Part shown: positions 1 through 64,000 of the stretch, in pieces | Position numbering within the stretch: position 1 is the stretch's first letter | Layout: each line of letters begins with the position of its first letter | Assembly (NCBI GenBank): GCA_965205425.1 | Contig: CBDBGZ010000009.1 | Span: 448,001-512,000 of the forward strand | Source: Nitrosopumilus sp. | GTDB lineage: Archaea > Thermoproteota > Nitrososphaeria > Nitrososphaerales > Nitrosopumilaceae | Reading direction: 5' to 3' | Length of the DNA stretch: 64,000 bases | Notes under the pieces: model-generated | What the model was told of the DNA's origin: nothing | What the model saw: only the letters and a program-made list of their open reading frames with translations | The model's database searches: none | Made by a program: the position numbers and the translations under genes

Positions 1-231
1 TTTTCATCTGGTTGTATATCTATAAGATTCTGTAATTGGAAATCAGAACAGTAAAAAAGATATTTTTTAGGATTTTTTTTAATATCCGTATAATCTACAA
101 AATTAGGATAATCTAAAAATTCACGTTCCCAATTTTTATAATCTGATTGAATTTCATTCATAGAATATTTAGAATGATCCAGCAAACCCCAAGACTTCCT
201 TGAAACAAATACTTTGATACCTGAATCTACA

Positions 232-1273
232 TATCTTTTCCGGAAATTATTTCACCCCTTAACTAGGAGAGCATCATTCCCATACTATCGTATGCGTGGG
301 TATCGTGGCATACCTATGGTAAAGTTAGATGAGAATAAGATCAGGTGGATTATACAATCTAAAAATGAAAAAGTCAAGAATTTAGATATTTCAGTAATCC
401 TCAAGATAACGCCTAGAAGAGTACAACAAGTCTACTCTCAGTACAAAAAAACCAAAAAGATTCCCACACTCAAAAGACCAGGGCGTCCAAAAAAGCCAGT
501 CACTGTACACGAGATAGAGCTAGTCAAACAAGTTCAAGAAAAATTTCATACAAACGCACTATACCTTGAGAAAATCATATCAAAATTGTACAATACCAAG
601 ATAAACCACAATCGCATCCACAAGATTATGCTAGATGAAGGATTATCAGTTGAGCAACCACGGAAAAAGATGAGAAGAAAGTGGATCAGGTATGAACGTG
701 AATATTCAAATTCACTGTGGCATACTGACTGGCACACAATACATGATTCACGCTGGGCAGGAAAACAACTAATTGCATTTGAAGATGATGCCTCACGATT
801 TATCACGGGTTTCGGAGTGTATGATGAGGCAACATCTGTGAATTCTTCTGCAGTACTATCTGATGCAATAAAGAATCACGGTAGACCAGCATCCGTACTA
901 TCTGATAATGGAAAACAGTTCACATCAAATGTCAATACTCTTGATCATAACAAGCCAGTAGACTTTGAGCAGCAACTAATGAGACATCACGTAAAGCACT
1001 CTCGTACAAGAGTGAGACATCCACAAACAAATGGTAAGCTAGAAAAGTTCTGGGATATCTTTGAGTGTAAAATAGAATACTTTGAGTCAGTGGAGCAGTT
1101 TATGCATTGGTACAATCACATTAGAGTTCATGGCGCACTAGACTTGGATAACATGGAGACACCATCTGATGCGTATCACTCCAAGATGATAACAAACGAA
1201 ATACTCATAGACCCAAGTATTCTATGGAGGAATTACTCATGAAAGTGACACGAAATAATTTCTGGAAAGAACA
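232..1273 (+). mobile_element. IS481-family insertion sequence
   Basis: Imperfect 22-bp IRs TATCTTTTCCGGAAATTATTTC / rc TGTTCTTTCCAGAAATTATTTC; 15-bp direct repeat ATACCTGAATCTACA at 217-231 and 1274-1288. Confidence 0.88.
316..1242 (+). CDS. IS481-family transposase (HTH + rve integrase core)
   Basis: LWHTDW, EDDASRF, LSDNGKQF, HPQTNGKLEKF, WYNHIRVHGAL motifs; start placed at MVKL inside the element. Confidence 0.9.
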   Translation: MVKLDENKIRWIIQSKNEKVKNLDISVILKITPRRVQQVYSQYKKTKKIPTLKRPGRPKKPVTVHEIELVKQVQEKFHTNALYLEKIISKLYNTKINHNRIHKIMLDEGLSVEQPRKKMRRKWIRYEREYSNSLWHTDWHTIHDSRWAGKQLIAFEDDASRFITGFGVYDEATSVNSSAVLSDAIKNHGRPASVLSDNGKQFTSNVNTLDHNKPVDFEQQLMRHHVKHSRTRVRHPQTNGKLEKFWDIFECKIEYFESVEQFMHWYNHIRVHGALDLDNMETPSDAYHSKMITNEILIDPSILWRNYS

Positions 1274-1493
1274 ATACCTGAATCTACAGGTGAAGGATAA
1301 ATATGTCTCCAATCACTTGTAGTTTGAAATAATTTTAACAGATAAGCTTGTTTTGTATCTATAACTAAATCACGTCCCATTATTTTAGATGCATTATAAA
1401 ACGAAAGCAATCTATCAAGATCTCTAGTTGGATACGTGCATACAACTAAACCTTCAGTATTTCCAATAACATCAGCAACCTTATCTTCAACAT

Positions 1494-2812
1494 CAGTAGA
1501 TGGGAAAGTACATCAAATTACACATTCTAGAAAATAATTATTTTTGTTATTTCTAAAGTAATGAATAATTATCTTTACAAAGAAATATTTGAGAATTTCA
1601 ATTGATATTATTGGTTTGTGATTTTGTACATTAGTTTCTTCTGAGATAATCAAATTAGCAATTATCCATGCATTGTACAAAATCAATGAATAGTAAAAAT
1701 ACAACAATCTTATGGATTGGTTTGAACTGGTGGTTTTTGGTCTGAACCTTCCCACACATGCATATCCTGTTTCAATTCCCCAACGTTTCTTGTAATCAGT
1801 TGGAATGTTTTGTATGTTATATGATATTTCTTTTGGTGAAACGTTTGTTGCAAACACAACATACTGATCAATAATATTTGATTTTTTTCTTGCATTTTTG
1901 TTTGGTAGAATAACTAGATTAAATGATTCTACATGTCCTGATGATGATTTTATTGTGTATGGCGAGATTGACTTTCTATCTCCATTAACGTATTGTAAAA
2001 TGGCATCTTTGATTCGAGAATTCTTTTTTGCAGGCATTAGAAATTTCAGATTCTTTTGTTTTATTTCTGAAATTGTTCCAGCTGTGAAAAACTCCCTATC
2101 CACTAGCAATAGTTTAATCTTGATTCCATTATTGATGCCATCAGAGAGTAATTTACGCACAAAACCGGCATTTGATATGTTGTCATACAAAGGATAACAA
2201 CCTAGTTGAGCCCTGATTCTTTTTTCAACGCACTGCATGGTGCAGTAACTCTCAAAATGAGTAGTACTGTTTTTTGATTTTGATTTTATTAAAGAATGGT
2301 TTGGCAATTTGTCATATCTTGGGATTAGATGTTTGTCAATTGCCACAGTAACTGGTTGCTCCAATACTCCCAATTCTTGTAATTTTGATACTGTACTATC
2401 CAGTGAACGATGTAATTGAATTTGCATTGTTTTTTGTGATATTTTTGATATGATTTTTCTCAACCATGAACCAGTTGGAGAATGATTCTGGGATTCCATT
2501 GCCAGTCTCTTTAATCCAGATTCAGAATATGAATTTCCCAAACACAATGACATGATAGAATTATGTGCGTCTGCATTGTGGAACCGTGAGTTATTTTTAC
2601 TAGAGCATGGAAACAACAAGATATTGTACATTATTTTAGTGATAATCTCAAATGCTTTAGATAGTATCACGCCTTGGTGTGTCATGGTATCAAATGAAGT
2701 ACAATGCATATTTGATGGAGTGACATACTTTCATCAAGCTTTTTCTATCTGAATAGATTGATTGAATAATTGATAGTTTTTGATCTAAATTGAGTTACTT
2801 TCCCATCTACTG
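1494..2812 (-). mobile_element. ISH3-family (IS4-like) insertion sequence, copy 1
   Basis: 17-bp perfect IR CAGTAGATGGGAAAGTA at both ends; 5-bp TSD AACAT (1489-1493, 2813-2817). Confidence 0.85.
1513..2709 (-). CDS. ISH3-family DDE transposase
   Basis: VAID, LLVDREF and YKKRWGIETGY (YREK-like) motifs; fills the element. Confidence 0.85.
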   Translation of the reverse strand: MHCTSFDTMTHQGVILSKAFEIITKIMYNILLFPCSSKNNSRFHNADAHNSIMSLCLGNSYSESGLKRLAMESQNHSPTGSWLRKIISKISQKTMQIQLHRSLDSTVSKLQELGVLEQPVTVAIDKHLIPRYDKLPNHSLIKSKSKNSTTHFESYCTMQCVEKRIRAQLGCYPLYDNISNAGFVRKLLSDGINNGIKIKLLLVDREFFTAGTISEIKQKNLKFLMPAKKNSRIKDAILQYVNGDRKSISPYTIKSSSGHVESFNLVILPNKNARKKSNIIDQYVVFATNVSPKEISYNIQNIPTDYKKRWGIETGYACVGRFRPKTTSSNQSIRLLYFYYSLILYNAWIIANLIISEETNVQNHKPIISIEILKYFFVKIIIHYFRNNKNNYFLECVI

Positions 2813-3672
2813 AACATCAAATTCATTAATACTACCTTGTTTGTTAATTCTCGTTCCTTCACATAAAAGATAATCAAGATTTTCTAATCCACATTTATCA
2901 ACAAAATTTTGACTATTATTAGGATTTCTTCCATGAAATCTAATATCAGCCGTATATCCAATATCACCTTCAGAAGTATGAATCAAAAATCCAAATACTC
3001 CAGGTAATGAATGATCAATGGGTATTGATTCAACAGTTATTGAATCAAATTTTAGTTCTTTTGAAGGATTAATAATTTGAATATTCCTATCAATCTCGTC
3101 TCTATGCTCAGGATTTTTTGCTCTACTATATTCTCCTTTAGAATTTTTATACATTTTAAAATTTTCTTTGTAAGTAATGTATTCTTCATCGCCACCCATA
3201 TCTTGAAAGCCTTGCATGATTAACTTACTTGCACTAGAACAATAAATTGGAATTTCAGGTCTCAGATAATGTATATATGCACAATGATCAACATGTGCAT
3301 GAGTTAATAAAACTCCATCAACTTGAGTTTCTTCATTATAATCACCATATCCCATATGTTTTGAATAATCTTTACGATAAATTCCTTTAACATCAGGTAA
3401 TAAATCAAATTCAAACAAATCCCCAAACCCATTTAATTTTCTCGGATTCATAAATTCTGCAAAATATTGATTTACTTTGCCCATCTGCATCCCAAAATCA
3501 AGAAAAACTTTAGTATCTTTATCTTTGAGTAAAATTTTATTTCCTCCGATTTCATTTATGCCACCATAAAATGTTAGAGATACCATAGAGATATGATAAC
3601 CACCTATAATAAAAAATAGATTATAAAAATAAACAATCAATATTTCTTGTTATAAAAAAATATTTGATAATA

Positions 3673-3888
3673 CTATTCATTCTCAACAATCATATCAATC
3701 ACATCTCTTTTACTAATATGATATTTTTTTCTATATTCATCAATCATATATACATCGTCTAAAGAAGACAATTCATCCAAAACAAGTTTTTTAGAATATT
3801 CATCTTCTAAAATTTCCAACTGTTCTTTAGAAAATATTGTATTTAATTTTGTTAAATTTTCATTTTGGATGATTATTTCTAAAACCAT
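3673..3888 (-). CDS. small hypothetical protein, possibly with a ribbon-helix-helix-like C-terminus
   Basis: 71-aa ATG ORF directly upstream of and co-oriented with the MBL gene; IDEYRKKYHISKRDVIDMIV resembles RHH helices (weak). Confidence 0.55.
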   Translation of the reverse strand: MVLEIIIQNENLTKLNTIFSKEQLEILEDEYSKKLVLDELSSLDDVYMIDEYRKKYHISKRDVIDMIVENE

Positions 3889-4016
3889 ATGAAAAATAAG
3901 AAATCTGGAGTTTTAAGTAACAGTTATTACATAATACCCTTCAGCATAATCTAAATTTCCCGCATCATACCCACAATCAAGAACAAATGTAAATAAGACA
4001 AACTTGGATTTAAATT

Positions 4017-4997
4017 ATGAAAAATCAATATATAGAAGACCTTCAAGATAATACAGAAATTAATTCAACATTTGCAGTAACATCAAAATCATCACCAGGA
4101 AATTACAAAAATAAAACTGGATTGTGGTTTTCCATTGAAATTACAGATAAAACTGGAAAGATGGATATCAAATATTGGGGAGGATTGGATGAAGAGAAAA
4201 CTGAGAAAATACATAATTCCTTTGAAGTAGGAGACATAATATCAATTACAGGTAAATGTAGATTTGATAATTATTCAAATTCTCTGACAATATCAATTGA
4301 TGAGAAAAATGGACAGACAATTCAAAAAAGTGATACGTTTGATCTAGTAGATTTTCTTCCAACTACAAACAAAGACATAGACAAAATGGTATTAAATTTA
4401 AAAAATATCATTGAAGAAATAGAAAATACAGACATGAAAATACTAATGAAATCTTTCTTTGATGATGCAATATTTTTAGAAAAATATTCAAAAACACCTG
4501 CTGCATCAATATATCATCATAACTACGTAGGAGGATTAATTGAACATGTTTTGAATATGATTGAATTAGCTAAAGTGATATCAACACAATATCCAAATGA
4601 ATTAGATTTGGATTTATTGATTGTGGGATGTATACTTCATGATATAGGAAAAATGAAAGAATTGGAGATGAAAGCATCCATCACATATAGTGTAACAGGT
4701 TCACTACTAGGACATATTACAATAGGATCACACATGGTACAAAACAAAATTGAATCAATAGAGAATTTCCCAGAAAATCTAAAAAATAAAATTCTTCATT
4801 TAATTTTAAGTCATCATGGTTCATTAGAATTTGGATCTCCAGTAGAACCAATGATTCCAGAAGCAATTGTATTAAACAGAATTGATGAATGTGATTCAAA
4901 AACAAAACGTGTATTGCAATTAAAACAAGAACATATGTCTAAAAGTAAAGATGAAATTATCCGTATTAGGAATTTTGGAAAAATGTATTTAAAATAA
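4017..4997 (+). CDS. YhaM/Cbf1-like 3'-5' exoribonuclease (OB fold + HD domain)
   Basis: N-terminal OB-like region (ITDKTGKMDIKYW); PAASIYHHNYVGGLIEH, LHDIGK, LLGHI, ILSHHGSLEFGSP, EAIVLNRIDECD. Confidence 0.88.
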   Translation: MKNQYIEDLQDNTEINSTFAVTSKSSPGNYKNKTGLWFSIEITDKTGKMDIKYWGGLDEEKTEKIHNSFEVGDIISITGKCRFDNYSNSLTISIDEKNGQTIQKSDTFDLVDFLPTTNKDIDKMVLNLKNIIEEIENTDMKILMKSFFDDAIFLEKYSKTPAASIYHHNYVGGLIEHVLNMIELAKVISTQYPNELDLDLLIVGCILHDIGKMKELEMKASITYSVTGSLLGHITIGSHMVQNKIESIENFPENLKNKILHLILSHHGSLEFGSPVEPMIPEAIVLNRIDECDSKTKRVLQLKQEHMSKSKDEIIRIRNFGKMYLK

Positions 4998-5048
4998 AAA
5001 TTACCTGCATTACCGCCTTATCAAATTTAACAAAGTCCACAAACTACA

Positions 5049-5074
5049 ACCTTAGTGCAAATTTGCACTAAGGT
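5049..5074. repeat. 26-bp perfect palindrome ACCTTAGTGCAAATTTGCACTAAGGT
   Basis: The 13-bp arms are exact reverse complements with no spacer. Confidence 0.95.
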
Positions 5075-5090
5075 CAGCAACTAAACCACA

Positions 5091-5986
5091 TATAGCGAAA
5101 AGATAAAGTTCGTGAACTAAATTATTCCAAAACAAAAAACTTTTTGATCACTATGTATGGTAAAATTTGATGAACAAGTTAGAATCACTTGAAGCAGCAT
5201 ACAAAAAAGAAAACTCCAAGGTTGCAGCAAGGATGCTTGCAGTGTTGATGATTCTAAAGGATGGAAAGGACATACAGTGCACTGCAAAGACATTACACCA
5301 CTGCACAAGCTGGGTGAGAAAATGGGTGAGTCGTTTTGAGATAGATGGCCTCTACGATCTCCCAAGAAGTGTAGGCCAAGAACAATCTCCCAGACCAGAA
5401 TGGATTGTATCATGTCAAAAGCAATGCTAACTTTGTTTACTCCCATAATGTTGCAACAAAGTATCTTTTATTCCACTGGAGTAAAATTTCACATAACCCA
5501 CATCAGAAAGATAATGCACCAATACGGCAAGAGAATATTTCTTCCATATACAGGACGACATGAGAGTCTGGTAGTGTATGGTACAATTACAGAAAATGGT
5601 AATCAACTATTCAGAGTTTATAACAAATTCAATGCTGTAACATTTGTAGAATATCTAAAAGAGTTACACTGGAAATACGGCAAAATTGCAATCATTTTAG
5701 ATAGAGCATCAGTTCACAAATCAAAGAAGGTAAAGGAATACCTTGCAAACAATAGAGATGTCAAACTAATCTGGTTGCCAAAGGGATCACCATACTTGAA
5801 CATGATAGAGCAGTGCTGGAAGATAAGCAAATATGCATTGTTGGTTTCAGAGTATTATGCAATGTTTGCAATAATGAACAAGGCAGTGTCCGAATATTTC
5901 AGAGTGACAAAATTCAAGCTTGATGTTGCAAATTATATCTTTAGAAATCCTGCAAAGATGTTTGCGAACTTTTGATCGTCGCTATA
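5091..5986 (+). mobile_element. degenerate IS630-family element (frameshifted, internally deleted)
   Basis: Ends TA|TAGCGAAAAGATAAAGTTCG and rc TA|TAGCGACGATCAAAAGTTCG with TA duplication; HTH fragment 5167-5430 and DDE_3 fragment 5400-5975 (LDRASVH, SPYLNMIEQCW) lacking the first catalytic Asp block. Confidence 0.85.
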
Positions 5987-5989
5987 CAA

Positions 5990-6048
5990 GACGTTATGAC
6001 CATCAGTCTGGAACGCCCGAAGGGTGTTACGACTGAGGAAGGAACGTC
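5990..6048. ncRNA. GC-rich three-segment hairpin; candidate structured RNA or ssDNA element
   Basis: GACGTT/AACGTC, TCAGTC/GACTGA and AACGCCC-GAA-GGGTGTT nested pairings in AT-rich context. Confidence 0.5.
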
Positions 6049-6069
6049 ACAAAATCCATAATAACAATG

Positions 6070-6140
6070 TGGACCCGTTGGGAGTTGAACCCAAATCTCC
6101 TAGTTCTTACTTAGGTGCGTGACCGTCACGCTACGAGCCC
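6070..6140 (-). ncRNA. non-canonical tRNA-like gene (nominal anticodon AAG, short variable loop)
   Basis: Cloverleaf GGGCTCG-TA-GCGT GACGGTC ACGC-A-CCTAA GTAAGAA CTAGG-AGAT-TTGGG TTCAACT CCCAA-CGGGTCC-A, 71 nt. Confidence 0.8.
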
Positions 6141-6175
6141 ACAAAGTATATTAGAAAATACTAAACTAATAATGT

Positions 6176-6191
6176 TAGTTCTTACTTAGGT
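6176..6191. repeat. exact 16-bp copy of the anticodon arm of the tRNA-like gene
   Basis: TAGTTCTTACTTAGGT at 6101-6116 and 6176-6191. Confidence 0.95.
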
Positions 6192-6284
6192 TAGGCCAGC
6201 GCGCTAATCTCTTTTTTCTATTTTCAAAATATGGTACGTGTTTAGGTCCAGACTCACACATATTTTACAGTAGATGGGAAAGTA

Positions 6285-7430
6285 TAGTTAAGGCATTAAA
6301 TATTTGAATAATTTCACAACTCGAACGTCTCCATTATCTAGTCTCTTCTGCATGTGTTTTCTCATCTCAGTTCCATTTGCAAAGAATGTATTGGCATTAC
6401 CATTTTTCTCTTCTCTCCACTGTACCTCAATTGGATTGAGTTCTGGGGTGTATGCAGGAAAATATCTTATGATTACATTTCTTTTTGATACCTTGAGAAA
6501 TTCTTTTACTCTGACACTTTTGTGGTATGATGCATTGTCTGCAAATAATAACAGTTTCTTACCAAATTGTTTCTGCAGTGATTCTAAAAAATCAAGAAAT
6601 GAGTCTGTGTTTGATTTATCATAAAATCTGCAAAAAAATACGCCGTCATCCCCCAATGCACCAAATGATTGAAATTTTTCTCGAGTGTAATTAATTGGTG
6701 TGGTAATGTTATTGCCTGCAAGATACCATCCGCGCTTTATGTTAGGTGCTATCTTGTTTGTTGACTCATCCAGACATAGTGTGGTGTATCCCAATTTGGA
6801 ATATTTTTTGATACTCCTTTTTGCGTTTTTTTAAAACGGGTTTGTTCCTCTTTTGAGGCTGATTTGTGATGTGTGGGACGTGGTTTTTTTGATGAGAATC
6901 CAATTCTGTGCAGCAATTCACGCATTCCTCTTGCAGAGTATAGGGTGTTGTATTTTTTATTCACATGTGTAATTACCATTCTTGTACTCCACATGAATTG
7001 GTTAAATCCAAACTTTTCTGGACCTGAAATTAGATCATTTCTTAATGATACTAGCTGTTTTTCATTTAGAAAACATCTAGAACCAGAATATTTCTTGCGG
7101 TGTGATGCAGATATTCCCTCTTCATCCATTCGATTTAGCCAGTAGGACAGAGTTGATGGTATGACATCCAGACTTGCACATATCACAGAATACGGAATAT
7201 TTTGTTTTCTTAGTATTGCAGCCTTTAATCTTATCTTTGCTTTTGCATTTTTTTCATTCTTGCATACTTTTCTTAAAAAATTAATGCTTGTACCTTTCAT
7301 GAATTGATTTCCAGAGGAAACCTTGGATTGTCTTGTACTCTTTGACATGGTTTCATGAATTGATTCTACGATCTAGATCTTTTGGGTTAAAATACTTGAC
7401 AGTTTATTCAGAATTTATATGCCTAAATTA
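6285..7430 (-). mobile_element. IS630-family element inserted at a TA inside the ISH3 inverted repeat
   Basis: TA duplication at 6283-6284 and 7431-7432; ends TAGTTAAGGCAT / rc TAATTTAGGCAT. Confidence 0.88.
6288..7348 (-). CDS. IS630 transposase in two overlapping ORFs (6749-7348 HTH, 6288-6794 DDE), probable -1 programmed frameshift
   Basis: orfA winged-HTH (MWSTRMV, LHRIGFSSKKPRP); orfB CLDES, ADNASYH, YTPELNPIE; slippery TTTTAAAAAAAC near 6825-6836. Confidence 0.82.
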
Positions 7431-7434
7431 TAAC

Positions 7435-9667
7435 TCAAGTTACACATTCTAGAAAATAATTATTTTTGTTATTTCTAAAGTAATGAATAATTATCTTTAC
7501 AAAGAAATATTTGAGAATTTCAATTGATATTATTGGTTTGTAATTTTTTACATTAGTTTCTTCTGAGATAATCAAATTAGCAATTATCCATGCATTGTAC
7601 AAAATCAATGAATAGTAAAAATACAACAATCTTATGGATTGGTTTGAACTGGTGGTTTTTGGTCTGAACCTTCCCACACATGCATAGCCTGTTTCAATTC
7701 CCCAACGTTTCTTGTAATCAGTTGGAATGTTTTGTATGTTATATGATATTTCTTTTGGTGAAACGTTTGTTGCAAACACAACATACTGATCAATAATATC
7801 TGATTTTTTTCTTGCATTTTTGTTTGGTAGAATAACTAGATTAAATGATTCTACATGTCCTGATGATGATTTTATTGTGTATGGCGAGATTGACTTTCTA
7901 TCTCCATTAACGTATTGTAAAATGGCATCTTTGATTCGAGAATTCTTTTTTGCAGGCATTAGAAATTTTAAATTCCTTTGTTTTATTTCTGAAATTGTTC
8001 CAGCTGTGAAAAACTCCCTATCCACTAGCAATAGTTTAATCTTGATTCCATTATTGATGCCATCAGAGAGTAATTTACGCACAAAATCGGCATTTGATAT
8101 GTTGTCATACAAAGGATAACAACCTAATTGAGCCCTGATTCTTTTTTCAACGCACTGCATGGTGCAGTAACTCTCAAAATGAGTAGTACTGTTTTTAGAT
8201 TTTGATTTTATTAAAGAATGGTTTGGCAATTTGTCATATCTTGGGATTAGATGTTTGTCAATTGCTACAGTAACTGGTTGCTCCAATACTCCCAATTCTT
8301 GTAATTTTGATATGGTACTATCTAGTGACTGATGTAATTGAATTTGCATTGTTTTTTGTGATATTTTTGATATGATTTTTCTCAACCATGAACCAGTTGG
8401 AGAAGCATTATCTGATTCCATTGCCAGTCTCTTTAATCCTGATTCTGCATACGAATTTCCCAAACACAATGACATGATAGAATTATGTGCATCTGCATTG
8501 TGGAACCGTGAGTTATTTTTACTAGAGCATGGAAACAACAAGATATTGTACATTATTTTAGTGATAATCTCGGGTGTGTCCTAAAAGTAGACAAATATAA
8601 CAATTTTATTCAATTCTGTAACATATTGATCGCATGGAATCACAACAACTATGCAAAACAAATCAAAAAGAGACTGGCAAGTATATGGCACATATCGCAA
8701 GGATGAGGAGATTCTATTCTTGGAAAAAGTAAAGAAGACAGTTTGGAGTATGGATACACCATGGGAACCAAAGACAGGCGGACGTCCTGCATTTCCAACA
8801 AAAGCAAAGATAATGTGTGCAATGCTAAAGGTAAAGTTTGGATTGGATTATCGTTCCATGGAGTCCCACTTGAGATCAAGGCCGGATCTGTTGGAAATAA
8901 TGGAGCTCAAAAAAGCACCAAGCAAGACTGTCATTAATGACAGTCTAAAAAGAATTCCAATGCCTTATTTGAAAAAGGTAAACGCAAAACTCACAGAACC
9001 AATCAAAAAAAAGACATAGCTCCTGACAGTTCAGGATTTGGTACCAAAAGATGTGAGGCTTGGTTTGACATCAAGACAAACACGCACAAATCCAAGAAAT
9101 TATATCTAAAACTGCACATCCTAATTGCAATACAGTCCATGGCAATAGTATCTTTTGACATTACTAAAGGAACTCGTGGTGATGCACCAATTCTCAAAAA
9201 ATTAATCAAAGACATTCCAAAGGGAATTGGTGATTTTTGTGCAGATCCTGCATATTTGTCACGAGACATTTGCAATATGGTAGCTACTCTGCAAAAGATA
9301 CCATACATCAAACCAAAGAAGAACACAGTTAGAAATCCCAAAGGCTCTGCATCATGGAAAAAAAATGATAACATTATTCCAGGACAATCAAGATGAATTT
9401 GACAGACATTATCACAAGAGGTCACTTGTTGAATCAGTATTTGCAGTACTCAAAAGAATCTTTGGAAATAGCTTGTCATCAAAAAACAAGTTGGTTCAAA
9501 GAAAAGAGTTGGCGTTGCGTGTAATTTGTTACAACATACGAGTTGTTAATTTGATGGGGGTTACAAAACATGTTAGAGGATAGTTTTAGGACACACCCGA
9601 TAATCTCAAATGCTTTAGATAGTATCACGCCTTGGTGTGTCATGGTATCAAATGAAGTACAATGCAT
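7435..9667 (-). pseudogene. ISH3 transposase split by an IS5 insertion
   Basis: 9599-9667 encodes MHCTSFDTMTHQGVILSKAFEII and 7435-8571 the remainder, matching ORF 1513-2709. Confidence 0.88.
8572..9598 (+). mobile_element. IS5-family element with frameshifted transposase (fragments 8651-9019, ~9020-9396, 9365-9583)
   Basis: 15-bp IR GGGTGTGTCCTAAAA; 9-bp TSD GATAATCTC (8563-8571, 9599-9607); motifs DSSGF, CADPAY, YHKRSLVESVFAVLKR; frame changes at A-runs near 9006 and 9358. Confidence 0.85.
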
Positions 9668-9837
9668 ATTTGATGGAGTGACATACTTCCATCAAGCTTT
9701 TTCTATCTGAATAGATTGATTGAATAATTGATAGTTTTTGATCTAAATTGAGTTACTTTCCCATCTACTGAATTATAGTCAAATCTTTCCATCAATTGAT
9801 ATAGAATATGGGACAAGATAAAGGCTCAGTTGTGGTA

Positions 9838-9911
9838 TGGGCCCGAAGGGCTTCGATCCCTTGGCTCACCGGTTATGAGCCGGTTACTCTACCAAGCTGA
9901 GTTACGGGCCC
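9838..9911 (-). tRNA. tRNA with CAU anticodon, probably tRNA-Ile2 (agmatidine type) rather than Met
   Basis: GGGCCCG acceptor; anticodon arm ACCGG-CTCATAA-CCGGT; T arm AAGGG-ATCGAAG-CCCTT; no initiator A1-U72 pair. Confidence 0.9.
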
Positions 9912-9952
9912 TAAGCAAAGGAATTTTTTCTCAGGTATAAAATGTTATGAGA

Positions 9953-10585
9953 TTAACAATATTCTTCATAACAACTATCAAGTAACAAATTTTGTGCTGA
10001 AATTGATTTGTCTGCAATTTCAATCAATTTGCCAGAATCAATAGAGGATTTCTCTAGAATATTTCTCCATGATGCTGCATGTCTAATATCAGCTTCAGTA
10101 TGAAGTTCGAAGTATTCTGTAGCTTCATTACTTGTCATTCCATAAAATTCTGCCAATCCATCAAGTTTGGTTTGACTAATTTTAGGAATTTCTTTTTCAA
10201 ATGCATACATGGCACAAGCACCGCCATCAAATGTGTCCATTAATTGATTCAGGTCAGATACTGCTTTTTGGGTTTTAGTTGTTCCTGAATACGAAATTAA
10301 TTCATCCTTAGATATTCCAAGTTCGCCTGCAAAAGCAATCCATGATTTAATATGATCAGATTCTTCTTGTTGGTTTTCAACTAGTTCGCCAATTATAGTA
10401 TCTGATGCTTTTTCAATTATCGGAGTCATAAATGCAGGAACTGCTTTGACAAGTTGAAAATATTCTTTAGAATAACCTGCAAGAGATTCCTGCGTTAATT
10501 TTCCATCAGACCACATTTGGTAGAATGGGTGTTTTAGTAAACTTCTTTCTTCAATCATTTCATCAATTTTTTGTATTATGTTCAT
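9953..10585 (-). CDS. CADD/PqqC/TenA-like heme-oxygenase-fold di-metal protein
   Basis: LLKHPFYQMWSDG, EESDHIKSW, YAFE and LHTEADIRHA metal-ligand pattern. Confidence 0.8.
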   Translation of the reverse strand: MNIIQKIDEMIEERSLLKHPFYQMWSDGKLTQESLAGYSKEYFQLVKAVPAFMTPIIEKASDTIIGELVENQQEESDHIKSWIAFAGELGISKDELISYSGTTKTQKAVSDLNQLMDTFDGGACAMYAFEKEIPKISQTKLDGLAEFYGMTSNEATEYFELHTEADIRHAASWRNILEKSSIDSGKLIEIADKSISAQNLLLDSCYEEYC

Positions 10586-10665
10586 AGTTCATCTCCAATA
10601 TTGCCAATAAAAAAATCTTTGTGGGTTACAAAAGATTTTATGATGATAATGCAGAATTTTTATGG

Positions 10666-10744
10666 GTTCCAGTGGTGTAGACCGGTCAAGCATTTTGCCC
10701 TTTCAAGGCAAAGATCCCGGGTTCAAATCCCGGCTGGAGCACCA
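10666..10744 (+). tRNA. tRNA-Glu(TTC) with encoded CCA
   Basis: GTTCCAG/CTGGAGC acceptor; TTGCC-CTTTCAA-GGCAA anticodon arm; GGTTCAAATCC T-loop. Confidence 0.95.
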
Positions 10745-10771
10745 AGATTTATTTACTTATGGTAAAGTTTT

Positions 10772-11638
10772 TTGAACAGGCTCATCTTGGACAGGAAAAA
10801 TATCGAGATAAATCCTCTACTTGAAACCTATGGTAAATACATTGAACGTATTGATCAAGCTTTAGAAAATGAACTAAGTATCTATTCAGAATCAGAGTTC
10901 ATTGAACCTCTAAAATATTCTCTAGAGGGAGGAAAACGAATTAGGCCTATAATTTTGAATCTAGCAGCAGAGAGTGTAGGTAAAATTGATGAAAATGTAC
11001 TTTCAGCTTCATGTGCAGTTGAATTTCTCCACATGGAATCAATAATTCATGATGATATTATTGATAATGAAACAATGAGAAGACAAAAGGAACCATTCCA
11101 CATCAAATATGGATACAATACAAGTGTACTAACTGGAGATTTTGTTTTAGGATTAATTCTTGCAATATCATCTAGACTAGATAATGCTAGAATTACAAAA
11201 GATTTGGCTACTACTGCCATGCTAATGAGTGAAGGAGAAATGATTGAAGGTAGATTAGAAACAGGTGAGGATGTAACATTTGATGATTATCTAAAAGTAA
11301 TTGAATACAAAACAGCAGTAGCATTTCAAGTTGCAGCAAGAATAGGTGCAATTATTGCAAATGGAACTGAAGAACAAATTGAAGCTTTAACTGAATATGG
11401 AAAAAATCTTGGAATCGCATATCAAATTAGAGATGATTTACTTGATTGGAAAAATGAAGACAAACTGTTTAATTTGTTAATCAAGAAAAGTTCGGATCCA
11501 AGAGATGTCTTTAACAAAATGGAAGAAATGTTAAAAGAATACTCAGAAAAAGCAAGAATAGGATTGAGAAAAATTCCAGATAGTGATGCAAAAATAAATT
11601 TAGATAATTTAATTAAATTTACTTCGTTTAAGGCATAA
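10772..11638 (+). CDS. polyprenyl (geranylgeranyl) diphosphate synthase
   Basis: GGKRIRP, HDDIID and QIRDDLLD aspartate-rich motifs. Confidence 0.92.
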   Translation: MNRLILDRKNIEINPLLETYGKYIERIDQALENELSIYSESEFIEPLKYSLEGGKRIRPIILNLAAESVGKIDENVLSASCAVEFLHMESIIHDDIIDNETMRRQKEPFHIKYGYNTSVLTGDFVLGLILAISSRLDNARITKDLATTAMLMSEGEMIEGRLETGEDVTFDDYLKVIEYKTAVAFQVAARIGAIIANGTEEQIEALTEYGKNLGIAYQIRDDLLDWKNEDKLFNLLIKKSSDPRDVFNKMEEMLKEYSEKARIGLRKIPDSDAKINLDNLIKFTSFKA

Positions 11639-13112
11639 GACCTAAACTAATTACGGGAGTTGCAAACTCTACAAATTTGAGTAATGGTTCTGGATATACA
11701 CCGAATCCTACTAAGAATATAGTTGAGAAGATCATTACAGCGATAATAGATTTTGGTTCTACAACTCTCTTTTCTGTTTCTCCTTCAAAGTACATCTTTC
11801 GTGTAATCCAACCATAGTAAGCAAGTGATAAAGCACTGTTAAGAACACCAGCAATTGCAAGCCATGGTGCCCACCATAAAGCAGAACTAGCATCCAAAGC
11901 ACTTCCAAATAACATCAATTTACTCCAAAATCCTGAAAGTGGGGGAACTCCTGCGAGTGCAAATAGAGCAATAATCATACCTAAAGCAGTTATTGGCATT
12001 CTTCTTCCAAGTCCTTTTAGTTTGTCAATGTGAGTAACTCCAAGTGTTGTAACGATACCTGCAATTGCAATAAAGGCAGCACCTTTCATTACTGCATGAT
12101 TCATAATTTGATACAAAGAACCTTGTAATCCAAGAGAACTATGTGGAGATACTGCAAGTCCAATCAAAATGTATCCGGCATGAGCGATACTAGAATATGC
12201 CAACATTCTTGAAATGCTCTTTTGCATAATTGCTGCAACATTTCCTATTGTCATAGTCATTACTGCAATAATACCAAGAGCTAAAGTCCAATCAAGATTT
12301 AGAACCACCATACCAAGAACTACAATTCTAATTGTTGCAGCAAATCCTGCTTTCTTTGTTGCAGCAGCTAATAGTGCAGTGATAGGAGATGGAGCGCCTT
12401 CATATGTATCTGGTAGCCACTGATGGAATGGAATAAGTCCCATTTTAAATCCAAATCCTGCAATAAACATTCCAACTGAAAGTAATGCAAGAGGCAACAT
12501 GGAAGGATCAAGTGTAGAATATCCTTGAATTACTTCTCCAATATTTGTAGAACCAGTTAATCCATAAGAAATTGAAATTCCGTAAACTATGATTGCAGAA
12601 GATAACGCACCAAAGAGGAAATATTTTAGAGCAGCTTCGTTTGAGCTTGGATTCTTTTTCATGTAACCAACCAAAATGTATGTTGGAATACTCATGAGTT
12701 CCCATGCAACAAATAACATTATCAAATCTGTAGAATATGCAACTAGAACCATACCAATTGTTGCAAGTAAAATTAGTGAATAGTAAACTGCAGGAGAATT
12801 GTGTTTTCGCATATAGTTGAAAGAGCCAACAGTTGTGAAAACAGCAACAATCAACATTGCAATTGCGAAGAAGCCTCCAAATGCATCATCTACAATTACA
12901 TCTTCAGAAAATAGAGCAGATGAAACAACATTCTCATTGATGAATTGGTATCCAACATATCCCATAGATACAATTAATGCAGCAAATGCAATGACGGCAT
13001 AAAATGAGTTTGAGCCTTGTTCTTTTCTTACAATGCTAATAATTGGAAGAAGAATACCAACGGTACCTAAGATTGCAATTATTATCAAGGGAGTGGAAGT
13101 AATTTCGATCAT
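11628..13112 (-). CDS. nuoN: NADH-quinone oxidoreductase subunit N
   Basis: EAALKYF, FKMGLIPFHQWLPDTYEGAP, RMLAYSSIAHAGY. Confidence 0.95.
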   Translation of the reverse strand: MIEITSTPLIIIAILGTVGILLPIISIVRKEQGSNSFYAVIAFAALIVSMGYVGYQFINENVVSSALFSEDVIVDDAFGGFFAIAMLIVAVFTTVGSFNYMRKHNSPAVYYSLILLATIGMVLVAYSTDLIMLFVAWELMSIPTYILVGYMKKNPSSNEAALKYFLFGALSSAIIVYGISISYGLTGSTNIGEVIQGYSTLDPSMLPLALLSVGMFIAGFGFKMGLIPFHQWLPDTYEGAPSPITALLAAATKKAGFAATIRIVVLGMVVLNLDWTLALGIIAVMTMTIGNVAAIMQKSISRMLAYSSIAHAGYILIGLAVSPHSSLGLQGSLYQIMNHAVMKGAAFIAIAGIVTTLGVTHIDKLKGLGRRMPITALGMIIALFALAGVPPLSGFWSKLMLFGSALDASSALWWAPWLAIAGVLNSALSLAYYGWITRKMYFEGETEKRVVEPKSIIAVMIFSTIFLVGFGVYPEPLLKFVEFATPVISLGLMP

Positions 13113-13124
13113 TTCATAATTCTC

Positions 13125-15203
13125 CTATATCAACAATATCAGAACTACGAATAGTAGTCCTGCTCCAAATACGAATAGATATGATTGTGAAACACCAGTT
13201 TGAGTTCCTTGAACAACTTTGGCACTCCATCCAACTGCTTTTTGGACTCCAGCATTCATACCGTAATCGATAGCTGTCTTTTCAAAGTATCGGAATACAC
13301 CTCTTGCTAACCATAATGGTGCTACAACAAAGCACCAGTAGATTATTGCATTGAGATACCATCTGTTTAAGATAACTTTGTGAATTGAATAAAATACAAT
13401 GTTTGAATTTACAAATTTGACTGGATCAACCCATCTTCCAATATAGAAGATATAACCAAGACCAATACCAGTAGCAAATGCCACTAATGATGAACCAAGT
13501 GCAACTGGATTAAGTCCTTGCAAGAATCCTGGTAATATTGATGCTTCATCTGTTGCATGTTCAGAGTGAATACCAAATGAGTGTTCAAGATAATCATTAA
13601 ACACATGATGTAGTCCTTCTTCTGCAGATAATCCAATAAGACCAATACCAATTGTAAGAACTGCAAGAATTCCATATGGAACCCACATGGATAATGATGC
13701 TTCATGAATATGATGTCCTTCTTCTTCCATCTTTTCGATATGTTTACTCTTCTTTCCAAAGAAGACCATTCCAATCATTCTGGTTGTATAAAATGCCGTG
13801 ATAACTGCAGTTAGTACAGCGATAATGTATAGTGGCATTGTCCATTCATTTCCAGATTCATAGACTGCAGCAAAGATTGCATCCTTACTCCAAAAACCTG
13901 TTGTGATAAATGGAGCACCCATCAAGCCAAGACCTGCAGCCCACATGAATGCATAAGTTTTCTTCATTTGTTTTCTCAAACCTCCCATATCTGTCATGAA
14001 TCTAGAGCCAACAATATGCAATAGAGAACCTGCTGCCATGAACAGTGATGCTTTGAACATTGCGTGAGAAATTAAATGGAAAAATCCTGCAGTATAACCA
14101 TCAACGTATTGATGAGATAATCCTGCAACACCTAATGCCATCATCATGTAACCAATTTGAGAACCAGTAGAATATGCAAGAACTTTCTTAATTTCAGGAT
14201 TAACCATACCTTGTGTTGCAAGTAATAATGCGGTAATTGCACCAACCCAAGCAATAATTTCAAAGAATTGGTCGGCCATTATTCCGGCAGCACCTAATGC
14301 AAATACAAGGGGACCAATTCTTGCAACCAAGAATACCCCTGCTTTGACCATTGTTGCTGCGTGAATCAAAGCAGATACTGCAGTAGGGCCAGTCATTGCT
14401 TCTAAGAGCCATTCGTTAAGCGGGAATTGAGCTGACTTTCCTATAGCTCCTCCAAATAGTAAAACAAATGCAGGAACTAATAGTCCCTCAGCTTGCATTG
14501 CAATCGCCCAATCAGTAGAACCCATTAATTCTTTAAATCCAAATGTACCTGCAAACAAGAATATCAAAAGCATACCTGCAATCATCATTACATCACCAAC
14601 TTTGGTCATGATGAATGCCTTCATACCGGCGTGTGTTGGTGCATAGTAATCTAACATACCAAGAACAGTTCTACCTTCTACACCAACATGATCTTTCTTT
14701 TTATCACGATACCAAAAGCTGATCAAAGCATAAGACGCAAGTCCCACACCTTCCCATCCAAAGAATACTTGTAACAAGTTATCAGATAATACGATTAATT
14801 GCATAGAACCAATAAAGAACATCATCCAAAACCAGAATCTTGTAATGTCTTTGTCACCTTTCATGTAACCAGTACTGTAAATCATAATCAAGAATGAAAT
14901 CCAGCCAACTACATTTGCCATTATAATTGAAAGAGGATCTGCTAATACACCGCCTTTAAGACCAAGTGCTTCTATCCACATAATTTGATGATGCATTTCG
15001 TGTGCTTCTAGAGCCACAGGAATCATTGTTGCTGCAGATAATGCACTCATTAAAGCAAAAGCGACTGCGACATATCCGGTTGCATGTTTTGATAATTTCC
15101 CTACGCCAGGAATAATCATTGCTGCTGCAAATGGTAAAATCCAAACTAACCATGCACTAAGAGTTCCAACTTCAAATGGTAATCCAAAAGCTTCTGTTGC
15201 CAT
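13125..15203 (-). CDS. nuoL: NADH-quinone oxidoreductase subunit L
   Basis: GWEGVG, GKSAQFPL, AMTGPTAVSALIHAATMV, FWSKDAI. Confidence 0.95.
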   Translation of the reverse strand: MATEAFGLPFEVGTLSAWLVWILPFAAAMIIPGVGKLSKHATGYVAVAFALMSALSAATMIPVALEAHEMHHQIMWIEALGLKGGVLADPLSIIMANVVGWISFLIMIYSTGYMKGDKDITRFWFWMMFFIGSMQLIVLSDNLLQVFFGWEGVGLASYALISFWYRDKKKDHVGVEGRTVLGMLDYYAPTHAGMKAFIMTKVGDVMMIAGMLLIFLFAGTFGFKELMGSTDWAIAMQAEGLLVPAFVLLFGGAIGKSAQFPLNEWLLEAMTGPTAVSALIHAATMVKAGVFLVARIGPLVFALGAAGIMADQFFEIIAWVGAITALLLATQGMVNPEIKKVLAYSTGSQIGYMMMALGVAGLSHQYVDGYTAGFFHLISHAMFKASLFMAAGSLLHIVGSRFMTDMGGLRKQMKKTYAFMWAAGLGLMGAPFITTGFWSKDAIFAAVYESGNEWTMPLYIIAVLTAVITAFYTTRMIGMVFFGKKSKHIEKMEEEGHHIHEASLSMWVPYGILAVLTIGIGLIGLSAEEGLHHVFNDYLEHSFGIHSEHATDEASILPGFLQGLNPVALGSSLVAFATGIGLGYIFYIGRWVDPVKFVNSNIVFYSIHKVILNRWYLNAIIYWCFVVAPLWLARGVFRYFEKTAIDYGMNAGVQKAVGWSAKVVQGTQTGVSQSYLFVFGAGLLFVVLILLI

Positions 15204-15206
15204 AAT

Positions 15207-16760
15207 CTAAACTCCCAATACCCCACTCATGTACGGAATGATTGTCTTCAAGAAAATATCTGGATAAATACCAACTACAATTGAGAATCCTGCCAATACC
15301 ATCATTGGTGCTGTCATGTACCAACTTCCTTCCTTCACTTTTTCAAGATGTTCAGGGGTTTTTCCAAAGAATACACGTTTTAGCATCCAAAGCATGTAAG
15401 ACATTGTAAGTGCAGTTGCAACAAGACCTAAACCAAATGTTACAGCCCTTAGCGTTGAACCTTCTTCAATTGCAGTCTCTAAAGCACCAAAGAAGAGAGG
15501 CCATTCACCCATGAAACCACCAGTTGGTGGAACTCCCATGATTGTTAATGCACCAATTACTGCACATACTGCAGTTATTGGCATCTTTCCTGCCAATCCA
15601 CCTAGTTTTGAAATACTTCTAGTACCTACTTTAACGATAATAATTCCTGCCATCATGAAGAGAATACCTTTTCCAATTGCGTGTGTTACATACATCATCT
15701 CTGCACCAGCAAGACCAAGTACGGAAATTGAACCAATACCAAATAGAATGTAACCCATTTGACTGATACTAGAATAAGCAAGTAATCGTTTTAGATCATC
15801 TTGCATCAATGCCATGGCACCACCATAAATCATCGTAACAAGACCCCAGATGTGTAGCCAGATTGAAAGTTCTGCAAATGTTAATGGTAAAAATTCTACA
15901 ATTAATCTGAAAACACCATAAGCTCCAATTCCGATCATTGTTGGAGATAATAGTGCACTGATTGGTGTTGGTGCTGAACCGTGGACATATGGAAGCCAAA
16001 CGTGGAACATAAAGACTGCCAATTTAACTCCGAGTCCTATTGTAATTGCAACTGCAGAATACATTGCAATATCTGCAGGAATTTCAGATTCTCGGATATC
16101 TGCAAAGTCAAAACTACCAAGTGTTAGACCAATCATCAAAAAGCCCAATAGTAAAACTACTGCACCTGCATGAGTCCAAAACAAGAACATTAAACCAATC
16201 TTTCTTCTAGGACCATCACCCCAAAGTGCTACCAAAAAGAAACCTGGAATTAACATGACTTCGAAGAAAATGTAAAACTCAATTAGATTAGTTGAAAGAA
16301 CTGTTCCAAGCATACCCATTGCAAAGACAAGGAATAGTGCAAAGTAAAGTCCGGATTTTGCATTTACATAATTTGTAAGAGAAGATGATTCGATTACAGA
16401 AGACTGACCACCACTGGATGTATTGATTTTTTGCTCTTCTTCAAATTGCTCATGGAATTTATGAATCATGTATGGTTTTGAGTAAATTGCCAAGATTGTA
16501 GATAAGACATAAATCATTATTGCAAATGGTGATGCCAATCCATCTAACAAGAAACCAAATTCGCCAAACTGTTCAGTCCATGGATAATGTTCCTCTACGG
16601 TTCCAGATAGTGCTGCATTGATTACAAGTATGGTGGTATACAATAGAATTGCAAATGTAAACCACATTGCAGGAGTTGGTCCTACTTTTCTTCCAATAAT
16701 GTAAGCTACTGGTGATAAAAGTAAGGGCAAGAAAACTGCCTGTAATAATGCATATTCCAT
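15207..16760 (-). CDS. nuoM: NADH-quinone oxidoreductase subunit M
   Basis: FYIFFEVMLIP, HVWLPYVHGSAPTPIS, DLKRLLAYSSISQMG. Confidence 0.95.
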   Translation of the reverse strand: MEYALLQAVFLPLLLSPVAYIIGRKVGPTPAMWFTFAILLYTTILVINAALSGTVEEHYPWTEQFGEFGFLLDGLASPFAIMIYVLSTILAIYSKPYMIHKFHEQFEEEQKINTSSGGQSSVIESSSLTNYVNAKSGLYFALFLVFAMGMLGTVLSTNLIEFYIFFEVMLIPGFFLVALWGDGPRRKIGLMFLFWTHAGAVVLLLGFLMIGLTLGSFDFADIRESEIPADIAMYSAVAITIGLGVKLAVFMFHVWLPYVHGSAPTPISALLSPTMIGIGAYGVFRLIVEFLPLTFAELSIWLHIWGLVTMIYGGAMALMQDDLKRLLAYSSISQMGYILFGIGSISVLGLAGAEMMYVTHAIGKGILFMMAGIIIVKVGTRSISKLGGLAGKMPITAVCAVIGALTIMGVPPTGGFMGEWPLFFGALETAIEEGSTLRAVTFGLGLVATALTMSYMLWMLKRVFFGKTPEHLEKVKEGSWYMTAPMMVLAGFSIVVGIYPDIFLKTIIPYMSGVLGV

Positions 16761-17065
16761 TATCCCTTCAAGCTCCTGAAGTCTGCAATATCGACATTTT
16801 GATACATACGGTATGCTACAATGATTAATGATAGTCCAACTGCAACCTCTGCTGCTGCAATTGCAATTGAGAATAATGCCATACTTTGACCACCACTGTG
16901 GGGTAAGAATCTACCAAAGGCAACGATGTTCAAGTTTGCTGCATTAATAATAATTTCAACTGCAAATAACATTCTGATAAAATTACGTTTAACTGCAAGA
17001 CCATAGATTCCTATGCCGAGTAAGGCAACAGATACTAAAGTAAAATCAATTAGCTCGCTGGTCAT
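16760..17065 (-). CDS. nuoK: NADH-quinone oxidoreductase subunit K
   Basis: VEIIINAANLN, IAAAEVAVGL; start placed at MTSEL. Confidence 0.95.
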   Translation of the reverse strand: MTSELIDFTLVSVALLGIGIYGLAVKRNFIRMLFAVEIIINAANLNIVAFGRFLPHSGGQSMALFSIAIAAAEVAVGLSLIIVAYRMYQNVDIADFRSLKG

Positions 17066-17558
17066 TCTCCACATCCTCACGTTTAGCTAAAACTAGTGCT
17101 CCAGTAACAGATCCTGCCAACAATAATCCCATCAGAATTAATGCAGGCCAATAATAGGTTACAAAGTCAACACCTATGTCTTTAAAGTCAGTAGCAGATT
17201 CATCAGTAGTTATTGTTTTGATACCAGAATCTAAGAATACTGCACCTAATGACATCATAATAACAAGCATCAAACCAATGCCTGCAAATTTTCTTCTCTT
17301 GTCTTCAATTTTTTTGAAGATCAATTCTCTCTTTACCAACATTACAGTAAACAAAATCAATACAGCAATAGAACCAACATAAACTGCTATTTGGAATAAT
17401 GCAACAAATGGTGCATCAAGCAAGAAAAAGAATCCTGCAATTCCACCCAAGGTTCCCATTAAAGCAATAGAACCATAAATCAATGATCTCATTTCAAGTG
17501 CTGCAATAGCAGAACCAATTGTAATTACTGCCAAGGCAAGAAACGCAGCATCAGCCAT
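17046..17558 (-). CDS. nuoJ: NADH-quinone oxidoreductase subunit J
   Basis: FVALFQIAVYVGSIAVLILF; operon position. Confidence 0.93.
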   Translation of the reverse strand: MADAAFLALAVITIGSAIAALEMRSLIYGSIALMGTLGGIAGFFFLLDAPFVALFQIAVYVGSIAVLILFTVMLVKRELIFKKIEDKRRKFAGIGLMLVIMMSLGAVFLDSGIKTITTDESATDFKDIGVDFVTYYWPALILMGLLLAGSVTGALVLAKREDVENDQRAN

Positions 17559-18048
17559 GAGTTGCACCTCTATCAGATATTTGGATTTCACTATCCTGTG
17601 CAACGTATGGTTTTACCTGAAGTTGTGCAGGAGTGTAAATCAAACCTTCTTTTGAAAAGGAAGATAATTCATAATCATTTGTCATGTAAAGTGCATAGAA
17701 TGGACATGCATCAACACAGAGACCACAGAAAACACATTTTCCATAATCAATTTGTGGCATGATTGACTTTTTATTTTGTTTTTGTTCTTCTGGAACTTTT
17801 ACCATTGCTATTGCTTCTGCAACACCTTCACAGGCAATAGAACATAATTGACAACCAGTACAATGATCATGAAATAACATATGACGTCCTTTTAATCCAG
17901 CAATACCAACACCGGTGGATGGATCAAATTGATATCCGTCACCTACAAACTTTAGTTTCTCTTCAGGATAACGAAGTGTAAATCGTTTAGTAGCAATATG
18001 TTTAATTCCTGAATTTAATGCGCGAATAATACCAGTTGCAGTTCCCAT
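17551..18048 (-). CDS. nuoI: NADH-quinone oxidoreductase subunit I
   Basis: Two CxxCxxCxxxC 4Fe-4S motifs; TLRYPEEK. Confidence 0.95.
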   Translation of the reverse strand: MGTATGIIRALNSGIKHIATKRFTLRYPEEKLKFVGDGYQFDPSTGVGIAGLKGRHMLFHDHCTGCQLCSIACEGVAEAIAMVKVPEEQKQNKKSIMPQIDYGKCVFCGLCVDACPFYALYMTNDYELSSFSKEGLIYTPAQLQVKPYVAQDSEIQISDRGATHG

Positions 18049-19349
18049 TATTGTAATCCTCCTGGTCCTAGCACTCCAGCGTAAAGCAAGCCCAGTGCAA
18101 TAAAGATGTTAACGAAAGCTAGTCCAATTAATTTGGTCCATCCAAGATTCAATAACATATCAACTCTAATTCTAGGGAAAACACCTCTTGGCAATAATAT
18201 GAAGAATATTACAGCGACAGTTTTCAATACAAACCAAAGTGTGCCATTAAGCATTTCTTGATCAAATAATGGTAATCCAAGGAACGGTCCTGCAACTATA
18301 GGACCCATTTCAATTCCTTCGGTAAGAAGTTCTGCTGGGAATGGAGGTACAACCATAGGACCATTCCAACCACCAAGGAAAATAACAACAAACAACCCTG
18401 CAAACGCATAAAGTTTGAGATAAGTTCCTAATTGAACAAGTCCATACATCATTCCAGATAATTCAGTTAACCATCCTGCTACGATTTCACTCTCTGCTTC
18501 AGGTAAATCAAATGGAATTCTTTCCAGTTCTGCAAGCATAGTAATGAAAAATACAATTGCGCCAATTGGTAAAAATACAATCCATGGGAAACTTGATTGG
18601 CTTGCTGCAATTTCAGATAAATTAAGAGAGCCAGTTAACATTACAGCGCCCAACAAAGACAAAATTAATGGAATTTCAAATGAAACCATTTGGAATAATG
18701 CTCTGATACCACCAATGAATGGGAATTTGCTGTTTGCAGACCATGCAGAAAGAATTGTGATAATTGGGAAGAAACCAATTACAGCAAAGACACCAAGTAA
18801 TCCCATTTCTACATCTGCAACAACCCAACCAGGAGCTACAGGAATAAACGCGACAAATGCCGCTGCAGTTGCAACAAACAATACTGGAGCCGCCCAGAAA
18901 ATAGGTTTGTCAGCTTTTGCTGGAATAATAATTTCTTTTGAGATTAGTTTTAGACCATCACCCATTAATTGCAAAATACCTTCAAACTTTCCACAGTAGA
19001 AAGGACCAACTCTAAGTTGTAATTTTGCAAGCATCTTTCTTTCAACAAAGATTGTAGCTGCTGCTAGTAATGCTGCAAATCCAAATCCTGGAAATGCCAT
19101 TACTCTAAAAATGTCAGTGGACATGAATGCTTTAACAACAGGAAGAATACGTGTAGGATCTGCCATCCAAGTAAATGCAAGGAACGGTGTCAGTAGTTCT
19201 CCATCGATTACTGGCATTTCAATTGCAAATAGAATCATCATAACTGCTGGAAGTCCAATCAAAACTAGAATCAGAATAATCCAAAATACATTATCAAGTA
19301 ATGATTTGATAAATTCACTTAGTTTGAATTGTGGTGCAATAACTGACAT
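18048..19349 (-). CDS. nuoH: NADH-quinone oxidoreductase subunit H
   Basis: ERKMLAKLQLRVGP, RIPFDLPEAESEIVAG. Confidence 0.95.
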   Translation of the reverse strand: MSVIAPQFKLSEFIKSLLDNVFWIILILVLIGLPAVMMILFAIEMPVIDGELLTPFLAFTWMADPTRILPVVKAFMSTDIFRVMAFPGFGFAALLAAATIFVERKMLAKLQLRVGPFYCGKFEGILQLMGDGLKLISKEIIIPAKADKPIFWAAPVLFVATAAAFVAFIPVAPGWVVADVEMGLLGVFAVIGFFPIITILSAWSANSKFPFIGGIRALFQMVSFEIPLILSLLGAVMLTGSLNLSEIAASQSSFPWIVFLPIGAIVFFITMLAELERIPFDLPEAESEIVAGWLTELSGMMYGLVQLGTYLKLYAFAGLFVVIFLGGWNGPMVVPPFPAELLTEGIEMGPIVAGPFLGLPLFDQEMLNGTLWFVLKTVAVIFFILLPRGVFPRIRVDMLLNLGWTKLIGLAFVNIFIALGLLYAGVLGPGGLQ

Positions 19350-20486
19350 TTATCGGTCTGCCTCCACTGGCCAATAGTTTAGACTCCAATAAACTGATGG
19401 CATATTACCAAGTTTTTCTCCTTTTAGGAGATTTGGTAAAGCAATCAAATTTCTAAAGGAAGGAACACTCAACTTTACTCTATAAGGCTCAACTTTACCA
19501 TCAGAAACAATATAGCAACCTAATGAACCTCTTCCTGATTCTACTCGCTTGTATACAGATTCTAATCCTTTAGTTTTTGGATTTGGTTTTAGTTTAACTC
19601 TGACAGACCCAGACTTTGGCATTTTTTGTAATGCTTGTCTAATGATGTTACAACTTTCTATCATGTCAAGCCATGGAATTCTAGATCTTGCATAAGAATC
19701 TCCTTCCTTCATTACATTGGTATGTACATCTAATTCATCATAGACATCATATGGTTCCTTTACTCTAAGATCATAATCAACACCGCTTGCACGAAGTACA
19801 GAACCTGTAGTTCCATATCTTATTGCATCCTGTCTTGATAGAACACCAGTATCCCGAGTTCTTGAGATTAGAATTGGGTTATCATAAAATACTGCGGCAT
19901 ATTCTTTGATACGTTTTTCAAAATAGTTAACTTGACGTAAACATACATCTTCAAAGTTTGGTGGTAAATCATTTCTAACTCCACCTGGAACAAAGTGTGC
20001 ATGTGTTACTCTTGCACCAGTCATTTTTTCCATTAAATCAATTAAGAGTTCACGATCACCGGCAGGCCACATGAACATAGTAGAGTGTCCCAAAAAGATT
20101 CCGTAAATTGCAAGCCAGTACATGATGTAAATACATCGATTTAGTTCGGATGCAATTACTCTAACATACTTTGCACGTTCTGGCACTTCAATTCCAAGTA
20201 GTTCTTCTGCTCCCAAAACATATGGGTATAGAACATTACATGAATCATGAATTACAGGTCTTTCTAAATGTGGAATATTTGTGATATAATTTCTATATTC
20301 AGCCATTTTTTCTTCTCCACGATGAACATATCCTGGATCAGGATCACATGCAACAATGTAATCACCATCAATTTGTACAATAATTCTCATATGTCCAGAG
20401 CCAGGATGTTGTGGTCCAACATTGAGAGTCATGATTCTCTCGTCAACTTTTTGGAGTGCTAGTCCAGGTGGTAAAGTAAATGTCAC
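19350..20486 (-). CDS. nuoD: NADH-quinone oxidoreductase subunit D
   Basis: NVGPQHP, GYVHRGEEK, GSVLRASGVDYDLR; start placed at GTG 20486. Confidence 0.95.
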   Translation of the reverse strand: MTFTLPPGLALQKVDERIMTLNVGPQHPGSGHMRIIVQIDGDYIVACDPDPGYVHRGEEKMAEYRNYITNIPHLERPVIHDSCNVLYPYVLGAEELLGIEVPERAKYVRVIASELNRCIYIMYWLAIYGIFLGHSTMFMWPAGDRELLIDLMEKMTGARVTHAHFVPGGVRNDLPPNFEDVCLRQVNYFEKRIKEYAAVFYDNPILISRTRDTGVLSRQDAIRYGTTGSVLRASGVDYDLRVKEPYDVYDELDVHTNVMKEGDSYARSRIPWLDMIESCNIIRQALQKMPKSGSVRVKLKPNPKTKGLESVYKRVESGRGSLGCYIVSDGKVEPYRVKLSVPSFRNLIALPNLLKGEKLGNMPSVYWSLNYWPVEADR

Positions 20487-20488
20487 AT

Positions 20489-21085
20489 CTATCTTCCCTT
20501 TATTGCAAAGTCCTTTCGAAGTGGTGGTAAGTCTGCCCAATCTTCAGGCAAAAGTAATCGTCGATTATCAGGATGGCCTTCAAAGTAAACTCCAAACATT
20601 TCAAAGACTTCTCTTTCATGAAATTCCACACTGTAAAAAATATCTCTAAGAGTTGGAAGTTTTGTTGCATCATTTCCAGGTATTGGATTTGTTTCCCTCT
20701 GAGCTCTGGTAGCCAAAACAAGGACTTGTCTTGCCAATGAAGATTCAGAATAAGATCCTATGTGATAAACAACTTCAATTTCATTATCTTGAGGGTAATC
20801 TACACCTGAAACAGACTCTACATGGTCATAATTTAGTCCATCACGAATGAATTCTGCAACTTCATGAACATTTTCTCTACCAACATTAATTCTAACTCTA
20901 TCTTCTTTTACAAAGCCAACTTCAATTTTATCACCAAACTTTTCAACAATTTTATCAGAAATATTTTTTTCAAATGCAGGTAACTCTACAGGTGCTGCTT
21001 CAGGTTTCTTTGGTGCAGGTTTTGGTGGAGGTGTTTTTACTTCAGGTTTAGCATCTGCAGGAGGATTTTCAGTTTCAGTACTCAT
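20489..21085 (-). CDS. nuoC: NADH-quinone oxidoreductase subunit C
   Basis: EREVFEMFGVYFEGHP, PLRKDF. Confidence 0.95.
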   Translation of the reverse strand: MSTETENPPADAKPEVKTPPPKPAPKKPEAAPVELPAFEKNISDKIVEKFGDKIEVGFVKEDRVRINVGRENVHEVAEFIRDGLNYDHVESVSGVDYPQDNEIEVVYHIGSYSESSLARQVLVLATRAQRETNPIPGNDATKLPTLRDIFYSVEFHEREVFEMFGVYFEGHPDNRRLLLPEDWADLPPLRKDFAIKGR

Positions 21086-21609
21086 TATACAAACTTCCTA
21101 GCCTTCATTCTCTTGATTTTTTCTTGCAATAACATACATCCTTGAATAAGAGTTTCAGGTCTAGGTGGACAACCTGGAACATAGACATCAACTGGAATTA
21201 CTCCATCAATTCCTGGAAGTACATTGTATGAATCAAAATACAGTCCTCCAGTAATTGCACAAGCTCCCATAGCAATTACATACTTTGGTTCTGGCATTTG
21301 ATCATAAACTAATCTGAGACGTGGAGCCATTTTTCTTGTAATAGTTCCTTGAACAACAACAAGATCACATTGTCTAAGTGAACCAAATGCTTCAATGATA
21401 CCAAATCTTTCAACATCATATCTAGGACTTGATGCTGCGCCAAATTCTACACTACAACAAGCTGTTTCAATGTGTACAGGCCAGAGTGACCAAATTCTAC
21501 CCCAATTAATGGCATAGCCCAATGGTTTATCAATTGCTTTTTCTAAAATGTCTCCTAACTTTCCTACAAAGACATTTGCATTTTCTGGTGTTACTAAATC
21601 TTTAAGCAA
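21085..21609 (-). CDS. nuoB: NADH-quinone oxidoreductase subunit B
   Basis: ACCSVE, MGACAITGG, VPGCPPRPE. Confidence 0.96.
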   Translation of the reverse strand: MLKDLVTPENANVFVGKLGDILEKAIDKPLGYAINWGRIWSLWPVHIETACCSVEFGAASSPRYDVERFGIIEAFGSLRQCDLVVVQGTITRKMAPRLRLVYDQMPEPKYVIAMGACAITGGLYFDSYNVLPGIDGVIPVDVYVPGCPPRPETLIQGCMLLQEKIKRMKARKFV

Positions 21610-21649
21610 TTTTATCTCCTATCCTCGTAGATATAATTTGTATAAATAA

Positions 21650-22024
21650 CTACCATATTCTTCTTCTCCCTGATTGATACAATGCAAATGCCATTGCACC
21701 AAACATTATAGCTAAAAAGCCCATCATTGGCAAAGTTGCTACTTTTGGAATTTCTAAAAGTACACTTCCCCATGCGTACAAGAAAATTGCCATTACATCA
21801 AATATTACAAACATCAGAATGTACGGATAATATTGCATCATGAAATGAGTTCTTCCTTCTCCAGTAGGGACTTGACCACATTCCATTGGCAAAAATTTTA
21901 CTGGATTACTTCTTTTTCTAGGGGAAATCATTCTTGAAATAACTAAAGCTGGAGCCATAGCTACTATGCCAAACGCAAACATCAATACAACGGTACTGTA
22001 ATTGCCCGCTAATTCCCCGACCAA
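21650..22024 (-). CDS. nuoA: NADH-quinone oxidoreductase subunit A
   Basis: PMECG, YYPYILMFVIFDV; first gene of the operon. Confidence 0.94.
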   Translation of the reverse strand: MVGELAGNYSTVVLMFAFGIVAMAPALVISRMISPRKRSNPVKFLPMECGQVPTGEGRTHFMMQYYPYILMFVIFDVMAIFLYAWGSVLLEIPKVATLPMMGFLAIMFGAMAFALYQSGRRRIW

Positions 22025-22137
22025 TTTAGCTTTTCACTCCAATTTTTGTATAAAAAGGTATGTTTCGTTTTGGGGATCAAATTCGGAAAAAAATATTTTT
22101 GTAAAGAACTTAATAGGATAATGTCAAAAAGCCGATC

Positions 22138-22602
22138 ATGTCATTAAATGTTGGAGATATTGCTCCTAACTTTGAACTTGCAGACACCGCATTAAAAATG
22201 CGGACTTTGGATGAATTTAAAGGCGGAAAAATAGTCGTATCATTCATCGTAGCAGCAAGTTCCCCAGTATGCGAAGTAGAACTTTGTACATTTAGAGATT
22301 CTTGGAAAGAAATTTCAGATATGGGTGCCAAAGTCATAGCAATTAGTAATGATGGTCCATTTGCAAACAAAGCATTTGCTGAAAAACACAACTTTAACTT
22401 TCCATTATTAGCAGACTATACCAGTAAAACAATTAGAGATTATGATGTTTTGATGCCACATTTACTTCACATCAAAGACTACAATGCAGCAAAACGATCT
22501 GTTTTCATAATAAATGAAGATGGAAAAATCGGTTACAAATGGGTTTCAGAAGATCCATTAAAAGAACCAAACTATGAAGAAATTAAAAATTTCTTAAAAT
22601 AA
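22138..22602 (+). CDS. peroxiredoxin (BCP/PrxQ-like)
   Basis: VGDIAPNFEL, SPVCEVELC, AKRSVFII. Confidence 0.88.
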   Translation: MSLNVGDIAPNFELADTALKMRTLDEFKGGKIVVSFIVAASSPVCEVELCTFRDSWKEISDMGAKVIAISNDGPFANKAFAEKHNFNFPLLADYTSKTIRDYDVLMPHLLHIKDYNAAKRSVFIINEDGKIGYKWVSEDPLKEPNYEEIKNFLK

Positions 22603-22610
22603 AAAATTAT

Positions 22611-24021
22611 GTAACTGTCTAGAGTTTTGAAGTAAAATCTCCAAGATATTCTAAAGAATAATCATGAAAGTTTAATCCTCGTAATCTGCATGTCTCCTTT
22701 ATACTCATCAGTATCTTATGAGAATCGGCACCATGAATGGTTCTATGACCGTTTGTAATTTTACGAATTATCACATTTGGTCTGATTGCCCTCTCTGCTG
22801 TGTTATTGTGTGAATCAGTTCCAGTAATTAGGAATGTAAAAAGCATTTTTCTCTCACGTTTCAATCTTTTTACAAACCTGATACAGTTTTTCTCTGTGTA
22901 TTTTTTTGATATGATGTGATTAATTCTCCTTTCAAGATTCTTTTTTGCATGGATTCTTTCTGATTCTGATTTTATTTTTGCCACACCATGAGAGTCATAA
23001 ATTATTTTCTTGAGATTCTTGGCAAATGGTGCAAATTCTGGTCCGGGATTCTTGTGATTAATGGTATCATTAACCTCTCTGAGATAATGGATGTGACATT
23101 TCTGGTGAGTTGTTCCAACATGGTTCCATGCAGGGTACGAATCACTTGTAATGTTGCCATTATACTCCTTGAGAATTCTCTTGGGAACATCCATTGAACG
23201 TGATTTGTCAATCTCGTAAATTACAGTCCATTTACTCACAAATGCCCACAACCAGTGGTTCTGGCCATCTATCCTCCAACTTGTCTCATCACCATGTATG
23301 TTTAGATCTTCTTTTAACTCTACAATCATTGTATCATATCTGCTCCCAAATGCTTTTGATACTATTGATACTGCATGATTAATTGCAGATTCTGTAATGT
23401 GCAGTGAGAAGAGCATCTGCAAAAGATGAGATATTTTACCATACGATAATCCGATAGTTTTTAGTGATGTGATTAGCACCATGAGCCTAATTCCAAACCT
23501 TTCATTTGACAGTACAGTGTGAATGTTACCCGAGATTTGTTTTTTGCAGTTTGTGCAGTATCGTCTAACTATCGTATATTTTGTCACAACTGCTTTTGCA
23601 GGAATGATGTCTTCTACTATTCTGGTGTATGAATCAGTTGGTTCTGAGAGTGATTTGCCACATGTGTTGCACTCTTTTTGGTCAACTGTAATGGCATCAT
23701 CAATGTGTGCCCGTCTGCTTCTGCTTTTTCTAGGATGTCTTGATGTTTTCTTCTTTTTTGCAGTTTCAGTCTGGTTTGGTTTTGCTTTGATATTTCTTGC
23801 AACAAGTGTAGACACTGTTTGTTTTAGTTCTGCAATTTCTCTGTGTAGTGATTCAATATCTTTGCGTAACTGACGGTTTTCTTGCTCCAACGAGTGACAT
23901 CTGTTACGATAATATTCCAGCTCATCATATACTGACAATTGTATATTGTAATTTGTCACTGATCAGAAAAGATATAGATAAAAAATATTAAAGAAAGTAC
24001 TTCAAAACTCTAGACAGTTAC
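22611..24021 (-). mobile_element. IS66-family element (single-ORF, ISBst12-like)
   Basis: 24-bp perfect IR GTAACTGTCTAGAGTTTTGAAGTA; 8-bp TSD AAAATTAT (22603-22610, 24022-24029). Confidence 0.93.
22619..23959 (-). CDS. IS66 transposase
   Basis: Coiled coil, CxxC..CxxC zinc finger, HGDETSW, TSDSY, QKCHIHYLR, NNTAERAIR. Confidence 0.93.
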   Translation of the reverse strand: MTNYNIQLSVYDELEYYRNRCHSLEQENRQLRKDIESLHREIAELKQTVSTLVARNIKAKPNQTETAKKKKTSRHPRKSRSRRAHIDDAITVDQKECNTCGKSLSEPTDSYTRIVEDIIPAKAVVTKYTIVRRYCTNCKKQISGNIHTVLSNERFGIRLMVLITSLKTIGLSYGKISHLLQMLFSLHITESAINHAVSIVSKAFGSRYDTMIVELKEDLNIHGDETSWRIDGQNHWLWAFVSKWTVIYEIDKSRSMDVPKRILKEYNGNITSDSYPAWNHVGTTHQKCHIHYLREVNDTINHKNPGPEFAPFAKNLKKIIYDSHGVAKIKSESERIHAKKNLERRINHIISKKYTEKNCIRFVKRLKRERKMLFTFLITGTDSHNNTAERAIRPNVIIRKITNGHRTIHGADSHKILMSIKETCRLRGLNFHDYSLEYLGDFTSKL

Positions 24022-24025
24022 AAAA

Positions 24026-24538
24026 TTATTCTATTTCTGCAACAACATCGCCTTTAGCAACAGTTGCTGTTTCTTTAATTTTGATTGTTTTTACAACTCC
24101 ATCTTTATGTGATTTAATAGCTACTTGCATTTTCATAGATTCTAAAGTACAAACAACATCTCCTTTTTTTACAGAATCACCTTCTGCAACAGAAATAGAT
24201 ACAACTTTCCCAGGAATCTGACTCTTCAAAGCAAGTTGTGCATTTCCTGCACCACCTCCACCTGAATTCTTGTAAACAACATCATCAAAGTGTGTATGTA
24301 GGTTTAGTGTAACTGGAACATTGTCAATAACAATACTCATTTCATTTGTTGATTGCTCAAGATATTTTGCTTTGTGATATTTGTTATCTAAAATAAATTC
24401 AATTCCTTTAGAACTCATTGATACAATTTTTAAAGTGTGTTCTTTGTCATCGATTTTAATTACATAATTATTGTTTCCAAGATTTTCCACTATCTTTCCA
24501 TCAAATGTTTTTTCTAAATCTTGTATTTTATAATCCAT
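24026..24538 (-). CDS. accB: acetyl/propionyl-CoA carboxylase, biotin carboxyl carrier protein
   Basis: ESMKM biotinylation motif. Confidence 0.92.
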   Translation of the reverse strand: MDYKIQDLEKTFDGKIVENLGNNNYVIKIDDKEHTLKIVSMSSKGIEFILDNKYHKAKYLEQSTNEMSIVIDNVPVTLNLHTHFDDVVYKNSGGGGAGNAQLALKSQIPGKVVSISVAEGDSVKKGDVVCTLESMKMQVAIKSHKDGVVKTIKIKETATVAKGDVVAEIE

Positions 24539-24544
24539 TTTTCA

Positions 24545-26032
24545 TCAATCCAATTTGTATTTCCAATTTGAGTTATTGGCAGTACTGTTTTGTGCTCTAC
24601 TCTTGAAGTATTCAGAATGAATAATTGTAGCAGCTAATGCGGCTTCGCTTTTATCTTCTTTTTCTTTTTGAAGATCTTCAGTTAATCTATCAATCATTCC
24701 ATAACGTTTTAGAAAGTCTGTTGAAAGGTCTCCATTCTTGTATTCATCAGAAGCTAGAATTGTTTTGTATAATGGGATTGAAGTTTCAACTCCTTGAATG
24801 TAAAAGTCATTTAGTGCTGCAAGCATTCTTGTTCTTGATTCTTCAAATGTTTGACCCCAAGTAACGAGTTTTGCCATAAGTGAATCATAAAATGGAGAAA
24901 CGGTACATCCAGGATAGAGATAGGTATCACATCTTACGCTAGGTCCTGCTGGAATGGTTACATCAGGAATAGGTCCTGTTGATGGAGCAAAGTCTAAGAA
25001 AGTATCTTCTGCATTAATTCTACATTCAATTGCATAGCCATTCATTTTCAGGTCACTTTGTTTGAATGGTATTGGTTCACCATTTGCAATATCTAATTGT
25101 AATTTGACCAAGTCTAATCCAGAAACAAATTCTGTAATTGGGTGCTCTACTTGTAATCGAGCATTAATTTCAATAAAGTAAAATTCTCCGTTATCTGCCC
25201 TCAAAAATTCTGCTGTTCCTATGTTGGTATAGCCTACTGCATCAGCAGCTCTACAAACAGATTCACCTACACGTGCTCGGGTTTCTTCGTCTACAACTGG
25301 TGAAGGGGTTTGTTCGATTAATTTTTGGTTACGTCTTTGAATTGAGCATTCTCTTTCAAAGATATGAACAGTGTTACCGTGGGTATCTCTAGCAAATTGA
25401 TATTCAATGTGACGTGTTTTTTCTAAGAATTTTTCTACCAGAATTGCAGATTTTCCTACTGCTGCAATTGATTCACCAGTAACTGAATCAAAACCTTCTC
25501 GTAATTCTTGATCATTAGTAACAATTCTAATTCCACGACCTCCACCACCATAAACTGATTTTAACATTACAGGGTAGCCAATATCATTTGCAATTTTTTC
25601 TGCATCAGCTGCATCCTTTACTAAACCAGGACTTCCAGGAACTGTTGGAACGTCTGCTTTAAGCATTGCATCTTTACATTTCATTTTATCTCCACAGAGA
25701 TTCATAGATTCTGCAGTAGGACCAATAAAGGTAATTTTATTTTTCTCACATAGATTTGCAAAGTCATCATTTTCAGAAAGGAAACCATAACCTGGATGTA
25801 CTGCATCAGTTCCTGATTTTTGCATCACCTCAAGAATTTTTTCTTGATTAAGATATGATTTTGCAGGAGCTGCTTCTCCAATATGATACGCTTCTGTGGC
25901 TTGTTTAACATGCATTGAATTATAATCTTCATCAGAATAAACTGCAACAGTCTTAATTCCCAATGCCTTGCAGGTTCTAATTACACGTAAGGCAATTTCT
26001 CCTCTATTTGCGATAAGTACTTTTTCAATCAT
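24545..26032 (-). CDS. accC: acetyl/propionyl-CoA carboxylase, biotin carboxylase subunit
   Basis: ANRGEIA, HPGYGFLSEN, GGGGRG, RLQVEHP. Confidence 0.96.
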   Translation of the reverse strand: MIEKVLIANRGEIALRVIRTCKALGIKTVAVYSDEDYNSMHVKQATEAYHIGEAAPAKSYLNQEKILEVMQKSGTDAVHPGYGFLSENDDFANLCEKNKITFIGPTAESMNLCGDKMKCKDAMLKADVPTVPGSPGLVKDAADAEKIANDIGYPVMLKSVYGGGGRGIRIVTNDQELREGFDSVTGESIAAVGKSAILVEKFLEKTRHIEYQFARDTHGNTVHIFERECSIQRRNQKLIEQTPSPVVDEETRARVGESVCRAADAVGYTNIGTAEFLRADNGEFYFIEINARLQVEHPITEFVSGLDLVKLQLDIANGEPIPFKQSDLKMNGYAIECRINAEDTFLDFAPSTGPIPDVTIPAGPSVRCDTYLYPGCTVSPFYDSLMAKLVTWGQTFEESRTRMLAALNDFYIQGVETSIPLYKTILASDEYKNGDLSTDFLKRYGMIDRLTEDLQKEKEDKSEAALAATIIHSEYFKSRAQNSTANNSNWKYKLD

Positions 26033-26038
26033 TTCAAA

Positions 26039-27586
26039 TCACAGGTTGATATTTCCATGTTTTCTTGGTAATTGTTTAACTCTTTTATTTTCGAGCATTT
26101 CAAGTGCTTTAATCAACATAGGTCTTGTTTCAGCAGGATCAATTACATTATCTACAGTTCCATGTGATGCTGCAACGTATGGATTTTCGAACTTTTCTGA
26201 AAACTCATCGATTAATTGTTTCTTTAATGCTTCAGCATCATCAGCTTCTTTGAGGTCTTTTCTATACATGATTTTTACAGCAGCTTCTCCGCCCAAAACT
26301 GCACATCGTGCTGTAGGCCATGCATAATTAATGTCAGTTCTGAGATTTTTACTTCCCATAGCAATGTATGCACCACCATACGCCTTTCCAATAACTAAAG
26401 TAATTCTTGGAACAGTTGCTTCACAGTATGCATAAAGTAACTTACTACCATGTCTAATGATACCATTGTGTTCTTGGTTAGAACCTGGCATGTATCCTGG
26501 AGTATCAACTAAAGTAATAATTGGAACATTAAATGAATCACAGAATCTAATGAAACGAGCTGCTTTGTTTGATGAATCAATGTCAAGTGCACCTGCAAGT
26601 ACAATAGGTTGATTTGCAACAATTCCAACAACCTTTCCATTCATTCTTCCAAAACCAACTACAATGTTTGTAGCAAACAATTCATGAACTTCAAAGAATT
26701 CATGATTATCAACAATTGAATTAATGATTTCTTTCATATCATATGGTTGTAAAGGATTTTCAGGAATGATATTGATCAAGTTGTGATCCATTCTGTTTGG
26801 ATCATCATCAGTTTCAATTTTTGGTGGTGCTTCAGTATTATTTTGAGGCAGATATGAAATTAGTTTTTTGATATAATCCATGCATTCGTATTCATTTTGT
26901 GCAACAAAATGGGCAACACCACTTTTTGAACCATGTGTCATTGCTCCACCTAGATCATCAAATGAAATTTCTTCTCCCAATACAGTCTTGACTACATCAG
27001 GGCCGGTAACAAACATAGTTCCCACTTTTTCCACCATAATTACAAAGTCGGTCATTGCTGGAGAGTATACAGAACCACCTGCAGATGGACCAATACTTGC
27101 AGTAATTTGTGGAATAACTCCAGATGCTAATTGATTATGATAAAAGATATCAGCAAATCCATCAAGACTCATGATTCCTTCTTGAATTCTAGCTCCACCA
27201 GAATCCATTACACCAATAATTGGACATCCTGTTTGAACAGCATGATCCATAAGTTTACAGATTTTTTTAGCTCCCATCTGACTTAGTGTTCCACCAAGTA
27301 CAGTGAAGTCATATGCAAAGACAAAGACTTGTCTTCCGTTAACATTTCCATAACCTCCAACTACACCGTCTGTAAAAAATTTCTTTTTCTGCATATCATA
27401 TTCATGATAATGATGAGTGGCTAATGGATCAATTTCAGTAAAAGTGCCTTCATCTAGTAAAAGATTGATTCGCTCACGAGCAGTTAATTTACCTTTGTCA
27501 TGTTGGGCCTTGATTCGATCTTGGCCTCCACCTTGTAATGATGTATTATTCTTTTTAGAGTATCCTTCAATCTTTTCAGAATGCAC
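26039..27586 (-). CDS. pccB: acetyl/propionyl-CoA carboxylase, carboxyltransferase subunit
   Basis: DSGGARIQEG, GKAYGGAY, RKHGNINL. Confidence 0.94.
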   Translation of the reverse strand: MHSEKIEGYSKKNNTSLQGGGQDRIKAQHDKGKLTARERINLLLDEGTFTEIDPLATHHYHEYDMQKKKFFTDGVVGGYGNVNGRQVFVFAYDFTVLGGTLSQMGAKKICKLMDHAVQTGCPIIGVMDSGGARIQEGIMSLDGFADIFYHNQLASGVIPQITASIGPSAGGSVYSPAMTDFVIMVEKVGTMFVTGPDVVKTVLGEEISFDDLGGAMTHGSKSGVAHFVAQNEYECMDYIKKLISYLPQNNTEAPPKIETDDDPNRMDHNLINIIPENPLQPYDMKEIINSIVDNHEFFEVHELFATNIVVGFGRMNGKVVGIVANQPIVLAGALDIDSSNKAARFIRFCDSFNVPIITLVDTPGYMPGSNQEHNGIIRHGSKLLYAYCEATVPRITLVIGKAYGGAYIAMGSKNLRTDINYAWPTARCAVLGGEAAVKIMYRKDLKEADDAEALKKQLIDEFSEKFENPYVAASHGTVDNVIDPAETRPMLIKALEMLENKRVKQLPRKHGNINL

Positions 27587-27687
27587 GGTATTCTAGAACA
27601 GAATGGTTTCATATATTAATTTAGTTTGAGAATATCGACATGTGAGATTTTTATAAAAATTCAACGATCGTTGTTTTTTTTAGGAAT

Positions 27688-27999
27688 TCAAGTGTTAAGA
27701 ATTGGAAATTTCTTGTTTACAGATTTTTGGTAAGAAGTAAAAGTGTCCTTTTCCTCACTACATTTCTTGCAGATACATAATTGAGAGACATTTGGAATAT
27801 CACAATTATCTTGAAACTCACATTGAGAACAGCCAGCAGGACCTCCACATACAATACATTGTAATTCATTTATTTGAGCACATTTTTCATGCTTTACACC
27901 TAATCCTTTTGCCCAAAGACCAATTTCATTAACAATGATTTTTTCATTACAAACAATACAAGTGCCCGGGAATTTCATTGGGATTTTTCTCCAACTCAT
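27688..27999 (-). CDS. hypothetical Cys-rich (zinc-binding) protein
   Basis: Multiple CxxC motifs; overlaps the rfcL stop by 4 nt. Confidence 0.75.
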   Translation of the reverse strand: MSWRKIPMKFPGTCIVCNEKIIVNEIGLWAKGLGVKHEKCAQINELQCIVCGGPAGCSQCEFQDNCDIPNVSQLCICKKCSEEKDTFTSYQKSVNKKFPILNT

Positions 28000-29165
28000 T
28001 TTATTAATTCAATCTCCTTTTCAATAATATCTCCAAAAGTTTCTTCTAATTCTAATTCAAGAGTTTTATTTTTAATACAAAATAAAACAAATGGTAAACA
28101 TATTGAAATAAAAGAACTAGAAGACAAATGTAATTTTCTTGCCATAACAGATGACAATGCCTTAATTTTTGCACCATCCCAACGAATTCTATTAAGCAAT
28201 GGCCATGATAAATTGTATTGAGTGTATCTAATGCGATCATCATTTTGATATAATTTAATTAAAATATCATTTAGATAACGAAGTAATCTCCAATTTTGAG
28301 TTTTCATGATTCTTCCAAAAAGCATGTCAGCTTCTGAAATTGTTTCTAAATATTTTGCAAGTGTAGAATTATCTAATTCACTTGTAATGATACTAGAATA
28401 AAATGCATTAATTTTTTCTCTAGGATCAATTTGCATAGAATAAAGAACAATTCTAGCTTCTTCGATTGAATTTGCTTTAAAGAAGGCATTAACCCCATCT
28501 TCAACATTGATATTTTCAAATGTTTTTTCAGTTTGAGGATTAAATCCAGTCACCAAAGACTGTGTTAGATTGATCATAGAGCGAATGTCTCCTTTTGATT
28601 TATCAATTACTTTGATTAATGCGCCAGGACTTAGCTTAGCACTTTGTTTTTGTAAAATATTTTCAAGATATACTCGCAATAATCGTGGTGGAATTTTTTT
28701 GAATTGAATTGTTTTGACTACTTTTTTGATACTTTTCATTTTATCAGAAGTATCACTATTTGCAGCAAGAACAATAGGAACTGTAGGCTCTTTTAGAATG
28801 TCTACAAGTGCTGACGCACCACCGTAATCTCCACGACCATGAATCCCATCAACTTCATCGACAAAAATCATAGGAGTGCCCATGACACTCACATTAGCTA
28901 AAACAGGCGTAAGAATTTCATTAATTCGGGATTTACTTCTAACATCACTAGCATTTAGTCCAATCATATCATATCCAAATTGTTTAGCAACAAGATATGC
29001 AATTGTAGTTTTCCCGATTCCAGGAGGGCCAACCAAAAGTAATGGCTTTGTACCTTTTTTCCATTTCACAAACCATTCTGTAATTGCCGCTCGTGCTTCT
29101 TCATTTCCCACCATGTCAGAAATTATCTGAGGTCGGTATTTTTCAGACCACATCAATGTAATCAC
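27996..29165 (-). CDS. rfcL: replication factor C large subunit
   Basis: WSEKYRP, GPPGIGKT, LNASDVR, DEVDG. Confidence 0.88.
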   Translation of the reverse strand: MITLMWSEKYRPQIISDMVGNEEARAAITEWFVKWKKGTKPLLLVGPPGIGKTTIAYLVAKQFGYDMIGLNASDVRSKSRINEILTPVLANVSVMGTPMIFVDEVDGIHGRGDYGGASALVDILKEPTVPIVLAANSDTSDKMKSIKKVVKTIQFKKIPPRLLRVYLENILQKQSAKLSPGALIKVIDKSKGDIRSMINLTQSLVTGFNPQTEKTFENINVEDGVNAFFKANSIEEARIVLYSMQIDPREKINAFYSSIITSELDNSTLAKYLETISEADMLFGRIMKTQNWRLLRYLNDILIKLYQNDDRIRYTQYNLSWPLLNRIRWDGAKIKALSSVMARKLHLSSSSFISICLPFVLFCIKNKTLELELEETFGDIIEKEIELIK

Positions 29166-30277
29166 TTGGGAAGTTTAGAATGATATTCTGACCATTTATT
29201 GGTTTTTTGTAATTTATTGTACCAGTATTGATTGTAATGCTCTACAGTCAAAAATAGAAATTCCAAAAATTCTTTGTGAGAAAAATTATCAGGTAGTAAT
29301 TCAAGTGTAAGTCTTGCATCTTGCAAATACAAATTACTTTTTTCTAAAGTCACATCAAATCCTTTTTTCACATCATCTGCCAATAATGAATAATACAGTG
29401 GCCAAGAAGGTATCTTTACGAATCTATTTTTAATAGAGTCTTCAATTTCATTTCCACATCCAACACCTTCAGCAGCTCTAGCCATACCCAAGTAGAAAAT
29501 TTCTCCTAACGGCCTTTCTGCTAAAGCCATGTTTCTTCCAGCAGTCCCCATAACAGCACGATATTTTTTGTAAGATAGAGTCATTTCTTCTTCAGTGATT
29601 TCAGTAGGTTTTGATTTTAATTTTTCATCCAAGTATTGTCCAATTCTTGCATCTTCAAATCCTGCTTCAAATTCTTTTAGAACTTGTTCACCACCTTTCG
29701 AAATTTTATCTCTAGCCAATTTCAAAATATATGGATTCATTAATTTGTAATCATCTAGAAATTCTAAATCTTCATCTTTATCTACAATTCTGTCCATAGG
29801 TTCACTTAGATCAATTGCAAGAATATGTCCTTCAACCATATCTTGTTTTAGTTGTAGATCATTTCTTCCAGAATATTCTGCAGCTGCATCAAATAATCCG
29901 TTAAAAACAGGGAAAGTCATTTTGACAAAATTTGAATTCAAAATTCTATTTACTCTATCTTGCATTACCTCAAGACTGTCTAATTTTGATTTTATAGGCT
30001 CAATTTCAGATGCATTTAGTATAATTTCCGTGGAACCTACTTCATTTCCAAAAGCTTGTTGTGTAGCATTTGGATTTGTATCAGATTGTATTTCATCTAG
30101 TAAACCTTTAGCAAATCTTTCTGCAAAATTTGGAAATTGATTTTCAGTTTCGTCTTTGTATTTGTTAAATAATTTGTAACCTTTTGATTTGAACAATGCT
30201 TGTTTAATGATCTGTTTTCCAGGTTTTGTGCTCATCAAAGCTTCTTTACTAATTACAGATTGATCTTTGCCACTCAC
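29162..30277 (-). CDS. hypothetical protein
   Basis: 371-aa ORF translationally coupled to rfcL; no motif recognised. Confidence 0.8.
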   Translation of the reverse strand: MSGKDQSVISKEALMSTKPGKQIIKQALFKSKGYKLFNKYKDETENQFPNFAERFAKGLLDEIQSDTNPNATQQAFGNEVGSTEIILNASEIEPIKSKLDSLEVMQDRVNRILNSNFVKMTFPVFNGLFDAAAEYSGRNDLQLKQDMVEGHILAIDLSEPMDRIVDKDEDLEFLDDYKLMNPYILKLARDKISKGGEQVLKEFEAGFEDARIGQYLDEKLKSKPTEITEEEMTLSYKKYRAVMGTAGRNMALAERPLGEIFYLGMARAAEGVGCGNEIEDSIKNRFVKIPSWPLYYSLLADDVKKGFDVTLEKSNLYLQDARLTLELLPDNFSHKEFLEFLFLTVEHYNQYWYNKLQKTNKWSEYHSKLPK

Positions 30278-30360
30278 AAACGTTAAACTTCTTTATTGTT
30301 ATTTATGCTTTCAAATTTAATATTTTCTTCACTTAAATTACGATCGACTGGTTTGACAAC

Positions 30361-31161
30361 ATGGAAGTATTAGAGATTCTTCGTGAAGCTTCAAACAGGA
30401 TTTATGAAAATGTAAAAGATCTTGCTGGAACAGATGATGCTGCGGGTGATTTTGGTGTTGGTGCAGGTGGAGATATTTCAAGAAACATAGACATTATTGC
30501 TGAAAAAACTGTTTTAGATTATCTTAAGGAAATTAATTTTGAGTGTATAGTATTAGGTGAAGAATGTGGGCGAGTAGAATTATCAGATAAACCAAAAGGA
30601 TTTGTAATAATGGATGCAATTGATGGTTCTGCAAATGCAGTTAGAGGTGTTCCTTTTTTCTGTAGCTCATTAGCATTTGCAACTGAAAATAAACTAAGTT
30701 CAATTACAGATGGTGTAATTACAAATCTCTCAAATGGAGAAATGTATTGGGCATCAGAAAATAAAGGGGCATTTTTTAACAATAATCAAATTAAAGTTCA
30801 TAAAAAAGATCCAATCTACAAAATAGTTGGAATTAACACATCAGGAGCATCAATTGAACTGATGAATAAACTACATCCAATTTTTGAAAATCATAATCAC
30901 ACTAGACATTTTGGTGCAAATGCACTTGAAATGGCAATGTTTGCAAGAGGATTAATGGATATTTTTATTGATTTAAGAGATAAAATTAGAATTCAAGATA
31001 TTGCTGCAGGTTATGTAATTGTCAAAGAAGCTGGTGGTATGCTTTTAGATGCTGATTTGAATCCACTTGATGCGGATCTAAGTTATGAAACAAGGGTTTC
31101 TTTTATTGCATCTGCAAACCAGGAAATTCTTGATGAAATTATGTCACAAATCAATAAGTGA
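30361..31161 (+). CDS. inositol monophosphatase / fructose-1,6-bisphosphatase family protein
   Basis: LGEE, DAIDGSAN, QDIAAGYVIVKEAGG. Confidence 0.9.
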   Translation: MEVLEILREASNRIYENVKDLAGTDDAAGDFGVGAGGDISRNIDIIAEKTVLDYLKEINFECIVLGEECGRVELSDKPKGFVIMDAIDGSANAVRGVPFFCSSLAFATENKLSSITDGVITNLSNGEMYWASENKGAFFNNNQIKVHKKDPIYKIVGINTSGASIELMNKLHPIFENHNHTRHFGANALEMAMFARGLMDIFIDLRDKIRIQDIAAGYVIVKEAGGMLLDADLNPLDADLSYETRVSFIASANQEILDEIMSQINK

Positions 31162-31293
31162 ATTTTTAGAATAAATAATTGAAAAATTACTAATAGTTTG
31201 ACATTTTATTTAACATTCTTGAGTTTTCAATAGATCTTAGAGATAGATGCTAAGAGAAATATATTTAACCAAAGTCAAGAAAAAACTTCTTGT

Positions 31294-32136
31294 ATGGTAA
31301 CTGAGATGAAAGCAAAGGTCGTCTATAGGGAGTTACTCAAAGAAGATTTAGTGATTATTAGATTAGTTCCAGAAAAAGGAATGCCAGAATACAAAACAGG
31401 TCAATTTTTGACGATTGGTCTTCCAATTCCTGCAGAGAAAAAAGTTGTTAGACGAGCATATTCTATTGCATCACATGCAGAAAATAGAGATTATTTTGAA
31501 TTTGTAATTAGATGGGTAAGAAAACCACTTCCAGGTCGTGTCACTACTGAATTATTTTATCTAAGCGTTGGAGACGAAGTTTCTCTAGGTGATCCAACTG
31601 GAGCTGCATTACAAATTAGTGATAAATTACCAAATGGACAAAAAGATAATAGACGAATAATTTGTGTAGGTGGTGGTACAGGATTAGCGCCATTTATTGC
31701 ATTTGCAAAACATTTTCACGATACTAATGATAAACGAGAAGTAGTTGTTTTACATGGTGCAAGTTATGTTGATGAATTAAGCTATAAACGATTATTGACA
31801 GATTTAGAATTAGAAAGCGAAAAGAATGGAAGAGATAGATGGAATTTCAGATATAGAGCAGCAATTAGTAGACCAAAAGAATTTTTCAATAGATCTTGGA
31901 ATGGTCATGTAGGTAGAGTTGAATCATTCTTCAAGCCTGATAAAAAATCTGGATTATCACCTGTAGAAGAAATGGTAGGTGAAGAATTAACTCCAGAAAA
32001 TACTATCATCTACATTTGTGGTTATCAGGGAACAATTGATGGAGTAATTGAATACCTAGGATCAAAAGGATTTGTAACTGAACATGAGAAAAAACCTGAT
32101 GGAAGTTTTGGCATCAAGTTTGAATCATACGGATAG
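31294..32136 (+). CDS. ferredoxin-NADP+ reductase family flavoprotein
   Basis: RAYSIAS, GGTGLAPF, YICG, C-terminal ESY. Confidence 0.9.
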   Translation: MVTEMKAKVVYRELLKEDLVIIRLVPEKGMPEYKTGQFLTIGLPIPAEKKVVRRAYSIASHAENRDYFEFVIRWVRKPLPGRVTTELFYLSVGDEVSLGDPTGAALQISDKLPNGQKDNRRIICVGGGTGLAPFIAFAKHFHDTNDKREVVVLHGASYVDELSYKRLLTDLELESEKNGRDRWNFRYRAAISRPKEFFNRSWNGHVGRVESFFKPDKKSGLSPVEEMVGEELTPENTIIYICGYQGTIDGVIEYLGSKGFVTEHEKKPDGSFGIKFESYG

Positions 32137-32248
32137 AATATTTTAAAAAATTATTAGTTAATTTTCATTTCTGGGAATTATTAAAATCAGTTATCTCCAA
32201 TAGTTTCATACCTGTGGATTTTTATATTGATTATTTTTTCACCAAAGT

Positions 32249-32416
32249 ATGGCAAAACTCAAGTGTAATGATTATGGGTTTGAGTGTGATTTCATAGTTG
32301 ATGGGGAAATGGAGTCAGTTATTAAAGAATTTAGAAAACATACCGATGAAGAACATGGAATAGATTATTCCAAAGAAGCCGTTATGCAATTTCTCTTAAG
32401 AAAACAAGGATTATAG
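32249..32416 (+). CDS. small metal-binding protein (DUF1059-like), 55 aa, not in the ORF track
   Basis: MAKLKCNDYGFECDF...FRKHTDEEHGIDY... with the C-x2-x-G-x2-C and H-x4-H pattern. Confidence 0.8.
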   Translation: MAKLKCNDYGFECDFIVDGEMESVIKEFRKHTDEEHGIDYSKEAVMQFLLRKQGL

Positions 32417-32421
32417 TAAAA

Positions 32422-33498
32422 TTAAGCATCTAGTCTTTTCATTCTAGCAGACAAAACTGGAAGTTCCTTTTCAATAATTTTCTCTACTGCTGGAACAATT
32501 CCTACTCTAGCTTTTACACTTTCTTCATAAAGTTCTGCAATCTGATCTCTGAACAATAATTTTATTCCAGGAAGTGCAGTGATTCCTTCATCAACAGTTC
32601 TAGGATCGGATAAATCTAGAACTAGAGTACCTTTCTTCTTTTCTTCCATAATTAATCTAATTCTTTCAAATGTGATTAAGAAATAATCTGAAGTTGTTGC
32701 AACAAAAATAATATCATATTTATCAAATCCTGCTAAAACATCATTGAAATCCACAGGAGTTCCTCCAAGAATTGTTGTAAAGCCAGTAGCACGTTCTAAA
32801 CTTCTACTAGTGACATCAAATGCAACATCTTTTTTGTTTAGTGTTTTTGCAAGCATTGCTGCAGGCTCACCAGTTCCTATAACAAGTACTTTTTTCTTTG
32901 AATCAAGACCTGCTTTTTCATCAACCAGTTTAACTGCGATATCACCTAATGAAATTACATCTTTAGCTATTCCAGTAGTATCTCTCATTCGAATAGCTAA
33001 TCGTATTACACTATCAAATAATTTGTTGAGAATATTTCCAGAAACACCAGCATCTTTTGCATTTGCTAATGACTGAACTATTTCATCAAAGATTTCTTGT
33101 TTTCCAACAACTACAGAATCTAATCCAGATGCCAATCGTAAAAGATGCAAATAAACATCATCACCTTTGTAGACTTCAAGAGTTTGGTCAAAATGGTCTA
33201 TGTCAATTTGTTCTAATGATGACAACGATACCCAAGTATCTTTAATTTGGTTTAACACAAGTGTTTTACCTTCTGCTCTTCTTGCATCAGGAGAATCATC
33301 AGTTTCAACATTGCTTACTGTAAATATTTCAACTCTACTTGCAGTTTGAATAATCATACATTCATCTACACCAGGAATTTTTTTAAATTCTGCACATGCA
33401 GCACCGATATCTTTGAAAGTGAATTTAGACAATGTATGTAATGGTACATTCTTGAATGTGACTCTTGCATTCAATACATCAAATCTAATTTCACCCAA
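32422..33498 (-). CDS. glutamyl-tRNA reductase-like protein, atypical (catalytic Cys absent)
   Basis: HLLRLASGLDSVVVG, DLSDPRTVD and Rossmann IGTGE; QTASRVE in place of TCNRxE. Confidence 0.8.
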   Translation of the reverse strand: MGEIRFDVLNARVTFKNVPLHTLSKFTFKDIGAACAEFKKIPGVDECMIIQTASRVEIFTVSNVETDDSPDARRAEGKTLVLNQIKDTWVSLSSLEQIDIDHFDQTLEVYKGDDVYLHLLRLASGLDSVVVGKQEIFDEIVQSLANAKDAGVSGNILNKLFDSVIRLAIRMRDTTGIAKDVISLGDIAVKLVDEKAGLDSKKKVLVIGTGEPAAMLAKTLNKKDVAFDVTSRSLERATGFTTILGGTPVDFNDVLAGFDKYDIIFVATTSDYFLITFERIRLIMEEKKKGTLVLDLSDPRTVDEGITALPGIKLLFRDQIAELYEESVKARVGIVPAVEKIIEKELPVLSARMKRLDA

Positions 33499-33509
33499 TC
33501 ATATCACCA

Positions 33510-34232
33510 TTAAGCATTAATTTTGTCACGTCCACCCTTTGCAGTACGGAATACATTCATTCCAATATAGAAATTTTCATGTAATGATTCTAAGTAAATA
33601 ATTTCACGTTCTGTTTCTTTAATTTCTTTTTCAGTTGCATCAGGATTATTTTTTAATTGTTCAAGTTTCTGTTTTGTTTCTTCTAAGAATGAATCAACAC
33701 CGCGTTCATAATTTGATACACCAGCAAATTCAGGACTAAGAACATGCTCAGGAACATATACTGGAGTTTGATCTTGTGGGATTTCAGCAATTCTAGTAAG
33801 TGATTCTTGTTCATCTGCGGAAAGAATTGGTCGTGGAAAACGATCTTGTTTATCTAACCAAAATTCAGGCTCACCCATATCTCGTCTGAAAATTTCTTCA
33901 CCTTGTCTCTTAAACGTATGATCTGATTTAGCTGCGGCATCGGCTTTTACTTCAGCTGCAATTGCCTTGTATTCTTCTTCAGCTGCGGCTTCAGCTTCAG
34001 CTTTAGCTGCTTCTGCTTTTGCAATAGCTTCTTTCACTGCAAGTTCTGCATCTTCAACGGCTTTAGCTGCGGCATCTGCTTTTGATGTTGCTTCTTCAGC
34101 TGCTTTTGCTTCTTCAGCTGCTTTTGTTTCTTCAGCTGCTTTTGCAGTTTCATCTGGAGATGGTTTATCAGATGTTGTTTCTTCAGTAGTTTTTGCTTCT
34201 ACTTCAGATTCTTTTTTCTCTTCAGACAACAA
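33510..34232 (-). CDS. hypothetical protein with Ala/Glu/Lys-rich N-terminus
   Basis: 240-aa ORF with low-complexity helical N-terminal half. Confidence 0.75.
   Translation of the reverse strand: MLSEEKKESEVEAKTTEETTSDKPSPDETAKAAEETKAAEEAKAAEEATSKADAAAKAVEDAELAVKEAIAKAEAAKAEAEAAAEEEYKAIAAEVKADAAAKSDHTFKRQGEEIFRRDMGEPEFWLDKQDRFPRPILSADEQESLTRIAEIPQDQTPVYVPEHVLSPEFAGVSNYERGVDSFLEETKQKLEQLKNNPDATEKEIKETEREIIYLESLHENFYIGMNVFRTAKGGRDKINA
34089..34142. repeat. 3 x 18-bp coding tandem repeat (KAAEE(T/A))
   Basis: TGCTTCTTCAGCTGCTTT twice plus TGTTTCTTCAGCTGCTTT. Confidence 0.9.
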
Positions 34233-34363
34233 ATTTTACTAAAATTCCCTGAATTTTAATATTCTTGTGAGATTCATCTTGATTCAATCCTAATTCAATA
34301 ATATTTTCTGGAAATTTTATTCAGATCGGTTCAAAACTATAATTTTTGATGAAATAGAAATAA

Positions 34364-34441
34364 TGGCGCCCTCGGCGGGATTTGAACACGCGTCTCAGCC
34401 GTGACAGGGCCGAATTCTAGACCGGGCTATACTACAAGGGC
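34364..34441 (-). tRNA. tRNA-Asp(GTC) with encoded CCA
   Basis: GCCCTTG/CGAGGGC acceptor; anticodon loop CTGTCAC; TTCAAAT T-loop. Confidence 0.93.
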
Positions 34442-34662
34442 ACAATTTCATTGAGTCAAACTGCCAGATTAAAAGTTTCTGTCACAACATTACATTTTGT
34501 AAAAGACTAAATTATACAGTTAATGTTATGTTTTCGCCATATTTATTTAATAGATTTACGTTGTTTGTTTATTGGGAATTCTCACATACAAAATCATAAG
34601 GACGGATTCTGACATTCCTAAAAGATTTTCAATTATAATGTCTGAATTCGTTATTGGGGATA

Positions 34663-35586
34663 TCATATCTTCTGATTCATTATTTGAAAGACATAAAGAG
34701 ATAGGCCTTGTAGAAACCATGATAAAATAACAAAATCTAATTTTCTAATCCTGTAAGCATTGTATGCAATTAACCTGTACAACATCTCATTGTCCTGAGT
34801 TGTAACATTTCTTGATGTGACATCTCCTGACATTATCTGTTTGATCACAAAAAAGATTGTTTCGGATTTGTTTCTCTGATGGTACAATTGTACAGGAAAG
34901 TTCCTCTTCATCTCCTTTCTATGAATTCCACTGGTTCTGTAAATTGGAACTGTTCCATATCGAGTTGGAATTATTGCAGCTGTGTTGATCTGTTCTGCAC
35001 CAACATGGTTATTCTCATCATCAAAACCCATGTCACCTAACACAATATCAACTGGAACAATATTGTTGGTTTTGTACAACAATGGCAGAAAATCAGGATT
35101 ATCATGTTGCATGTTGTGGTGTGTCATGACACAGCAAACAAGCTGTGTATTCATGTCAGCACAAACAACAACTTTTAGGAAATTCCTGCGTAACTGTACT
35201 CTTTTTGTATAATAGTATGATGCTGTACTGTAACTGAATCCGCTACCATCAATTCCAGCTAGAACCAGTCTGACTTTTTTGTACAAAATGAATTCCTGCA
35301 ACATTTTATGTAACAGATTTCCTTCCAGTCTTGCAGCTGCCTTTTGTAGTGTGGTGTAATGTGGAATGGTATACAAACCAAGATATTCCTGAATTCCTAC
35401 ACATTCTTCTAAAAATTCTGTAAATCTTCTATAACTCTTTGATTCGTACTGTCGTATTGTCAAGAGTATGAGATGTGTCCAAACAGAATAGATATGATTT
35501 GATTTTGGATGTAAGAACCTAGGAATTCTGCATCTGATGATTATATTGAGTAGTGTTTTGCACATTTTGACGTATGATGAGACCAT
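34663..35586 (-). CDS. IS5-family transposase
   Basis: IPHYTTLQK, GIDGSGF, LGDMGFD, YHQRNKSETIFFVIKQ. Confidence 0.9.
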   Translation of the reverse strand: MVSSYVKMCKTLLNIIIRCRIPRFLHPKSNHIYSVWTHLILLTIRQYESKSYRRFTEFLEECVGIQEYLGLYTIPHYTTLQKAAARLEGNLLHKMLQEFILYKKVRLVLAGIDGSGFSYSTASYYYTKRVQLRRNFLKVVVCADMNTQLVCCVMTHHNMQHDNPDFLPLLYKTNNIVPVDIVLGDMGFDDENNHVGAEQINTAAIIPTRYGTVPIYRTSGIHRKEMKRNFPVQLYHQRNKSETIFFVIKQIMSGDVTSRNVTTQDNEMLYRLIAYNAYRIRKLDFVILSWFLQGLSLYVFQIMNQKI

Positions 35587-35635
35587 ACTGTAATCTGCAA
35601 ATACAATCCTAATGGATCTAAATTAGCTAAAATGT

Positions 35636-35837
35636 ATCCATGTGAATTGTTTTTATACATTTCTTCTCTTTTCATACATCAGGGCATGGCTTTCGCTAGA
35701 GAATGGTTTCAATCAAAAGATGCGGACATGTATCCATACGAGACTATTCTCTCAATGCTATCTTCATCCTAGTTAGGATTGTTCGCAGTTATCAGACGAG
35801 GCCTTGTCCCTCAAAAACTCTAACGCGACTTGCAGTC
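35636..35837 (-). ncRNA. candidate bridge RNA/seekRNA region of the IS110 element
   Basis: Structured non-coding region; ATGTATCCAT at 35728-35737 equals the element end at 35632-35641; AAAGAT at 35716-35721 is the reverse complement of the other end at 36950-36955. Confidence 0.65.
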
Positions 35838-36830
35838 CTAACTATAATTTTGCACAAATTCTCTCCTCTCCTTTAGCATCCAATATATGACACGCAATAA
35901 CTTTGATGCACCAGCTACTGCAGCTTTGGATGATCCTCTTTTCTTTTTAATGCGATTGTAAAATTTTGTAATGTCGCTATCTGGTGCGTATCTAACATGT
36001 GCATGAATTGCCTCCACTAGCAACCATCTTAGCATGGTGCTTCCTCTCTTTGTAATTCTTCCGTGATGTATTGTATCTGCAGAATTTCTCACCGATGGAA
36101 CAATCCCTGCATATGCACATAACTTGCGAGAATTTGAAAATCTACTAATCTCTGCAATTTCTGAGAATATGCTCAATGCAGTGTATGGTCCAACTCCAGA
36201 TATTGATGTCAAAATACACACGTCAGGATTATCATTTACCATGCGACGTATCATGGAATCTATTTTTGCAACCTCCTTTTTGTGAAATTTTATGCTTTGT
36301 AGGTACGAATCTATTCTATAACTCTCCAATTTTCCAAGTGCACGTATGTGTTCTGAGGAAAATGGTGTTGCTTTGATATGGATTCCCTCCTGTAGTGTAA
36401 TACCATGTATGGAATTCTTCATCTTTACAATGATGCGCACAATCTTGTGTCGATGTCTTACAAGCTGTCTGTATTGCACAATTGTGTGATCTGGCACGAA
36501 TGATTCTGCAATGTATCCTCCTCGTAGCAAATTTGCAAGATGGTACGCATCAATTTTATCAGTCTTTTTGAGTGATGATGCTATTATCTTTGTGTTGTAT
36601 GGATTAGATAGTATAACATCAAGATGTAATTTGTCTGTCATGTGTCTGTACAATCCATACCAGACAGATGATGACTCTAAAACATATTTTGCGTTCTTTG
36701 GAATTTTGGATGTAATTTTGCTAATAGCAGAAAAATCACTGGAAATCTTTTTGTTAAATAATAATTTGCCAATCTCATCTACTGCTGCCACCTGTACAGA
36801 GTTCTTGTGAACATCCAATCCTACAAACAT
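35838..36830 (-). CDS. IS110-family DEDD recombinase/transposase
   Basis: FVGLDVHK, VLESS, KTDKIDA, AYAGIVPSVRNSA, GRITKRGSTMLR; start placed at MFVGLD (ORF extends to 36929). Confidence 0.93.
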   Translation of the reverse strand: MFVGLDVHKNSVQVAAVDEIGKLLFNKKISSDFSAISKITSKIPKNAKYVLESSSVWYGLYRHMTDKLHLDVILSNPYNTKIIASSLKKTDKIDAYHLANLLRGGYIAESFVPDHTIVQYRQLVRHRHKIVRIIVKMKNSIHGITLQEGIHIKATPFSSEHIRALGKLESYRIDSYLQSIKFHKKEVAKIDSMIRRMVNDNPDVCILTSISGVGPYTALSIFSEIAEISRFSNSRKLCAYAGIVPSVRNSADTIHHGRITKRGSTMLRWLLVEAIHAHVRYAPDSDITKFYNRIKKKRGSSKAAVAGASKLLRVIYWMLKERREFVQNYS

Positions 36831-37183
36831 CAAATATTTTTTTTCAGGAAGGGTAGTGTGTTTGTTTGCATTTCTTACTTTCTTGATACGAATGCAAGTA
36901 CCATCTAATTTCCTAGCTGATTTTGGCACATATGGTTATGGTTATAGTTATCTTTATGTTGTAGGATGTGATGACATTGATTTTTCAAATCCAGATTCAA
37001 CGATTTGGATTTTTGAAATGAGTCAATGGAAAGCCGGTGCCATACCAAAAAACACTACGGACATTTATGGAGACAATACAGGTAAACAAAATAAATTTAT
37101 TGTTTATCGTGAATATATGGAAGAAATTAGTGTTGAAAAATTAAGAGATTTGGTTGATTCTCACTGGAAAGAGTTTGAATGAG

Positions 37184-37879
37184 TCAAGAAGTAAAAGAAA
37201 AAGAGGCAGATTTTGTTTCTTTTCCATTATCTACTTTGATTGTATAAGTACCAGAATTTTCCCAGCCTGAACCTCCTGCAATTGCTAATGTTGCGAATTG
37301 TCCATCACTTTTCAATGAAGTTTGTTCTGCCCAAACAAGTTCTCCTTGTTGATTTTCTATTGAAAGATTAACTGTTCCAGTTGTATCAGATATTCCACTA
37401 ATAGATATTAGATCTTTGTTGTTGTACGATGATAAATCAGTTTGAATAGATAGTGAAACTGGAGTTGTATTAATTGGAGTATCAGTTACAGTATCACTAT
37501 TAATAATTCCACTAAAAGATATGGCAGCTGCAATTATTATTAATGCTAAACCACCAATTCCCAACATAATTTTTTTATTTTTTGATTGTGAATAAGTTAC
37601 TCTAGATGTTTCGGTTTGAAATGATTGTGTTTGTTGAATAGGTTGAATTTCAGGCATTATTACATCAGGGATTGATGGTTTTTCTTCAAGAGTAGATGAA
37701 GGAGTAAATTCAGGTTTTTTCCCAAGATGTTTTTCAGCTAATTTTTCAACATAATTTCGTTCATAGTTACTAATTACTTCATTATTTTCACATGCTCTAC
37801 AAATTTGTTTTAGAATTCGATCGTCTCCAAAATCCTTATCCAAAAGTGCCTTTACATCATCCAATAATGGATTTGTCAT
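37184..37879 (-). CDS. hypothetical membrane-anchored protein
   Basis: Central TM helix IMLGIGGLALIIIAAAISF followed by a beta-rich domain. Confidence 0.8.
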   Translation of the reverse strand: MTNPLLDDVKALLDKDFGDDRILKQICRACENNEVISNYERNYVEKLAEKHLGKKPEFTPSSTLEEKPSIPDVIMPEIQPIQQTQSFQTETSRVTYSQSKNKKIMLGIGGLALIIIAAAISFSGIINSDTVTDTPINTTPVSLSIQTDLSSYNNKDLISISGISDTTGTVNLSIENQQGELVWAEQTSLKSDGQFATLAIAGGSGWENSGTYTIKVDNGKETKSASFSFTS

Positions 37880-37925
37880 GTGTATTTTCTCTCAAATTGA
37901 TTATTTATGAATATATGTCAGAAAG

Positions 37926-38103
37926 CTATTTTGAGTAGATTTTTTGGGCTTGGATAATAACTGTTCGGATATAGTCCTTGGCCGTTGAATCAGTTACACC
38001 CATTTGTTTTGCTCTTAGATATAGATCATTTTCTTTTGGATTTGTCAGATAATACTTCAAAAGATAGTTTAGTCTATGAGATCTTTTTTCATCACTTTTC
38101 ATA
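37926..38103 (-). CDS. small hypothetical protein
   Basis: MKSDEKRSHRLNYLLKYY...; likely start at the internal Met of ORF 37926-38192. Confidence 0.6.
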
Positions 38104-38223
38104 ATTTTATTTTTTTTTAGTGCTAAAAAAGCCAGAGGATTATGACATAACCAACAAAATGGTATAGTATCACAAAATTTGGATAAAAACATATGATCTT
38201 TTTTAAATAATACGAAAAAATGA

Positions 38224-38571
38224 ATGCAAATGAAACGAATTGAGGCAACTGTTCAAGCAACCAAAATTGGTGCAGTCACTGAAGCAATCAGTGAGCTTGT
38301 AGGTGGATTCACCATTCTGGAAGGGAAAGGCAGAGGTTCCGGAGCTAGACAAGAAATGAGATCTGGTAGAGGAACTGGCACTATTACTGCAGAATACAAT
38401 GAAGTTGCAACCGTAAGTACAATTGTAGATGACTCAGAAGTAGAAAAAATTTCCACAGCAATTGCTGATGCAGCTTTTACAGGAAAAGGTGGAGATGGAA
38501 TTGTTATTGTATCCAGCGTGGATAGTGTTCTGAATATAGCATCTAAAAAGAGTGGTTCTGAAGCCCTCTAA
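38224..38571 (+). CDS. glnB: nitrogen regulatory protein P-II
   Basis: MKRIEATV, GKGRG T-loop, TGKGGDGIV B-loop. Confidence 0.88.
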   Translation: MQMKRIEATVQATKIGAVTEAISELVGGFTILEGKGRGSGARQEMRSGRGTGTITAEYNEVATVSTIVDDSEVEKISTAIADAAFTGKGGDGIVIVSSVDSVLNIASKKSGSEAL

Positions 38572-38733
38572 TCATTTTCTTTTATCAAAAATACACCACA
38601 TCATCGATTGAAAATTTAGTTGCTGAGAGGGTGGTGAATAAACCTCTCAGGTCGGTATCCTTTTGGAGGACATATTTTTTGAAGGGATGGCATAGCATTA
38701 CAATTTGAGTATAAAAGCAAAGGACTTTGAAGA

Positions 38734-38973
38734 TTATTGTTGGCCTTCAATTCCCATTAGGGTTAGTGTTGATCTTATTTTTGGAATTTTCCGAATCTTC
38801 CAAGTTATTGTCTCACGTAGTGCTTCGACTTGACTTGATTCAACTTTAGCCAAAATATCATATGCACCAAAGGTACCATGTACTTCAACAACACCTTCAA
38901 TTGATTTTAGTTCTGAGATAACTGCTTCTTCAGAACCTAGTTCGCAGTTTATGAGGACATAAGCTGTTGCCAT
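38734..38973 (-). CDS. Lrp/AsnC ligand-binding (RAM) domain protein
   Basis: AYVLINCELG, TFGAYDILAKV, IRSTLTL; no HTH. Confidence 0.9.
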   Translation of the reverse strand: MATAYVLINCELGSEEAVISELKSIEGVVEVHGTFGAYDILAKVESSQVEALRETITWKIRKIPKIRSTLTLMGIEGQQ

Positions 38974-39112
38974 TATGATTCAATTCCTATTTTCATACTT
39001 AAAATGCTCTATTGAAATATATAAGAATAGTCCAATTTACTTAAAAATTCAACATAAAATTTGATGGTATCATAAACAAATGTTAAATGATTTAAGATTT
39101 TTTGAAAAATTT

Positions 39113-40075
39113 CTAAGATGAGATGTATGTATCATTCATGATTTTTTCTAATTCTTCAATATTTTTTGAAATAGTAATTTTTGAACGAAGTTTTGAACCA
39201 CCTTTCATACCTTTAGTAAATCTCATAGCTTGACCTTTGATATTTGCAAATTTGATTTTGTATTTAGATGTGATATGTAAATAATCAAAAAATGAATCTA
39301 ATCTATCTTTAAAAGAATATTCTTTGTAAGAATTTGTTTTCAAATAGTCATTAATTTGTTCAAACAAAAATGGATTTCCCATAGCTCCTCTACCCACCAT
39401 TACATAATCACAATTAGTATTGTCAATCATAGTTTTAGCATCTTCAGGAGTAGTAATATCACCATTTCCAACAATTGGAACACTAGAAATTTCTTTCAAT
39501 TCTTTAATCAAATCCCAATCAGCAGTTCCAGAATAACCTTGACTGACAGTTCTAGGATGAAAAGTAATCATTTGAATTCCTTCATCTTCTGCAATTTCAG
39601 CAATATCTCTAAAAAGAAATTTACTTGCATCAGTAACTCCTGAACGAATTTTTAGAGTTACTGGTTTTTTTACAGCATTAACAAGAGTATTGAAAATTTG
39701 TTGGGTCAGATTAACTTCCTGCAAGAGTGCACCTCCAGCCATTTGTTGAGTGATATGAGGTGCAGGACAACCCATGTTATAATCAATAATATCAAAAAAA
39801 GGCTCAACAATTTTTGCTGCTTTTTCTAAAGCAACAAGATCAGAACCAAATAATTGAATTGATAGAGGTCGTTCTTCATCAGAGAATTCTATGAACTCTT
39901 GGATTGTTTGCATTTTTTCTTTTAATTGATTTTCCTTGGCAATAATACTGTGAATGTTTGTAAATTCAGTAACAACTAATCCTGCCCCCATTTTTTTACA
40001 TTGTAAACGAAGTGCAGGATCACTTACACCTGCCATAGGAGCTAAGAATGCTTTACTAGAGAATTTAGGAAGCAT
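39113..40075 (-). CDS. dus: tRNA-dihydrouridine synthase
   Basis: LAPMAGVSD, NMGCP, GNGDI, MVGRGAMGNP. Confidence 0.93.
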   Translation of the reverse strand: MLPKFSSKAFLAPMAGVSDPALRLQCKKMGAGLVVTEFTNIHSIIAKENQLKEKMQTIQEFIEFSDEERPLSIQLFGSDLVALEKAAKIVEPFFDIIDYNMGCPAPHITQQMAGGALLQEVNLTQQIFNTLVNAVKKPVTLKIRSGVTDASKFLFRDIAEIAEDEGIQMITFHPRTVSQGYSGTADWDLIKELKEISSVPIVGNGDITTPEDAKTMIDNTNCDYVMVGRGAMGNPFLFEQINDYLKTNSYKEYSFKDRLDSFFDYLHITSKYKIKFANIKGQAMRFTKGMKGGSKLRSKITISKNIEELEKIMNDTYISS

Positions 40076-40135
40076 GTACCAACTTGGTTATTTGGATATA
40101 TTTACCATGTCAAAAAATTATGTAGAATTAAATTA

Positions 40136-42307
40136 TTAATTATCTGGGCAACCGTCTTCATCTTGGAAACCATCATAATCTTCAGGATCAAGTGGACATA
40201 GATCCTCATCATTGATAATATCGTCTAAATCATCATCGTGAACAAATCTCTGTTGTTCTGGAGCAGTGTCAGGGCAACCGTCATGATCATTGTATTTGTT
40301 CCAGGTTTCAGAGTTTGTTGGACAAGCATCAATAGCATCATAATATCCGTCACCGTCAGTATCAGGTCTTGTAGGAGTTGTAGACTCTGCTGCTAACACA
40401 TCTGGGCAACCATCCCAATCAAGATATCCATTAAAGTTCTCTTGTTCATCTAGACATACATCTTTTCTATCATCTATTCCATCACCGTCAATATCTGCAA
40501 ATAAGTAAGATGAGGCAACAGTGGTGGTAGAATCAGGACAACCGTCTTCATCTTGATAGAAATTATAAGTTTCAGGTTCTAATGGACATGCATCAGAGAT
40601 ATCAACAATTCCATCTTGATCAGAATCGGTTGTAAAAACTAGTTTATCTGGACAGCCATCTTTATCTTGGAAACCATTGAATGTTTCAGGTTGAGCAGGA
40701 CAAGAATCTGAAATATCAGGAATTCCATCACCGTCAGAATCTACTGTGAGTTTGTTATCAGGAATTAGATCTGGACAACCGTCAGAATCTAGATATCTAT
40801 TGTAAGTCTCCCTAGCATTTGGACATTGATCAACATTATCGGTAACACCATCAAAATCAGCATCACCAAATGAATCATATGCTAAAGTGTCTGGGCAACC
40901 ATCATCATCTTGGAAACCATTGTATCTTTCAGCTAGTGTAGGACATGAATCATATTCATCTGGGATGCTATCATAATCAGAGTCAGGTAAAGCAGATTTT
41001 GAAAATCCTGCAATGTCAGGACAACCGTCAGTATCTAAGAAATCGTTATAATTTTCTGGTTCATCAATACATTGATCCCATCTATCATCAATTCCGTCAC
41101 CATCAACATCTGGAAATACGTAAGAGGAAACAATAGAACCAGATGAATCGGGACAACCATCACCATCTTTAAAGAAATTATAAGTTTCAGGTTCTAACGG
41201 ACATGCATCAGAGATATTTAAAATTCCATCTTGATCAGAGTCTAAAAGAGAATCATAACTGTCTGGGCAACCATCAGAATCTTGGAATCCATTATACGTT
41301 TCTGGTTGGTTTGGACATAAATCTAGATTATCAACAATTCTGTCACCATCTGAATCATATGTAACAGAATTGTCTGCTACTAAATCAGGGCAACCATCAT
41401 CGTCTTGGAATAAATTGTAAGTTTCTTTGGAATAAGGACATACATCAAATTGATTTAAAATTCCATCACCGTCAGAATCACCAGTTATTGAAAATTCAAT
41501 TTCATCTGGACAGCCATCATCATCTTGGAATTTGTTAAAATTTTCACGTTCCAGCGGACAGGCATCTACAGAATCAAGAATACTATCATAATCAGAGTCA
41601 ATCAAGCCATCAGAATCTGCACCGAGTGTATCAGTACAACCGTCCCAATCTAAGAAACCATTATAATTTTCAGGCTCATTTAGACATTGATCCCATCTAT
41701 CATCAATTCCGTCACCGTCAGTATCAGGAAATACGTAAGATGAATCAACTGAATCAACATTATCAGGACAACCATCAGAATCTAAGTAAAAGTTGTAAGT
41801 TTCAGGTTCTAATGGACATGCATCTACAGAATCAGAAATTCCATCTTGATCATTGTCTCTCAATGTAGAATCATCATCAGGACAACCGTCTTTGTCATCA
41901 ATTCCATTGAATGTTTCTGGTTGGTTTGGACATAAATCCATGAAATCTGGATAACCGTCACCGTCAGTATCAGCAATTCCATCTGAACCTTCAGGGGATA
42001 AATCTGGACAACCATCATCATCTTGGAATTTATTGTAATTTTCTTTTACAGTTGGACAGTTATCTATATGATCTTGAATTCCATCATAATCAGCATCATA
42101 CCATGGGACAAAGTCTGCTGGACAACCATCTATGTTGTTACCATATTCTGAATCATAATCTTCTAAGAGATGAGGACAAAAATCAAGATTATTTGGAACT
42201 CCATCATTATCAGAGTCAATTTCCTCATTAGCAAATACACTACTTGGCATCATGCCAATAGTTGATGTTAGTAAAAGTAAAAATCCTAAAAGATATTGTT
42301 TTTTCAT
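40136..42307 (-). CDS. secreted thrombospondin type 3 repeat protein
   Basis: Signal peptide MKKQYLLGFLLLL; many DxDGDGIxDxxDxCP..E..NxxxDxDGCPD repeats. Confidence 0.92.
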   Translation of the reverse strand: MKKQYLLGFLLLLTSTIGMMPSSVFANEEIDSDNDGVPNNLDFCPHLLEDYDSEYGNNIDGCPADFVPWYDADYDGIQDHIDNCPTVKENYNKFQDDDGCPDLSPEGSDGIADTDGDGYPDFMDLCPNQPETFNGIDDKDGCPDDDSTLRDNDQDGISDSVDACPLEPETYNFYLDSDGCPDNVDSVDSSYVFPDTDGDGIDDRWDQCLNEPENYNGFLDWDGCTDTLGADSDGLIDSDYDSILDSVDACPLERENFNKFQDDDGCPDEIEFSITGDSDGDGILNQFDVCPYSKETYNLFQDDDGCPDLVADNSVTYDSDGDRIVDNLDLCPNQPETYNGFQDSDGCPDSYDSLLDSDQDGILNISDACPLEPETYNFFKDGDGCPDSSGSIVSSYVFPDVDGDGIDDRWDQCIDEPENYNDFLDTDGCPDIAGFSKSALPDSDYDSIPDEYDSCPTLAERYNGFQDDDGCPDTLAYDSFGDADFDGVTDNVDQCPNARETYNRYLDSDGCPDLIPDNKLTVDSDGDGIPDISDSCPAQPETFNGFQDKDGCPDKLVFTTDSDQDGIVDISDACPLEPETYNFYQDEDGCPDSTTTVASSYLFADIDGDGIDDRKDVCLDEQENFNGYLDWDGCPDVLAAESTTPTRPDTDGDGYYDAIDACPTNSETWNKYNDHDGCPDTAPEQQRFVHDDDLDDIINDEDLCPLDPEDYDGFQDEDGCPDN

Positions 42308-42390
42308 TCTCTCTGACTCCGCTATTATCAAGTATTTATTAAGTCTCACGTTAAATAGATTCTTTTAAAATTAAAAACTAGCCAATCCGG

Positions 42391-44559
42391 TTATGGATCT
42401 GGACAACCATCTAAATCTCGGTCACCATCATAATCTTCAGGATCAAGTGGACATAGATCCTCATCATTGATGATATCGTCTAAATCATCATCGTGAACAA
42501 ATCTCTGTTGTTCTGGAGCAGTATCAGGGCAACCGTCCCAATCTAGGTATTTGTTCCAAGTTTCTGGGCTTGTTGGACAAGAGTCAGTCACGTCTGGATA
42601 TCCATCAGCATCAGAATCAGCGTACATTGGAGTAGTGGATTCTGCACCTGGAATATCTGGACAACCATCTCTATCTAGATAATCATTGAAATTTTCTGGT
42701 TCATCAATACATTGATCCCATCTATCTTCAATTCCATCACCGTCAGTATCTGGGAATTGGTATTGTGGATTAACTGAATCTGCAGAGTCTGGACAACCGT
42801 CAGAATCTAGATACATGTTGTAAGTTTCAGGTTCTAATGGACACATATCAAATACATCTGGAATACCATCACTGTCAGAATCTAAGTATGATGTAAGTTT
42901 ATCTGGACAGCCGTCATCATCTAACAAACCATTGTAAGTTTCAGGTTGATTTGGACATGAATCAAGAATATCTGGAATACCATCACCGTCAGAATCAGCA
43001 GTCATTTTATTATCAGCAATGTAATCTGGACAACCGTCAGAATCTAGATACATGTTGTAAGTTTCTTTTGATAGAGGACATTGATCTAAATCATCAAAGA
43101 TTCCATCACCGTCAGAATCACCAATAGTCTGATAATCAATACCATCAGGACAACCGTCTTCATCTTGGAATTTATTGTATCTTTCAGCTAATGTTGGACA
43201 TTGATCTAAATGATCTGCCAAACCATCATAATCAGAATCAATCATATCACCAGCAGTTGTTCCTTTAATGTCTGGACAACCGTCCCAATCTAGATAATCA
43301 TTGAAATTTTCTGGTTCATCAATACATTGATCCCATCTATCTTCAATTCCATCACCGTCAGTGTCTGGAAAAGTGTAAATTGAATCCATTACATCAACAT
43401 TATCTGGGCAACCGTCAGAATCTAGATACATGTTGTAAGTTTCACGTTCTAGTGGACATGCATCTAAATAATCAGGAATACCATCAAAGTCTTTGTCAGA
43501 TGTAGAGTTATTATCTGGACAACCATCTTTATCTAAAATACCATTGTAAGTTTCAGGTTGGTTTGGACAATGATCTAAGTTATCAATAATACCGTCACCG
43601 TCAGTATCAAAAGCAAATTTGTTATCTGCTACATAGTCAGGACAGCCATCTTGATCATTAACCATGTTGTAAGTTTCAGGACTAAATGGACAAGAATCTA
43701 AGGTATCTGGAATACCGTCACCATCAGCATCACCAGTAAATGTAAATTGTAATTCATCAGGGCAACCATCTTCATCTTGGAATTTATTGTAATTTTCACG
43801 ATCAAGTGGACAATCATCCATGTCATCAGGAATTCCATCATAATCAGCGTCTGGAGCTTCTAATGAAGTAGTGCCTGGAACATCAGGACAACCGTCCCAA
43901 TCTAGATAATCATTGAAATTTTCTGGTTCATCAATACATTGATCCCATCTATCTTCAATTCCATCACCATCAGTATCTGGGAATTGGTATTGTGGATTAA
44001 CTGAATCTGCAGAGTCTGGACAACCGTCAGAATCTAGATACATGTTGTAAGTTTCAGGTTCTAAGGGACATGCATCCAAAGAATCAGAAATTCCATCTTG
44101 ATCAGAATCTTTGTGAGTTATATCATCATCAGGGCAACCGTCTTTGTCATCAATTCCATTGAATGTTTCTGGTTGGTTTGGACATAAATCCATAAAATCT
44201 GGATAACCGTCACCGTCAGTATCAGCAATTCCTTGTGTACCTTCAGGTGTCAAGTCTGGACAACCGTCTTGATCTTGGAATCTATTGTAAGTTTCTTTTA
44301 CAGTTGGACAGTTATCTATATGATCTTGAATTCCATCATAATCAGCATCATACCATGGGACAAAGTCTGCTGGACAACCATCTATGTTGTTACCATATTC
44401 TGGATCATAATCTTCTAAGAGATTTGGACATTGATCCAGATTGTTTGGTACTCCGTCACCGTCATTATCAATTTCTTCATTGGCAAATGCGCTACTTGGC
44501 ATCATACCAATAGTTGATGTTAGTAAAAGTAAAAATCCTAAAAGATATTGTTTTTTCAT
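42391..44559 (-). CDS. secreted thrombospondin type 3 repeat protein
   Basis: Same signal peptide and repeat architecture as 40136-42307. Confidence 0.92.
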   Translation of the reverse strand: MKKQYLLGFLLLLTSTIGMMPSSAFANEEIDNDGDGVPNNLDQCPNLLEDYDPEYGNNIDGCPADFVPWYDADYDGIQDHIDNCPTVKETYNRFQDQDGCPDLTPEGTQGIADTDGDGYPDFMDLCPNQPETFNGIDDKDGCPDDDITHKDSDQDGISDSLDACPLEPETYNMYLDSDGCPDSADSVNPQYQFPDTDGDGIEDRWDQCIDEPENFNDYLDWDGCPDVPGTTSLEAPDADYDGIPDDMDDCPLDRENYNKFQDEDGCPDELQFTFTGDADGDGIPDTLDSCPFSPETYNMVNDQDGCPDYVADNKFAFDTDGDGIIDNLDHCPNQPETYNGILDKDGCPDNNSTSDKDFDGIPDYLDACPLERETYNMYLDSDGCPDNVDVMDSIYTFPDTDGDGIEDRWDQCIDEPENFNDYLDWDGCPDIKGTTAGDMIDSDYDGLADHLDQCPTLAERYNKFQDEDGCPDGIDYQTIGDSDGDGIFDDLDQCPLSKETYNMYLDSDGCPDYIADNKMTADSDGDGIPDILDSCPNQPETYNGLLDDDGCPDKLTSYLDSDSDGIPDVFDMCPLEPETYNMYLDSDGCPDSADSVNPQYQFPDTDGDGIEDRWDQCIDEPENFNDYLDRDGCPDIPGAESTTPMYADSDADGYPDVTDSCPTSPETWNKYLDWDGCPDTAPEQQRFVHDDDLDDIINDEDLCPLDPEDYDGDRDLDGCPDP

Positions 44560-44569
44560 TTAGATACAC

Positions 44570-47005
44570 CTATTGGTCAGGACATCCGTCTGAATCTCTA
44601 TCACCGTCATAATCCTCAGGCTCTAGAGGACACATGTCATCTTCATTGATAATATCATCTAAATCAGCATCGTGTTTGTATCTTGATTGTTCTGGTGCAA
44701 TATCAGGGCAACCGTCTTGATCATTGTATTTGTTCCAAGATTCTTTTTCATTTGGACACAAATCAATTTCATCATTTATACCATCTTCATCACTATCAAT
44801 AGTTACATTACCTATTGGTATGCTATCTGGACAACCATCATAGTCAACATATCTATTCCAAACTTCGTTTTGTTCTGGACACATATCCATTACATCAGGA
44901 ACACCGTCACCGTCAGCATCAGGCTGAGTATCATCAACATCAGGGCAACCGTCATCGTCTTGGAATCCATTATAGTTTTCAGCAACTAAAGGACAATCAT
45001 CATAAACGTCATTGATTCCATCATTGTCAGAATCTATTACAAATGATTCAGATACAGAATCAGGGCAACCGTCATCGTCTTGGAATTTATTGTAAGTTTC
45101 TTTTGCAGTTGGACATGCATCTATTGCATCAGGAATACCGTCTTGATCACGATCATTCTTTAAAATATAATTATCTGGGCAACCGTCTAAATCAAGAATT
45201 CCATTGAATGTTTCTGGTTGGTTTGGACAATGATCATTATAATCATTGATTCCATCACCATCAGAATCTGGAGTACCTTTGTTATCTCCAATATAATCTG
45301 GGCAACCATCTTCATCTTGGAATTTATTATAAGTTTCAGGGACTAATGGGCATTCATCAAATTTATCTGGAATTCCATCAAAGTCAGAATCTAATGTAGT
45401 TATGAAATCAGGATAATCAGGACAACCGTCATCGTCTTCAAAGCCATTGTATCTTTCTCTATCAAGTGGACATTGATCAACAGAATCTAATATTCCATCT
45501 CCGTCAGAATCAGATTCTGTAGTATTATCAGGGCAACCGTCTTGATCTTGATAACGATTCCAAGTCTCTGCTGTAGAAGGACATTCATCTAATGAATCTC
45601 TAATTCCATCTCCGTCAGAATCCATTACAGAAACATCAGGACAACCGTCTTGATCTTGATAGCCATTGAAAGTTTCTGGTTCAAGTGGACATTTATCATT
45701 CAAATCGAAAATTCCATCTCCATCATTATCTGAACCAAATAATCCAATTGTGCCATCAGGACAACCGTCATCGTCTTCTATGTTATTGTAATTTTCTTTT
45801 GCAGTTGGACATGCATCTAAATAATCTGGAATTCCATCAAAATCTCTGTCAGATATAGAATCACTGTCAGGACAACCGTCTCTATCTAAAACACCATTGA
45901 ATGTTTCTGGTTGGTTTGGACATAAATCTGAAAAGTCATTAATTCCGTCACCATCAGAGTCTGGAACTCCTTTATTAGATCCTATAAAGTCTGGACAACC
46001 GTCAGTATCTTTGAACATGTTGTAAGTTTCTTTTACATTTGGACATTGATCAACACTGTTTGGAATTCCATCAAGATCAGAATCAACATCACTAGAATAA
46101 GGAGGAATATCAGGGCAACCGTCTTGATCTTCAAAACCATTGTATCTTTCTGGATCTAATGGACATGCGTCATTGACATCCATTATTCTATCACCATCAG
46201 CATCATTTAGTGTACCATCAAATGATGGAAGTATATCAGGGCAACCGTCATAATCTGCAAATCTATTGAAAGTTTCAGGATGATCAGGACAAATATCAAA
46301 TTGATCTGCAATTCCATCGCCATCTGAATCATTAAATGTAGAATCTAATGCAACATCAGGACAACCGTCAGTATCTCTATAACCATTGTAAACTTCAGGT
46401 TCTGTAATACACAAATCAACTTTGTCTAGTATTCCATCATTATCAGTATCAGTAAAATCAAAATCATTTATGCCATCAGGGCAACCGTCATCGTCTTGGT
46501 ATCGGTTATAATTTTCAGAACTTAATGGACATGCATCTGCAAAGTCTGGAATTCCATCCATGTCTCTATCACCTGCACCATAAGAATCAGGACAACCGTC
46601 TCTATCTAAAACACCATTGAATGTTTCTGGTTGGTTTGGACATAAATCAACTAAATCAATAAAGCCATCACCATCAGAATCAGGTGCACCACCATCTCCA
46701 CTTCCAGGTAGTGTATCAGGACAACCATCTTGATCTTGGAATCTATTGTAATGTTCTTTCAGATTAGGACACTGATCAAGATGATCTTCTATTCCATCAT
46801 AATCCTCATCATACCATGGAACAAAATTTGATGGACATCCATCTACTGTTCCTTCATAATCTTCTTGTAAATTAGGACATGTATCTATAGAATCATCAAC
46901 TCCGTCATTATCCAAATCATCGGCAGCAAAAACTGGATTTATTGGCATACTAGTCAAAGTAGCCACAAGCAAGAATAGGAATGATACGGAGTGTATTTTT
47001 TTCAA
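44570..47005 (-). CDS. secreted thrombospondin type 3 repeat protein
   Basis: Signal peptide plus DGCPD repeats; more divergent paralogue. Confidence 0.92.
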   Translation of the reverse strand: MKKIHSVSFLFLLVATLTSMPINPVFAADDLDNDGVDDSIDTCPNLQEDYEGTVDGCPSNFVPWYDEDYDGIEDHLDQCPNLKEHYNRFQDQDGCPDTLPGSGDGGAPDSDGDGFIDLVDLCPNQPETFNGVLDRDGCPDSYGAGDRDMDGIPDFADACPLSSENYNRYQDDDGCPDGINDFDFTDTDNDGILDKVDLCITEPEVYNGYRDTDGCPDVALDSTFNDSDGDGIADQFDICPDHPETFNRFADYDGCPDILPSFDGTLNDADGDRIMDVNDACPLDPERYNGFEDQDGCPDIPPYSSDVDSDLDGIPNSVDQCPNVKETYNMFKDTDGCPDFIGSNKGVPDSDGDGINDFSDLCPNQPETFNGVLDRDGCPDSDSISDRDFDGIPDYLDACPTAKENYNNIEDDDGCPDGTIGLFGSDNDGDGIFDLNDKCPLEPETFNGYQDQDGCPDVSVMDSDGDGIRDSLDECPSTAETWNRYQDQDGCPDNTTESDSDGDGILDSVDQCPLDRERYNGFEDDDGCPDYPDFITTLDSDFDGIPDKFDECPLVPETYNKFQDEDGCPDYIGDNKGTPDSDGDGINDYNDHCPNQPETFNGILDLDGCPDNYILKNDRDQDGIPDAIDACPTAKETYNKFQDDDGCPDSVSESFVIDSDNDGINDVYDDCPLVAENYNGFQDDDGCPDVDDTQPDADGDGVPDVMDMCPEQNEVWNRYVDYDGCPDSIPIGNVTIDSDEDGINDEIDLCPNEKESWNKYNDQDGCPDIAPEQSRYKHDADLDDIINEDDMCPLEPEDYDGDRDSDGCPDQ

Positions 47006-47143
47006 AGCCTAAAAATACGTCGAGGATCCAGTTATTAAACCTCACTCTGGAATCGGCTAAAAATATCAATAGTTTTGAGTAAAGTTTCCTTGTTGGACAA
47101 AAATCTCGATCAATTTAAGTAAACAAGAACACGATCTGAATTC

Positions 47144-48172
47144 ATGAGTTGTTCTGGAGAAACTGTTGAAGAAGAAGAGCAATTACTTCAGATCAAACCG
47201 GTGATATCTGCACAATTAAAAAAAGCAAAGTATGGTATAGCAGACCATTCAACTGTAGGACTTTGTCATTGGACAAAAAAATCATTCAAACATGAAGGCA
47301 GTTGTTACAAACACAAGTTTTATGGAATTTCAACTCATAGATGTATGGAATTTTCTCCTGCTGGCATGTATTGTGAAAATAGATGTGTGTATTGTTGGAG
47401 ACCAATGGAATTTTATGATTCAATGGAAATGAAACCAGAACAAGTTGCAGAGCCAGAACAAATTTTAACAAAGTTAATGGCTGAAAGAAAAAAATTGATC
47501 AATGGCTTTTACGGTGATTCAAGAAATGATAAACAAAGATTAGATGAATCATTATTACCTGCTCATTATGCAATTTCACTTTCTGGAGAACCTACAATGT
47601 ATCCCAAACTTCCAGAGCTTATCAAATACTTAAAATCACTTGAAGCTACAAAATCAATTTTTCTTGTTACCAATGGTCAAGAACCAGACATGATACAAAA
47701 ATTACAAGATGAAGATGCATTACCAACACAATTGTATCTATCAACAAACGCTGCAGATTATGAATCATTTATGAGAATAAACAAGCCAAAATATGACGAT
47801 TCATGGGAAAGATGGAATAAAACACTTGACATGTTAAAGGATTTGAATACAAGAACGGTGTTAAGAATTACTTTAATCAGAGATTACAATGATCAAAAAG
47901 AATCAATTCCTGCATTTGCCGAAATGTTTAGAACGGCAAGTCCACATTTTATTGAAATTAAATCATACATGCACATTGGGCGTTCAACTAATAGATTAGA
48001 ACATGCAAACATGTTGGAAATGGAAGAAGTGAAAAAATTTAGTGACGAAATTGCAAAACAGAGTAAAATATTTTCAATAATGGATGAAAGCATTGTTTCA
48101 AGAATTTCAATATTACAAAACAATGAACGATTTATTGATCGTTTTATTCCTACTTATTCAGATACCATCTAG
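47144..48172 (+). CDS. taw1: 4-demethylwyosine synthase (radical SAM)
   Basis: CHWTK, CYKHKFYGISTHRC, CENRCVYCWR, SLSGEPT. Confidence 0.94.
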   Translation: MSCSGETVEEEEQLLQIKPVISAQLKKAKYGIADHSTVGLCHWTKKSFKHEGSCYKHKFYGISTHRCMEFSPAGMYCENRCVYCWRPMEFYDSMEMKPEQVAEPEQILTKLMAERKKLINGFYGDSRNDKQRLDESLLPAHYAISLSGEPTMYPKLPELIKYLKSLEATKSIFLVTNGQEPDMIQKLQDEDALPTQLYLSTNAADYESFMRINKPKYDDSWERWNKTLDMLKDLNTRTVLRITLIRDYNDQKESIPAFAEMFRTASPHFIEIKSYMHIGRSTNRLEHANMLEMEEVKKFSDEIAKQSKIFSIMDESIVSRISILQNNERFIDRFIPTYSDTI

Positions 48173-48698
48173 AGAATTTTTTTAATGCTTTGTATCTGTG
48201 AGATAATTCATTTTTATTATTTATTTCAGCAAATGTTTTTGTTGAGTTATTTGGAATGAAAATAGGATCATATCCCCAACCTTTTCCTTTTTGGGTTTTT
48301 GATATTTTTCCAAATTGTTTTCCTTCAAAAGATTCCAGAAGTGTTTTGTCACAGTATGTTATGATTGAGACAAATTTTGCCTTTCTGTTATTTTTTAGCA
48401 GATTAAGGATTCCTTTATTCCCAATTGTTTTGAAAACATATGATGAATATGGTCCTGGAAAACCTTCAATTGAATCAATGAATAAACCATCATCTTCAAT
48501 TATGATAGGTTTTTTGAATTTAGAAAATGCATCTTTTGCTTTTACTATTGCTATATCATGAAGGGAATTTGACTGAATTTCTTCTAAATTAGATTTTAAA
48601 AAACCAAGACTTATTCCAAAAGAATCTAAAATTTTCTTAGCTTCTTGATACTTGTGGTTATTTGAGGATACAAAAAATAGATCAAACGACTTGTGCAT
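48150..48698 (-). CDS. rdgB: non-canonical purine NTP pyrophosphatase (Ham1)
   Basis: SSNNHKYQE, EDDGL, GFPGPYS, GWGYDPIF, SHR. Confidence 0.92.
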   Translation of the reverse strand: MHKSFDLFFVSSNNHKYQEAKKILDSFGISLGFLKSNLEEIQSNSLHDIAIVKAKDAFSKFKKPIIIEDDGLFIDSIEGFPGPYSSYVFKTIGNKGILNLLKNNRKAKFVSIITYCDKTLLESFEGKQFGKISKTQKGKGWGYDPIFIPNNSTKTFAEINNKNELSHRYKALKKFSRWYLNK

Positions 48699-49308
48699 AC
48701 CTACCACGACTTTCTATATCTGAGACTAGTTTAGTAATTTTGACATAGTAGGCACTGCCAACAATGGATTTGTAACCATTGAGGAAATTCCTCCAAGAAG
48801 AAATCATGATTTTTGCATGTGCACTATTAAGAATCTCTTTTATCAACCTCAAATCAACAGCATGATCTTCAGGTTTTATTGAAATTTGAGATAAACCAAA
48901 ATCAATTACATAAACTCTACTTTGAAATAAAATAAAGTTTGACGTTGTTAAATCACCATGCATAACTCCGTTCTTGTGTAATGTGCCGACTAATTTTCCA
49001 ATATCTTTGGATAGTTTAATGATTTTTGATTCAGATAAATCATGTACAGTAGTTCCAGGAATTTCTTGCATTGTAATAGATGTCTTTTCTAAATCTACAA
49101 AGTAAACAAGAGGAGCAGGGATTCCATATGACTTTACAAGAGATAACATTTGAGATTCTTTGATTGTTCTTTGTTTACGAATTTTTGAATCTAGTAAAGA
49201 ATTTCTATATTTTTTAGCTTTTCTAATTTTTAATATTGCCTTAGAATTTTGCCAATTTGTTTGATATAGATCTGCTTCAGCTCCTTTTTTGACTAATTTC
49301 ATTAACAT
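48682..49308 (-). CDS. bud32: KEOPS kinase Bud32
   Basis: GAEA, HGDLTTSN, IDFGL. Confidence 0.92.
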   Translation of the reverse strand: MLMKLVKKGAEADLYQTNWQNSKAILKIRKAKKYRNSLLDSKIRKQRTIKESQMLSLVKSYGIPAPLVYFVDLEKTSITMQEIPGTTVHDLSESKIIKLSKDIGKLVGTLHKNGVMHGDLTTSNFILFQSRVYVIDFGLSQISIKPEDHAVDLRLIKEILNSAHAKIMISSWRNFLNGYKSIVGSAYYVKITKLVSDIESRGRYAQVV

Positions 49309-49339
49309 TATATCCAGAAGAATTCAATAAAAATTAATC

Positions 49340-49663
49340 ATGGATGATGGAGAGAAAAGAATCAAACAAGAAGATTGTAGTGAGGATAAATTAGGAGCAG
49401 GAATTTTAACATTAACAAATAAGAGATTAGCATTTGATAAAACAAATGCAAGAATAATGGATTTTTCGAAACATTTTGGGGATACTGTATTAGATATTTC
49501 ATTAGACAAGGTGACAAAAACATGGAAAGAAGGATTGTTAATGAAAAAAGTGTGTTTCACAGCAAAAACTGACGAAGGAGAACAAACTTTCAAGTTTGGG
49601 GTTTTTAATACAAAAAGTTGGGTTAAAACAATTGATCAGACAATTAATGAAAATAAAAATTAA
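49340..49663 (+). CDS. hypothetical protein (PH/GRAM-like)
   Basis: GILTLTNKRLAF and C-terminal WVKTI helix. Confidence 0.7.
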   Translation: MDDGEKRIKQEDCSEDKLGAGILTLTNKRLAFDKTNARIMDFSKHFGDTVLDISLDKVTKTWKEGLLMKKVCFTAKTDEGEQTFKFGVFNTKSWVKTIDQTINENKN

Positions 49664-50652
49664 TAATCTACTTTAACAGAATCTAATCTCCAAGATTGTG
49701 TAACAAATGTATCTTTTAATGAAACACCTTGTTTAATTTGAGATTCTAATAAACCAGTCCAACATATTTGACTACCACAATCACCTGCATATCTTAAAGG
49801 AACTACAAAAAATTTGCAACTATGTCTTTTACATACATCTTTGAGCATTTCAGACAATCTTTTGTTAGCTGCAACACCTCCAACAATCATCAATTCTTTT
49901 TTTCTAGTAAATGACAAAGCACGTTCTACGGCTTCGCTAATCATTGCAAATGCAGTTTCTTGGAGTGAATAACATGCATCTTCTTTACTTTTCATTGCCA
50001 CAGATTTTGTTGCAGATAATAATCCAGAAAAAGATACATCATTTCCCTTAACAGAATAAGGTAATGTTACATAATTTGTAGAAGAATTTGCCAACTCTTC
50101 GATATTTTTTCCACATGGAGAAGCATATCCAATTGATCGTCCAAATTGATCAAGTAGTTGACCCAGTGTAATATCTAATGTTTCACCAAAAACTCTCCAT
50201 TGCTTATTTAGAAATGCCAAAAGCATAGTATGTCCTCCAGATACTAAAAGTACTAGAGGATTTGTTGCGCCAGTAAGTAATTTTCCTAATTCAATATGTC
50301 CAATTGCATGATTAACTGGATAGATGGGTATTTTGTAAAATGAGGATAAAGATCTTGCAACTACTGCTCCAACACGTAAACAAGGACCCAAACCAGGACC
50401 AGCAGCATACGAAATAATGTCTAAATCTTTGATTGAAACATTTGCTTCTTTTAGACAATCAGCTAGAACTAGTGAACTATTCTCAATATGATGACGAGAT
50501 GCTTCACGAGGATGAATCCCTTCTCCTTCTTCAGGTCGATAAATTTTTCTAACATCAGAAAGGATCTTCCCTTTTTTTCCTTTTTTTTCAATTATTGCAC
50601 ACGAGAATGTGTGAGCTGTGCTTTCAATTCCAAGACCCAACATATTATCCAC
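49660..50652 (-). CDS. kae1: KEOPS t6A transferase Kae1
   Basis: GIESTAHT, GIHPREA, VNHAIGHIE, GETLDI. Confidence 0.94.
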   Translation of the reverse strand: MDNMLGLGIESTAHTFSCAIIEKKGKKGKILSDVRKIYRPEEGEGIHPREASRHHIENSSLVLADCLKEANVSIKDLDIISYAAGPGLGPCLRVGAVVARSLSSFYKIPIYPVNHAIGHIELGKLLTGATNPLVLLVSGGHTMLLAFLNKQWRVFGETLDITLGQLLDQFGRSIGYASPCGKNIEELANSSTNYVTLPYSVKGNDVSFSGLLSATKSVAMKSKEDACYSLQETAFAMISEAVERALSFTRKKELMIVGGVAANKRLSEMLKDVCKRHSCKFFVVPLRYAGDCGSQICWTGLLESQIKQGVSLKDTFVTQSWRLDSVKVDY

Positions 50653-51832
50653 GACTTAGAGTAGAAACAATTTTGATAACATCGCCATTTTTTAGTTTTT
50701 GATCACCACTAATTCTTTGTTTTGTTTTACAATCAATTGCATGCAAGAATCCTTTTGCAATATCTGCATGAATTAAACCTGCCAAATCTTTAGCCGTAGA
50801 CTCTTGTGGAATTAATTTTGTATCAGGTAAAATAACACCATCCTTGTTTGTTAGTTTTGTCTCGTCTTCTACAGGATATACTACAATAAATTTTAGAGAA
50901 TCAAATACTGCAGTGTTCAAAATCTTTTGAATGCCAGTAGACGGAATTTTTGAAAAAACTGATTTTACTAAATCAAGAGCTTTTTGTTGTGGAGGTGGAA
51001 TTTCTTTTCCTTCAACAGTTGTAAAACCTTCATCACCAGAAGAATAGTTCACAATGCCAGCTTTTGATGCTTTACGTAAAAGTAATTCAGTTTCTGCACT
51101 ACATGGAATAACATTGTCTGGGATTTTTTTGATAATGTCAAGGTCTTGACAAAGATCTGCCTTGTTTGCTGCAATGATCATAGGTTTTGTATTTTTTCTT
51201 AATTCTTTTACAAAGGTTTCAATATCATCATCATTCCATTCTTTTGGATTTTTAGCCATAAATCCCAACTTTTGAAGAATTTCTTGAACTTGAAAATCTT
51301 TAATTCCTAATCCAGAAAATCTTTTTGCAATACCATCAGTAAGTTTTGCTCGCTTTTGATCTATTTCACGAGTCATTTTATCCCATTCTCTTTTCAAAAT
51401 ATCTGCAAACCATTGATCAAATTCATTTTGAACAAAAGCTACATCTTCTAATGGATCATGGGTTCCAACTGGTACAGGTTGTCCTTGTATGTCAGTTGTT
51501 CCAGCAATATCAACAACGTGAATCAAAACTTCAGCTTGTCTTGCATCATCAAGGAATTGATTTCCCAATCCCTTACCTTCATGTGCACCAGGAACTAGCC
51601 CTGCAACATCAATGAGTTTAACTGGAATGAACCTAGTACCATTTACACACAACTCATTATCATGTTTTATTTCAAAATGTTTGCAAGCACAGTCTGATTT
51701 CACATAAGCAACTCCAATATTTGGCTCAATTGTAGTAAATGGGAAATTTCCGGAAGCTACAGGAGTTTCAGTTGCAGCAGAGAAAAATGTAGATTTCCCA
51801 ACATTTGCTTTTCCCAATAACCCAATTTGCAA
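50645..51832 (-). CDS. ychF: YchF/OBG-family ATPase
   Basis: GKANVGKST, FPFTTIEPN, DVAGLV, NKAD, TGS domain. Confidence 0.9.
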   Translation of the reverse strand: MQIGLLGKANVGKSTFFSAATETPVASGNFPFTTIEPNIGVAYVKSDCACKHFEIKHDNELCVNGTRFIPVKLIDVAGLVPGAHEGKGLGNQFLDDARQAEVLIHVVDIAGTTDIQGQPVPVGTHDPLEDVAFVQNEFDQWFADILKREWDKMTREIDQKRAKLTDGIAKRFSGLGIKDFQVQEILQKLGFMAKNPKEWNDDDIETFVKELRKNTKPMIIAANKADLCQDLDIIKKIPDNVIPCSAETELLLRKASKAGIVNYSSGDEGFTTVEGKEIPPPQQKALDLVKSVFSKIPSTGIQKILNTAVFDSLKFIVVYPVEDETKLTNKDGVILPDTKLIPQESTAKDLAGLIHADIAKGFLHAIDCKTKQRISGDQKLKNGDVIKIVSTLSRG

Positions 51833-51904
51833 TAATATAAAAAATCTAATTCTACTTATTAGTATTGCAGAAATCGTTTAATCTATGGATTATGATTTCA
51901 GTAC

Positions 51905-52453
51905 ATGTCAATTGTAATTACTGGTAATCCAGGAGTTGGAAAACATACCATTACACATGAAATTATTGAGAGATTGGAATTTGATGTGTTAGATATCAAT
52001 ACTATTGCCAAAGATTCAGGATTATTTGAAGAGAATGGGAATTCAAATGATGTAGATGTTGAAGAACTAGAAAAAATCCTAAAACAAAAGATTTCTGAAA
52101 AAAATGTAATTGTGGGACATTTGGCACCCTATGTTTTAAGAAAAAATCAAGTAAAAATTATGATTGTATTAAGAAGAAACCCTTATGATTTAATTCCAGT
52201 TTATAAAGATAGGAAATACTCTGATAAAAAAATCAAGGAAAATATAGAAAGTGAAATTTTAGGAATTATTGCACATGATGCAATTAATAAATTTCAAGAA
52301 AAAGTATTTCAAATTAACGTCAGTGATAAAACAATTTCAAAAGTTGTAGAAAATGTCATTTTGGTTATGACAAAGAATATTGGAAATGAAGAAGTTGATT
52401 GGCTAGAATTAGTACGAAAAAATAATGATTTGGGAAAATTTTTTGTTGATTGA
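51905..52453 (+). CDS. AK6/Fap7-type adenylate kinase
   Basis: ITGNPGVGK, IVGH, KIKENIESE. Confidence 0.85.
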   Translation: MSIVITGNPGVGKHTITHEIIERLEFDVLDINTIAKDSGLFEENGNSNDVDVEELEKILKQKISEKNVIVGHLAPYVLRKNQVKIMIVLRRNPYDLIPVYKDRKYSDKKIKENIESEILGIIAHDAINKFQEKVFQINVSDKTISKVVENVILVMTKNIGNEEVDWLELVRKNNDLGKFFVD

Positions 52454-52466
52454 TTAAATAACGCCT

Positions 52467-53996
52467 TTGATTTGGGTTAATTACTTGTTTGAAATATCCA
52501 AAACTGATTTAGCTGGAAGAATAGGTACACTCTACACAAATCATGGTAAAATTGAGACACCAGCATATGTTCCAGTAATTCATCCTGTAAAACAAACCAT
52601 CCCATCTAAAAAAATCAGAGAAATAGGTTTTGATTTAGTAATTACTAATGCATACATTACCAGAAATAATTACGGCGATGAAGCAATTGAAAAAGGAATT
52701 CACAAAATAATTAATTTTGATGGTGGAATCATGACAGATTCTGGAGGATATCAAGTTCTTGAATATGGGGATGTTGATGTATTACCACCAGATATGGCAA
52801 ATTTTGAAAAAGGTATCTTAACAGATTTTGCAATTCCACTTGACAAGCCAACAGGATATGGAATGCCAATTAAAAAAGCAGAGGCCTATGTGAAACATAC
52901 TCTAAATGTTTGTAAACAAACTCTAGAAGATAGTGCTGACAATGGTCAGATTTGGATAGGCCCAATTCAAGGAGGAGAACACTTTGATTTAGTTGGTAAA
53001 TCTACAAAAAGTTTAGTCAATATGGGATTTCAAATGCTTGCATTAGGAAGTCCAGTTGAATTTATGGAGTCATATGAATATAGATTATTAGCTCAGATGA
53101 TAGTGGCTGCAAAAAAACAGATGCCACATTCAATTCCTCTACATCTATTTGGTGCAGGACACCCTCTTACCATACCATTTGCAATAGCTTTGGGATGTGA
53201 TACTTTTGATTCAGCATCTTACATGCTCTATGCTAAACAACTAAGATACATTACAGATGATGGTACTCGCTATTTATCAGATATTTCCATATTTCCTTGT
53301 AATTGTGAAATATGTTCAAAATATACTCCAGATGAATTTCGTCAATTAGAAACTATTGAAAAAATCAATGAATTGGCAGTTCATAATCTGTATGCAATTA
53401 AGCTTGAAGTTGATAAAGTAAAACAAGCAATCCATGAAGGTAGATTATGGGAATATGTGATTAAAAAGGCAAGAGCTCATCCAAAATTATTTGAGATGAT
53501 TGAAGTTATGACTGAAAATTATGAATTTCTTGGTTTGAGTACGCCTAAATTTAAAGAGAAAGCTATTTTCTTATTCAGTAGAGAGGATCAATATAGACCA
53601 GAAGTTCAATCTTTCCATAAAATTGTTAGAAAGTTCAAATCAAAGAAAAAGAAAATAATCATCACTAAAGAATCCAATACAAAGCCAGGATATCTTTCTC
53701 GACAATATATTGGATTAAAAAAGAAACTCAAAGAATTTGAGTCATTCCAAATTTGCCAATATAATCCAGTTTTAGGATTAATACCAATTGAAATTTCAGA
53801 TATTTTTCCTGCTGCTCATCATGAAACATCTAGATTAGATTTTGAACCAAAGGAATTTCCTACATTTGAAAAAACATGGAATGATTTCATTTCAAACAAC
53901 AAATTTTCAGAAATACATTACGATAAAGAAGATGAATTCTTAAAATATTTTGTAAAAAGTTTGCCAAAAGAGATCAAGAAAAAATCTTTTGCATAA
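52467..53996 (+). CDS. tgtA: archaeosine tRNA-guanine(15) transglycosylase
   Basis: IETPAYVPV, MTDSGGYQ, HLFGAGHP, GCDTFDSASY, CxCxxC. Confidence 0.94.
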   Translation: MIWVNYLFEISKTDLAGRIGTLYTNHGKIETPAYVPVIHPVKQTIPSKKIREIGFDLVITNAYITRNNYGDEAIEKGIHKIINFDGGIMTDSGGYQVLEYGDVDVLPPDMANFEKGILTDFAIPLDKPTGYGMPIKKAEAYVKHTLNVCKQTLEDSADNGQIWIGPIQGGEHFDLVGKSTKSLVNMGFQMLALGSPVEFMESYEYRLLAQMIVAAKKQMPHSIPLHLFGAGHPLTIPFAIALGCDTFDSASYMLYAKQLRYITDDGTRYLSDISIFPCNCEICSKYTPDEFRQLETIEKINELAVHNLYAIKLEVDKVKQAIHEGRLWEYVIKKARAHPKLFEMIEVMTENYEFLGLSTPKFKEKAIFLFSREDQYRPEVQSFHKIVRKFKSKKKKIIITKESNTKPGYLSRQYIGLKKKLKEFESFQICQYNPVLGLIPIEISDIFPAAHHETSRLDFEPKEFPTFEKTWNDFISNNKFSEIHYDKEDEFLKYFVKSLPKEIKKKSFA

Positions 53997-54034
53997 TTAA
54001 AAATAAGAAAAAAGAATGTGCTAAAAGATGCTGC

Positions 54035-54337
54035 TTATAGAGCGGCGTCTTCTGCCCAACCTTTGATGAAGATACCGTTTTTGTGAAGAGGTACTGGTTG
54101 TCCAGCAGTGTAATTCATTGGCCTCATCCAAAAGATTGATTTTGTTGGGCATACACCGATGCATGCACCATCAGAAATACATCTTTCTGGGTAGAAAACA
54201 AATGCTTTACCTCTCTTCCAGCCTTCAACAGGTTTTACCCTAAGGACATCAGGACCAAGAGTTGTACAGATTTCTACACATAGTGCACATCCTATACATC
54301 TTTGTTCGTCAATGTCTGGAAGTATTGCTATTGGCAT
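54035..54337 (-). CDS. dicluster 4Fe-4S ferredoxin
   Basis: CIGCALCVEIC and CISDGACIGVCP. Confidence 0.9.
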   Translation of the reverse strand: MPIAILPDIDEQRCIGCALCVEICTTLGPDVLRVKPVEGWKRGKAFVFYPERCISDGACIGVCPTKSIFWMRPMNYTAGQPVPLHKNGIFIKGWAEDAAL

Positions 54338-54478
54338 TACAAAATTAAGATTGATTGGTGACTATTTAAACCATGATTGAAATTCATAACCCTGTTATGA
54401 AAAAGATCGATTCAAAAAATATGTACAGAATCTAGATTAAAAAATTTAAAAAACAAAAAGATAACGTGATGTGCACGT

Positions 54479-54691
54479 TTATTTTCTCATTGCGTCTATT
54501 TGACCAGAAGTTACCCAGTCAAGTAGTTCTGCTGAAGATGGATTAAGGTCTGCTTTTTGATTCATCAGATTGTTAACCCAGATCCAGTTAATTTGGTTTA
54601 GAAGTACTTTATTTCCTTCATCGCCTGCACGAGTTTTTGCTACGACAGCTTGATCTTGTTGAGCTATCCACTCATCATAGGTTCGTCCCAT
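54479..54691 (-). CDS. small hypothetical protein
   Basis: 70-aa ATG ORF filling an intergenic gap. Confidence 0.7.
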   Translation of the reverse strand: MGRTYDEWIAQQDQAVVAKTRAGDEGNKVLLNQINWIWVNNLMNQKADLNPSSAELLDWVTSGQIDAMRK

Positions 54692-54804
54692 GAGGATCGG
54701 ATCTTAGCTTACACTAATTAAAGCTTTTGTAGATTCCATGACAGGCATAATGATCGGATATACGCTAAGAAGGTATTAAGGTAGATGCGGATTCATTTTA
54801 ATTC

Positions 54805-56070
54805 TTGAATGTTAAAGTTTTAGGTGCTGCAAATGAAGTAGGCAGATCTGGATTTTTAGTAGATTGTAACGGTACAAAATTACTATTAGATTATGGAGTA
54901 ATGTTTGGACGTAGAGGTTCACCTCCACAATATCCACTACATGTAAAACCAAAAGATTTGGATGCCATCATTATCACACATGCACATTTAGATCATTCAG
55001 GAAATGTCCCATCACTTTTTGTTAGTGGAAATACTGACGTATACGCTACCCCCCCAACATTTGACCTTTCAAAATTATTGATCAATGATATGCTAAAAAT
55101 TGAAAAAAATTCACATCCATTTGATTTACCTGAATTAAATAATATGATGAAAAATGCTAAAGAAATTGGATTCAAGCAAAAAGTAGCCAAAGGAAATGCA
55201 ACTTTTGAATTCAGAGAATCAGGACATGTGATTGGTGGAAGTACTGTATTGGTAGAATCAGAGAAAAAACGTCTTTTCTACACAGGAGATATCAAAACAA
55301 ACGGTTCTCGAATGCTTCGAGAAATGGATTTGGATATAGGAGAAATTGATTTGTTAATTACTGAGAGTACATATGCAAAGACTGAACAAAAACCAAGAAA
55401 AGAATCAGAAACAGAATTAATAGAGTTTGCAAATCAAGTCATGGATAGAAAAGGAATATTGTTTATTCCTTCATTTTCAGTTGAACGTTCTCAAGAAATT
55501 GCTTGTATCTTAAGAAGTGCAAATTTCAAACATAAAATCATCATGGATGGAATGGCACTAAAAGTAAATGAAATTATGTTTAAACATCCAGAATATCTAA
55601 GAGATCCTAAAGTATTTTCTGAAGCAATTAAAAGTGCAACTGCGGTAAGAGAACATTCAGAAAGAAAACGAGCAATGGGCGAACCTTGTGTTGTGATTTC
55701 TCCTGCTGGAATGTTGGTAGGAGGAAATGCAGTTTATTATCTTCAACAATTATCTTTTGATAGTAAAAATGGAATAGCTCTTGTATCGTATCAAGGTGAA
55801 GGTACACCTGGTAAAAAATTACTAGATACAGGAATGGTATCAACTAGAGGAAAAGATCTTAAAGTCCAGGCTGAAGTGAGACAATTCCAATTTTCTGGGC
55901 ACGCAGACAGAAAAGAGTTATTCGATATGATTAAACAAATTAAAGGAAATCCAAAGGTGTGTACTGTTCATGGTGATGCAGAATCATGTGAGATGTTTGC
56001 CAAAGAAATTCATGAACAATTTGGTTTAGAAACATTTTCACCTGCGGTAAATGAAGAAATTACCATCTAA
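54805..56070 (+). CDS. beta-CASP MBL-fold ribonuclease (aCPSF-like)
   Basis: GAANEVGRS, THAHLDH, GHVIG, TESTY, FSGHAD, VHGD. Confidence 0.92.
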   Translation: MNVKVLGAANEVGRSGFLVDCNGTKLLLDYGVMFGRRGSPPQYPLHVKPKDLDAIIITHAHLDHSGNVPSLFVSGNTDVYATPPTFDLSKLLINDMLKIEKNSHPFDLPELNNMMKNAKEIGFKQKVAKGNATFEFRESGHVIGGSTVLVESEKKRLFYTGDIKTNGSRMLREMDLDIGEIDLLITESTYAKTEQKPRKESETELIEFANQVMDRKGILFIPSFSVERSQEIACILRSANFKHKIIMDGMALKVNEIMFKHPEYLRDPKVFSEAIKSATAVREHSERKRAMGEPCVVISPAGMLVGGNAVYYLQQLSFDSKNGIALVSYQGEGTPGKKLLDTGMVSTRGKDLKVQAEVRQFQFSGHADRKELFDMIKQIKGNPKVCTVHGDAESCEMFAKEIHEQFGLETFSPAVNEEITI

Positions 56071-56914
56071 GATGCAAAATAATTGCATCATAAACGTAGA
56101 TAATTCAATCAATAGTGGTCAAGTATTTCTTTGGAAAAAAAATGGCAAAAATTGGTACGGTGTTAATGGTAGAGATATTTTAAAAATATCCGATTCTGGA
56201 ACTGTAAAATCTTATCAAAACATTAAAACTGATTTTTTTCGAAAAAGAGACAATATTGAAAAAATAATTAAATCAATTTCAAAAGATGATATTACAAAAA
56301 AAGCAGTTAAACAATACTTAGGATTAAGAATACTTGAACAAGATCCTTTTCAGTGTTTAATTTCATTTATTGTGTCATCAAACTCTAACATTCAAAAAAT
56401 CAAAAGTAGTTTAGAAAATGTTTCAAAAAAACTTGGAAATAAAGTAGAATTTGATAATCAAGAATTTTTTTTATTTCCTAAACCATCTAAACTTGCTAAA
56501 GCATCAATAAATGAGATTAAAAGCTGTGGTGTTGGATACCGTGCTAAATTCATTAAGGAAGCTGCAAAAATGGTATTGTTTAAAAAAATTGATTTTGAAT
56601 CTTTACAAAAAAATAGTTACCAAGAAGCAAAAGAAAAAATTTGTCAAATTCCAGGAGTTGGAAACAAAGTAGCTGATTGTGTTTTGTTATTTTCATTAAA
56701 CAAACTAGAATCTTTTCCCTTAGATAGATGGATGATAAGAATATTAGAAAAATATTATTCGGAACAATTTCAACTTGAAACTAAAACTATTACAGAAAAA
56801 CAATATGAGATTCTTCATAAAAAAATTGTAAATCATTTTGGTCCATTTGCAGGATATTCACAACAATTTCTTTTTAAGATGGAAAGAGAAAATTACCAAA
56901 AAAAGTGGCTGTAA
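56051..56914 (+). CDS. 8-oxoguanine DNA glycosylase (Ogg1-like)
   Basis: SGQVFLW, QDPFQCLISFI, HhH IPGVGNKVADC, FPLD. Confidence 0.88.
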   Translation: MKKLPSKMQNNCIINVDNSINSGQVFLWKKNGKNWYGVNGRDILKISDSGTVKSYQNIKTDFFRKRDNIEKIIKSISKDDITKKAVKQYLGLRILEQDPFQCLISFIVSSNSNIQKIKSSLENVSKKLGNKVEFDNQEFFLFPKPSKLAKASINEIKSCGVGYRAKFIKEAAKMVLFKKIDFESLQKNSYQEAKEKICQIPGVGNKVADCVLLFSLNKLESFPLDRWMIRILEKYYSEQFQLETKTITEKQYEILHKKIVNHFGPFAGYSQQFLFKMERENYQKKWL

Positions 56915-56997
56915 ACCCTTAAAGTATGAAAATATCACTGTAAAAGAATTCAGAGAGTGTATTTTAGTAGAATTATGTTAAATTTGACATAATTTTA

Positions 56998-57111
56998 TCA
57001 AAGATTAAGGCAACACCTCATGCCCTCTCTTGTACCCTGAGAACTTGTGATACTCATAGTCAGTAAAGGAGTTTGGCATTTACACTTACAAAAGGTCTTC
57101 ATCGATTCCAT
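56998..57111 (-). CDS. possible 37-aa Cys-rich peptide, not in the ORF track
   Basis: MESMKTFCKCKCQTPLLTMSITSSQGTREGMRCCLNL; co-oriented and downstream of the Zn-finger ORF. Confidence 0.4.
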   Translation of the reverse strand: MESMKTFCKCKCQTPLLTMSITSSQGTREGMRCCLNL

Positions 57112-57166
57112 TATGACAAGGATCTAAATGAAATGCACGGATCGTTTTGTGCTATGTAATGGTGTA

Positions 57167-57382
57167 CTACATTCGTTTTACTGTCCGAACAAGCTGTAAC
57201 TGTCTCCTATTTTTTGTATTTCTTGGCCTTGTTCGTAACACAAAATTACAACACGGGCAGTGCTTTCCATCCCAATACATGAAAATATCACAAATTGAGC
57301 ACATCTTTTGGCCCTGAATGTATCTATTAATTCCATGAGTTCTTTTTGCCTTGTGTGATTCACAGATTCCTTTGCAGACCAT
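57167..57382 (-). CDS. small zinc-finger protein
   Basis: CKGIC, CSIC, CPCC..LRTRPR. Confidence 0.8.
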   Translation of the reverse strand: MVCKGICESHKAKRTHGINRYIQGQKMCSICDIFMYWDGKHCPCCNFVLRTRPRNTKNRRQLQLVRTVKRM

Positions 57383-57489
57383 TTATGAAATTGTACCTGA
57401 AAATACAATATATCAACCAATAGGTCATCTTTTTGTATTAGATTAGTTGTATAATTGATTCAATTTGATCATATTCTCAATATTTCTAC

Positions 57490-58266
57490 AGTAAGATCCA
57501 AAGCTGAGAATTAATTATTCTTAAAGCATGTTCAACCATATAAAACTAGCAAAAAGACCAAGAACAATTCCTATCCATAACAGGAATAACTGTTCCACAG
57601 TTTGATTCTCTATCCAAAGAGATTCAAAAACAATACAAAACTACAGAAGAAAAGCGATTGTCAAAACAAAAAAGAAAACGCAGTGACAATTACTGACGAT
57701 TCTCATGGTGACGCGCCACAGTTCAAAAAGTTACTTGATGAGGCACTACAAAACATTGAGAATTCTCCTAATGTAACATCATCTGAGAAATTACATGTTG
57801 GATGCGATGGTGCATATGATTCCAATGATAATTTTGATGAATGTGAAAAGAGAAATGTAATTCCAATTATTCCAATAAGAAAGAATTTCTCAGGTAAGGC
57901 AAAGGGCAGTACTGCAAGAAAGAAGCAAGGTTTCATGCAGCTTGGTAATTGTAAAATGAATCGTAAAAATGTGAAAATGTTTAATCATTTAACAAATGAG
58001 CAAAAGATACAGAATAGAAACAAATGGAAAATTAGAGTTGGTTATGGAAGACGCCAGTCTGCAGAGATTGCAATTTCCACATTCAAGAGGGTTCTTGGAG
58101 AGAATATTTCAGCCAGAGTTTGGTGTAACGTGATAAGGGAGATAAAATTCAAGGTCATGATTTACAATTTGATGATTGATGATGCATTAGCACAAGAGAT
58201 GAATCAGAATTAGATGTTTGATTTGTTTTGAGAATGAAAGTGTTAAGCAGAATTGGGAAACAAAGT
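57490..58266 (+). mobile_element. chimeric IS5-family remnant
   Basis: N-terminal FLSITGITVPQFDSL (ISL2/HTH_Tnp_4-like) fragment joined out of frame to an IS903-like C-terminus (GCDGAYD, GYGRRQSAEIAISTFKR); boundaries approximate. Confidence 0.65.
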
Positions 58267-58311
58267 TTACCACACTAAACCCTTAAAATGGTAATTAATT
58301 GCTAGGTTTTT

Positions 58312-58386
58312 GGGCCCATAGCTCAGCATGGATAGAGTGCCGGACTTCTAATCCGATGGTCAAGGGATCGAAGCCCTTTGGGCCCG
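58312..58386 (+). tRNA. tRNA-Arg(TCT)
   Basis: GGGCCCA/TGGGCCC acceptor; loop CTTCTAA; T arm AAGGG-ATCGAAG-CCCTT. Confidence 0.93.
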
Positions 58387-58425
58387 CTTAACAAAATTAT
58401 TATTCCAAGTTAAGAGTAAAAATTT

Positions 58426-58776
58426 ATGAAAGATTTAGAATTCAAATTAAATTCGACAGAGATTCATCCAAATTCAGAAATTAAAGGAACAATATCAGTA
58501 TCATACCCAGGAAGATATGACGGCGTTGTGATAAATACACAAATTTTGGATTCAAACGAACATATTATTTACAAATCATATAATGAAAAGAAAATCTCTC
58601 AGAATGTTTCAAGATTATTTATCAACAAAGATGTAATGCCTGAACATAAAGCAGAATTTACTGCATTAATTGATTTTAAGCCAGAACAAGAACATGAAGT
58701 AAAATTTAGAGTTTCAATTATAGAACAGCATAAAGAAATTGAAAGTCAGATAATTTTTGCAAAATATTCTAACTAG
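58426..58776 (+). CDS. hypothetical protein
   Basis: 116-aa beta-rich ORF. Confidence 0.75.
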   Translation: MKDLEFKLNSTEIHPNSEIKGTISVSYPGRYDGVVINTQILDSNEHIIYKSYNEKKISQNVSRLFINKDVMPEHKAEFTALIDFKPEQEHEVKFRVSIIEQHKEIESQIIFAKYSN

Positions 58777-59237
58777 AATCTACTCTTTTCTACTATAATT
58801 GAACCTTTCATCCATGGATGAGGTGTACAATGATAATGTACTTCTTGAGGTTCAGTAAACAGAAATTCGTATGAATCTCCAGGTTTTAAAACGCCAGTTG
58901 AACCAAAGTCTCCACTATAACCATCTGCATGACGGTGATCAGGAGTAACAGTATGAGCAGTATCATCATTATTCATCCATTGTACATTATTTGTGAATGT
59001 CAATAGAACAGTTGGATCATTTGGAACATAGTTTTCATTACCCTCAATTAATGCACCTGGAACAATTTCGATTACAAAAAATTCTTCTTCAGGATGTAAA
59101 ATATGATCAGCTACAGATGGTTTTGCCAGGGATTCAGGAAGATAAAATGAAGTGTAAAAGACGGTAACTGTACTCATTCCAACAAGTAATGCAATCAAAC
59201 CTATACCATATGCATGACTTGATGTAGGTGAACTCAT
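58773..59237 (-). CDS. membrane-anchored plastocyanin-like blue copper protein (complex III acceptor)
   Basis: TM helix; HTVT and YHCTPHPWM type-1 copper ligands. Confidence 0.92.
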   Translation of the reverse strand: MSSPTSSHAYGIGLIALLVGMSTVTVFYTSFYLPESLAKPSVADHILHPEEEFFVIEIVPGALIEGNENYVPNDPTVLLTFTNNVQWMNNDDTAHTVTPDHRHADGYSGDFGSTGVLKPGDSYEFLFTEPQEVHYHCTPHPWMKGSIIVEKSRF

Positions 59238-60835
59238 TATTTTTTCACTCCATCAAGATCTGAAGAATTAATATTTGGATTTGTATCAGTTCCAACTCCT
59301 AAATCAGCTTGAGTTTTTGGTGTAGGTACTTCAGGTGCTAATTCTTTTGTTTCAGGTTTATCATTAGATGTTCCTTCACTTTCAGGTAGTTTACTTTGTT
59401 CTACTGTTGCTTCTGGCTCTGCAAGTTTTGGTTTCTCTTCAACTACAGGAATAGGTGCTGGTGGAGGTGCATTCTTTTGTTGACTCATTGCATATCTGTA
59501 AACATGGAAGAATGCTGCAAACACAAGCAAAATTATTCCAATATAGAACAATGAGATGTTCTTCATTCCTATCAAAGCTGCATTGTATGCTGCAATGTTC
59601 AAGAATACTTGGAATGCTAATAGTGCAACCAATAACCAGTTTATCCATTTTTCAGATAAATTGATAGTAGCTACCTTTTGCGGACCATTACTTTTTGCAA
59701 GTTTTGATTTTCTTTCTGCTTCATTTGCTAGTTTAATCATCATGTAAGTAAATCCAAATCCTAATGGTACCAACAAGATCATTGTAGAATAGAAGAATAG
59801 TGGATCAATTACCAAACGCTCTACTAACGGGATTGAGATGTCTGGTGAGATATAGAATCCCCAGTATGTTGTAACCATAATTTGGGCAAGACTGGTAATA
59901 CCAAATGCAGTAATTATTGGTCTATCTCTCCATGAGAATTTCTTGTATCTATCGATAAATGGAATTAGTACAAACGATATGATAAACAACAACGGCCACA
60001 GTAAGCCTGTAACAAATTTGTCATATTGCGTTCTCATGAATGCATAAATTCCTGTAAGATACCACTCAGGAACTGTAACACCAGGCGGTACAGTGGGTTC
60101 AAACTTGAATCCCATATCGATTGGGAAGACGCCACCAGTAATCAAAATAGCACCACCAATTGCCATAACCATTGGCACATCAAATACCAAGAATCTTGGG
60201 AAGTGTACTGCCATTAACCCTAGCATTACAATAGGTAACAAGAACACATGTTGTGCATAGAATCTTAATACAAAGTCGGAGAATCCACTACCCAGCGCCG
60301 CATCACGAATTGTAGGTCCCACAACGGGAATTGATGTCGTTAACGACGCGGCAATACTAATTGCAAGTTCCGCTCTTTCACTGAATATAACATCATATCC
60401 TGTAAAGGCTTCAAGAATAGTAACAGTACCAAGAATGACACCAGTCATCCACAAAACTTCGTTTCTAATTTTGTATCTTCCACTAAAGTATTGATAATAC
60501 ATGTGAAGAACAGCTAAAAGAACCATAGCGTTTGAACCATGGTAGTGAATATTTCTAATATGAAAACCGAATGGAACTTCATCATTGATGAATTGAACAC
60601 TATCCCAAGCTCTATCCAGAATTGGTTGATAGTAAAACATTAGCAAAGCTCCTGAAACTCCAAGAATTATGAATACAATGAATGTGAGCATTCCTAAAAA
60701 TCCAAACGGACTTACAAATCTTGCAGGGAATGAAAATTTAATTGCAGTGAAGATAGTTCTGTCTACTCCATCCCAAAGCCAATAAAGGAATGCTACAACC
60801 CCAGTTTTTCTTTCAAGCGAAACGGCCATATCCAA
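59237..60835 (-). CDS. petB: cytochrome b of complex III
   Basis: RNIHYHGSN, VLHM, YAQHVF, MAVHF and PEWY motif. Confidence 0.94.
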   Translation of the reverse strand: MDMAVSLERKTGVVAFLYWLWDGVDRTIFTAIKFSFPARFVSPFGFLGMLTFIVFIILGVSGALLMFYYQPILDRAWDSVQFINDEVPFGFHIRNIHYHGSNAMVLLAVLHMYYQYFSGRYKIRNEVLWMTGVILGTVTILEAFTGYDVIFSERAELAISIAASLTTSIPVVGPTIRDAALGSGFSDFVLRFYAQHVFLLPIVMLGLMAVHFPRFLVFDVPMVMAIGGAILITGGVFPIDMGFKFEPTVPPGVTVPEWYLTGIYAFMRTQYDKFVTGLLWPLLFIISFVLIPFIDRYKKFSWRDRPIITAFGITSLAQIMVTTYWGFYISPDISIPLVERLVIDPLFFYSTMILLVPLGFGFTYMMIKLANEAERKSKLAKSNGPQKVATINLSEKWINWLLVALLAFQVFLNIAAYNAALIGMKNISLFYIGIILLVFAAFFHVYRYAMSQQKNAPPPAPIPVVEEKPKLAEPEATVEQSKLPESEGTSNDKPETKELAPEVPTPKTQADLGVGTDTNPNINSSDLDGVKK

Positions 60836-61418
60836 TTACTCCATTATCATTTGCATTAAACTTCGGCGGCATGATGAATACTAAACCATCTGAATCAATA
60901 TCTAAAGTTAATTTTGGTAATGTGTTTGATGGTGCAGCTTGTACTGATGCGGGACCAACAAAAGCAGTTCCAGTGATTGGATCATACATACTACCATGAC
61001 AAGGACATTCACCTCTTTTCCTCCCATCATCAGGCCAATATTTCCAAAGACACCAAAGATGTAAACAAATCATACTATAAGCTCGTAAAGAAGTTATATC
61101 GTTTTTTCCTCCACCTAATTCTTCAGGAAGTCTAATGAACTGCCATTTACGAAATGCTTCTGCATCAAGTGCAGCATCACCAGTTGCAGGATATGTAATA
61201 ACTTCAGCATTATTAATGGGATAAGTATTGATATTTGCTTGAGTGCCATCGGGCAAAATTACTGGGACTCTTTCAAGAGATGCCTGATTTGGATTTGGCA
61301 TGAAATTACCAAATGGGACAAACGGAGTAAATGCTAATCCTGTGCCTGCTGCACCCATTAATTTTAGAAAGTCTCTTCGGGATAATCCGCCAGACTTTTT
61401 TGTCCCCAACTCTGACAT
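60813..61418 (-). CDS. Rieske 2Fe-2S protein with Tat signal
   Basis: SRRDFLK, CLHLWC, CPCHGS. Confidence 0.95.
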   Translation of the reverse strand: MSELGTKKSGGLSRRDFLKLMGAAGTGLAFTPFVPFGNFMPNPNQASLERVPVILPDGTQANINTYPINNAEVITYPATGDAALDAEAFRKWQFIRLPEELGGGKNDITSLRAYSMICLHLWCLWKYWPDDGRKRGECPCHGSMYDPITGTAFVGPASVQAAPSNTLPKLTLDIDSDGLVFIMPPKFNANDNGVIGYGRFA

Positions 61419-61460
61419 TCAGCTATCGTACTCGCCAAATTGCTTATAAACCTATTTCAG

Positions 61461-64000
61461 TCATTTAGGAGGTTTTTGTCTGATGATAAAAATGAAGACA
61501 ATTCCGATCGCAATTCCAATGATTATTCCAATTCCCATACCAAGATTGAATGTAAAATCAGTAAGTGAATTTACAGAACCATTTGATTGATTAATTGTTT
61601 CAGTTTTAGTTTCAGAATTGTCTGAAACATGTGAAATTGGTTCAATCTCCATAGATTGCTTTTCAATTTTTTCAATCATTTCTGGAGAAATGTTTGTAAA
61701 CTTTGCGGAAAGTGTAATCGGTTCAGTAGTTGAAGAACCTCCAAATAAAGTTGAATGTGTTAAAAGGGTGTATGTTCCAGTTTGATTAATTGGAACATAG
61801 AGTACAGTTGATGTATCATCCTTATTTTTTACTGGGAAAAATCCACCACCTTGACTAAAAATAGAATTTCCAAGCCAATCAAGTGAAGCCCATCCTAGAA
61901 AATGACCAAAGATTCCTGAGGGAACATTAGTTTGTACTATTTGTCCAGATGGATCCATTACAAATATAGACAGATTAGTATCATCACTATTCCAAGATAA
62001 TTCTATTGCGGCAGAATTGATGGATTCATTTTGAATATCAAAATAATATTGGCGCCAATCACCAGCCATATATCGGTTAACCATATCAAATGCACCTTTT
62101 GTGTATCCATTTCCATAAAGAATATCATCAGTTTGTATTCCTTTAATCAAAATGGTAGAATCATCTTCAACTATTTGTTGTTTGATTACAAAAGATACTG
62201 GAGCATTAACTGTATGTATATCACTTTCAAAAGTTAAAAATCCTTGATATACACCTGTTTGATAATCATTTGGAGTTACTAATGTTACATCAACTGTAGA
62301 TGATTTTTTTGGAGGAACATAGATTGTTTCAGATTCTAACCATAGTAAAGGCCATTTGTCTTTCTCATAGTAGCTAGCAGAAATTGTATAGTCCATTGAA
62401 GTTGAATTTTGTTTTGTATCACCTAACCAATAAGAAAATTTTGTTGGTACTGGATATACACCAACCAAAGGAATACCTTCAAATTTTTCAGCAGGTTCTG
62501 AAACCCTTAATTCTTGAACAGTTCCCCATGAACCAGCTCTATTTACCATAGATAATTCATCACTAGCAATTTTTGTGTCATTATCATTGTCAATCCAATC
62601 ATATAGATACAAAGATGAAATTTGAAGATCATCTGCATAAACATCAGAAGTGTTATTCATGAAATTATCAAATAGAAAATTCACGTTGAGTATCATTAAT
62701 GATGATTCCTCAGGTATAGGATTTTTGTCATTGAAAAATTTCCCAAGATCATTTTCGTTTCCTAATTCAGACAATTTCACATAGTTTGGAATAAAAGTAT
62801 CAGTTTTGTTTAAAATAGAATCTTGTTGTCGAACAATTGTTGTTCCATTAAATTGAGTTTTTGTAATTAATGACAAAGTTTGTGGTGTTACATCAATCGT
62901 AAGAGTGTCATTAGTTGGATTTTCAATTGTAAAAGTTGTTGTAGTTCTATCTCCAGGAAGTAATTGTCCTCCAAACCAGCTAGTCATAGGAAATGAGTGT
63001 GTAGGTAGTTGAAAATTCTCAAATCCAACGGATGTGGAATTGAATTGTTCAATGGCAGGATCAAGAATTTTTTTGATATTATTATATGACTCATCATTAT
63101 GTACTATGAAAACTCCGTTTTCACCATGAACATAATCTAAAGCTGATTCAATGTTTGCTAAACCAGAACCCTGAGTGAATGGATCATTATTTAGATCAGT
63201 TGCAGTTGACATTAAGATATTTTTAATAGAAAATGAATCATATTCTTGAGATTGTTTTTTCATTTCTTCAATTAACACTGCTGCGCTACCAGAAACTATA
63301 GGTGCTGCCATACTTGTTCCGCCAAACAATGTAAAGGATTCATCTTTAGAATCTTTTTGAGTTTTTAAAACATTTGAAGGTGTAAATCCGTGAGCTCCAA
63401 TACTCATAACATCAGGTTTAGGATCTCCAATGGAACTAGGTCCTCTACTAGAAAAATCAACTACATGATTATAATGGGTAATTGTATTTCCAAACCTGGG
63501 TTGATCTTTGAATGAACCATACCCAACAAAAACATTATTTGTTGTAGCGCCAACAGAGATTCCAAAAGGAGAAGCATTTGGTAATCCAATTGTTCCATAT
63601 CCATGACCAGAATTTCCAGCACTAGAAATTATTGTCACACCTGGATAATCATCATCTAATGAATTTGGTGTTGACAAAACACTAAGAACTAATGATAACA
63701 CATCTAATCCCGGTGATGCTTTAAATGAAGGGAAATTTGAAACCCCCCAACTATTAGAAATTATATCAACACGAGGTTTACCAGAAAATTTCCATTCGTG
63801 ATCTTGATTTTCAAATCCTGCAGACCATAGCCATCCATAAACGGTATCACCAAACCACAATGCCTTTACTGGAATGATTTTAGCATCAGGAGCTACACCA
63901 GTTATGAAATGTTTTTTTGAATCATTGTAAATATCGTAAGGTACATGCCCACGAGAAGTAATTGATGCAGCACTAGAAGTACCATGTCCCATAAAATCAG
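61461..64000 (-). CDS. S8 subtilisin-like serine peptidase, membrane-anchored; N-terminus beyond the window
   Basis: GHGTSSA, SAGNSG, KPDV, GGTSMAAP; C-terminal TM helix. Confidence 0.92.
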   Translation of the reverse strand, partial: DFMGHGTSSAASITSRGHVPYDIYNDSKKHFITGVAPDAKIIPVKALWFGDTVYGWLWSAGFENQDHEWKFSGKPRVDIISNSWGVSNFPSFKASPGLDVLSLVLSVLSTPNSLDDDYPGVTIISSAGNSGHGYGTIGLPNASPFGISVGATTNNVFVGYGSFKDQPRFGNTITHYNHVVDFSSRGPSSIGDPKPDVMSIGAHGFTPSNVLKTQKDSKDESFTLFGGTSMAAPIVSGSAAVLIEEMKKQSQEYDSFSIKNILMSTATDLNNDPFTQGSGLANIESALDYVHGENGVFIVHNDESYNNIKKILDPAIEQFNSTSVGFENFQLPTHSFPMTSWFGGQLLPGDRTTTTFTIENPTNDTLTIDVTPQTLSLITKTQFNGTTIVRQQDSILNKTDTFIPNYVKLSELGNENDLGKFFNDKNPIPEESSLMILNVNFLFDNFMNNTSDVYADDLQISSLYLYDWIDNDNDTKIASDELSMVNRAGSWGTVQELRVSEPAEKFEGIPLVGVYPVPTKFSYWLGDTKQNSTSMDYTISASYYEKDKWPLLWLESETIYVPPKKSSTVDVTLVTPNDYQTGVYQGFLTFESDIHTVNAPVSFVIKQQIVEDDSTILIKGIQTDDILYGNGYTKGAFDMVNRYMAGDWRQYYFDIQNESINSAAIELSWNSDDTNLSIFVMDPSGQIVQTNVPSGIFGHFLGWASLDWLGNSIFSQGGGFFPVKNKDDTSTVLYVPINQTGTYTLLTHSTLFGGSSTTEPITLSAKFTNISPEMIEKIEKQSMEIEPISHVSDNSETKTETINQSNGSVNSLTDFTFNLGMGIGIIIGIAIGIVFIFIIRQKPPK

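Follow-up and report, generated by a model that had tools for sequence, protein, structure and literature searches.

The small RNAs SdsR and RyeA act by regulating mRNAs. They overlap on opposite strands and are classed, along with CreTA, as type VIII toxin–antitoxin (TA) systems, which by the account in TADB 3.0 (PMC10767807) comprise two small RNAs, one proposed to neutralize the other, and are compact and found in many variants without cross-reaction. The same class account describes CreT as sequestering rare tRNAs and CreA as repressing transcription via CRISPR Cascade. Allo-tRNAs (Mukai et al., PMC5389517; reviewed in PMC7609411) are described as miscoding tRNAs of Ser or Ala identity, some with G3:U70, that carry foreign anticodons, are lethal when expressed in E. 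coli, occur in Acidobacteria and lie near TA genes. The tRNA-ProX/ProRSx system of Streptomyces, as presented in PMC11415595, is a further natural case of miscoding, with dual identity, A34 anticodons and graded toxicity in E. coli.

The locus described here, from a 64,000-nucleotide stretch of DNA (the window) of Nitrosopumilus, an ammonia-oxidizing archaeon, resembles each of these in part. With moderate confidence, we read it as a minimal all-RNA TA module in which a mistranslating tRNA would be the toxin and an anti-anticodon RNA its antidote. The tRNA-plus-antisense module occupies about 150–250 bases and is protein-free.

The island and its carrier

The module sits in an island at the 3′ end of a tRNA(CAU), bounded by 13-bp att repeats (Table 1), which bears out the horizontal acquisition proposed by an initial annotation of this DNA. 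All the parts it listed are present: an MBL hydrolase, a 71-aa ORF, an OB-HD gene, a 26-bp palindrome, a 59-nt hairpin, a tRNA and a 16-bp repeat. Two insertions have left the MBL gene a pseudogene; the RNA module is intact. The MBL pieces match one intact paralogue on contig C5 at 54–59%, and are RNase J-like by NCBIfam (TIGR00649, beta-CASP hydrolases), far below the curated cut-off. A regulatory role for the 71-aa ORF found no support: a search confined to near lengths returned the ORF itself alone, and the Atlas gave no match.

The compact cluster of non-coding elements that had been described exists only once the insertion sequence (IS) between palindrome and hairpin is taken out; as the locus stands, the cluster is not compact. 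One module copy of a relative (G077) is carried by an element of 10.2 kb that encodes a tyrosine integrase and has 12-bp direct repeats; in the present genome (G000) the corresponding site is unoccupied. At the end of that element the palindrome is joined directly to the hairpin, free of the IS, and the same joint occurs in DNA contigs of sequencing run X1, which also confirm the presence of the module. The hairpin comes after the tRNA module twice in G077 and again in G204, there with a longer central loop; these comparisons make it a probable cis-acting part of the mobile element that carries the module. Rfam gave no support for a ribozyme or known RNA family. In G204, 3 kb separate the palindrome from a module. 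Of the 251 family genomes just two have the palindrome, and it was not found in the viral contigs searched.

Table 1. Features of the island, in window coordinates
Feature	Position	Strand	Basis or remark
RNase J-like MBL pseudogene, C-terminal piece	1..231	-	extends 285 bases past the window start
Multicopy IS, rve transposase, inside MBL gene	232..1273	+	
MBL pseudogene, middle piece	1274..1493	-	
Multicopy IS, DDE_Tnp_1, inside MBL gene	1494..2812	-	
RNase J-like MBL pseudogene, N-terminal piece	2813..3586	-	258 codons
71-aa ORF without detected relatives	3673..3888	-	
YhaM-like OB-HD nuclease gene, island cargo	4017..4997	+	YhaM model NF010007, E 3e-46, below curated cut-off
Perfect 26-bp palindrome	5049..5074	.	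sequence; comparison with G077 and G204
IS element, DDE_3 transposase, internally deleted, presumably IS630-like	5091..5986	+	between palindrome and hairpin
59-nt hairpin	5990..6048	.	sequence; comparison with G077 and G204
Ala-identity tRNA with Leu anticodon AAG, proposed toxin	6069..6140	-	Rfam tRNA match, 47 bits
Marks of this tRNA	G1 6140; G3·U70 6138/6073; A73 6070; anticodon 6108-6106	-	
Exact 16-bp repeat	6101-6116 (in tRNA); 6176-6191		
Antisense-RNA promoter, BRE/TATA-like, divergent from the promoter of the tRNA	6142..6153	+	sequence motif
Putative tRNA promoter element, TATA-like, some 30 nt ahead of the gene	6167..6173	-	sequence; archaeal promoter spacing
Predicted antisense RNA of about 45 nt, proposed antitoxin, inferred start site	6172..6217	+	
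IS DNA	6283-9770		
13-bp att repeat, the 3′ end of the CAU tRNA (9838-9911)	9838..9850	-	second copy at -347..-335

A tRNA with alanine identity marks and its predicted antisense partner

The window tRNA matches the Rfam tRNA model over its full length in the canonical 7/5 form, with a 4-nt variable loop and an A31·C39 mismatch in the anticodon stem. It carries G3·U70 and A73, the alanine identity marks among the rules compiled in PMC9976931, as do all seven extra short tRNAs of the genome. ARAGORN labels it tRNA-Leu, an identity we rejected, as the tRNA lacks the long variable arm needed for archaeal leucylation by the Haloferax volcanii (H. volcanii) rule given in PMC9976931. The host genome encodes AlaRS and holds its own normal Leu, Phe and Asp tRNAs. 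The build of the tRNA suggests a molecule that can be loaded with alanine and reads Leu codons; a functional miscoding tRNA fits it better than the tRNA mimic first proposed. Neither the alanine identity nor the covariation of the repeat copy with the anticodon had appeared in the initial annotation. In versions with a GAA anticodon, that anticodon and A73 together also make up the Phe identity set, and some correct charging of these tRNAs could occur.

From its sequence, the second copy of the 16-bp repeat is a predicted divergent unit of promoter, antisense stretch, hairpin and T-run, the antisense partner of the tRNA. Positions 6175-6191 are complementary to the anticodon arm, followed by a hairpin (6189-6209) and a T-run (6212-6217), and co-folding the two RNAs gains about -15 kcal/mol. 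The repeat is far above chance: among the other tRNA calls of the genome the longest comparable upstream exact match is 8 nt, except for two related units on contig C4 with 16 nt each. An archaeal box C/D guide RNA was considered and rejected; C and D boxes were not seen in the units inspected and Rfam gave no match at 6172-6217. A sigma-70 promoter scan of the window found nothing, as expected for an archaeal host.

Seven such tRNA/antisense pairs occur in this genome, with Leu, Phe and Asp anticodons, and each antisense fits its own tRNA. A pattern-free ARAGORN search recovered the same combination of G3·U70/A73, a non-Ala anticodon and a cognate antisense unit in 7/7 extra short tRNAs, against antisense runs no longer than 11 nt (mean 7.4) for 46 other tRNA calls. 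Across Nitrosopumilaceae, where the search patterns imposed G3·U70/A73 and covered mainly anticodons with A or U as the central base, 46 of 50 module tRNAs have a cognate antisense run of at least 10 nt and 43 reach at least 12 nt, with the pairing register picked by best match; a wrong-orientation control reached a maximum of 11 nt. With the arm masked, the nearest host tRNA is tRNA-Ala for 36/50. No antisense unit lies close to three tRNAs that look intact (L073, L213 and L214), and a search for trans-encoded antisense for L073 and L213 found none; a fourth tRNA (L071) has been stripped of its upstream DNA by an IS.

The 46 units, which form 26–35 sequence clusters and include kin that are not independent, are uniform in design. 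The antisense stretch lies at a fixed offset of 30–34 nt in 39/46, a T-run follows the hairpin in 43/46, and a TATA-like motif lies 17–31 nt ahead of the stretch in 43/46, the motif being loose and scored without a shuffled control. Duplex energy is -23.3 kcal/mol for cognate against -6.8 kcal/mol for non-cognate pairings, and the best partner is the tRNA's own antisense RNA in 43/46 units; 43 distinct anticodon arms occur among them. Positions 29–40, the invariant position 37 aside, are 89–100% Watson–Crick paired (shuffled, 31–68%). Transitions that keep RNA pairing (G·U type) number 11 in 200 positions, and those that break it 2 in 295. The 31–39 pair is intact in 45/46 host tRNAs but in only 17/46 module tRNAs. 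Mismatch at this pair, together with an unusual G32 or C33, could make module tRNAs poor decoders. Seven decayed units retain the antisense cassette with the tRNA cut or interrupted (L006, L010, L015, L016, L019, L021 and L022); in decayed copies the tRNA was lost first.

Beyond the archaea, bacteria (e.g. Acidobacteriota and Actinomycetota) have versions with Asp anticodons, equipped with sigma-70 promoters and with terminators. An antisense stretch accompanies 28/30 bacterial tRNAs with GUC, GAU or AGU anticodons, and directly ahead of it a sigma-70-like promoter is present in 24/28, compared with 2% of control positions. Specificity is weaker among bacterial GUC units, where the own RNA is the best partner in 16/28. 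Metagenomic versions have the antisense in 50/77 cases (swap control, 14/296), and a plasmid search with one bacterial module gave no match. Four Acidobacteriota loci are surrounded by housekeeping genes, and their vicinity yielded no integrase; on phage contigs the pair is rare. This context weakens addiction of a mobile element as the explanation in bacteria.

Proposed function of the module and comparison with known systems

The reading as a TA module draws directly on sequence, identity marks, covariation, transcription signals and mobility. The toxin would be a tRNA-Ala derivative that, having kept G3·U70 and A73, is loaded with alanine by the AlaRS of the host, an enzyme indifferent to the anticodon. 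Through its foreign anticodon it would place alanine into the proteome at CUU Leu sites, and at Phe, Asp and Ile codons in relatives. The antidote, an RNA of about 45 nt made from its own promoter, would use its free 5′ part to invade the anticodon arm opened by the mismatched 31–39 pair, often aided by D-arm pairing, and so block decoding or send the tRNA to decay. Upon loss of the element or a stop in transcription, the small RNA would disappear before the stable tRNA, and mistranslation would arrest the cell, for which the arrest of E. coli by miscoding allo-tRNAs reported in PMC5389517 is a precedent. As stem sequences diversify, each antidote would come to neutralize only its own tRNA and spare those of the host. 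Expression, charging, miscoding, toxicity and differential stability are the parts of this scheme that we infer. On balance we consider it probable that these pairs represent a class of modules, selfish or defensive, that spans two domains of life and has no protein component: a natural mistranslating tRNA with an alanine body and an exchangeable anticodon as toxin, and a dedicated anti-anticodon RNA as antidote. Anticodon arm and antidote would co-evolve like lock and key, allowing many incompatible copies to share one genome, and many members would now be mis-annotated as ordinary tRNA-Asp, -Phe or -Leu.

A host function is unlikely, but has several observations in its favor. Here, the antisense would silence the miscoding tRNA until stress or viral attack, and its release would abort infection or induce dormancy. 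Archaeal module neighbors include restriction-modification, GmrSD, HNH and AbiEi genes, the Acidobacteriota copies are chromosomal in context, and one genome may hold up to seven copies with differing anticodons. However, no fixed partner gene emerged among the neighbors examined (130 proteins, 28 loci), and patchy presence (17/151 genus genomes, after removal of three true tRNA-Ala matches) and frequent decay fit a selfish module.

More doubtful still is a tRNA that does not decode, acting as a decoy or mimic that titrates AlaRS, tRNA-modifying enzymes or a nuclease directed at anticodons, with the antisense setting its availability. The anticodon stem is opened in 29/46 module tRNAs, the 32/33 bases are non-standard in part of the family, and PMC5389517 describes some allo-tRNAs as lethal though inactive in translation. 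Yet the canonical 7-nt loop, a purine at 37 (44/46) and meaningful anticodons are all kept, and A34 anticodons fit the frequent U-ending codons (CUU is 1.56% of codons, CUC 0.45%). Masking an anticodon, moreover, matters most when that anticodon is used.

The initial annotation had joined the MBL RNase, the HD nuclease, a small regulator and a tRNA mimic into one system, which we now regard as very improbable. The parts do share a single att-bounded island, and MBL homologs occur in 10/16 other module-bearing genomes compared with 45/150 overall, one of them 7.4 kb away. Nevertheless, physical linkage is absent elsewhere and the MBL gene here is broken by two ISs. HD homologs occur in 5/150 relatives, and no MBL gene, 71-aa gene or tRNA unit was found near them in the 20-kb or whole-contig neighborhoods examined; the four genomes with both HD and MBL hold them more than 200 kb apart in each. 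Among ten genomes with an MBL homolog and a pattern-matched tRNA, the two lie within 10 kb only in G021, where the tRNA has no antisense unit. The six other modules of this genome have no such nuclease genes nearby, and PADLOC has no model for the MBL protein or the 71-aa ORF, and returned only generic Cas3-HD matches for the HD protein. In the relatives examined, the proposed check for co-occurrence thus found no linked set, an outcome which the initial annotation itself had named as counting against its model, and which does so for the nucleases. Its broader idea, addiction by a module with a tRNA-like RNA at its core, remains plausible, with the nucleases left out.

The chance is slimmer again that the 16-bp copy is a DNA feature, marking an attachment site or the scar of a duplication at the anticodon arm, with the tRNAs as by-products of integration. 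The repeat is exact and direct in the window, and a deletion between the two copies occurred in one decayed unit (L010), but in 13/46 units the copy is inverted and downstream, and in both layouts the strand defined by promoter and T-run yields the antisense; G·U-type changes dominate, and bacterial copies sit behind sigma-70 promoters. Reassignment of a Leu codon to Ala, as in Ashbya mitochondria, is of negligible probability, for although G3·U70 tRNAs of this kind occur in reassigned codes according to PMC7609411, Leu, Phe and Asp versions share one genome with normal cognate tRNAs, most relatives have no such tRNA, and an antisense partner would be needless.

If the TA reading is correct, natural miscoding tRNAs would gain a function, a question left open in the accounts of allo-tRNAs (PMC5389517) and tRNA-ProX (PMC11415595). 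Annotation of tRNAs by anticodon would be mislabeling such genes in archaea and bacteria, and the pair would offer a natural design for switchable suppressor tRNAs. Being tiny and without a protein of its own, the module is direct and cheap to test. Whether or not the toxin reading holds, a dedicated small RNA whose sequence follows that of a tRNA anticodon, base for base, in both archaea and bacteria needs explanation. No such pair of miscoding tRNA and antisense RNA was found in the literature covered; the allo-tRNA loci presented in the supplementary files of PMC5389517 could bear on novelty.

Among known systems, YhaM (NF010007) and RNase J-like beta-CASP hydrolases (TIGR00649) resemble the two island proteins in domain content, but these fall far below curated cut-offs, the MBL copy is broken, and neither belongs to the RNA module. 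tRNA-ProX has Pro identity and a dedicated co-encoded synthetase, with no antisense partner found in the available text of PMC11415595. We rejected it for the module, which has an Ala acceptor stem and no recurrent synthetase among its neighbors, and would need only the host AlaRS. The acceptor branch of allo-tRNAs is described as 8/4 or 9/3 and their variable arm as long, whereas module tRNAs are canonical 7/5 with a 4–5 nt loop, and the full-length 7/5 Rfam match excludes an allo-tRNA identity for the window tRNA. The word 'antisense' is absent from the main texts of PMC5389517 and PMC7609411, which likewise place no allo-tRNAs in archaea. Type VIII TA systems differ in mechanism, as far as PMC10767807 describes them: the module toxin would be the miscoding tRNA itself, unlike CreT, and its antidote is a separate gene pairing with the anticodon arm, unlike the overlapping SdsR–RyeA. 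CreTA, in which CRISPR-like repeats flank the antitoxin next to cas genes, was rejected, with no cas gene among the 130 neighbor proteins of 28 loci and no CRISPR-like-repeat Rfam match in window positions 1-12000. As in type VIII, however, both components are predicted non-coding RNA genes in one locus, and the putative antitoxin is computationally specific in its complementarity to the toxin, both in cognate against non-cognate pairing and in covariation. Should the reading hold, TA biology would gain RNA-driven, proteome-wide mistranslation as a toxin mechanism, and anticodon masking as an antitoxin mechanism.

Island anatomy and the nuclease genes

The initial annotation treated an RNase J-like metallo-beta-lactamase-type (MBL) gene, an OB-HD nuclease gene (HD), a 71-aa ORF, a palindrome, a hairpin and a tRNA-like gene as one possible system, and all of these parts are present in the window. 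The window belongs to contig C9, and the genes of the genome suggest a Nitrosopumilus-type archaeon. They lie between IS elements, in which the source genome is rich (several families, dozens of copies), as MBL pieces, the 71-aa ORF, the YhaM-like OB-HD gene, a 26-bp palindrome, a 59-nt hairpin, the tRNA and a 16-bp repeat. A 13-bp repeat of the 3' end of a CAU tRNA bounds the island. Judging from archaeal tRNA sets, we take this tRNA, labelled Met, to be probably an Ile2 tRNA; the genome holds two further CAU tRNAs. Canonical tRNAs are also duplicated in slightly differing copies (Glu CUC, Thr UGU, Tyr, Leu CAA, Ser UGA), and these, like the IS copies, reflect either att copies of integrated elements or assembly redundancy (contamination figure 5.2%).

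Positions of island features and related loci (window coordinates unless a source-genome contig, C8 or C9, or an extracted locus from another genome, L, is named)
Position	Feature	Basis or remark
232-1273	Multicopy IS element	BLAST against the genome
1494-2812	Multicopy IS element	BLAST against the genome
5091-5986	Multicopy IS element	BLAST against the genome
6283-9770	Multicopy IS element	BLAST against the genome
5049-5074	26-bp palindrome	
5990-6048	59-nt hairpin	outer stems conserved, central loop varies
6231-6282	End of a small multicopy element, then IS end fragment	directly past the antisense terminator
-347 and 9838	Copies of the 13-bp repeat	
9838-9911	CAU tRNA	
L237:1700-1900, 5095-5260	Palindrome/hairpin sites	
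C8:120792-120883	Serine-type tRNA, Phe GAA	
C9:901280-901368	Serine-type tRNA, Phe GAA	
C9:254931-255020	Serine-type tRNA, Phe GAA	
L030:5907-5988	Serine-type tRNA, Phe GAA	
C9:1042184-1042268	Long-arm tRNA-like gene	ARAGORN: Gly ACC
L403:8846-10295	Two bacterial GUC modules	genome G492
L024:8228-11951	Intact MBL homologue and CARF/Csa3-wHTH gene	
L263:15610-18574	Intact MBL homologue and CARF/Csa3-wHTH gene	

The proposed union of MBL, HD, small ORF and tRNA is unsupported, as relatives show no linkage and the window MBL is broken. The latter is a single gene in three pieces, with an intact paralogue on contig C5 (54-59% match); it is a pseudogene, and the RNA module beside it is intact. HD homologues occur in 5 of 150 relatives among metabolic genes, and MBL, small ORF and module tRNA are absent from all five neighbourhoods (20 kb, or a 6.3-kb contig); no relatives of the 71-aa ORF were found. 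Across the genus, 45 of 150 genomes have an MBL homologue; in all four that also have HD, the two genes lie more than 200 kb apart. Of 16 other genomes in which the tRNA pattern has a match, 10 also have an MBL homologue, above the 30% background, and in only one of these ten (G021) is it within 10 kb of that tRNA, which lacks an antisense unit; there the MBL is the last gene of a NurA-HerA-Mre11-Rad50-type operon. An HFX_2341-like CARF/Csa3-wHTH gene is found close to intact MBL homologues in two genomes. The island proteins do not form a system.

Alanine-type tRNAs and their predicted antisense genes

The window tRNA scores 47 bits against the Rfam tRNA model and carries the alanine identity set in its acceptor stem (G1-C72, G2-C71, G3·U70, A73), together with a leucine anticodon (AAG) and a 4-nt variable loop. 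In the accessible part of a review of tRNA identity (PMC9976931), G3·U70 is the conserved alanine determinant, archaeal leucine identity requires a long variable arm plus A73, and aspartate identity G73 plus the anticodon. ARAGORN found seven extra tRNAs of 72-75 nt in the source genome (two AAG, two GAA, three GUC), every one with G3·U70 and A73, features that were not part of that search. Normal Leu, Phe and Asp tRNAs and an AlaRS gene are also present.

The 16-bp repeat is a predicted antisense gene. In the window unit and two units on contig C4, an upstream copy tracks each tRNA's own anticodon arm exactly; in the remaining four, the copy is downstream and inverted. Both layouts give, on one strand, a TATA-like box, about 25 nt, the anticodon-arm complement, a small hairpin and a T-run. 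A whole-genome scan for the hairpin-terminator motif returned seven matches, all in these units. The window tRNA arm and its antisense RNA gain about 15 kcal/mol when co-folded, and by computed energies every one of the seven predicted RNAs prefers the arm of its own tRNA to that of any host tRNA.

Long-arm serine-type tRNAs with Phe GAA anticodons were also observed. The three source-genome copies, one of them 430 bp from an Ala-body Asp module, have an opposite-strand TATA-like box about 25-35 nt beyond the 3' end and a T-rich tract beyond the 5' end. These signals would give a cis-antisense RNA spanning the entire gene, which may represent the antisense principle in a second form. Another long-arm tRNA-like gene (A73, irregular anticodon arm, an IS abutting its 3' end) is possibly a leucine-type miscoder or relic.

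Distribution, mobility and decay

A DNA search recovered the unit from 12 of 150 relatives, with three of the matches marginal. A tRNA pattern (alanine body, A or U as middle anticodon base) matched 20 of 151 genus genomes, three through true tRNA-Ala only, and 21 of 401 class genomes, all within the family (six genera; 0 of 166 class genomes outside it); G3·U70 in relatives' tRNAs is imposed by this pattern. Related modules also occur in Nitrosopumilus records. After collapsing identical units and removing true Ala matches, 50 units remained (GAA 18, GUC 11, AAG 10, CAG 4, GAG 2, UCU 2, ACU 1, AUC 1, GAU 1); the parser omitted one further unit (G067), whose antisense run is 17 nt. The antisense run covering the anticodon is at least 10 nt in 46 of 50 and at least 12 nt in 43, while controls (both wrong orientations; 46 host tRNA calls) reach at most 11 nt.

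With the pairing register picked by best match, mean duplex energies are -23.3 kcal/mol for cognate pairs, -6.8 for non-cognate pairs and -9.2 for the same anticodon with another stem, and the own RNA is the best partner for 43 of 46 tRNAs (26-35 sequence clusters). Complementarity is 89-100% at positions 29-40, falling to background at 42-43. Transitions at positions 29-39 that retain pairing as G·U (11 in 200) exceed those that disrupt pairing (2 in 295), suggesting that the duplex forms between RNAs, with the antisense RNA read from the predicted strand. The antisense 3' hairpin is biased towards pairing with its own D arm (-14.6 vs -8.9), and the 31-39 pair is open in 29/46 module tRNAs vs 1/46 host tRNAs.

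A survey extended to bacteria gave at least 113 loci in species genomes, including in Acidobacteriota and Actinomycetota. Among the matches listed, an antisense stretch accompanies 33 of 49 distinct non-Ala tRNAs passing the parser, 28 of 30 with GUC, GAU or AGU anticodons (among 41 non-archaeal units), and a sigma-70-like promoter directly precedes 24 of 28 stretches (2% of control positions). A stable hairpin follows, mostly with a T-run. The -35 hexamer resembles the complement of the GUC loop; bacterial matches nonetheless reach into variable stems, and a distinct -35/-10 pair lies upstream. Metagenomes yielded at least 121 loci (32 unparsed; 77 distinct non-Ala tRNAs); among the matches listed, antisense stretches accompany 50 of 77 tRNAs, at least two of these 50 being neighbouring tRNA genes rather than partners, and 40 of 47 with GUC, vs 14 of 296 in a swap control. 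Viral contigs seldom carry the pair (1/20, 3/7 and 2/27 parsed tRNAs, the last two doubtful). At one bacterial locus (L403), two GUC modules flank a 305-aa gene without Pfam match beside a class I Glu/Gln-tRNA synthetase gene; the modules differ in their stems and possess separate antisense units. Four metagenome loci (L499, L516, L517, L558) hold arrays of alanine-body tRNAs with stop-reading CUA and UUA anticodons, for which no antisense units were found.

No partner gene is common to the neighbours at 28 archaeal loci, which comprise transposases, TraG/VirB4-like ATPases, restriction and other defence genes, and core genes. In one relative (G077), module, hairpin and palindrome end an element of 10.2 kb that has a tyrosine integrase gene as well as 12-bp direct repeats; the insertion site of this element is empty in the source genome. 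A phage integrase adjoins one actinobacterial locus, and four Acidobacteriota loci lie amid housekeeping genes. Palindromes near module-bearing element ends include imperfect 11+4+11 relatives and short repeated motifs; with the hairpin, they are possible recombination or transfer-origin signals.

Seven decayed units have a cut or interrupted tRNA with the antisense cassette kept, and another has a mutated T loop; contrary to tRNA-first decay, three intact-looking tRNAs lack an antisense partner. At L019/L039 (G077), the tRNA beside an intact antisense unit is broken by 36 inserted nt, with its D and anticodon arms duplicated over 37 nt. L064 and L039 carry an extra orphan anti-Asp-type cassette just 3' of the tRNA, with no matching tRNA alongside, which could protect against incoming Asp modules. 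At L010 (G014), a deletion from antisense copy to anticodon arm removed the shared promoter and tRNA 5' half; such deletion is a built-in inactivation route of the divergent layout.

Proposed function and known systems

Sequence comparison establishes a mobile unit in which an alanine-type tRNA with a foreign anticodon is paired with a predicted promoter-to-terminator unit tracking its anticodon arm. Host AlaRS would charge this tRNA with alanine, which would be inserted at Leu, Phe, Asp or Ile codons; an A34 anticodon would directly read the commoner U-ending codon (CUU 1.56% vs CUC 0.45%). Such misinsertion would be toxic, and the small antisense RNA, presumably less stable than the tRNA, would neutralise it. 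The module is probably a toxin-antitoxin addiction system. A defence or stress switch using the same chemistry is an unlikely alternative role, and a tRNA acting as a non-decoding decoy is less likely still.

In open-access literature, judged mainly by titles and abstracts and with most subscription journals outside coverage, we found no report of a miscoding tRNA that has its own antisense partner. As far as the accessible parts of these sources describe, tRNA-ProX (PMC11415595) is among the closest systems, although its definition, like that of CreTA, excludes the module. Allo-tRNAs (PMC5389517, PMC7609411) are alike in chemistry but likewise defined so as to exclude it, and type VIII RNA-RNA systems (PMC10767807) are alike in logic. 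We regard the RNA core as a strong candidate for an all-RNA module of a new kind.

What the first reader, a model, noticed from the sequence alone, without database searches (positions are those of the whole stretch)
6070..6191. Non-canonical tRNA-like gene whose anticodon arm is exactly copied just upstream of itself
Seen: a complete 71-nt cloverleaf on the minus strand with good acceptor, D and T arms but an aberrant anticodon arm (A-C closing mismatch, G32, AAG anticodon, 4-nt variable loop). The 16-mer spanning that arm (ACCTAAGTAAGAACTA) recurs exactly 35 bp upstream, next to a TATA-like ATTATTA. Known: archaea essentially lack A34 tRNAs and Leu tRNAs have a long variable arm, so this is unlikely to be a decoding tRNA-Leu. 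Inference: it may be a tRNA scaffold displaying a guide or operator-mimic sequence aimed at its own promoter (autoregulation, decoy for a DNA-binding protein, or decoy for an anticodon nuclease). Alternatively the two 16-mers are paired protein-binding or recombination sites.
Basis: partly seen in the sequence, partly recalled or inferred. Interest (0 to 1): 0.85.

Follow-up and report, generated by a model that had tools for sequence, protein, structure and literature searches.

The report
Miscoding tRNA paired with antisense RNA
An odd tRNA gene in an ammonia-oxidising archaeon is built to carry alanine but read a leucine codon, and the copy of its anticodon arm just upstream looks like the gene for a small RNA made to bind and mask that anticodon.

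Summary
A 71-nt cloverleaf lies at 6070-6140 (-), scoring 47.1 bits against Rfam tRNA. Its anticodon-arm 16-mer recurs exactly 35 nt upstream (6176-6191).

It is not a one-off. The genome has three such units, and 14 of 151 Nitrosopumilus genomes hold relatives. In each unit the arm and the upstream copy change together.

All 25 aligned family members keep G3:U70, the alanine identity pair. Their anticodons are for Leu, Phe or Asp.

Read on the opposite strand, the upstream copy sits 22-27 nt after a TATA-like box. A hairpin-capable scaffold and a T-run follow it. This predicts a roughly 43-nt small RNA whose 5' end is antisense to the tRNA's positions 26-42.

Four sister tRNAs in this genome carry the same RNA gene downstream, in inverted orientation. 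The predicted product is the same.

Where guide and arm differ by a transition, 22 of 23 cases are G:U wobbles. That pattern fits RNA:RNA pairing.

Best reading: a miscoding tRNA with its own masking RNA, possibly an RNA-only toxin-antitoxin pair. No RNA data could be obtained, so expression, charging and toxicity are inferred. The scan's earlier notes hold no such pairing.

The parts
6070..6140 (-). tRNA-like gene, 71 nt. Alanine-type body (G1-C72, G2-C71, G3:U70, A73), anticodon AAG, 4-nt variable loop, A.C at 31-39.
   Evidence: ARAGORN; Rfam tRNA 47.1 bits. Family cloverleaf: 95.8% of cells paired, 15 of 21 pairs with double changes, G3:U70 in 25 of 25.
6101..6116 (-). Target site in the tRNA: A26, the 5' strand of the anticodon stem, the loop, and the first 3 nt of the 3' strand. 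This is the 16-mer.
   Evidence: Exact repeat D4. Predicted duplex with the opposite-strand reading of 6175-6191 is 16 Watson-Crick pairs plus 1 G:U.
6166..6174 (-). TATA-like box for the tRNA gene, at -34..-26 from the mature 5' end.
   Evidence: Same position as the A/T peak upstream of canonical tRNA genes in this genome. Conserved in all type A units.
6147..6154 (+). TATA-like box for the predicted antisense small RNA, 21-28 nt before the guide.
   Evidence: A box of the same kind stands at the same offset (index about 5-13 from the tRNA boundary, guide at 31-39; 55 in one unit) in all 24 units of both layouts, by my reading of the 24 printed spacers. It resembles the canonical tRNA TATA boxes.
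6175..6191 (+). Guide segment of the predicted small RNA, antisense to tRNA positions 26-42.
   Evidence: Covaries with the arm across units.
6192..6211 (+). Conserved scaffold of the predicted small RNA. It can form a hairpin and is partly antisense to the tRNA D-arm region.
   Evidence: Conserved block in all type A units. RNAfold hairpin of -7.7 kcal/mol. The block base opposite tRNA position 12 tracks G/A in 12 of 12 units (read).
6212..6217 (+). T6 run, the predicted archaeal terminator of the small RNA.
   Evidence: A T-run of 4 or more follows the scaffold in 23 of 24 units, and of 5 or more in 21 of 24.
5091..5986 (+). Context: IS630-like element with 27-nt terminal inverted repeats. 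Its end lies 83 nt downstream of the tRNA-like gene.
   Evidence: Inverted repeat I2. ORFs 5167-5430 and 5400-5975. The IS630 label is my reading of the transposase sequence; a related copy in L093 matches Pfam DDE_3.
6231..7348 (-). Context: second IS630-like element. Its end (6231-6269) is a multi-copy repeat in the genome and abuts the small-RNA terminator region.
   Evidence: eight further copies of 6231-6269. ORFs 6288-6794 and 6749-7348.

Best explanation
The locus is a two-gene, RNA-only module.

Gene 1 (6070-6140, minus strand) is a tRNA with an alanine-type body and a leucine anticodon (AAG). Because alanyl-tRNA synthetase reads G3:U70 and ignores the anticodon, it should be charged with alanine. 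It would then put alanine at CUU codons, or at least compete there.

Gene 2 (about 6175-6217, plus strand, divergent) is a small RNA of roughly 43 nt. Its first 17 nt are antisense to positions 26-42 of gene 1. A scaffold and a U-tail follow.

The two promoters are interleaved in the 35-nt spacer. The small RNA is proposed to open the anticodon arm and mask the anticodon, which keeps the miscoding tRNA out of the ribosome.

Each paralogue has its own arm and guide sequence, so the pairs are insulated from one another.

Shown by computation: the repeat, the covariation, the tRNA fold and G3:U70 conservation, the promoter-like box, the T-run, the two layouts, and cognate duplex preference.

Inferred: transcription of the small RNA, duplex formation in the cell, alanine charging, miscoding, and the physiological role. 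The most likely role is a toxin-antitoxin-like addiction or defence module on mobile DNA.
For: 1. Covariation. In 24 of 24 intact units from G000, nine other genomes and three metagenome contigs, a 13-21 nt segment beside the tRNA pairs with its anticodon arm. Over the fixed window 27-41, 330 of 360 positions are Watson-Crick, 22 are G:U, 1 is A:C and 7 are other mismatches. Cognate pairs average 14.7 of 15 paired against 10.2 for 552 non-cognate combinations.

2. Concerted change. Units C4-1 and G153a differ at 5 of 151 positions. Four of these are the same double substitution in both copies, while the DNA between the copies is unchanged.

3. Two layouts, one product. The three type A units have a direct copy upstream. 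Four sister tRNAs of G000, and five more in other genomes, have an inverted copy 31-39 nt downstream (54 nt in one unit). In every case the strand that carries a TATA-like box before the segment and a hairpin plus T-run after it reads antisense to the arm.

4. Wobble asymmetry. Of 23 transition-type departures from Watson-Crick pairing, 22 are G:U and 1 is A:C. This is expected for RNA:RNA pairing and not for DNA identity.

5. Specificity. In G000 the cognate duplex is the most stable in 6 of 6 rows and columns: -40 to -46 kcal/mol against -13 to -35.

6. The tRNA is under selection. 95.8% of cloverleaf cells are paired against 77% in shuffles. 15 of 21 pairs show double changes. G3:U70 is present in 25 of 25 and A73 in 24 of 25.

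7. G3:U70 is restricted. In G000 it occurs in the 3 canonical tRNA-Ala genes and the 7 odd tRNAs. One further call, tRNA-Pro(GGG), is ambiguous because of register.

8. Control. Of the 53 tRNAs in G000, the 7 odd ones have 11-16 contiguous Watson-Crick matches to a flank. The other 46 have 9 or fewer.

9. Published support. tRNA-Ala anticodon variants mis-incorporate alanine and slow yeast growth (PMC10543346, abstract read).
Against: - There is no expression evidence. No RNA run holds the locus, and the runs laid were DNA contigs.
- G007 has a central G.G mismatch, and G169b lacks a T-run.
- The two 16-mers do recombine at the DNA level. G014 holds the deletion product and G161 a duplication. 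Intra-unit gene conversion therefore cannot be excluded as a contributor to their identity.
- Many G:U pairs lie at the edges of the fixed window, where the guide may already be scaffold. Related units also share ancestry, so 22:1 overstates the number of independent events.
- The A.C or C.C 31-39 mismatch (13 of 25 members unpaired), G32 and unmodifiable A34 may make type A tRNAs poor decoders.
- Interleaved divergent promoters within 35 nt are unusual.
- Two small-RNA genes in G153 have no matching tRNA in that genome.
Confidence: 0.65

Rival explanations
1. The identity is purely at the DNA level. The two 16-mers are kept identical by intra-locus gene conversion, or are recombination sites, and no small RNA is made. 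The tRNA-like gene is a decaying or selfish pseudo-tRNA in IS-rich DNA.
For: Deletion (G014, L015) and duplication (G161, L025) products with breakpoints in the 16-mers exist. Mosaic units such as L041 show frequent recombination among family members. The locus sits between two IS elements. There are no RNA data.
Against: - Gene conversion does not explain why sister units carry the copy inverted and downstream with the same box-to-segment spacing, hairpin and T-run.
- It does not explain why 22 of 23 transition differences go in the G:U-compatible direction.
- It does not explain the conserved scaffold and T-run beside the copy.
- The cloverleaf and G3:U70 are under clear selection, so this is not a decaying pseudogene.
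Confidence: 0.12
2. The small RNA exists but acts as a maturation or modification guide, or a chaperone, for its tRNA. It might direct a modification or processing step in the anticodon loop. It would not be an inhibitor, and the module would be a regulated recoding device and not a toxin-antitoxin pair.
For: It rests on the same covariation and gene structure as the best explanation. Archaea use guide RNAs on tRNA anticodon loops (box C/D guides; general knowledge). An earlier scan note, e1-7686562, reports such a guide on a provirus in this genome.
Against: No C or D boxes are visible in the scaffold. No Rfam family other than tRNA reaches its gathering score at 5980-6300. A continuous 16-17-bp duplex covering the whole loop leaves no bulged target nucleotide of the kind known guide systems use. 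No protein partner is conserved next to the units.
Confidence: 0.13
3. The tRNA-like RNA, or a protein that binds both copies, acts on the upstream DNA copy at the gene's own promoter. This could be autoregulation by an R-loop or operator mimicry, or a decoy for an anticodon nuclease.
For: In type A units the copy abuts the tRNA's TATA-like box. The tRNA's arm could in principle pair with the template strand there.
Against: In type B units the copy lies downstream of the tRNA gene and is inverted, far from the tRNA promoter. A promoter-directed model therefore does not generalise. A different sequence-specific protein would be needed for every paralogue. The wobble asymmetry points to RNA:RNA pairing.
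Confidence: 0.05

Closest known systems
Type VIII toxin-antitoxin pairs (RNA toxin neutralised by an antisense RNA antitoxin, e.g. SdsR/RyeA; passages of PMC8610362 read). Archaeal CreT/CreA is recalled from memory and was not seen in a call.
   Same: Both partners are RNAs. The protective RNA is proposed to act by antisense binding to the harmful RNA. The genes are adjacent, and the modules are patchy, multi-copy and linked to mobile or variable DNA.
   Different: Here the presumed toxin is a complete aminoacylatable tRNA, not a regulatory small RNA. The partner is not transcribed from the opposite strand of the same DNA; it is a separate gene carrying a copy of the target. Toxicity and differential stability are untested.
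Engineered or natural tRNA-Ala anticodon variants that mis-incorporate alanine (yeast: PMC10543346, abstract read; human variants: PMC12084884, search listing only)
   Same: G3:U70 alanine identity combined with a non-alanine anticodon. The predicted outcome is alanine at Leu, Phe or Asp codons.
   Different: Those are single mutants of ordinary tRNA-Ala genes and have no dedicated regulator. Here a conserved, diversified gene family keeps the chimeric design, and each member has a cognate antisense RNA gene.
Bacterial mistranslating tRNA families (PMC10404621, search listing only) and the serine-type tRNAs with a Phe anticodon noted earlier in this same genome (e1-7820712)
   Same: Naturally encoded tRNAs whose identity elements and anticodon disagree. 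Both use synthetases that ignore the anticodon.
   Different: No antisense partner has been described for them. In G000 the three serine-type genes have no flank complementarity above background (7 contiguous matches).
Archaeal box C/D guide sRNAs that target tRNA anticodon loops (general knowledge)
   Same: A small RNA with a 10-20-nt antisense element directed at a tRNA anticodon arm.
   Different: The scaffold has no C/D or C'/D' boxes. The guide sits at the extreme 5' end. The duplex covers the whole loop. Each guide is private to one adjacent non-canonical tRNA.
RtT-like tRNA-trailer repeats (earlier scan note e1-7544255, another genome)
   Same: A sequence beside a tRNA gene mirrors its anticodon arm.
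   Different: There the match was judged a by-product of repeats built from tRNA tails. Here the mirror segment covaries with the arm across paralogues and genomes and has its own promoter-like box and terminator.

Membership tests
tRNA (Rfam RF00005) | Covariance-model score at or above the gathering threshold over the full model | tested here: met
   47.1 bits against 29, model positions 1-71 of 71.
tRNA (Rfam RF00005) | Cloverleaf maintained by compensatory changes, with conserved tertiary nucleotides (U8, G18-G19, C56) | tested here: met
   95.8% of cells paired, 15 of 21 pairs with double changes, 0 of 500 shuffles as high. T8, the GG of the D loop and C56 are invariant in 25 sequences.
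tRNA-Ala (alanine identity) | G3:U70 wobble pair in the acceptor stem | tested here: met
   G:U at 3-70 in 25 of 25 family members. In G000 it is otherwise found in the 3 canonical tRNA-Ala genes, plus one ambiguous register in tRNA-Pro.
tRNA-Ala (alanine identity) | Discriminator A73 | tested here: met
   A in the window gene and in 24 of 25 members; G in G163a.
tRNA-Ala (alanine identity) | Alanine anticodon NGC | tested here: not met
   The anticodon is AAG here. Relatives have GAG, CAG, GAA, GTC or ATC. It is therefore not an alanine isoacceptor in the decoding sense.
tRNA-Ala (alanine identity) | Aminoacylation with alanine by AlaRS | not testable with these tools
   Needs a charging assay.
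tRNA-Leu | Class II body with a long variable arm | tested here: not met
   The variable loop is 4 nt. The genome's canonical tRNA-Leu genes are 86-88 nt.
Type VIII (RNA-RNA) toxin-antitoxin system | An antitoxin RNA that base-pairs with the toxin RNA | tested here: inconclusive
   Complementarity, covariation and cognate duplex preference are shown in silico. Neither transcription nor pairing in cells has been shown.
Type VIII (RNA-RNA) toxin-antitoxin system | The toxin RNA harms the cell when the antitoxin is absent, and the antitoxin is less stable | not testable with these tools
   There is only indirect support. 11 degenerate units keep the small-RNA template but have lost the tRNA, against 1 that kept the tRNA and lost the partner together with its promoter. 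The search was biased toward the small-RNA block.
Box C/D guide sRNA | C (RUGAUGA) and D (CUGA) boxes flanking the guide | tested here: not met
   No such boxes in 6175-6217 by reading. No Rfam family other than tRNA reaches its gathering score at 5980-6300.
Integrase att-site duplication at a tRNA gene | Direct repeats of a tRNA part flanking an integrated element with an integrase | tested here: not met
   Only 59 nt lie between the repeats and there is no ORF. Sister units carry the copy inverted.
Split or permuted archaeal tRNA gene | Separate halves with complementary leader and trailer that form a bulge-helix-bulge for trans-splicing | tested here: not met
   The tRNA gene is complete and continuous. 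The partner pairs with the arm in a continuous duplex without bulges.

The most novel reading that the evidence does not exclude
Nitrosopumilus mobile DNA carries RNA-only toxin-antitoxin modules. The toxin is an alanine-accepting tRNA that misreads Leu, Phe or Asp codons. The antitoxin is a short-lived private antisense RNA that masks its anticodon. If the antisense RNA is lost, through loss of the element or a shut-off of transcription on infection, the stable tRNA is freed and corrupts the proteome.
Probability: 0.3. Interest if true: 0.92.

Novelty: categorically new. Interest (0 to 1): 0.86.

Why it matters
If the pairing is real, a cell or its mobile DNA deliberately encodes tRNAs that break the genetic code and keeps each one in check with a dedicated anti-tRNA RNA. 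That would be a new kind of gene module and a new use for a tRNA, as a weapon or addiction factor.

It would also be a natural example of programmable, orthogonal RNA control of single tRNA species, which would interest work on synthetic recoding.

It turns an open question into a testable one: do organisms use regulated mistranslation, and how do they contain it? The pairs are small, self-contained and specific, and could be moved into a laboratory host.

It also warns annotators that 'tRNA-Leu(AAG)', 'tRNA-Asp' and 'tRNA-Phe' calls in these archaea can be alanine-type chimeras.

Tried and rejected
- RNA evidence. The look-up of sequencing runs listed no RNA holder. The four runs laid were all contigs, probably DNA, and say nothing about expression. 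They showed only paralogue-like variants with the same substitutions 75 nt apart, and one contig in which 6056-6120 is replaced by 145 other letters.
- Viruses. The tRNA 3'-half pattern gave 0 loci in viral contigs. The type B scaffold pattern gave 3 loci, none with a tRNA or a module.
- Outside the genus. 24 genomes of other families gave one 36-nt match at E 0.006. A scaffold pattern search of 401 genomes of the order gave exact matches only in G000, G153 and G036. One-mismatch hits elsewhere were about as frequent as hits of the reversed control pattern.
- Genome contigs block pattern. 16 loci were found. Ten are Nitrosopumilus or Nitrososphaerota units already seen, and six are chance matches in bacteria.
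- Rejected readings: integrase att duplication, tandem duplication, a 60-nt insertion with target-site duplication, a split or permuted tRNA, a box C/D guide, and a DGR-like template/variable repeat. See the membership tests for reasons.
- Protein partner. Pfam on 48 neighbouring ORFs from 16 loci found transposases in 7 loci, and single TraG-like, ParB-like, NACHT-related and AAA proteins. None recurs.
- The 53-aa ORF next to four type B units has no Pfam or PHROG match, and only sub-threshold NCBIfam hits.
- Orphan type B small RNAs of G153. No matching tRNA arm was found in that genome at 1 mismatch or fewer.
- Literature. Six searches found no description of a tRNA gene paired with an antisense RNA gene in Thaumarchaeota or elsewhere. 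The library lacks most subscription journals. One search failed on a term-format error and was re-sent.

Full report
**1. The observation**

The window holds a 71-nt cloverleaf at 6070-6140 on the minus strand. ARAGORN calls it tRNA-Leu(AAG). Rfam's tRNA model matches it end to end at 47.1 bits, against a gathering score of 29. That is higher than the canonical tRNA-Asp of the same window, which scores 43.1 bits.

- an A.C mismatch at 31-39
- G32 and anticodon A34-A35-G36
- a 4-nt variable loop
- good acceptor, D and T arms

The 16-mer covering A26, the 5' strand of the anticodon stem, the loop and three further bases occurs exactly twice. The copies are at 6101-6116 and 6176-6191, 75 nt apart. 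Chance expectation is 0.03 matches per window even with two mismatches allowed.

The locus lies in an 83 + 90-nt gap between two IS630-like elements. One ends at 5986 and the other at 6231.

**2. It is a family, and the two copies change together**

The genome (G000, 2.2 Mb, a Nitrosopumilus by the record titles of its relatives) has two more units in tandem on contig 4. Each unit has its own arm sequence, and each repeats that sequence exactly 35 nt upstream of its tRNA.

Relatives occur in 14 of 151 genomes of the genus, counting G000. They also occur on three distinct metagenome contigs among 32 loci hit by a tRNA 3'-half pattern.

Across twelve intact units of this layout ('type A'):
- the copy equals the arm in seven (W, C4-1, C4-2, G153a, G163a, MG49, MG56)
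- it differs at one position in four (G007, G015, G169b, G166)
- it differs at two positions in one (G169c)

The sharpest case is C4-1 against G153a. The two units differ at 5 of 151 positions. Four of those are the same dinucleotide change in both copies, while the 59 nt between the copies are identical. A single conversion tract cannot produce that pattern.

As a control, none of the 50 other ARAGORN tRNAs of G000 shares more than 9 nt with its upstream 250 nt.

**3. What the tRNA is**

An alignment of 25 family members supports the cloverleaf strongly.
- 95.8% of pair cells are standard pairs, against 77.2% in shuffles and 34-46% with slid partners.
- 15 of 21 pairs show changes on both sides.
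- G1-C72, G2-C71 and the G3:U70 wobble are invariant in 25 of 25. The discriminator is A in 24 of 25.

G3:U70 with A73 is the universal alanine identity set (established knowledge; also stated in the abstract of PMC10543346). In G000 it is found in the three canonical tRNA-Ala genes and in seven odd tRNAs. One further tRNA-Pro call is ambiguous because of alignment register.

Several unrelated archaeal tRNA-Ala(GGC/UGC) genes on metagenome contigs share nearly the same acceptor stem, variable loop and T arm (L046, L052, L072).

The family's anticodons are never alanine. They are AAG, GAG, CAG (Leu), GAA (Phe), and GTC, ATC (Asp). The long variable arm that defines tRNA-Leu is absent.

These are therefore alanine-type bodies carrying foreign anticodons. 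Such chimeras are known to mis-incorporate alanine when engineered (PMC10543346, abstract). I saw those three genes in the ARAGORN list. Alanine and serine are the identities whose synthetases ignore the anticodon.

**4. What the upstream copy is**

Same-sense copies cannot pair as RNA, so I read the other strand. On the plus strand the order is:
- a TATA-like box (6147-6154)
- about 20 nt of spacer
- the antisense of the arm (6175-6191)
- a conserved 20-nt scaffold that can fold into a hairpin (6192-6211)
- T6 (6212-6217)

This is the layout of a small archaeal RNA gene: promoter, about 43 nt of RNA, and an oligo-T terminator.

Three lines of evidence support this reading.

(a) The four other alanine-type odd tRNAs of G000 have an inverted copy of their own anticodon arm downstream on the same strand. 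Three are called 'Asp(GTC)' and one 'Phe(GAA)'. The copy is 11-15 nt exact and starts 31-34 nt after the tRNA, or 54 nt in one case. It is preceded by a TATA-like box and followed by an 8-bp hairpin, the letters CTAGCC, and a T-run ('type B'). Homologues in five more genomes covary in the same way, including one with anticodon ATC whose guide tracks the A34.

So two different gene arrangements, divergent-upstream and tandem-downstream, give the same predicted product: 5' guide, then hairpin, then U-tail.

A third subtype has a different scaffold, again ending in CTAGCC plus a T-rich tail, and shows the direct-upstream layout (L100, L101, L108). Two divergent type A units replace the usual block with a clean hairpin and T-run (L027, L040).

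(b) Geometry. In all 24 units the box lies at index about 5-13 from the tRNA boundary. The guide starts at 31-39, or 55 in one unit. The box resembles the TATA-like boxes of canonical tRNA genes of this genome, which stand at -33..-26. A T-run of 4 or more follows within 45 nt in 23 of 24 units, and of 5 or more in 21 of 24. The other A/T box of the type A spacer (6166-6174) sits exactly at the canonical tRNA position, so the two promoters are interleaved back to back.

(c) Wobble asymmetry. I counted over the fixed window of tRNA positions 27-41 in 24 cognate pairs, which is 360 positions. Of these, 330 are Watson-Crick, 22 are G:U, 1 is A:C and 7 are other mismatches.

Strand-symmetric mutation, or DNA-level identity, would give both kinds of transition mismatch. 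Only the kind tolerated in an RNA:RNA helix between the antisense transcript and the tRNA is seen.

There are caveats. Some G:U pairs are at the window edges, and related units share ancestry.

**5. Further support and limits**

Within G000 the predicted duplex of each small RNA with its own tRNA is the most stable in every row and column of a 6 x 6 matrix. Cognate values are -40 to -46 kcal/mol and non-cognate values are -13 to -35.

For the window unit, cofolding gives -50.9 kcal/mol against -35.8 for the two RNAs apart. These figures ignore tertiary structure and modifications.

A genome-wide control ranks the seven odd tRNAs at 11-16 contiguous Watson-Crick matches to a flank. The 46 others have 9 or fewer. 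The three serine-type chimeras score 7, so they have no adjacent partner.

In type A, the scaffold is also a diverged antisense of the D-arm region. The block base opposite tRNA position 12 follows the tRNA's G or A in 12 of 12 units (read).

No protein gene is consistently adjacent. Neighbours are transposases, a TraG-like protein, a ParB-like protein, a NACHT-related protein and an AAA protein, which points to variable, mobile DNA.

Many units are degenerate. Eleven keep the small-RNA template but have a truncated or missing tRNA, several cut by IS elements at the TA of positions 8-9. One has an intact tRNA whose partner and promoter were replaced by an IS. That skew fits a harmful tRNA, but my motif search favoured units that keep the block.

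The 16-mers also recombine. G014 holds the precise deletion product and G161 a duplication. L041 is a mosaic in which a whole type B module replaces the 5' part of a type A tRNA.

**6. What could not be done**

No RNA-seq run holds the locus. The contigs laid are not informative about transcription. Expression of either RNA, alanine charging, decoding and any toxicity are therefore inferences.

The A.C or C.C 31-39 mismatch (13 of 25 members), G32 and A34 may weaken decoding by type A members. A recent paper links 4-bp anticodon stems to relaxed decoding in bacteria (PMC13092985, search listing only).

**7. Mechanism proposed**

The tRNA is transcribed from the box at -34..-26, processed, and probably charged with alanine. 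The small RNA is transcribed divergently from the interleaved promoter. Its 5' 17 nt invade the weak, 4-bp anticodon stem and sequester positions 26-42. The tRNA then cannot decode.

Private arm and guide sequences keep the paralogous pairs from cross-talking. The following features fit a toxin-antitoxin-like addiction or defence role:
- patchy distribution: 14 of 151 genomes for type A and 10 of 151 for type B
- multiple copies per genome
- links to mobile DNA
- decay that is skewed toward loss of the tRNA

The closest known system is type VIII, in which an RNA toxin is masked by an antisense RNA (PMC8610362, passages read).

I put 0.65 on the antisense pair and about 0.3 on the toxin-antitoxin role.

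**8. Comparison and novelty**

The gene is a member of the tRNA family by every test run. It is not a tRNA-Leu, and it is not an alanine isoacceptor. The module resembles type VIII toxin-antitoxin pairs in how it would work, but their defining properties (toxicity, instability of the antitoxin) are untested.

Six literature searches found no description of a tRNA gene paired with its own antisense RNA gene. The library lacks most subscription journals, so the claim is limited to those searches.

The scan's earlier notes contain no such pairing. One note on another genome (e1-7544255) describes an anticodon-arm mirror in tRNA-tail repeats that was judged incidental. The covariation seen here separates the two cases.

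Noticed in passing
G000:C9:254430-254610, C9:711150-711332, C2:54826-54987, C8:191580-191753 (loci L089-L092): Four more alanine-type tRNAs (anticodons GTC x3 and GAA), each followed by its own small-RNA gene: TATA-like box, 11-15-nt antisense guide, 8-bp hairpin, CTAGCC, T-run. These gave the key to the window locus.
   Followed up: yes
L093:1269-1430 (-) = G000:C9:254191-254349; also L094, L107, G000:C8:191834-191977: A conserved 53-aa ORF (starting MPKWK) lies divergently about 80-100 nt upstream of four type B tRNAs. It has no Pfam or PHROG family. The only hits are sub-threshold NCBIfam matches, including a PrlF-type antitoxin at E 0.048. It may be a small DNA-binding regulator of these modules.
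   Followed up: partly
L015 (G014:C2:18183-18274) and L025 (G161:C1:1073575-1073688): These are recombination products between the two 16-mers. G014 has block + 16-mer joined directly to the tRNA 3' half, with the promoter and 5' half deleted. G161 has a tandem repeat of promoter + 5' half.
   Followed up: partly
L041 (metagenome contig, 400-660, minus strand): A mosaic unit. A type A small-RNA gene and spacer are followed by a complete type B tRNA plus its small RNA, and then by the 3' part of a type A tRNA. A similar replacement of window 6056-6120 by 145 other letters appears in one contig of run X1.
   Followed up: partly
L097 and L106 (G153:C1:419479-419514 and 541067-541102): Two type A tRNAs are followed by a type-B-style small-RNA gene whose guide matches an Asp-like arm found nowhere else in that genome. 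These are orphan guides, probably relics of recombination.
   Followed up: yes
G000:C8:120792-120883, C9:254931-255020, C9:901280-901368; also C9:356124-356210 and C9:1042184-1042268: Class II (long variable arm) tRNA-like genes with anticodons GAA, CCT and ACC. One of them lies 430 nt from a type B module. None has an adjacent antisense copy.
   Followed up: partly
window 1-9700: An IS-dense island next to tRNA-Met (9838-9911). It holds an rve-type transposase (214-1242), two near-identical transposase genes (1513-2709 and 7435-8553), two IS630-like elements (5091-5986 and 6231-7348), and a broken IS5-like gene (8651-9583). Family labels are my reading of the ORFs.
   Followed up: no
L014 and L020 (G036:C2:457938 and 263107): The same IS end abuts a type A tRNA exactly at its 5' end in one place. 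In another place it interrupts a different unit at the TA of tRNA positions 8-9. IS630-like elements appear to hit these units repeatedly.
   Followed up: no

Follow-up and report, generated by a model that had tools for sequence, protein, structure and literature searches.

Layout and ends of the element

Within the window, the whole 64,000-nucleotide stretch of DNA that was analysed, positions 35636..36949 of the minus strand hold a 1314-bp IS110-family element with an IS1111-like layout. Its uninterrupted reading frame (35838..36929, minus strand) encodes a 363-aa IS110 transposase, a DEDD recombinase with a GTG start that is matched by PF01548 and PF02371 and scores 241 bits against NF033542 (cut-off 140). 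The protein has the DEDD RuvC-like domain and the PF02371 domain with a catalytic serine that define the IS110 family, and alignments located D39, E85, D124, D127, and S283. The records that contain its close relatives are labelled Nitrosopumilus or Nitrosopumilaceae, and a match at E 1e-40 was found in 37 of the 301 family genomes searched. The nearest plasmid matches are haloarchaeal IS110 proteins (33–38%), and similarity to IS621 (E 9e-7) and ISCro4 (E 7e-8) is weak. The element extends 20 bp upstream of the reading frame and 202 bp downstream of it, and the 20-bp left end does not hold the RNA upstream of tnp that marks the narrow, IS621-like IS110 group. Its short left end, its 202-bp right region, a predicted RNA in which the top-strand match comes first, and co-varying sub-terminal repeats would place the element near the IS1111 group.

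We took the ends from comparison with the many sister copies in the element's own genome, which are 95–98% identical to it. The aligned copies diverge directly after CACATGGAT and just before T-AACYAT, so the predicted bounds are 35636 and 36949; the left end is uncertain by one base because the T at 36950 is common to element and target. All 11 right ends of the window element's type in this genome stop at ...CACATGGAT (35636), and the bases that follow are AATT in six cases, AAAT in two, and AATC, AACT, and ACAT in one each. The same comparison places three AACYAT units at the left end (36932..36949, minus strand); ordinary relatives have one, and copies of type C, a sibling described below, have two (11/12) or three (1/12). 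The left sub-terminal inverted repeat, ATGTG (36927..36931, minus strand), overlaps the GTG start codon, and the right end reads CACAT-GGAT (35636..35644, minus strand), the right sub-terminal repeat plus the terminal bases. Inverted repeats of this kind, which start ATGTG/CACAT, are 4–9 bp long in 23 end pairs, reach 7 bp in 11 of the 23, and co-vary among families; in the window copy, which has extra AACYAT units, the repeat is 5 bp. At ends with one unit, the position of the repeats fits that of the IS1111 group. Empty target sites in relatives and in the element's own genome, where empty copies of several sites are present, show insertion at T^ without target duplication, sometimes with the loss of one base.

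These ends differ from those of the original prediction, which proposed a 4-bp ACAT core at both ends. The strings that it quoted are present where it placed them, and ACAT occurs on both sides of the window copy. In the sister copies, however, ACAT follows only 1 of 11 right ends, AAAGAT precedes the AACYAT units at 1 of 12 left ends, and ACATAAAGAT followed by the element start was found at none of the 12 left ends (26 bases examined, own genome). The orthologous empty site in two relatives identifies the AAAGAT-like sequence as chromosome, and the ACAT on the right is part of a neighbouring IS5 element, of which 24 intact copies carry the same site. Because the sister copies define different ends, the ACAT core was rejected, and the junction ATGGATACATAAAGAT that was built on it is therefore wrong; a circle of the window element would instead join ATGGAT to AACTAT. 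No junction of abutted ends was found in the assembly or in the contigs of runs X1–X5, and contigs drop rare forms.

The right end likely encodes a two-loop guide RNA

The bridge/seek mechanism has been published for bacterial IS110 and IS1111 elements, and the 3′ end of the window element likely encodes a two-loop RNA of this kind, the predicted guide of its DEDD recombinase. We aligned 35 homologous 3′ regions as two repeats of stem, arm, hairpin, arm, and stem. In the resulting five-helix model, 92.5% of cells were paired, compared to 34–45% in slid controls, and the helices carry compensatory changes, with 18 of 25 pairs changed on both sides. The enclosing stem proposed originally was paired in 54.9% of cells in the same 35 homologues, and the AGGAUG/CAUCUU pairing, as aligned, in 67%, a value that 49 of 500 shuffles reached. 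The fold of the single sequence is no more stable than that of shuffles (z 0.35), and the minimum-energy fold recovers some helices yet also pairs the arms. Rfam has no family for this RNA; its sole threshold pass was the neighbouring tRNA gene (window 34367–34441), which lies ~260 bp beyond the IS5 element.

The predicted target-binding domain (35772..35842, minus strand) is closed by a 7-bp helix (35836–35842 with 35772–35778) and contains the target loop (35784–35827). The 5′ target arm, UUAGAGUUUU (35814..35823, minus strand), is complementary to the top strand of the right flank, and the 3′ target arm, UCUGAU-AAC (35788..35796, minus strand), has the same sense as the left flank and ends in AAC, which matches the left end of the element. 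The 5′ donor arm is AUAGCAU (35755..35761, minus strand), and the 3′ donor arm is UAUGGAUACAU (35728..35738, minus strand), whose AUGGAU part equals the right end. The least conserved stretch of the RNA is the 5′ arm of the first loop, at 34–71% per column.

Pointing out of the right end is a TATA-box-like motif, TATAAAAA (35650..35657, minus strand), and 33 of the 35 homologues have a similar motif 20–23 bases from the right end. The distance from this box to the GTG start would be ~30 bases on a circle with one AACYAT unit, a typical archaeal spacing, and is 42 bases for the window copy. We infer that the motif is a circle-junction promoter.

Guide arms co-vary with target flanks and element ends

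A regular-expression parse of all loci and of the element's own genome gave 103 matches with 75 distinct sequences. After one spurious match had been dropped, 8 of the 74 remaining records had no parsable target loop, and the co-variation set comprised 66 sites and 26 guide clusters. Locus L227 (G320) was left out, and the metagenome loci, which are mostly distant, added few parsable elements. Right ends were located by their own motif, independently of the guide, a register of 0–2 bases was allowed alike for cognate and control pairs, and the left flank of type C was set to include the host's first AACYAT unit.

Across the 26 guide clusters, the 5′ arm matched the right flank at 6.1 of 8 positions in cognate pairs and 3.9 in non-cognate pairs; it ranked its own site first in 19 clusters and ninth or worse in 5. 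The 3′ arm matched the left flank at 3.6 of 5 positions in cognate pairs and 1.7 in others, and the cognate match was best in 11 of 19. None of 20,000 permutations reached the score of either arm, with p-values that are overstated because guide clusters are related. One clear case is the G039 family (7.6/8), in which all 15 parsed sites (G039, L031–L044) lie at one base in the end of a miniature element, and the right junction occurs in two registers, depending on whether one T is retained; L097 (10/10) and L047 (9/9) are further clear cases. In L043 (about 1640–1730), the targeted miniature element is itself inserted in the donor loop of one copy's RNA. In L061 (about 2589–3336), the RNA region occurs two or three times within a short distance; one of these copies is inverted, and one has no parsable target loop. 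Family B (55% protein identity), found at C2:54607, C5:28, and C5:1392 of the window's own genome (G000), has UUAAACACAU as its 5′ arm and is followed by ATGTGTTTAGGTC, a repeat that occurs nine times in that genome.

In the second loop, the hairpin is followed by six donor-arm bases that are identical to the terminal six of the element at 56 of 59 right ends, including changes among ATGGAT, ATAGAT, and ATGAGT, a co-variation that comes mostly from one G/A change. For most of 47 elements, an AUAG donor arm goes with an AACTAT left end and an AUGG arm with AACCAT. A structured RNA with loops that co-vary with the target flanks, and with a loop that matches the element's own ends, is characteristic of bridge and seekRNAs, and this RNA has both. 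The first loop would read the target, with its 5′ arm paired to the right flank's top strand and its 3′ arm to the left flank's bottom strand, and the second loop would read the ends of the element.

The original prediction fared unevenly against these data. It correctly named an IS110 element with a recombinase gene of a Nitrosopumilus-type archaeon and an RNA encoded downstream of the reading frame, and its choice of AUGGAU as a donor guide agrees with the co-variation seen at 56 of 59 right ends, even with the ends redrawn. Its 10-nt match, AUGGAUACAU (35728–35737), does equal 10 bases across the right junction, of which 6 nt are donor and 4 nt are flank of the window copy. Most of the rest of its map did not survive: AUCUUU was not borne out as the right donor guide, and the proposed target guide, CUAGGAUG, overlaps a helix strand in which its GGAU is 96% paired. 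In favour of the older map, there is weak co-variation between the right flank and the four bases that come next after AUGGAU (2.42 compared to 2.19 expected, p 0.011, 39 groups); this tracking also fits handshake pairing as set out in the accessible part of PMC11208158. With the end comparisons above and the poorly paired stem, we regard the older map, in which each end has an ACAT core, AUGGAUACAU and AUCUUU guide donor recognition, and CUAGGAUG guides target recognition, as extremely improbable.

The window copy joins flanks from two loci

On the right, the window copy borders a multi-copy IS5-family element (34704..35635, minus strand) that lacks its first 36 bp and, with them, its left inverted repeat. 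On the left it borders chromosomal DNA: the orthologous site is empty in two relatives (G015 and G036) and continues there with AACATTTTG. Because one flank is IS5 and the other is chromosome in these relatives, the two come from different loci. The left locus continues at C9:1144809, where a further, oppositely oriented copy of the element lies 76 bp away; this placement (G000 C9:1144810–1144886) suggests a large rearrangement between copies. On the IS5 side, the flanks in five relatives are too rearranged to reconstruct the order of events.

The IS5 element has GGCCTTGTAGAAACCAT inverted repeats, 9-bp target duplications, and >20 near-identical copies. In the headless copy, the ATG follows the IS110 right end at a distance of 50 bp and lies ~64 bp from the outward-pointing TATA-like box of the IS110 element. 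The reverse arrangement, with IS5 inserted in the left end of an IS110 copy, occurs at C5:229378–230343 of the same genome. On the other side of the element, the window encodes a 737-aa protein (40136–42349) with many Asp-rich DxDGDG...DxCP repeats and a signal-like N-terminus, which we take to be thrombospondin type 3-like.

The odd right junction, at which the element meets the headless IS5, might be an error of assembly in which two repeats were wrongly joined. High-copy repeats lie on both sides, the reciprocal junction between the IS5 left end and IS110 was not found in the assembly, and no contig extends across the joint by 31 bases in both directions. However, the joint shares only GAT, one 55-nt contig of run X3, which may be the source sample, crosses it without difference (27 and 28 bases), and the IS5 site fits the arms of the family (left 4/5, right 6–7/8). 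We consider an error at this joint very improbable.

The window copy fits its own arms at 6/8 on the right flank and 2/5 on the left. Its 5′ arm, UUAGAGUUUU, scores 6 on each of its own original sites and reaches 6.5 at the site of a sister (C9:1146196); the sister arm UUAAAAUGCU scores 7/8 on both original sites of the window copy. Eight sister RNAs in this genome have four different 5′ arms on an almost unchanged scaffold, and variant bases at 35815–35821 appear in contigs of 3 of 4 public runs. The misfit of the window arm may reflect action in trans or an exchange that followed insertion. At another site, L052 and the copy at C9:88011 of the window's genome share the right flank and have different 5′ arms (7.5/8 for L052, 5.5/8 for the own-genome copy), hinting at guide replacement after insertion.

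A left-end-targeting sibling and the probable hybrid origin of the window copy

Type C, in the same genome, has the same transposase as the window copy and a different RNA. Its target arms, UUUUCACAU and AAACUAU-AACC, give the left-end sequence AACYAT^ATGTGAA that related elements carry. A pattern search found 13 copies of type C in 3 of 151 genus genomes. A host element, recognised by its start sequence ATGTGAATAA, comes after every one of the 13, and at least one extra AACYAT unit precedes all 12 copies with a visible left end. The own left end of type C reads ATGTGCC, with two mismatches to its arm. Because four different host start sequences occur next to type C, there were several insertion events, although some C-host pairs may have moved as units; the 13 copies are not 13 independent events.

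Type C might instead reach sibling left ends by ‘half-match’ recombination through the donor loop, rather than by programming of the target loop. Its donor arm, AUGGAU-AUGUG, also spells its right junction, and donor-only recognition and tandem growth appear in those parts of two preprints that were available (10.64898/2026.08.31.748434; 10.64898/2026.08.14.744561). Both target arms of type C match the site independently, however (7.1/8 for the 5′ arm and 4.8/5 for the 3′ arm), type C is complete at both ends and sits at the same base, and family B, which has the same donor arm and a different target loop, goes elsewhere. We regard donor-loop recombination as an improbable route for type C, and target-loop programming as the better account.

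Comparison of the window copy with type C and with a host element of type H revealed two segments. Over nt 1–960, it matches C at 950 positions and H at 569; over nt 1081–1314, it matches H at 224 of 234 positions and C at 153. Judged by these matches, the window copy is a chimera, with its transposase from the left-end-targeting sibling and its RNA from the host element, and the switch from C to H falls in a mosaic zone at 35871..35976 (minus strand). The word ‘intact’, as originally applied, suits the reading frame, but the element combines sequence from two relatives and lies between flanks that did not originally belong together. Seven full chimeras were examined (six in this genome, and L052), with at least four switch patterns. 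In the window's own genome, 4 of 4 H-type starts follow a right end of the C/B kind, and six AACYATATGTGAA ends, which are family B ends, are free.

The simplest path to such a chimera is probably that C inserted into H and that the two genes then crossed over within their conserved 3′ portion. A second passage, excision at the outer junction, or slippage may account for the third AACYAT unit. An RNA-guided element of the same kind could also have become mosaic by gene conversion between dispersed copies, with the third unit added by slippage. The switch zone of the window copy is patchy (H, then C, then H again), flanks have visibly been exchanged among copies, and 6-bp units slip easily. Intact C-host tandems nevertheless exist in the same genome, where one crossover gives the exact product with two units, and every visible type-C left end is already in a host, so that gene conversion, too, would start from such a tandem. 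We consider conversion between dispersed copies unlikely, and assign a probability of roughly 0.82 to the reading that the window copy is an RNA-guided element and a hybrid of two relatives, formed once a left-end-targeting sibling had entered a host element and recombined with it.

By analogy with known IS1111 biology, the element would form a circle in which the right-end TATA box comes to lie upstream of the GTG start. With the target read by the first loop and the ends by the second, it would insert at T^ as seen at the empty sites. Type C, with arms that spell the left end of related elements, sits exactly there. Recombination in the conserved 3′ part of the genes would then fuse the gene of C to the RNA of the host, with the first 6 bp of the host remaining as an extra AACYAT unit. 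Later exchange between copies may explain why the flanks of the window copy derive from two loci and why its target arm suits the site of a sister. The more general proposal, an RNA-guided insertion sequence that is programmed against the left ends of its own family, parasitises each host copy, and captures the host's guide RNA by recombination, seems to us somewhat better than an even bet.

Comparison with known systems

The closest counterparts are the IS1111 seekRNA elements ISEc11, ISKpn4, ISPa11, and ISPst6. According to the accessible part of PMC11187229, these elements share with the window element a long non-coding region downstream of tnp, a top-strand match before the bottom-strand match, sub-terminal repeats that at one-unit ends of the archaeal family also lie ~7 bp in on the left and 3 bp in on the right, insertion without target duplication, the G-x-x-P----S motif, and natural reprogramming of the guide. 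The window element differs in its archaeal host and in its shorter repeats (4–9 bp compared to 11–13, or 7–17 in the portion of PMC11208160 available). It also has a TATA-box-like motif rather than a −35/−10 junction promoter, a start codon inside the left repeat, and a separate, readable donor-matching loop; the window copy is a protein/RNA chimera; and, unlike the IS1111 elements, one lineage of this archaeal family matches the left end of its own family. With the IS621 bridge RNA, as the accessible sections of PMC11208160 and PMC11208158 present it, the predicted RNA shares a target loop and a donor loop, both internal, an invariant crossover T, and arm extensions (AAC here) that, like handshake guides, fit the partner DNA once strands have been exchanged. 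In contrast to IS621, the RNA is in the right end, the order of the arms is reversed, and there is no conserved 2-bp core duplicated on both sides.

Many targets of this family lie in other repeats. Guides aimed at a fixed site in a mobile element have parallels in IS4321 and IS5075, which enter the inverted repeats of Tn21, and in ISEc21, which enters IS3 elements, as far as the available extracts go. Type C differs from these in aiming at its own family, at the left end, and in forming head-to-tail pairs able to swap RNA and protein. Tandem or expanded IS110 loci, in the available portions of 10.64898/2026.08.14.744561 and 10.64898/2026.08.31.748434, resemble the loci described here in their tandem modules, rearranged flanks, and lack of target immunity. 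The joints in those loci are one-sided donor matches, whereas here both target arms match the end of the sibling, and the partners in C-host pairs are different elements with ~55% protein identity, unlike half-match tandems.

Further prior literature includes PMC13626964, 10.1101/2025.10.25.684509, and PMC12288879, each available in part. In the literature covered, which leaves out most subscription papers, ISfinder, and supplements, we found no report of an IS110 or IS1111 guide aimed at sibling left ends, whether or not with RNA capture; the same literature gave no report of an archaeal junction promoter. Nor did we find a description of this archaeal family, including in the accessible part of PMC13343696; Supplementary Table 5 of PMC11208160 may list archaeal members. 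What is new here is the chimera, with its unusual family-internal targeting and RNA swap; the mechanism itself is known.

Implications

Publication of the basic mechanism in bacteria limits the surprise of finding it here. The archaeal bridge/seekRNA scaffold, fully mapped and with 34 natural target-arm variants and their sites, provides a rule set for reprogramming, and could be used to test register and handshake rules in the IS1111-like branch. If type C does parasitise its own family, its outward TATA box would sit just upstream of the host start codon, guides and proteins would be swapped routinely, and the left end would keep a 6-bp AACYAT tally of each passage. This would be a natural route of retargeting, in which archaeal recombinases accept foreign bridge RNAs. 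Guide change in nature may run by hypervariable arms among near-identical sisters, and also by swaps of whole RNAs between elements of ~55% protein identity, which bears on the orthogonality of recombinases. The element may offer a compact integration tool for ammonia-oxidising archaea.
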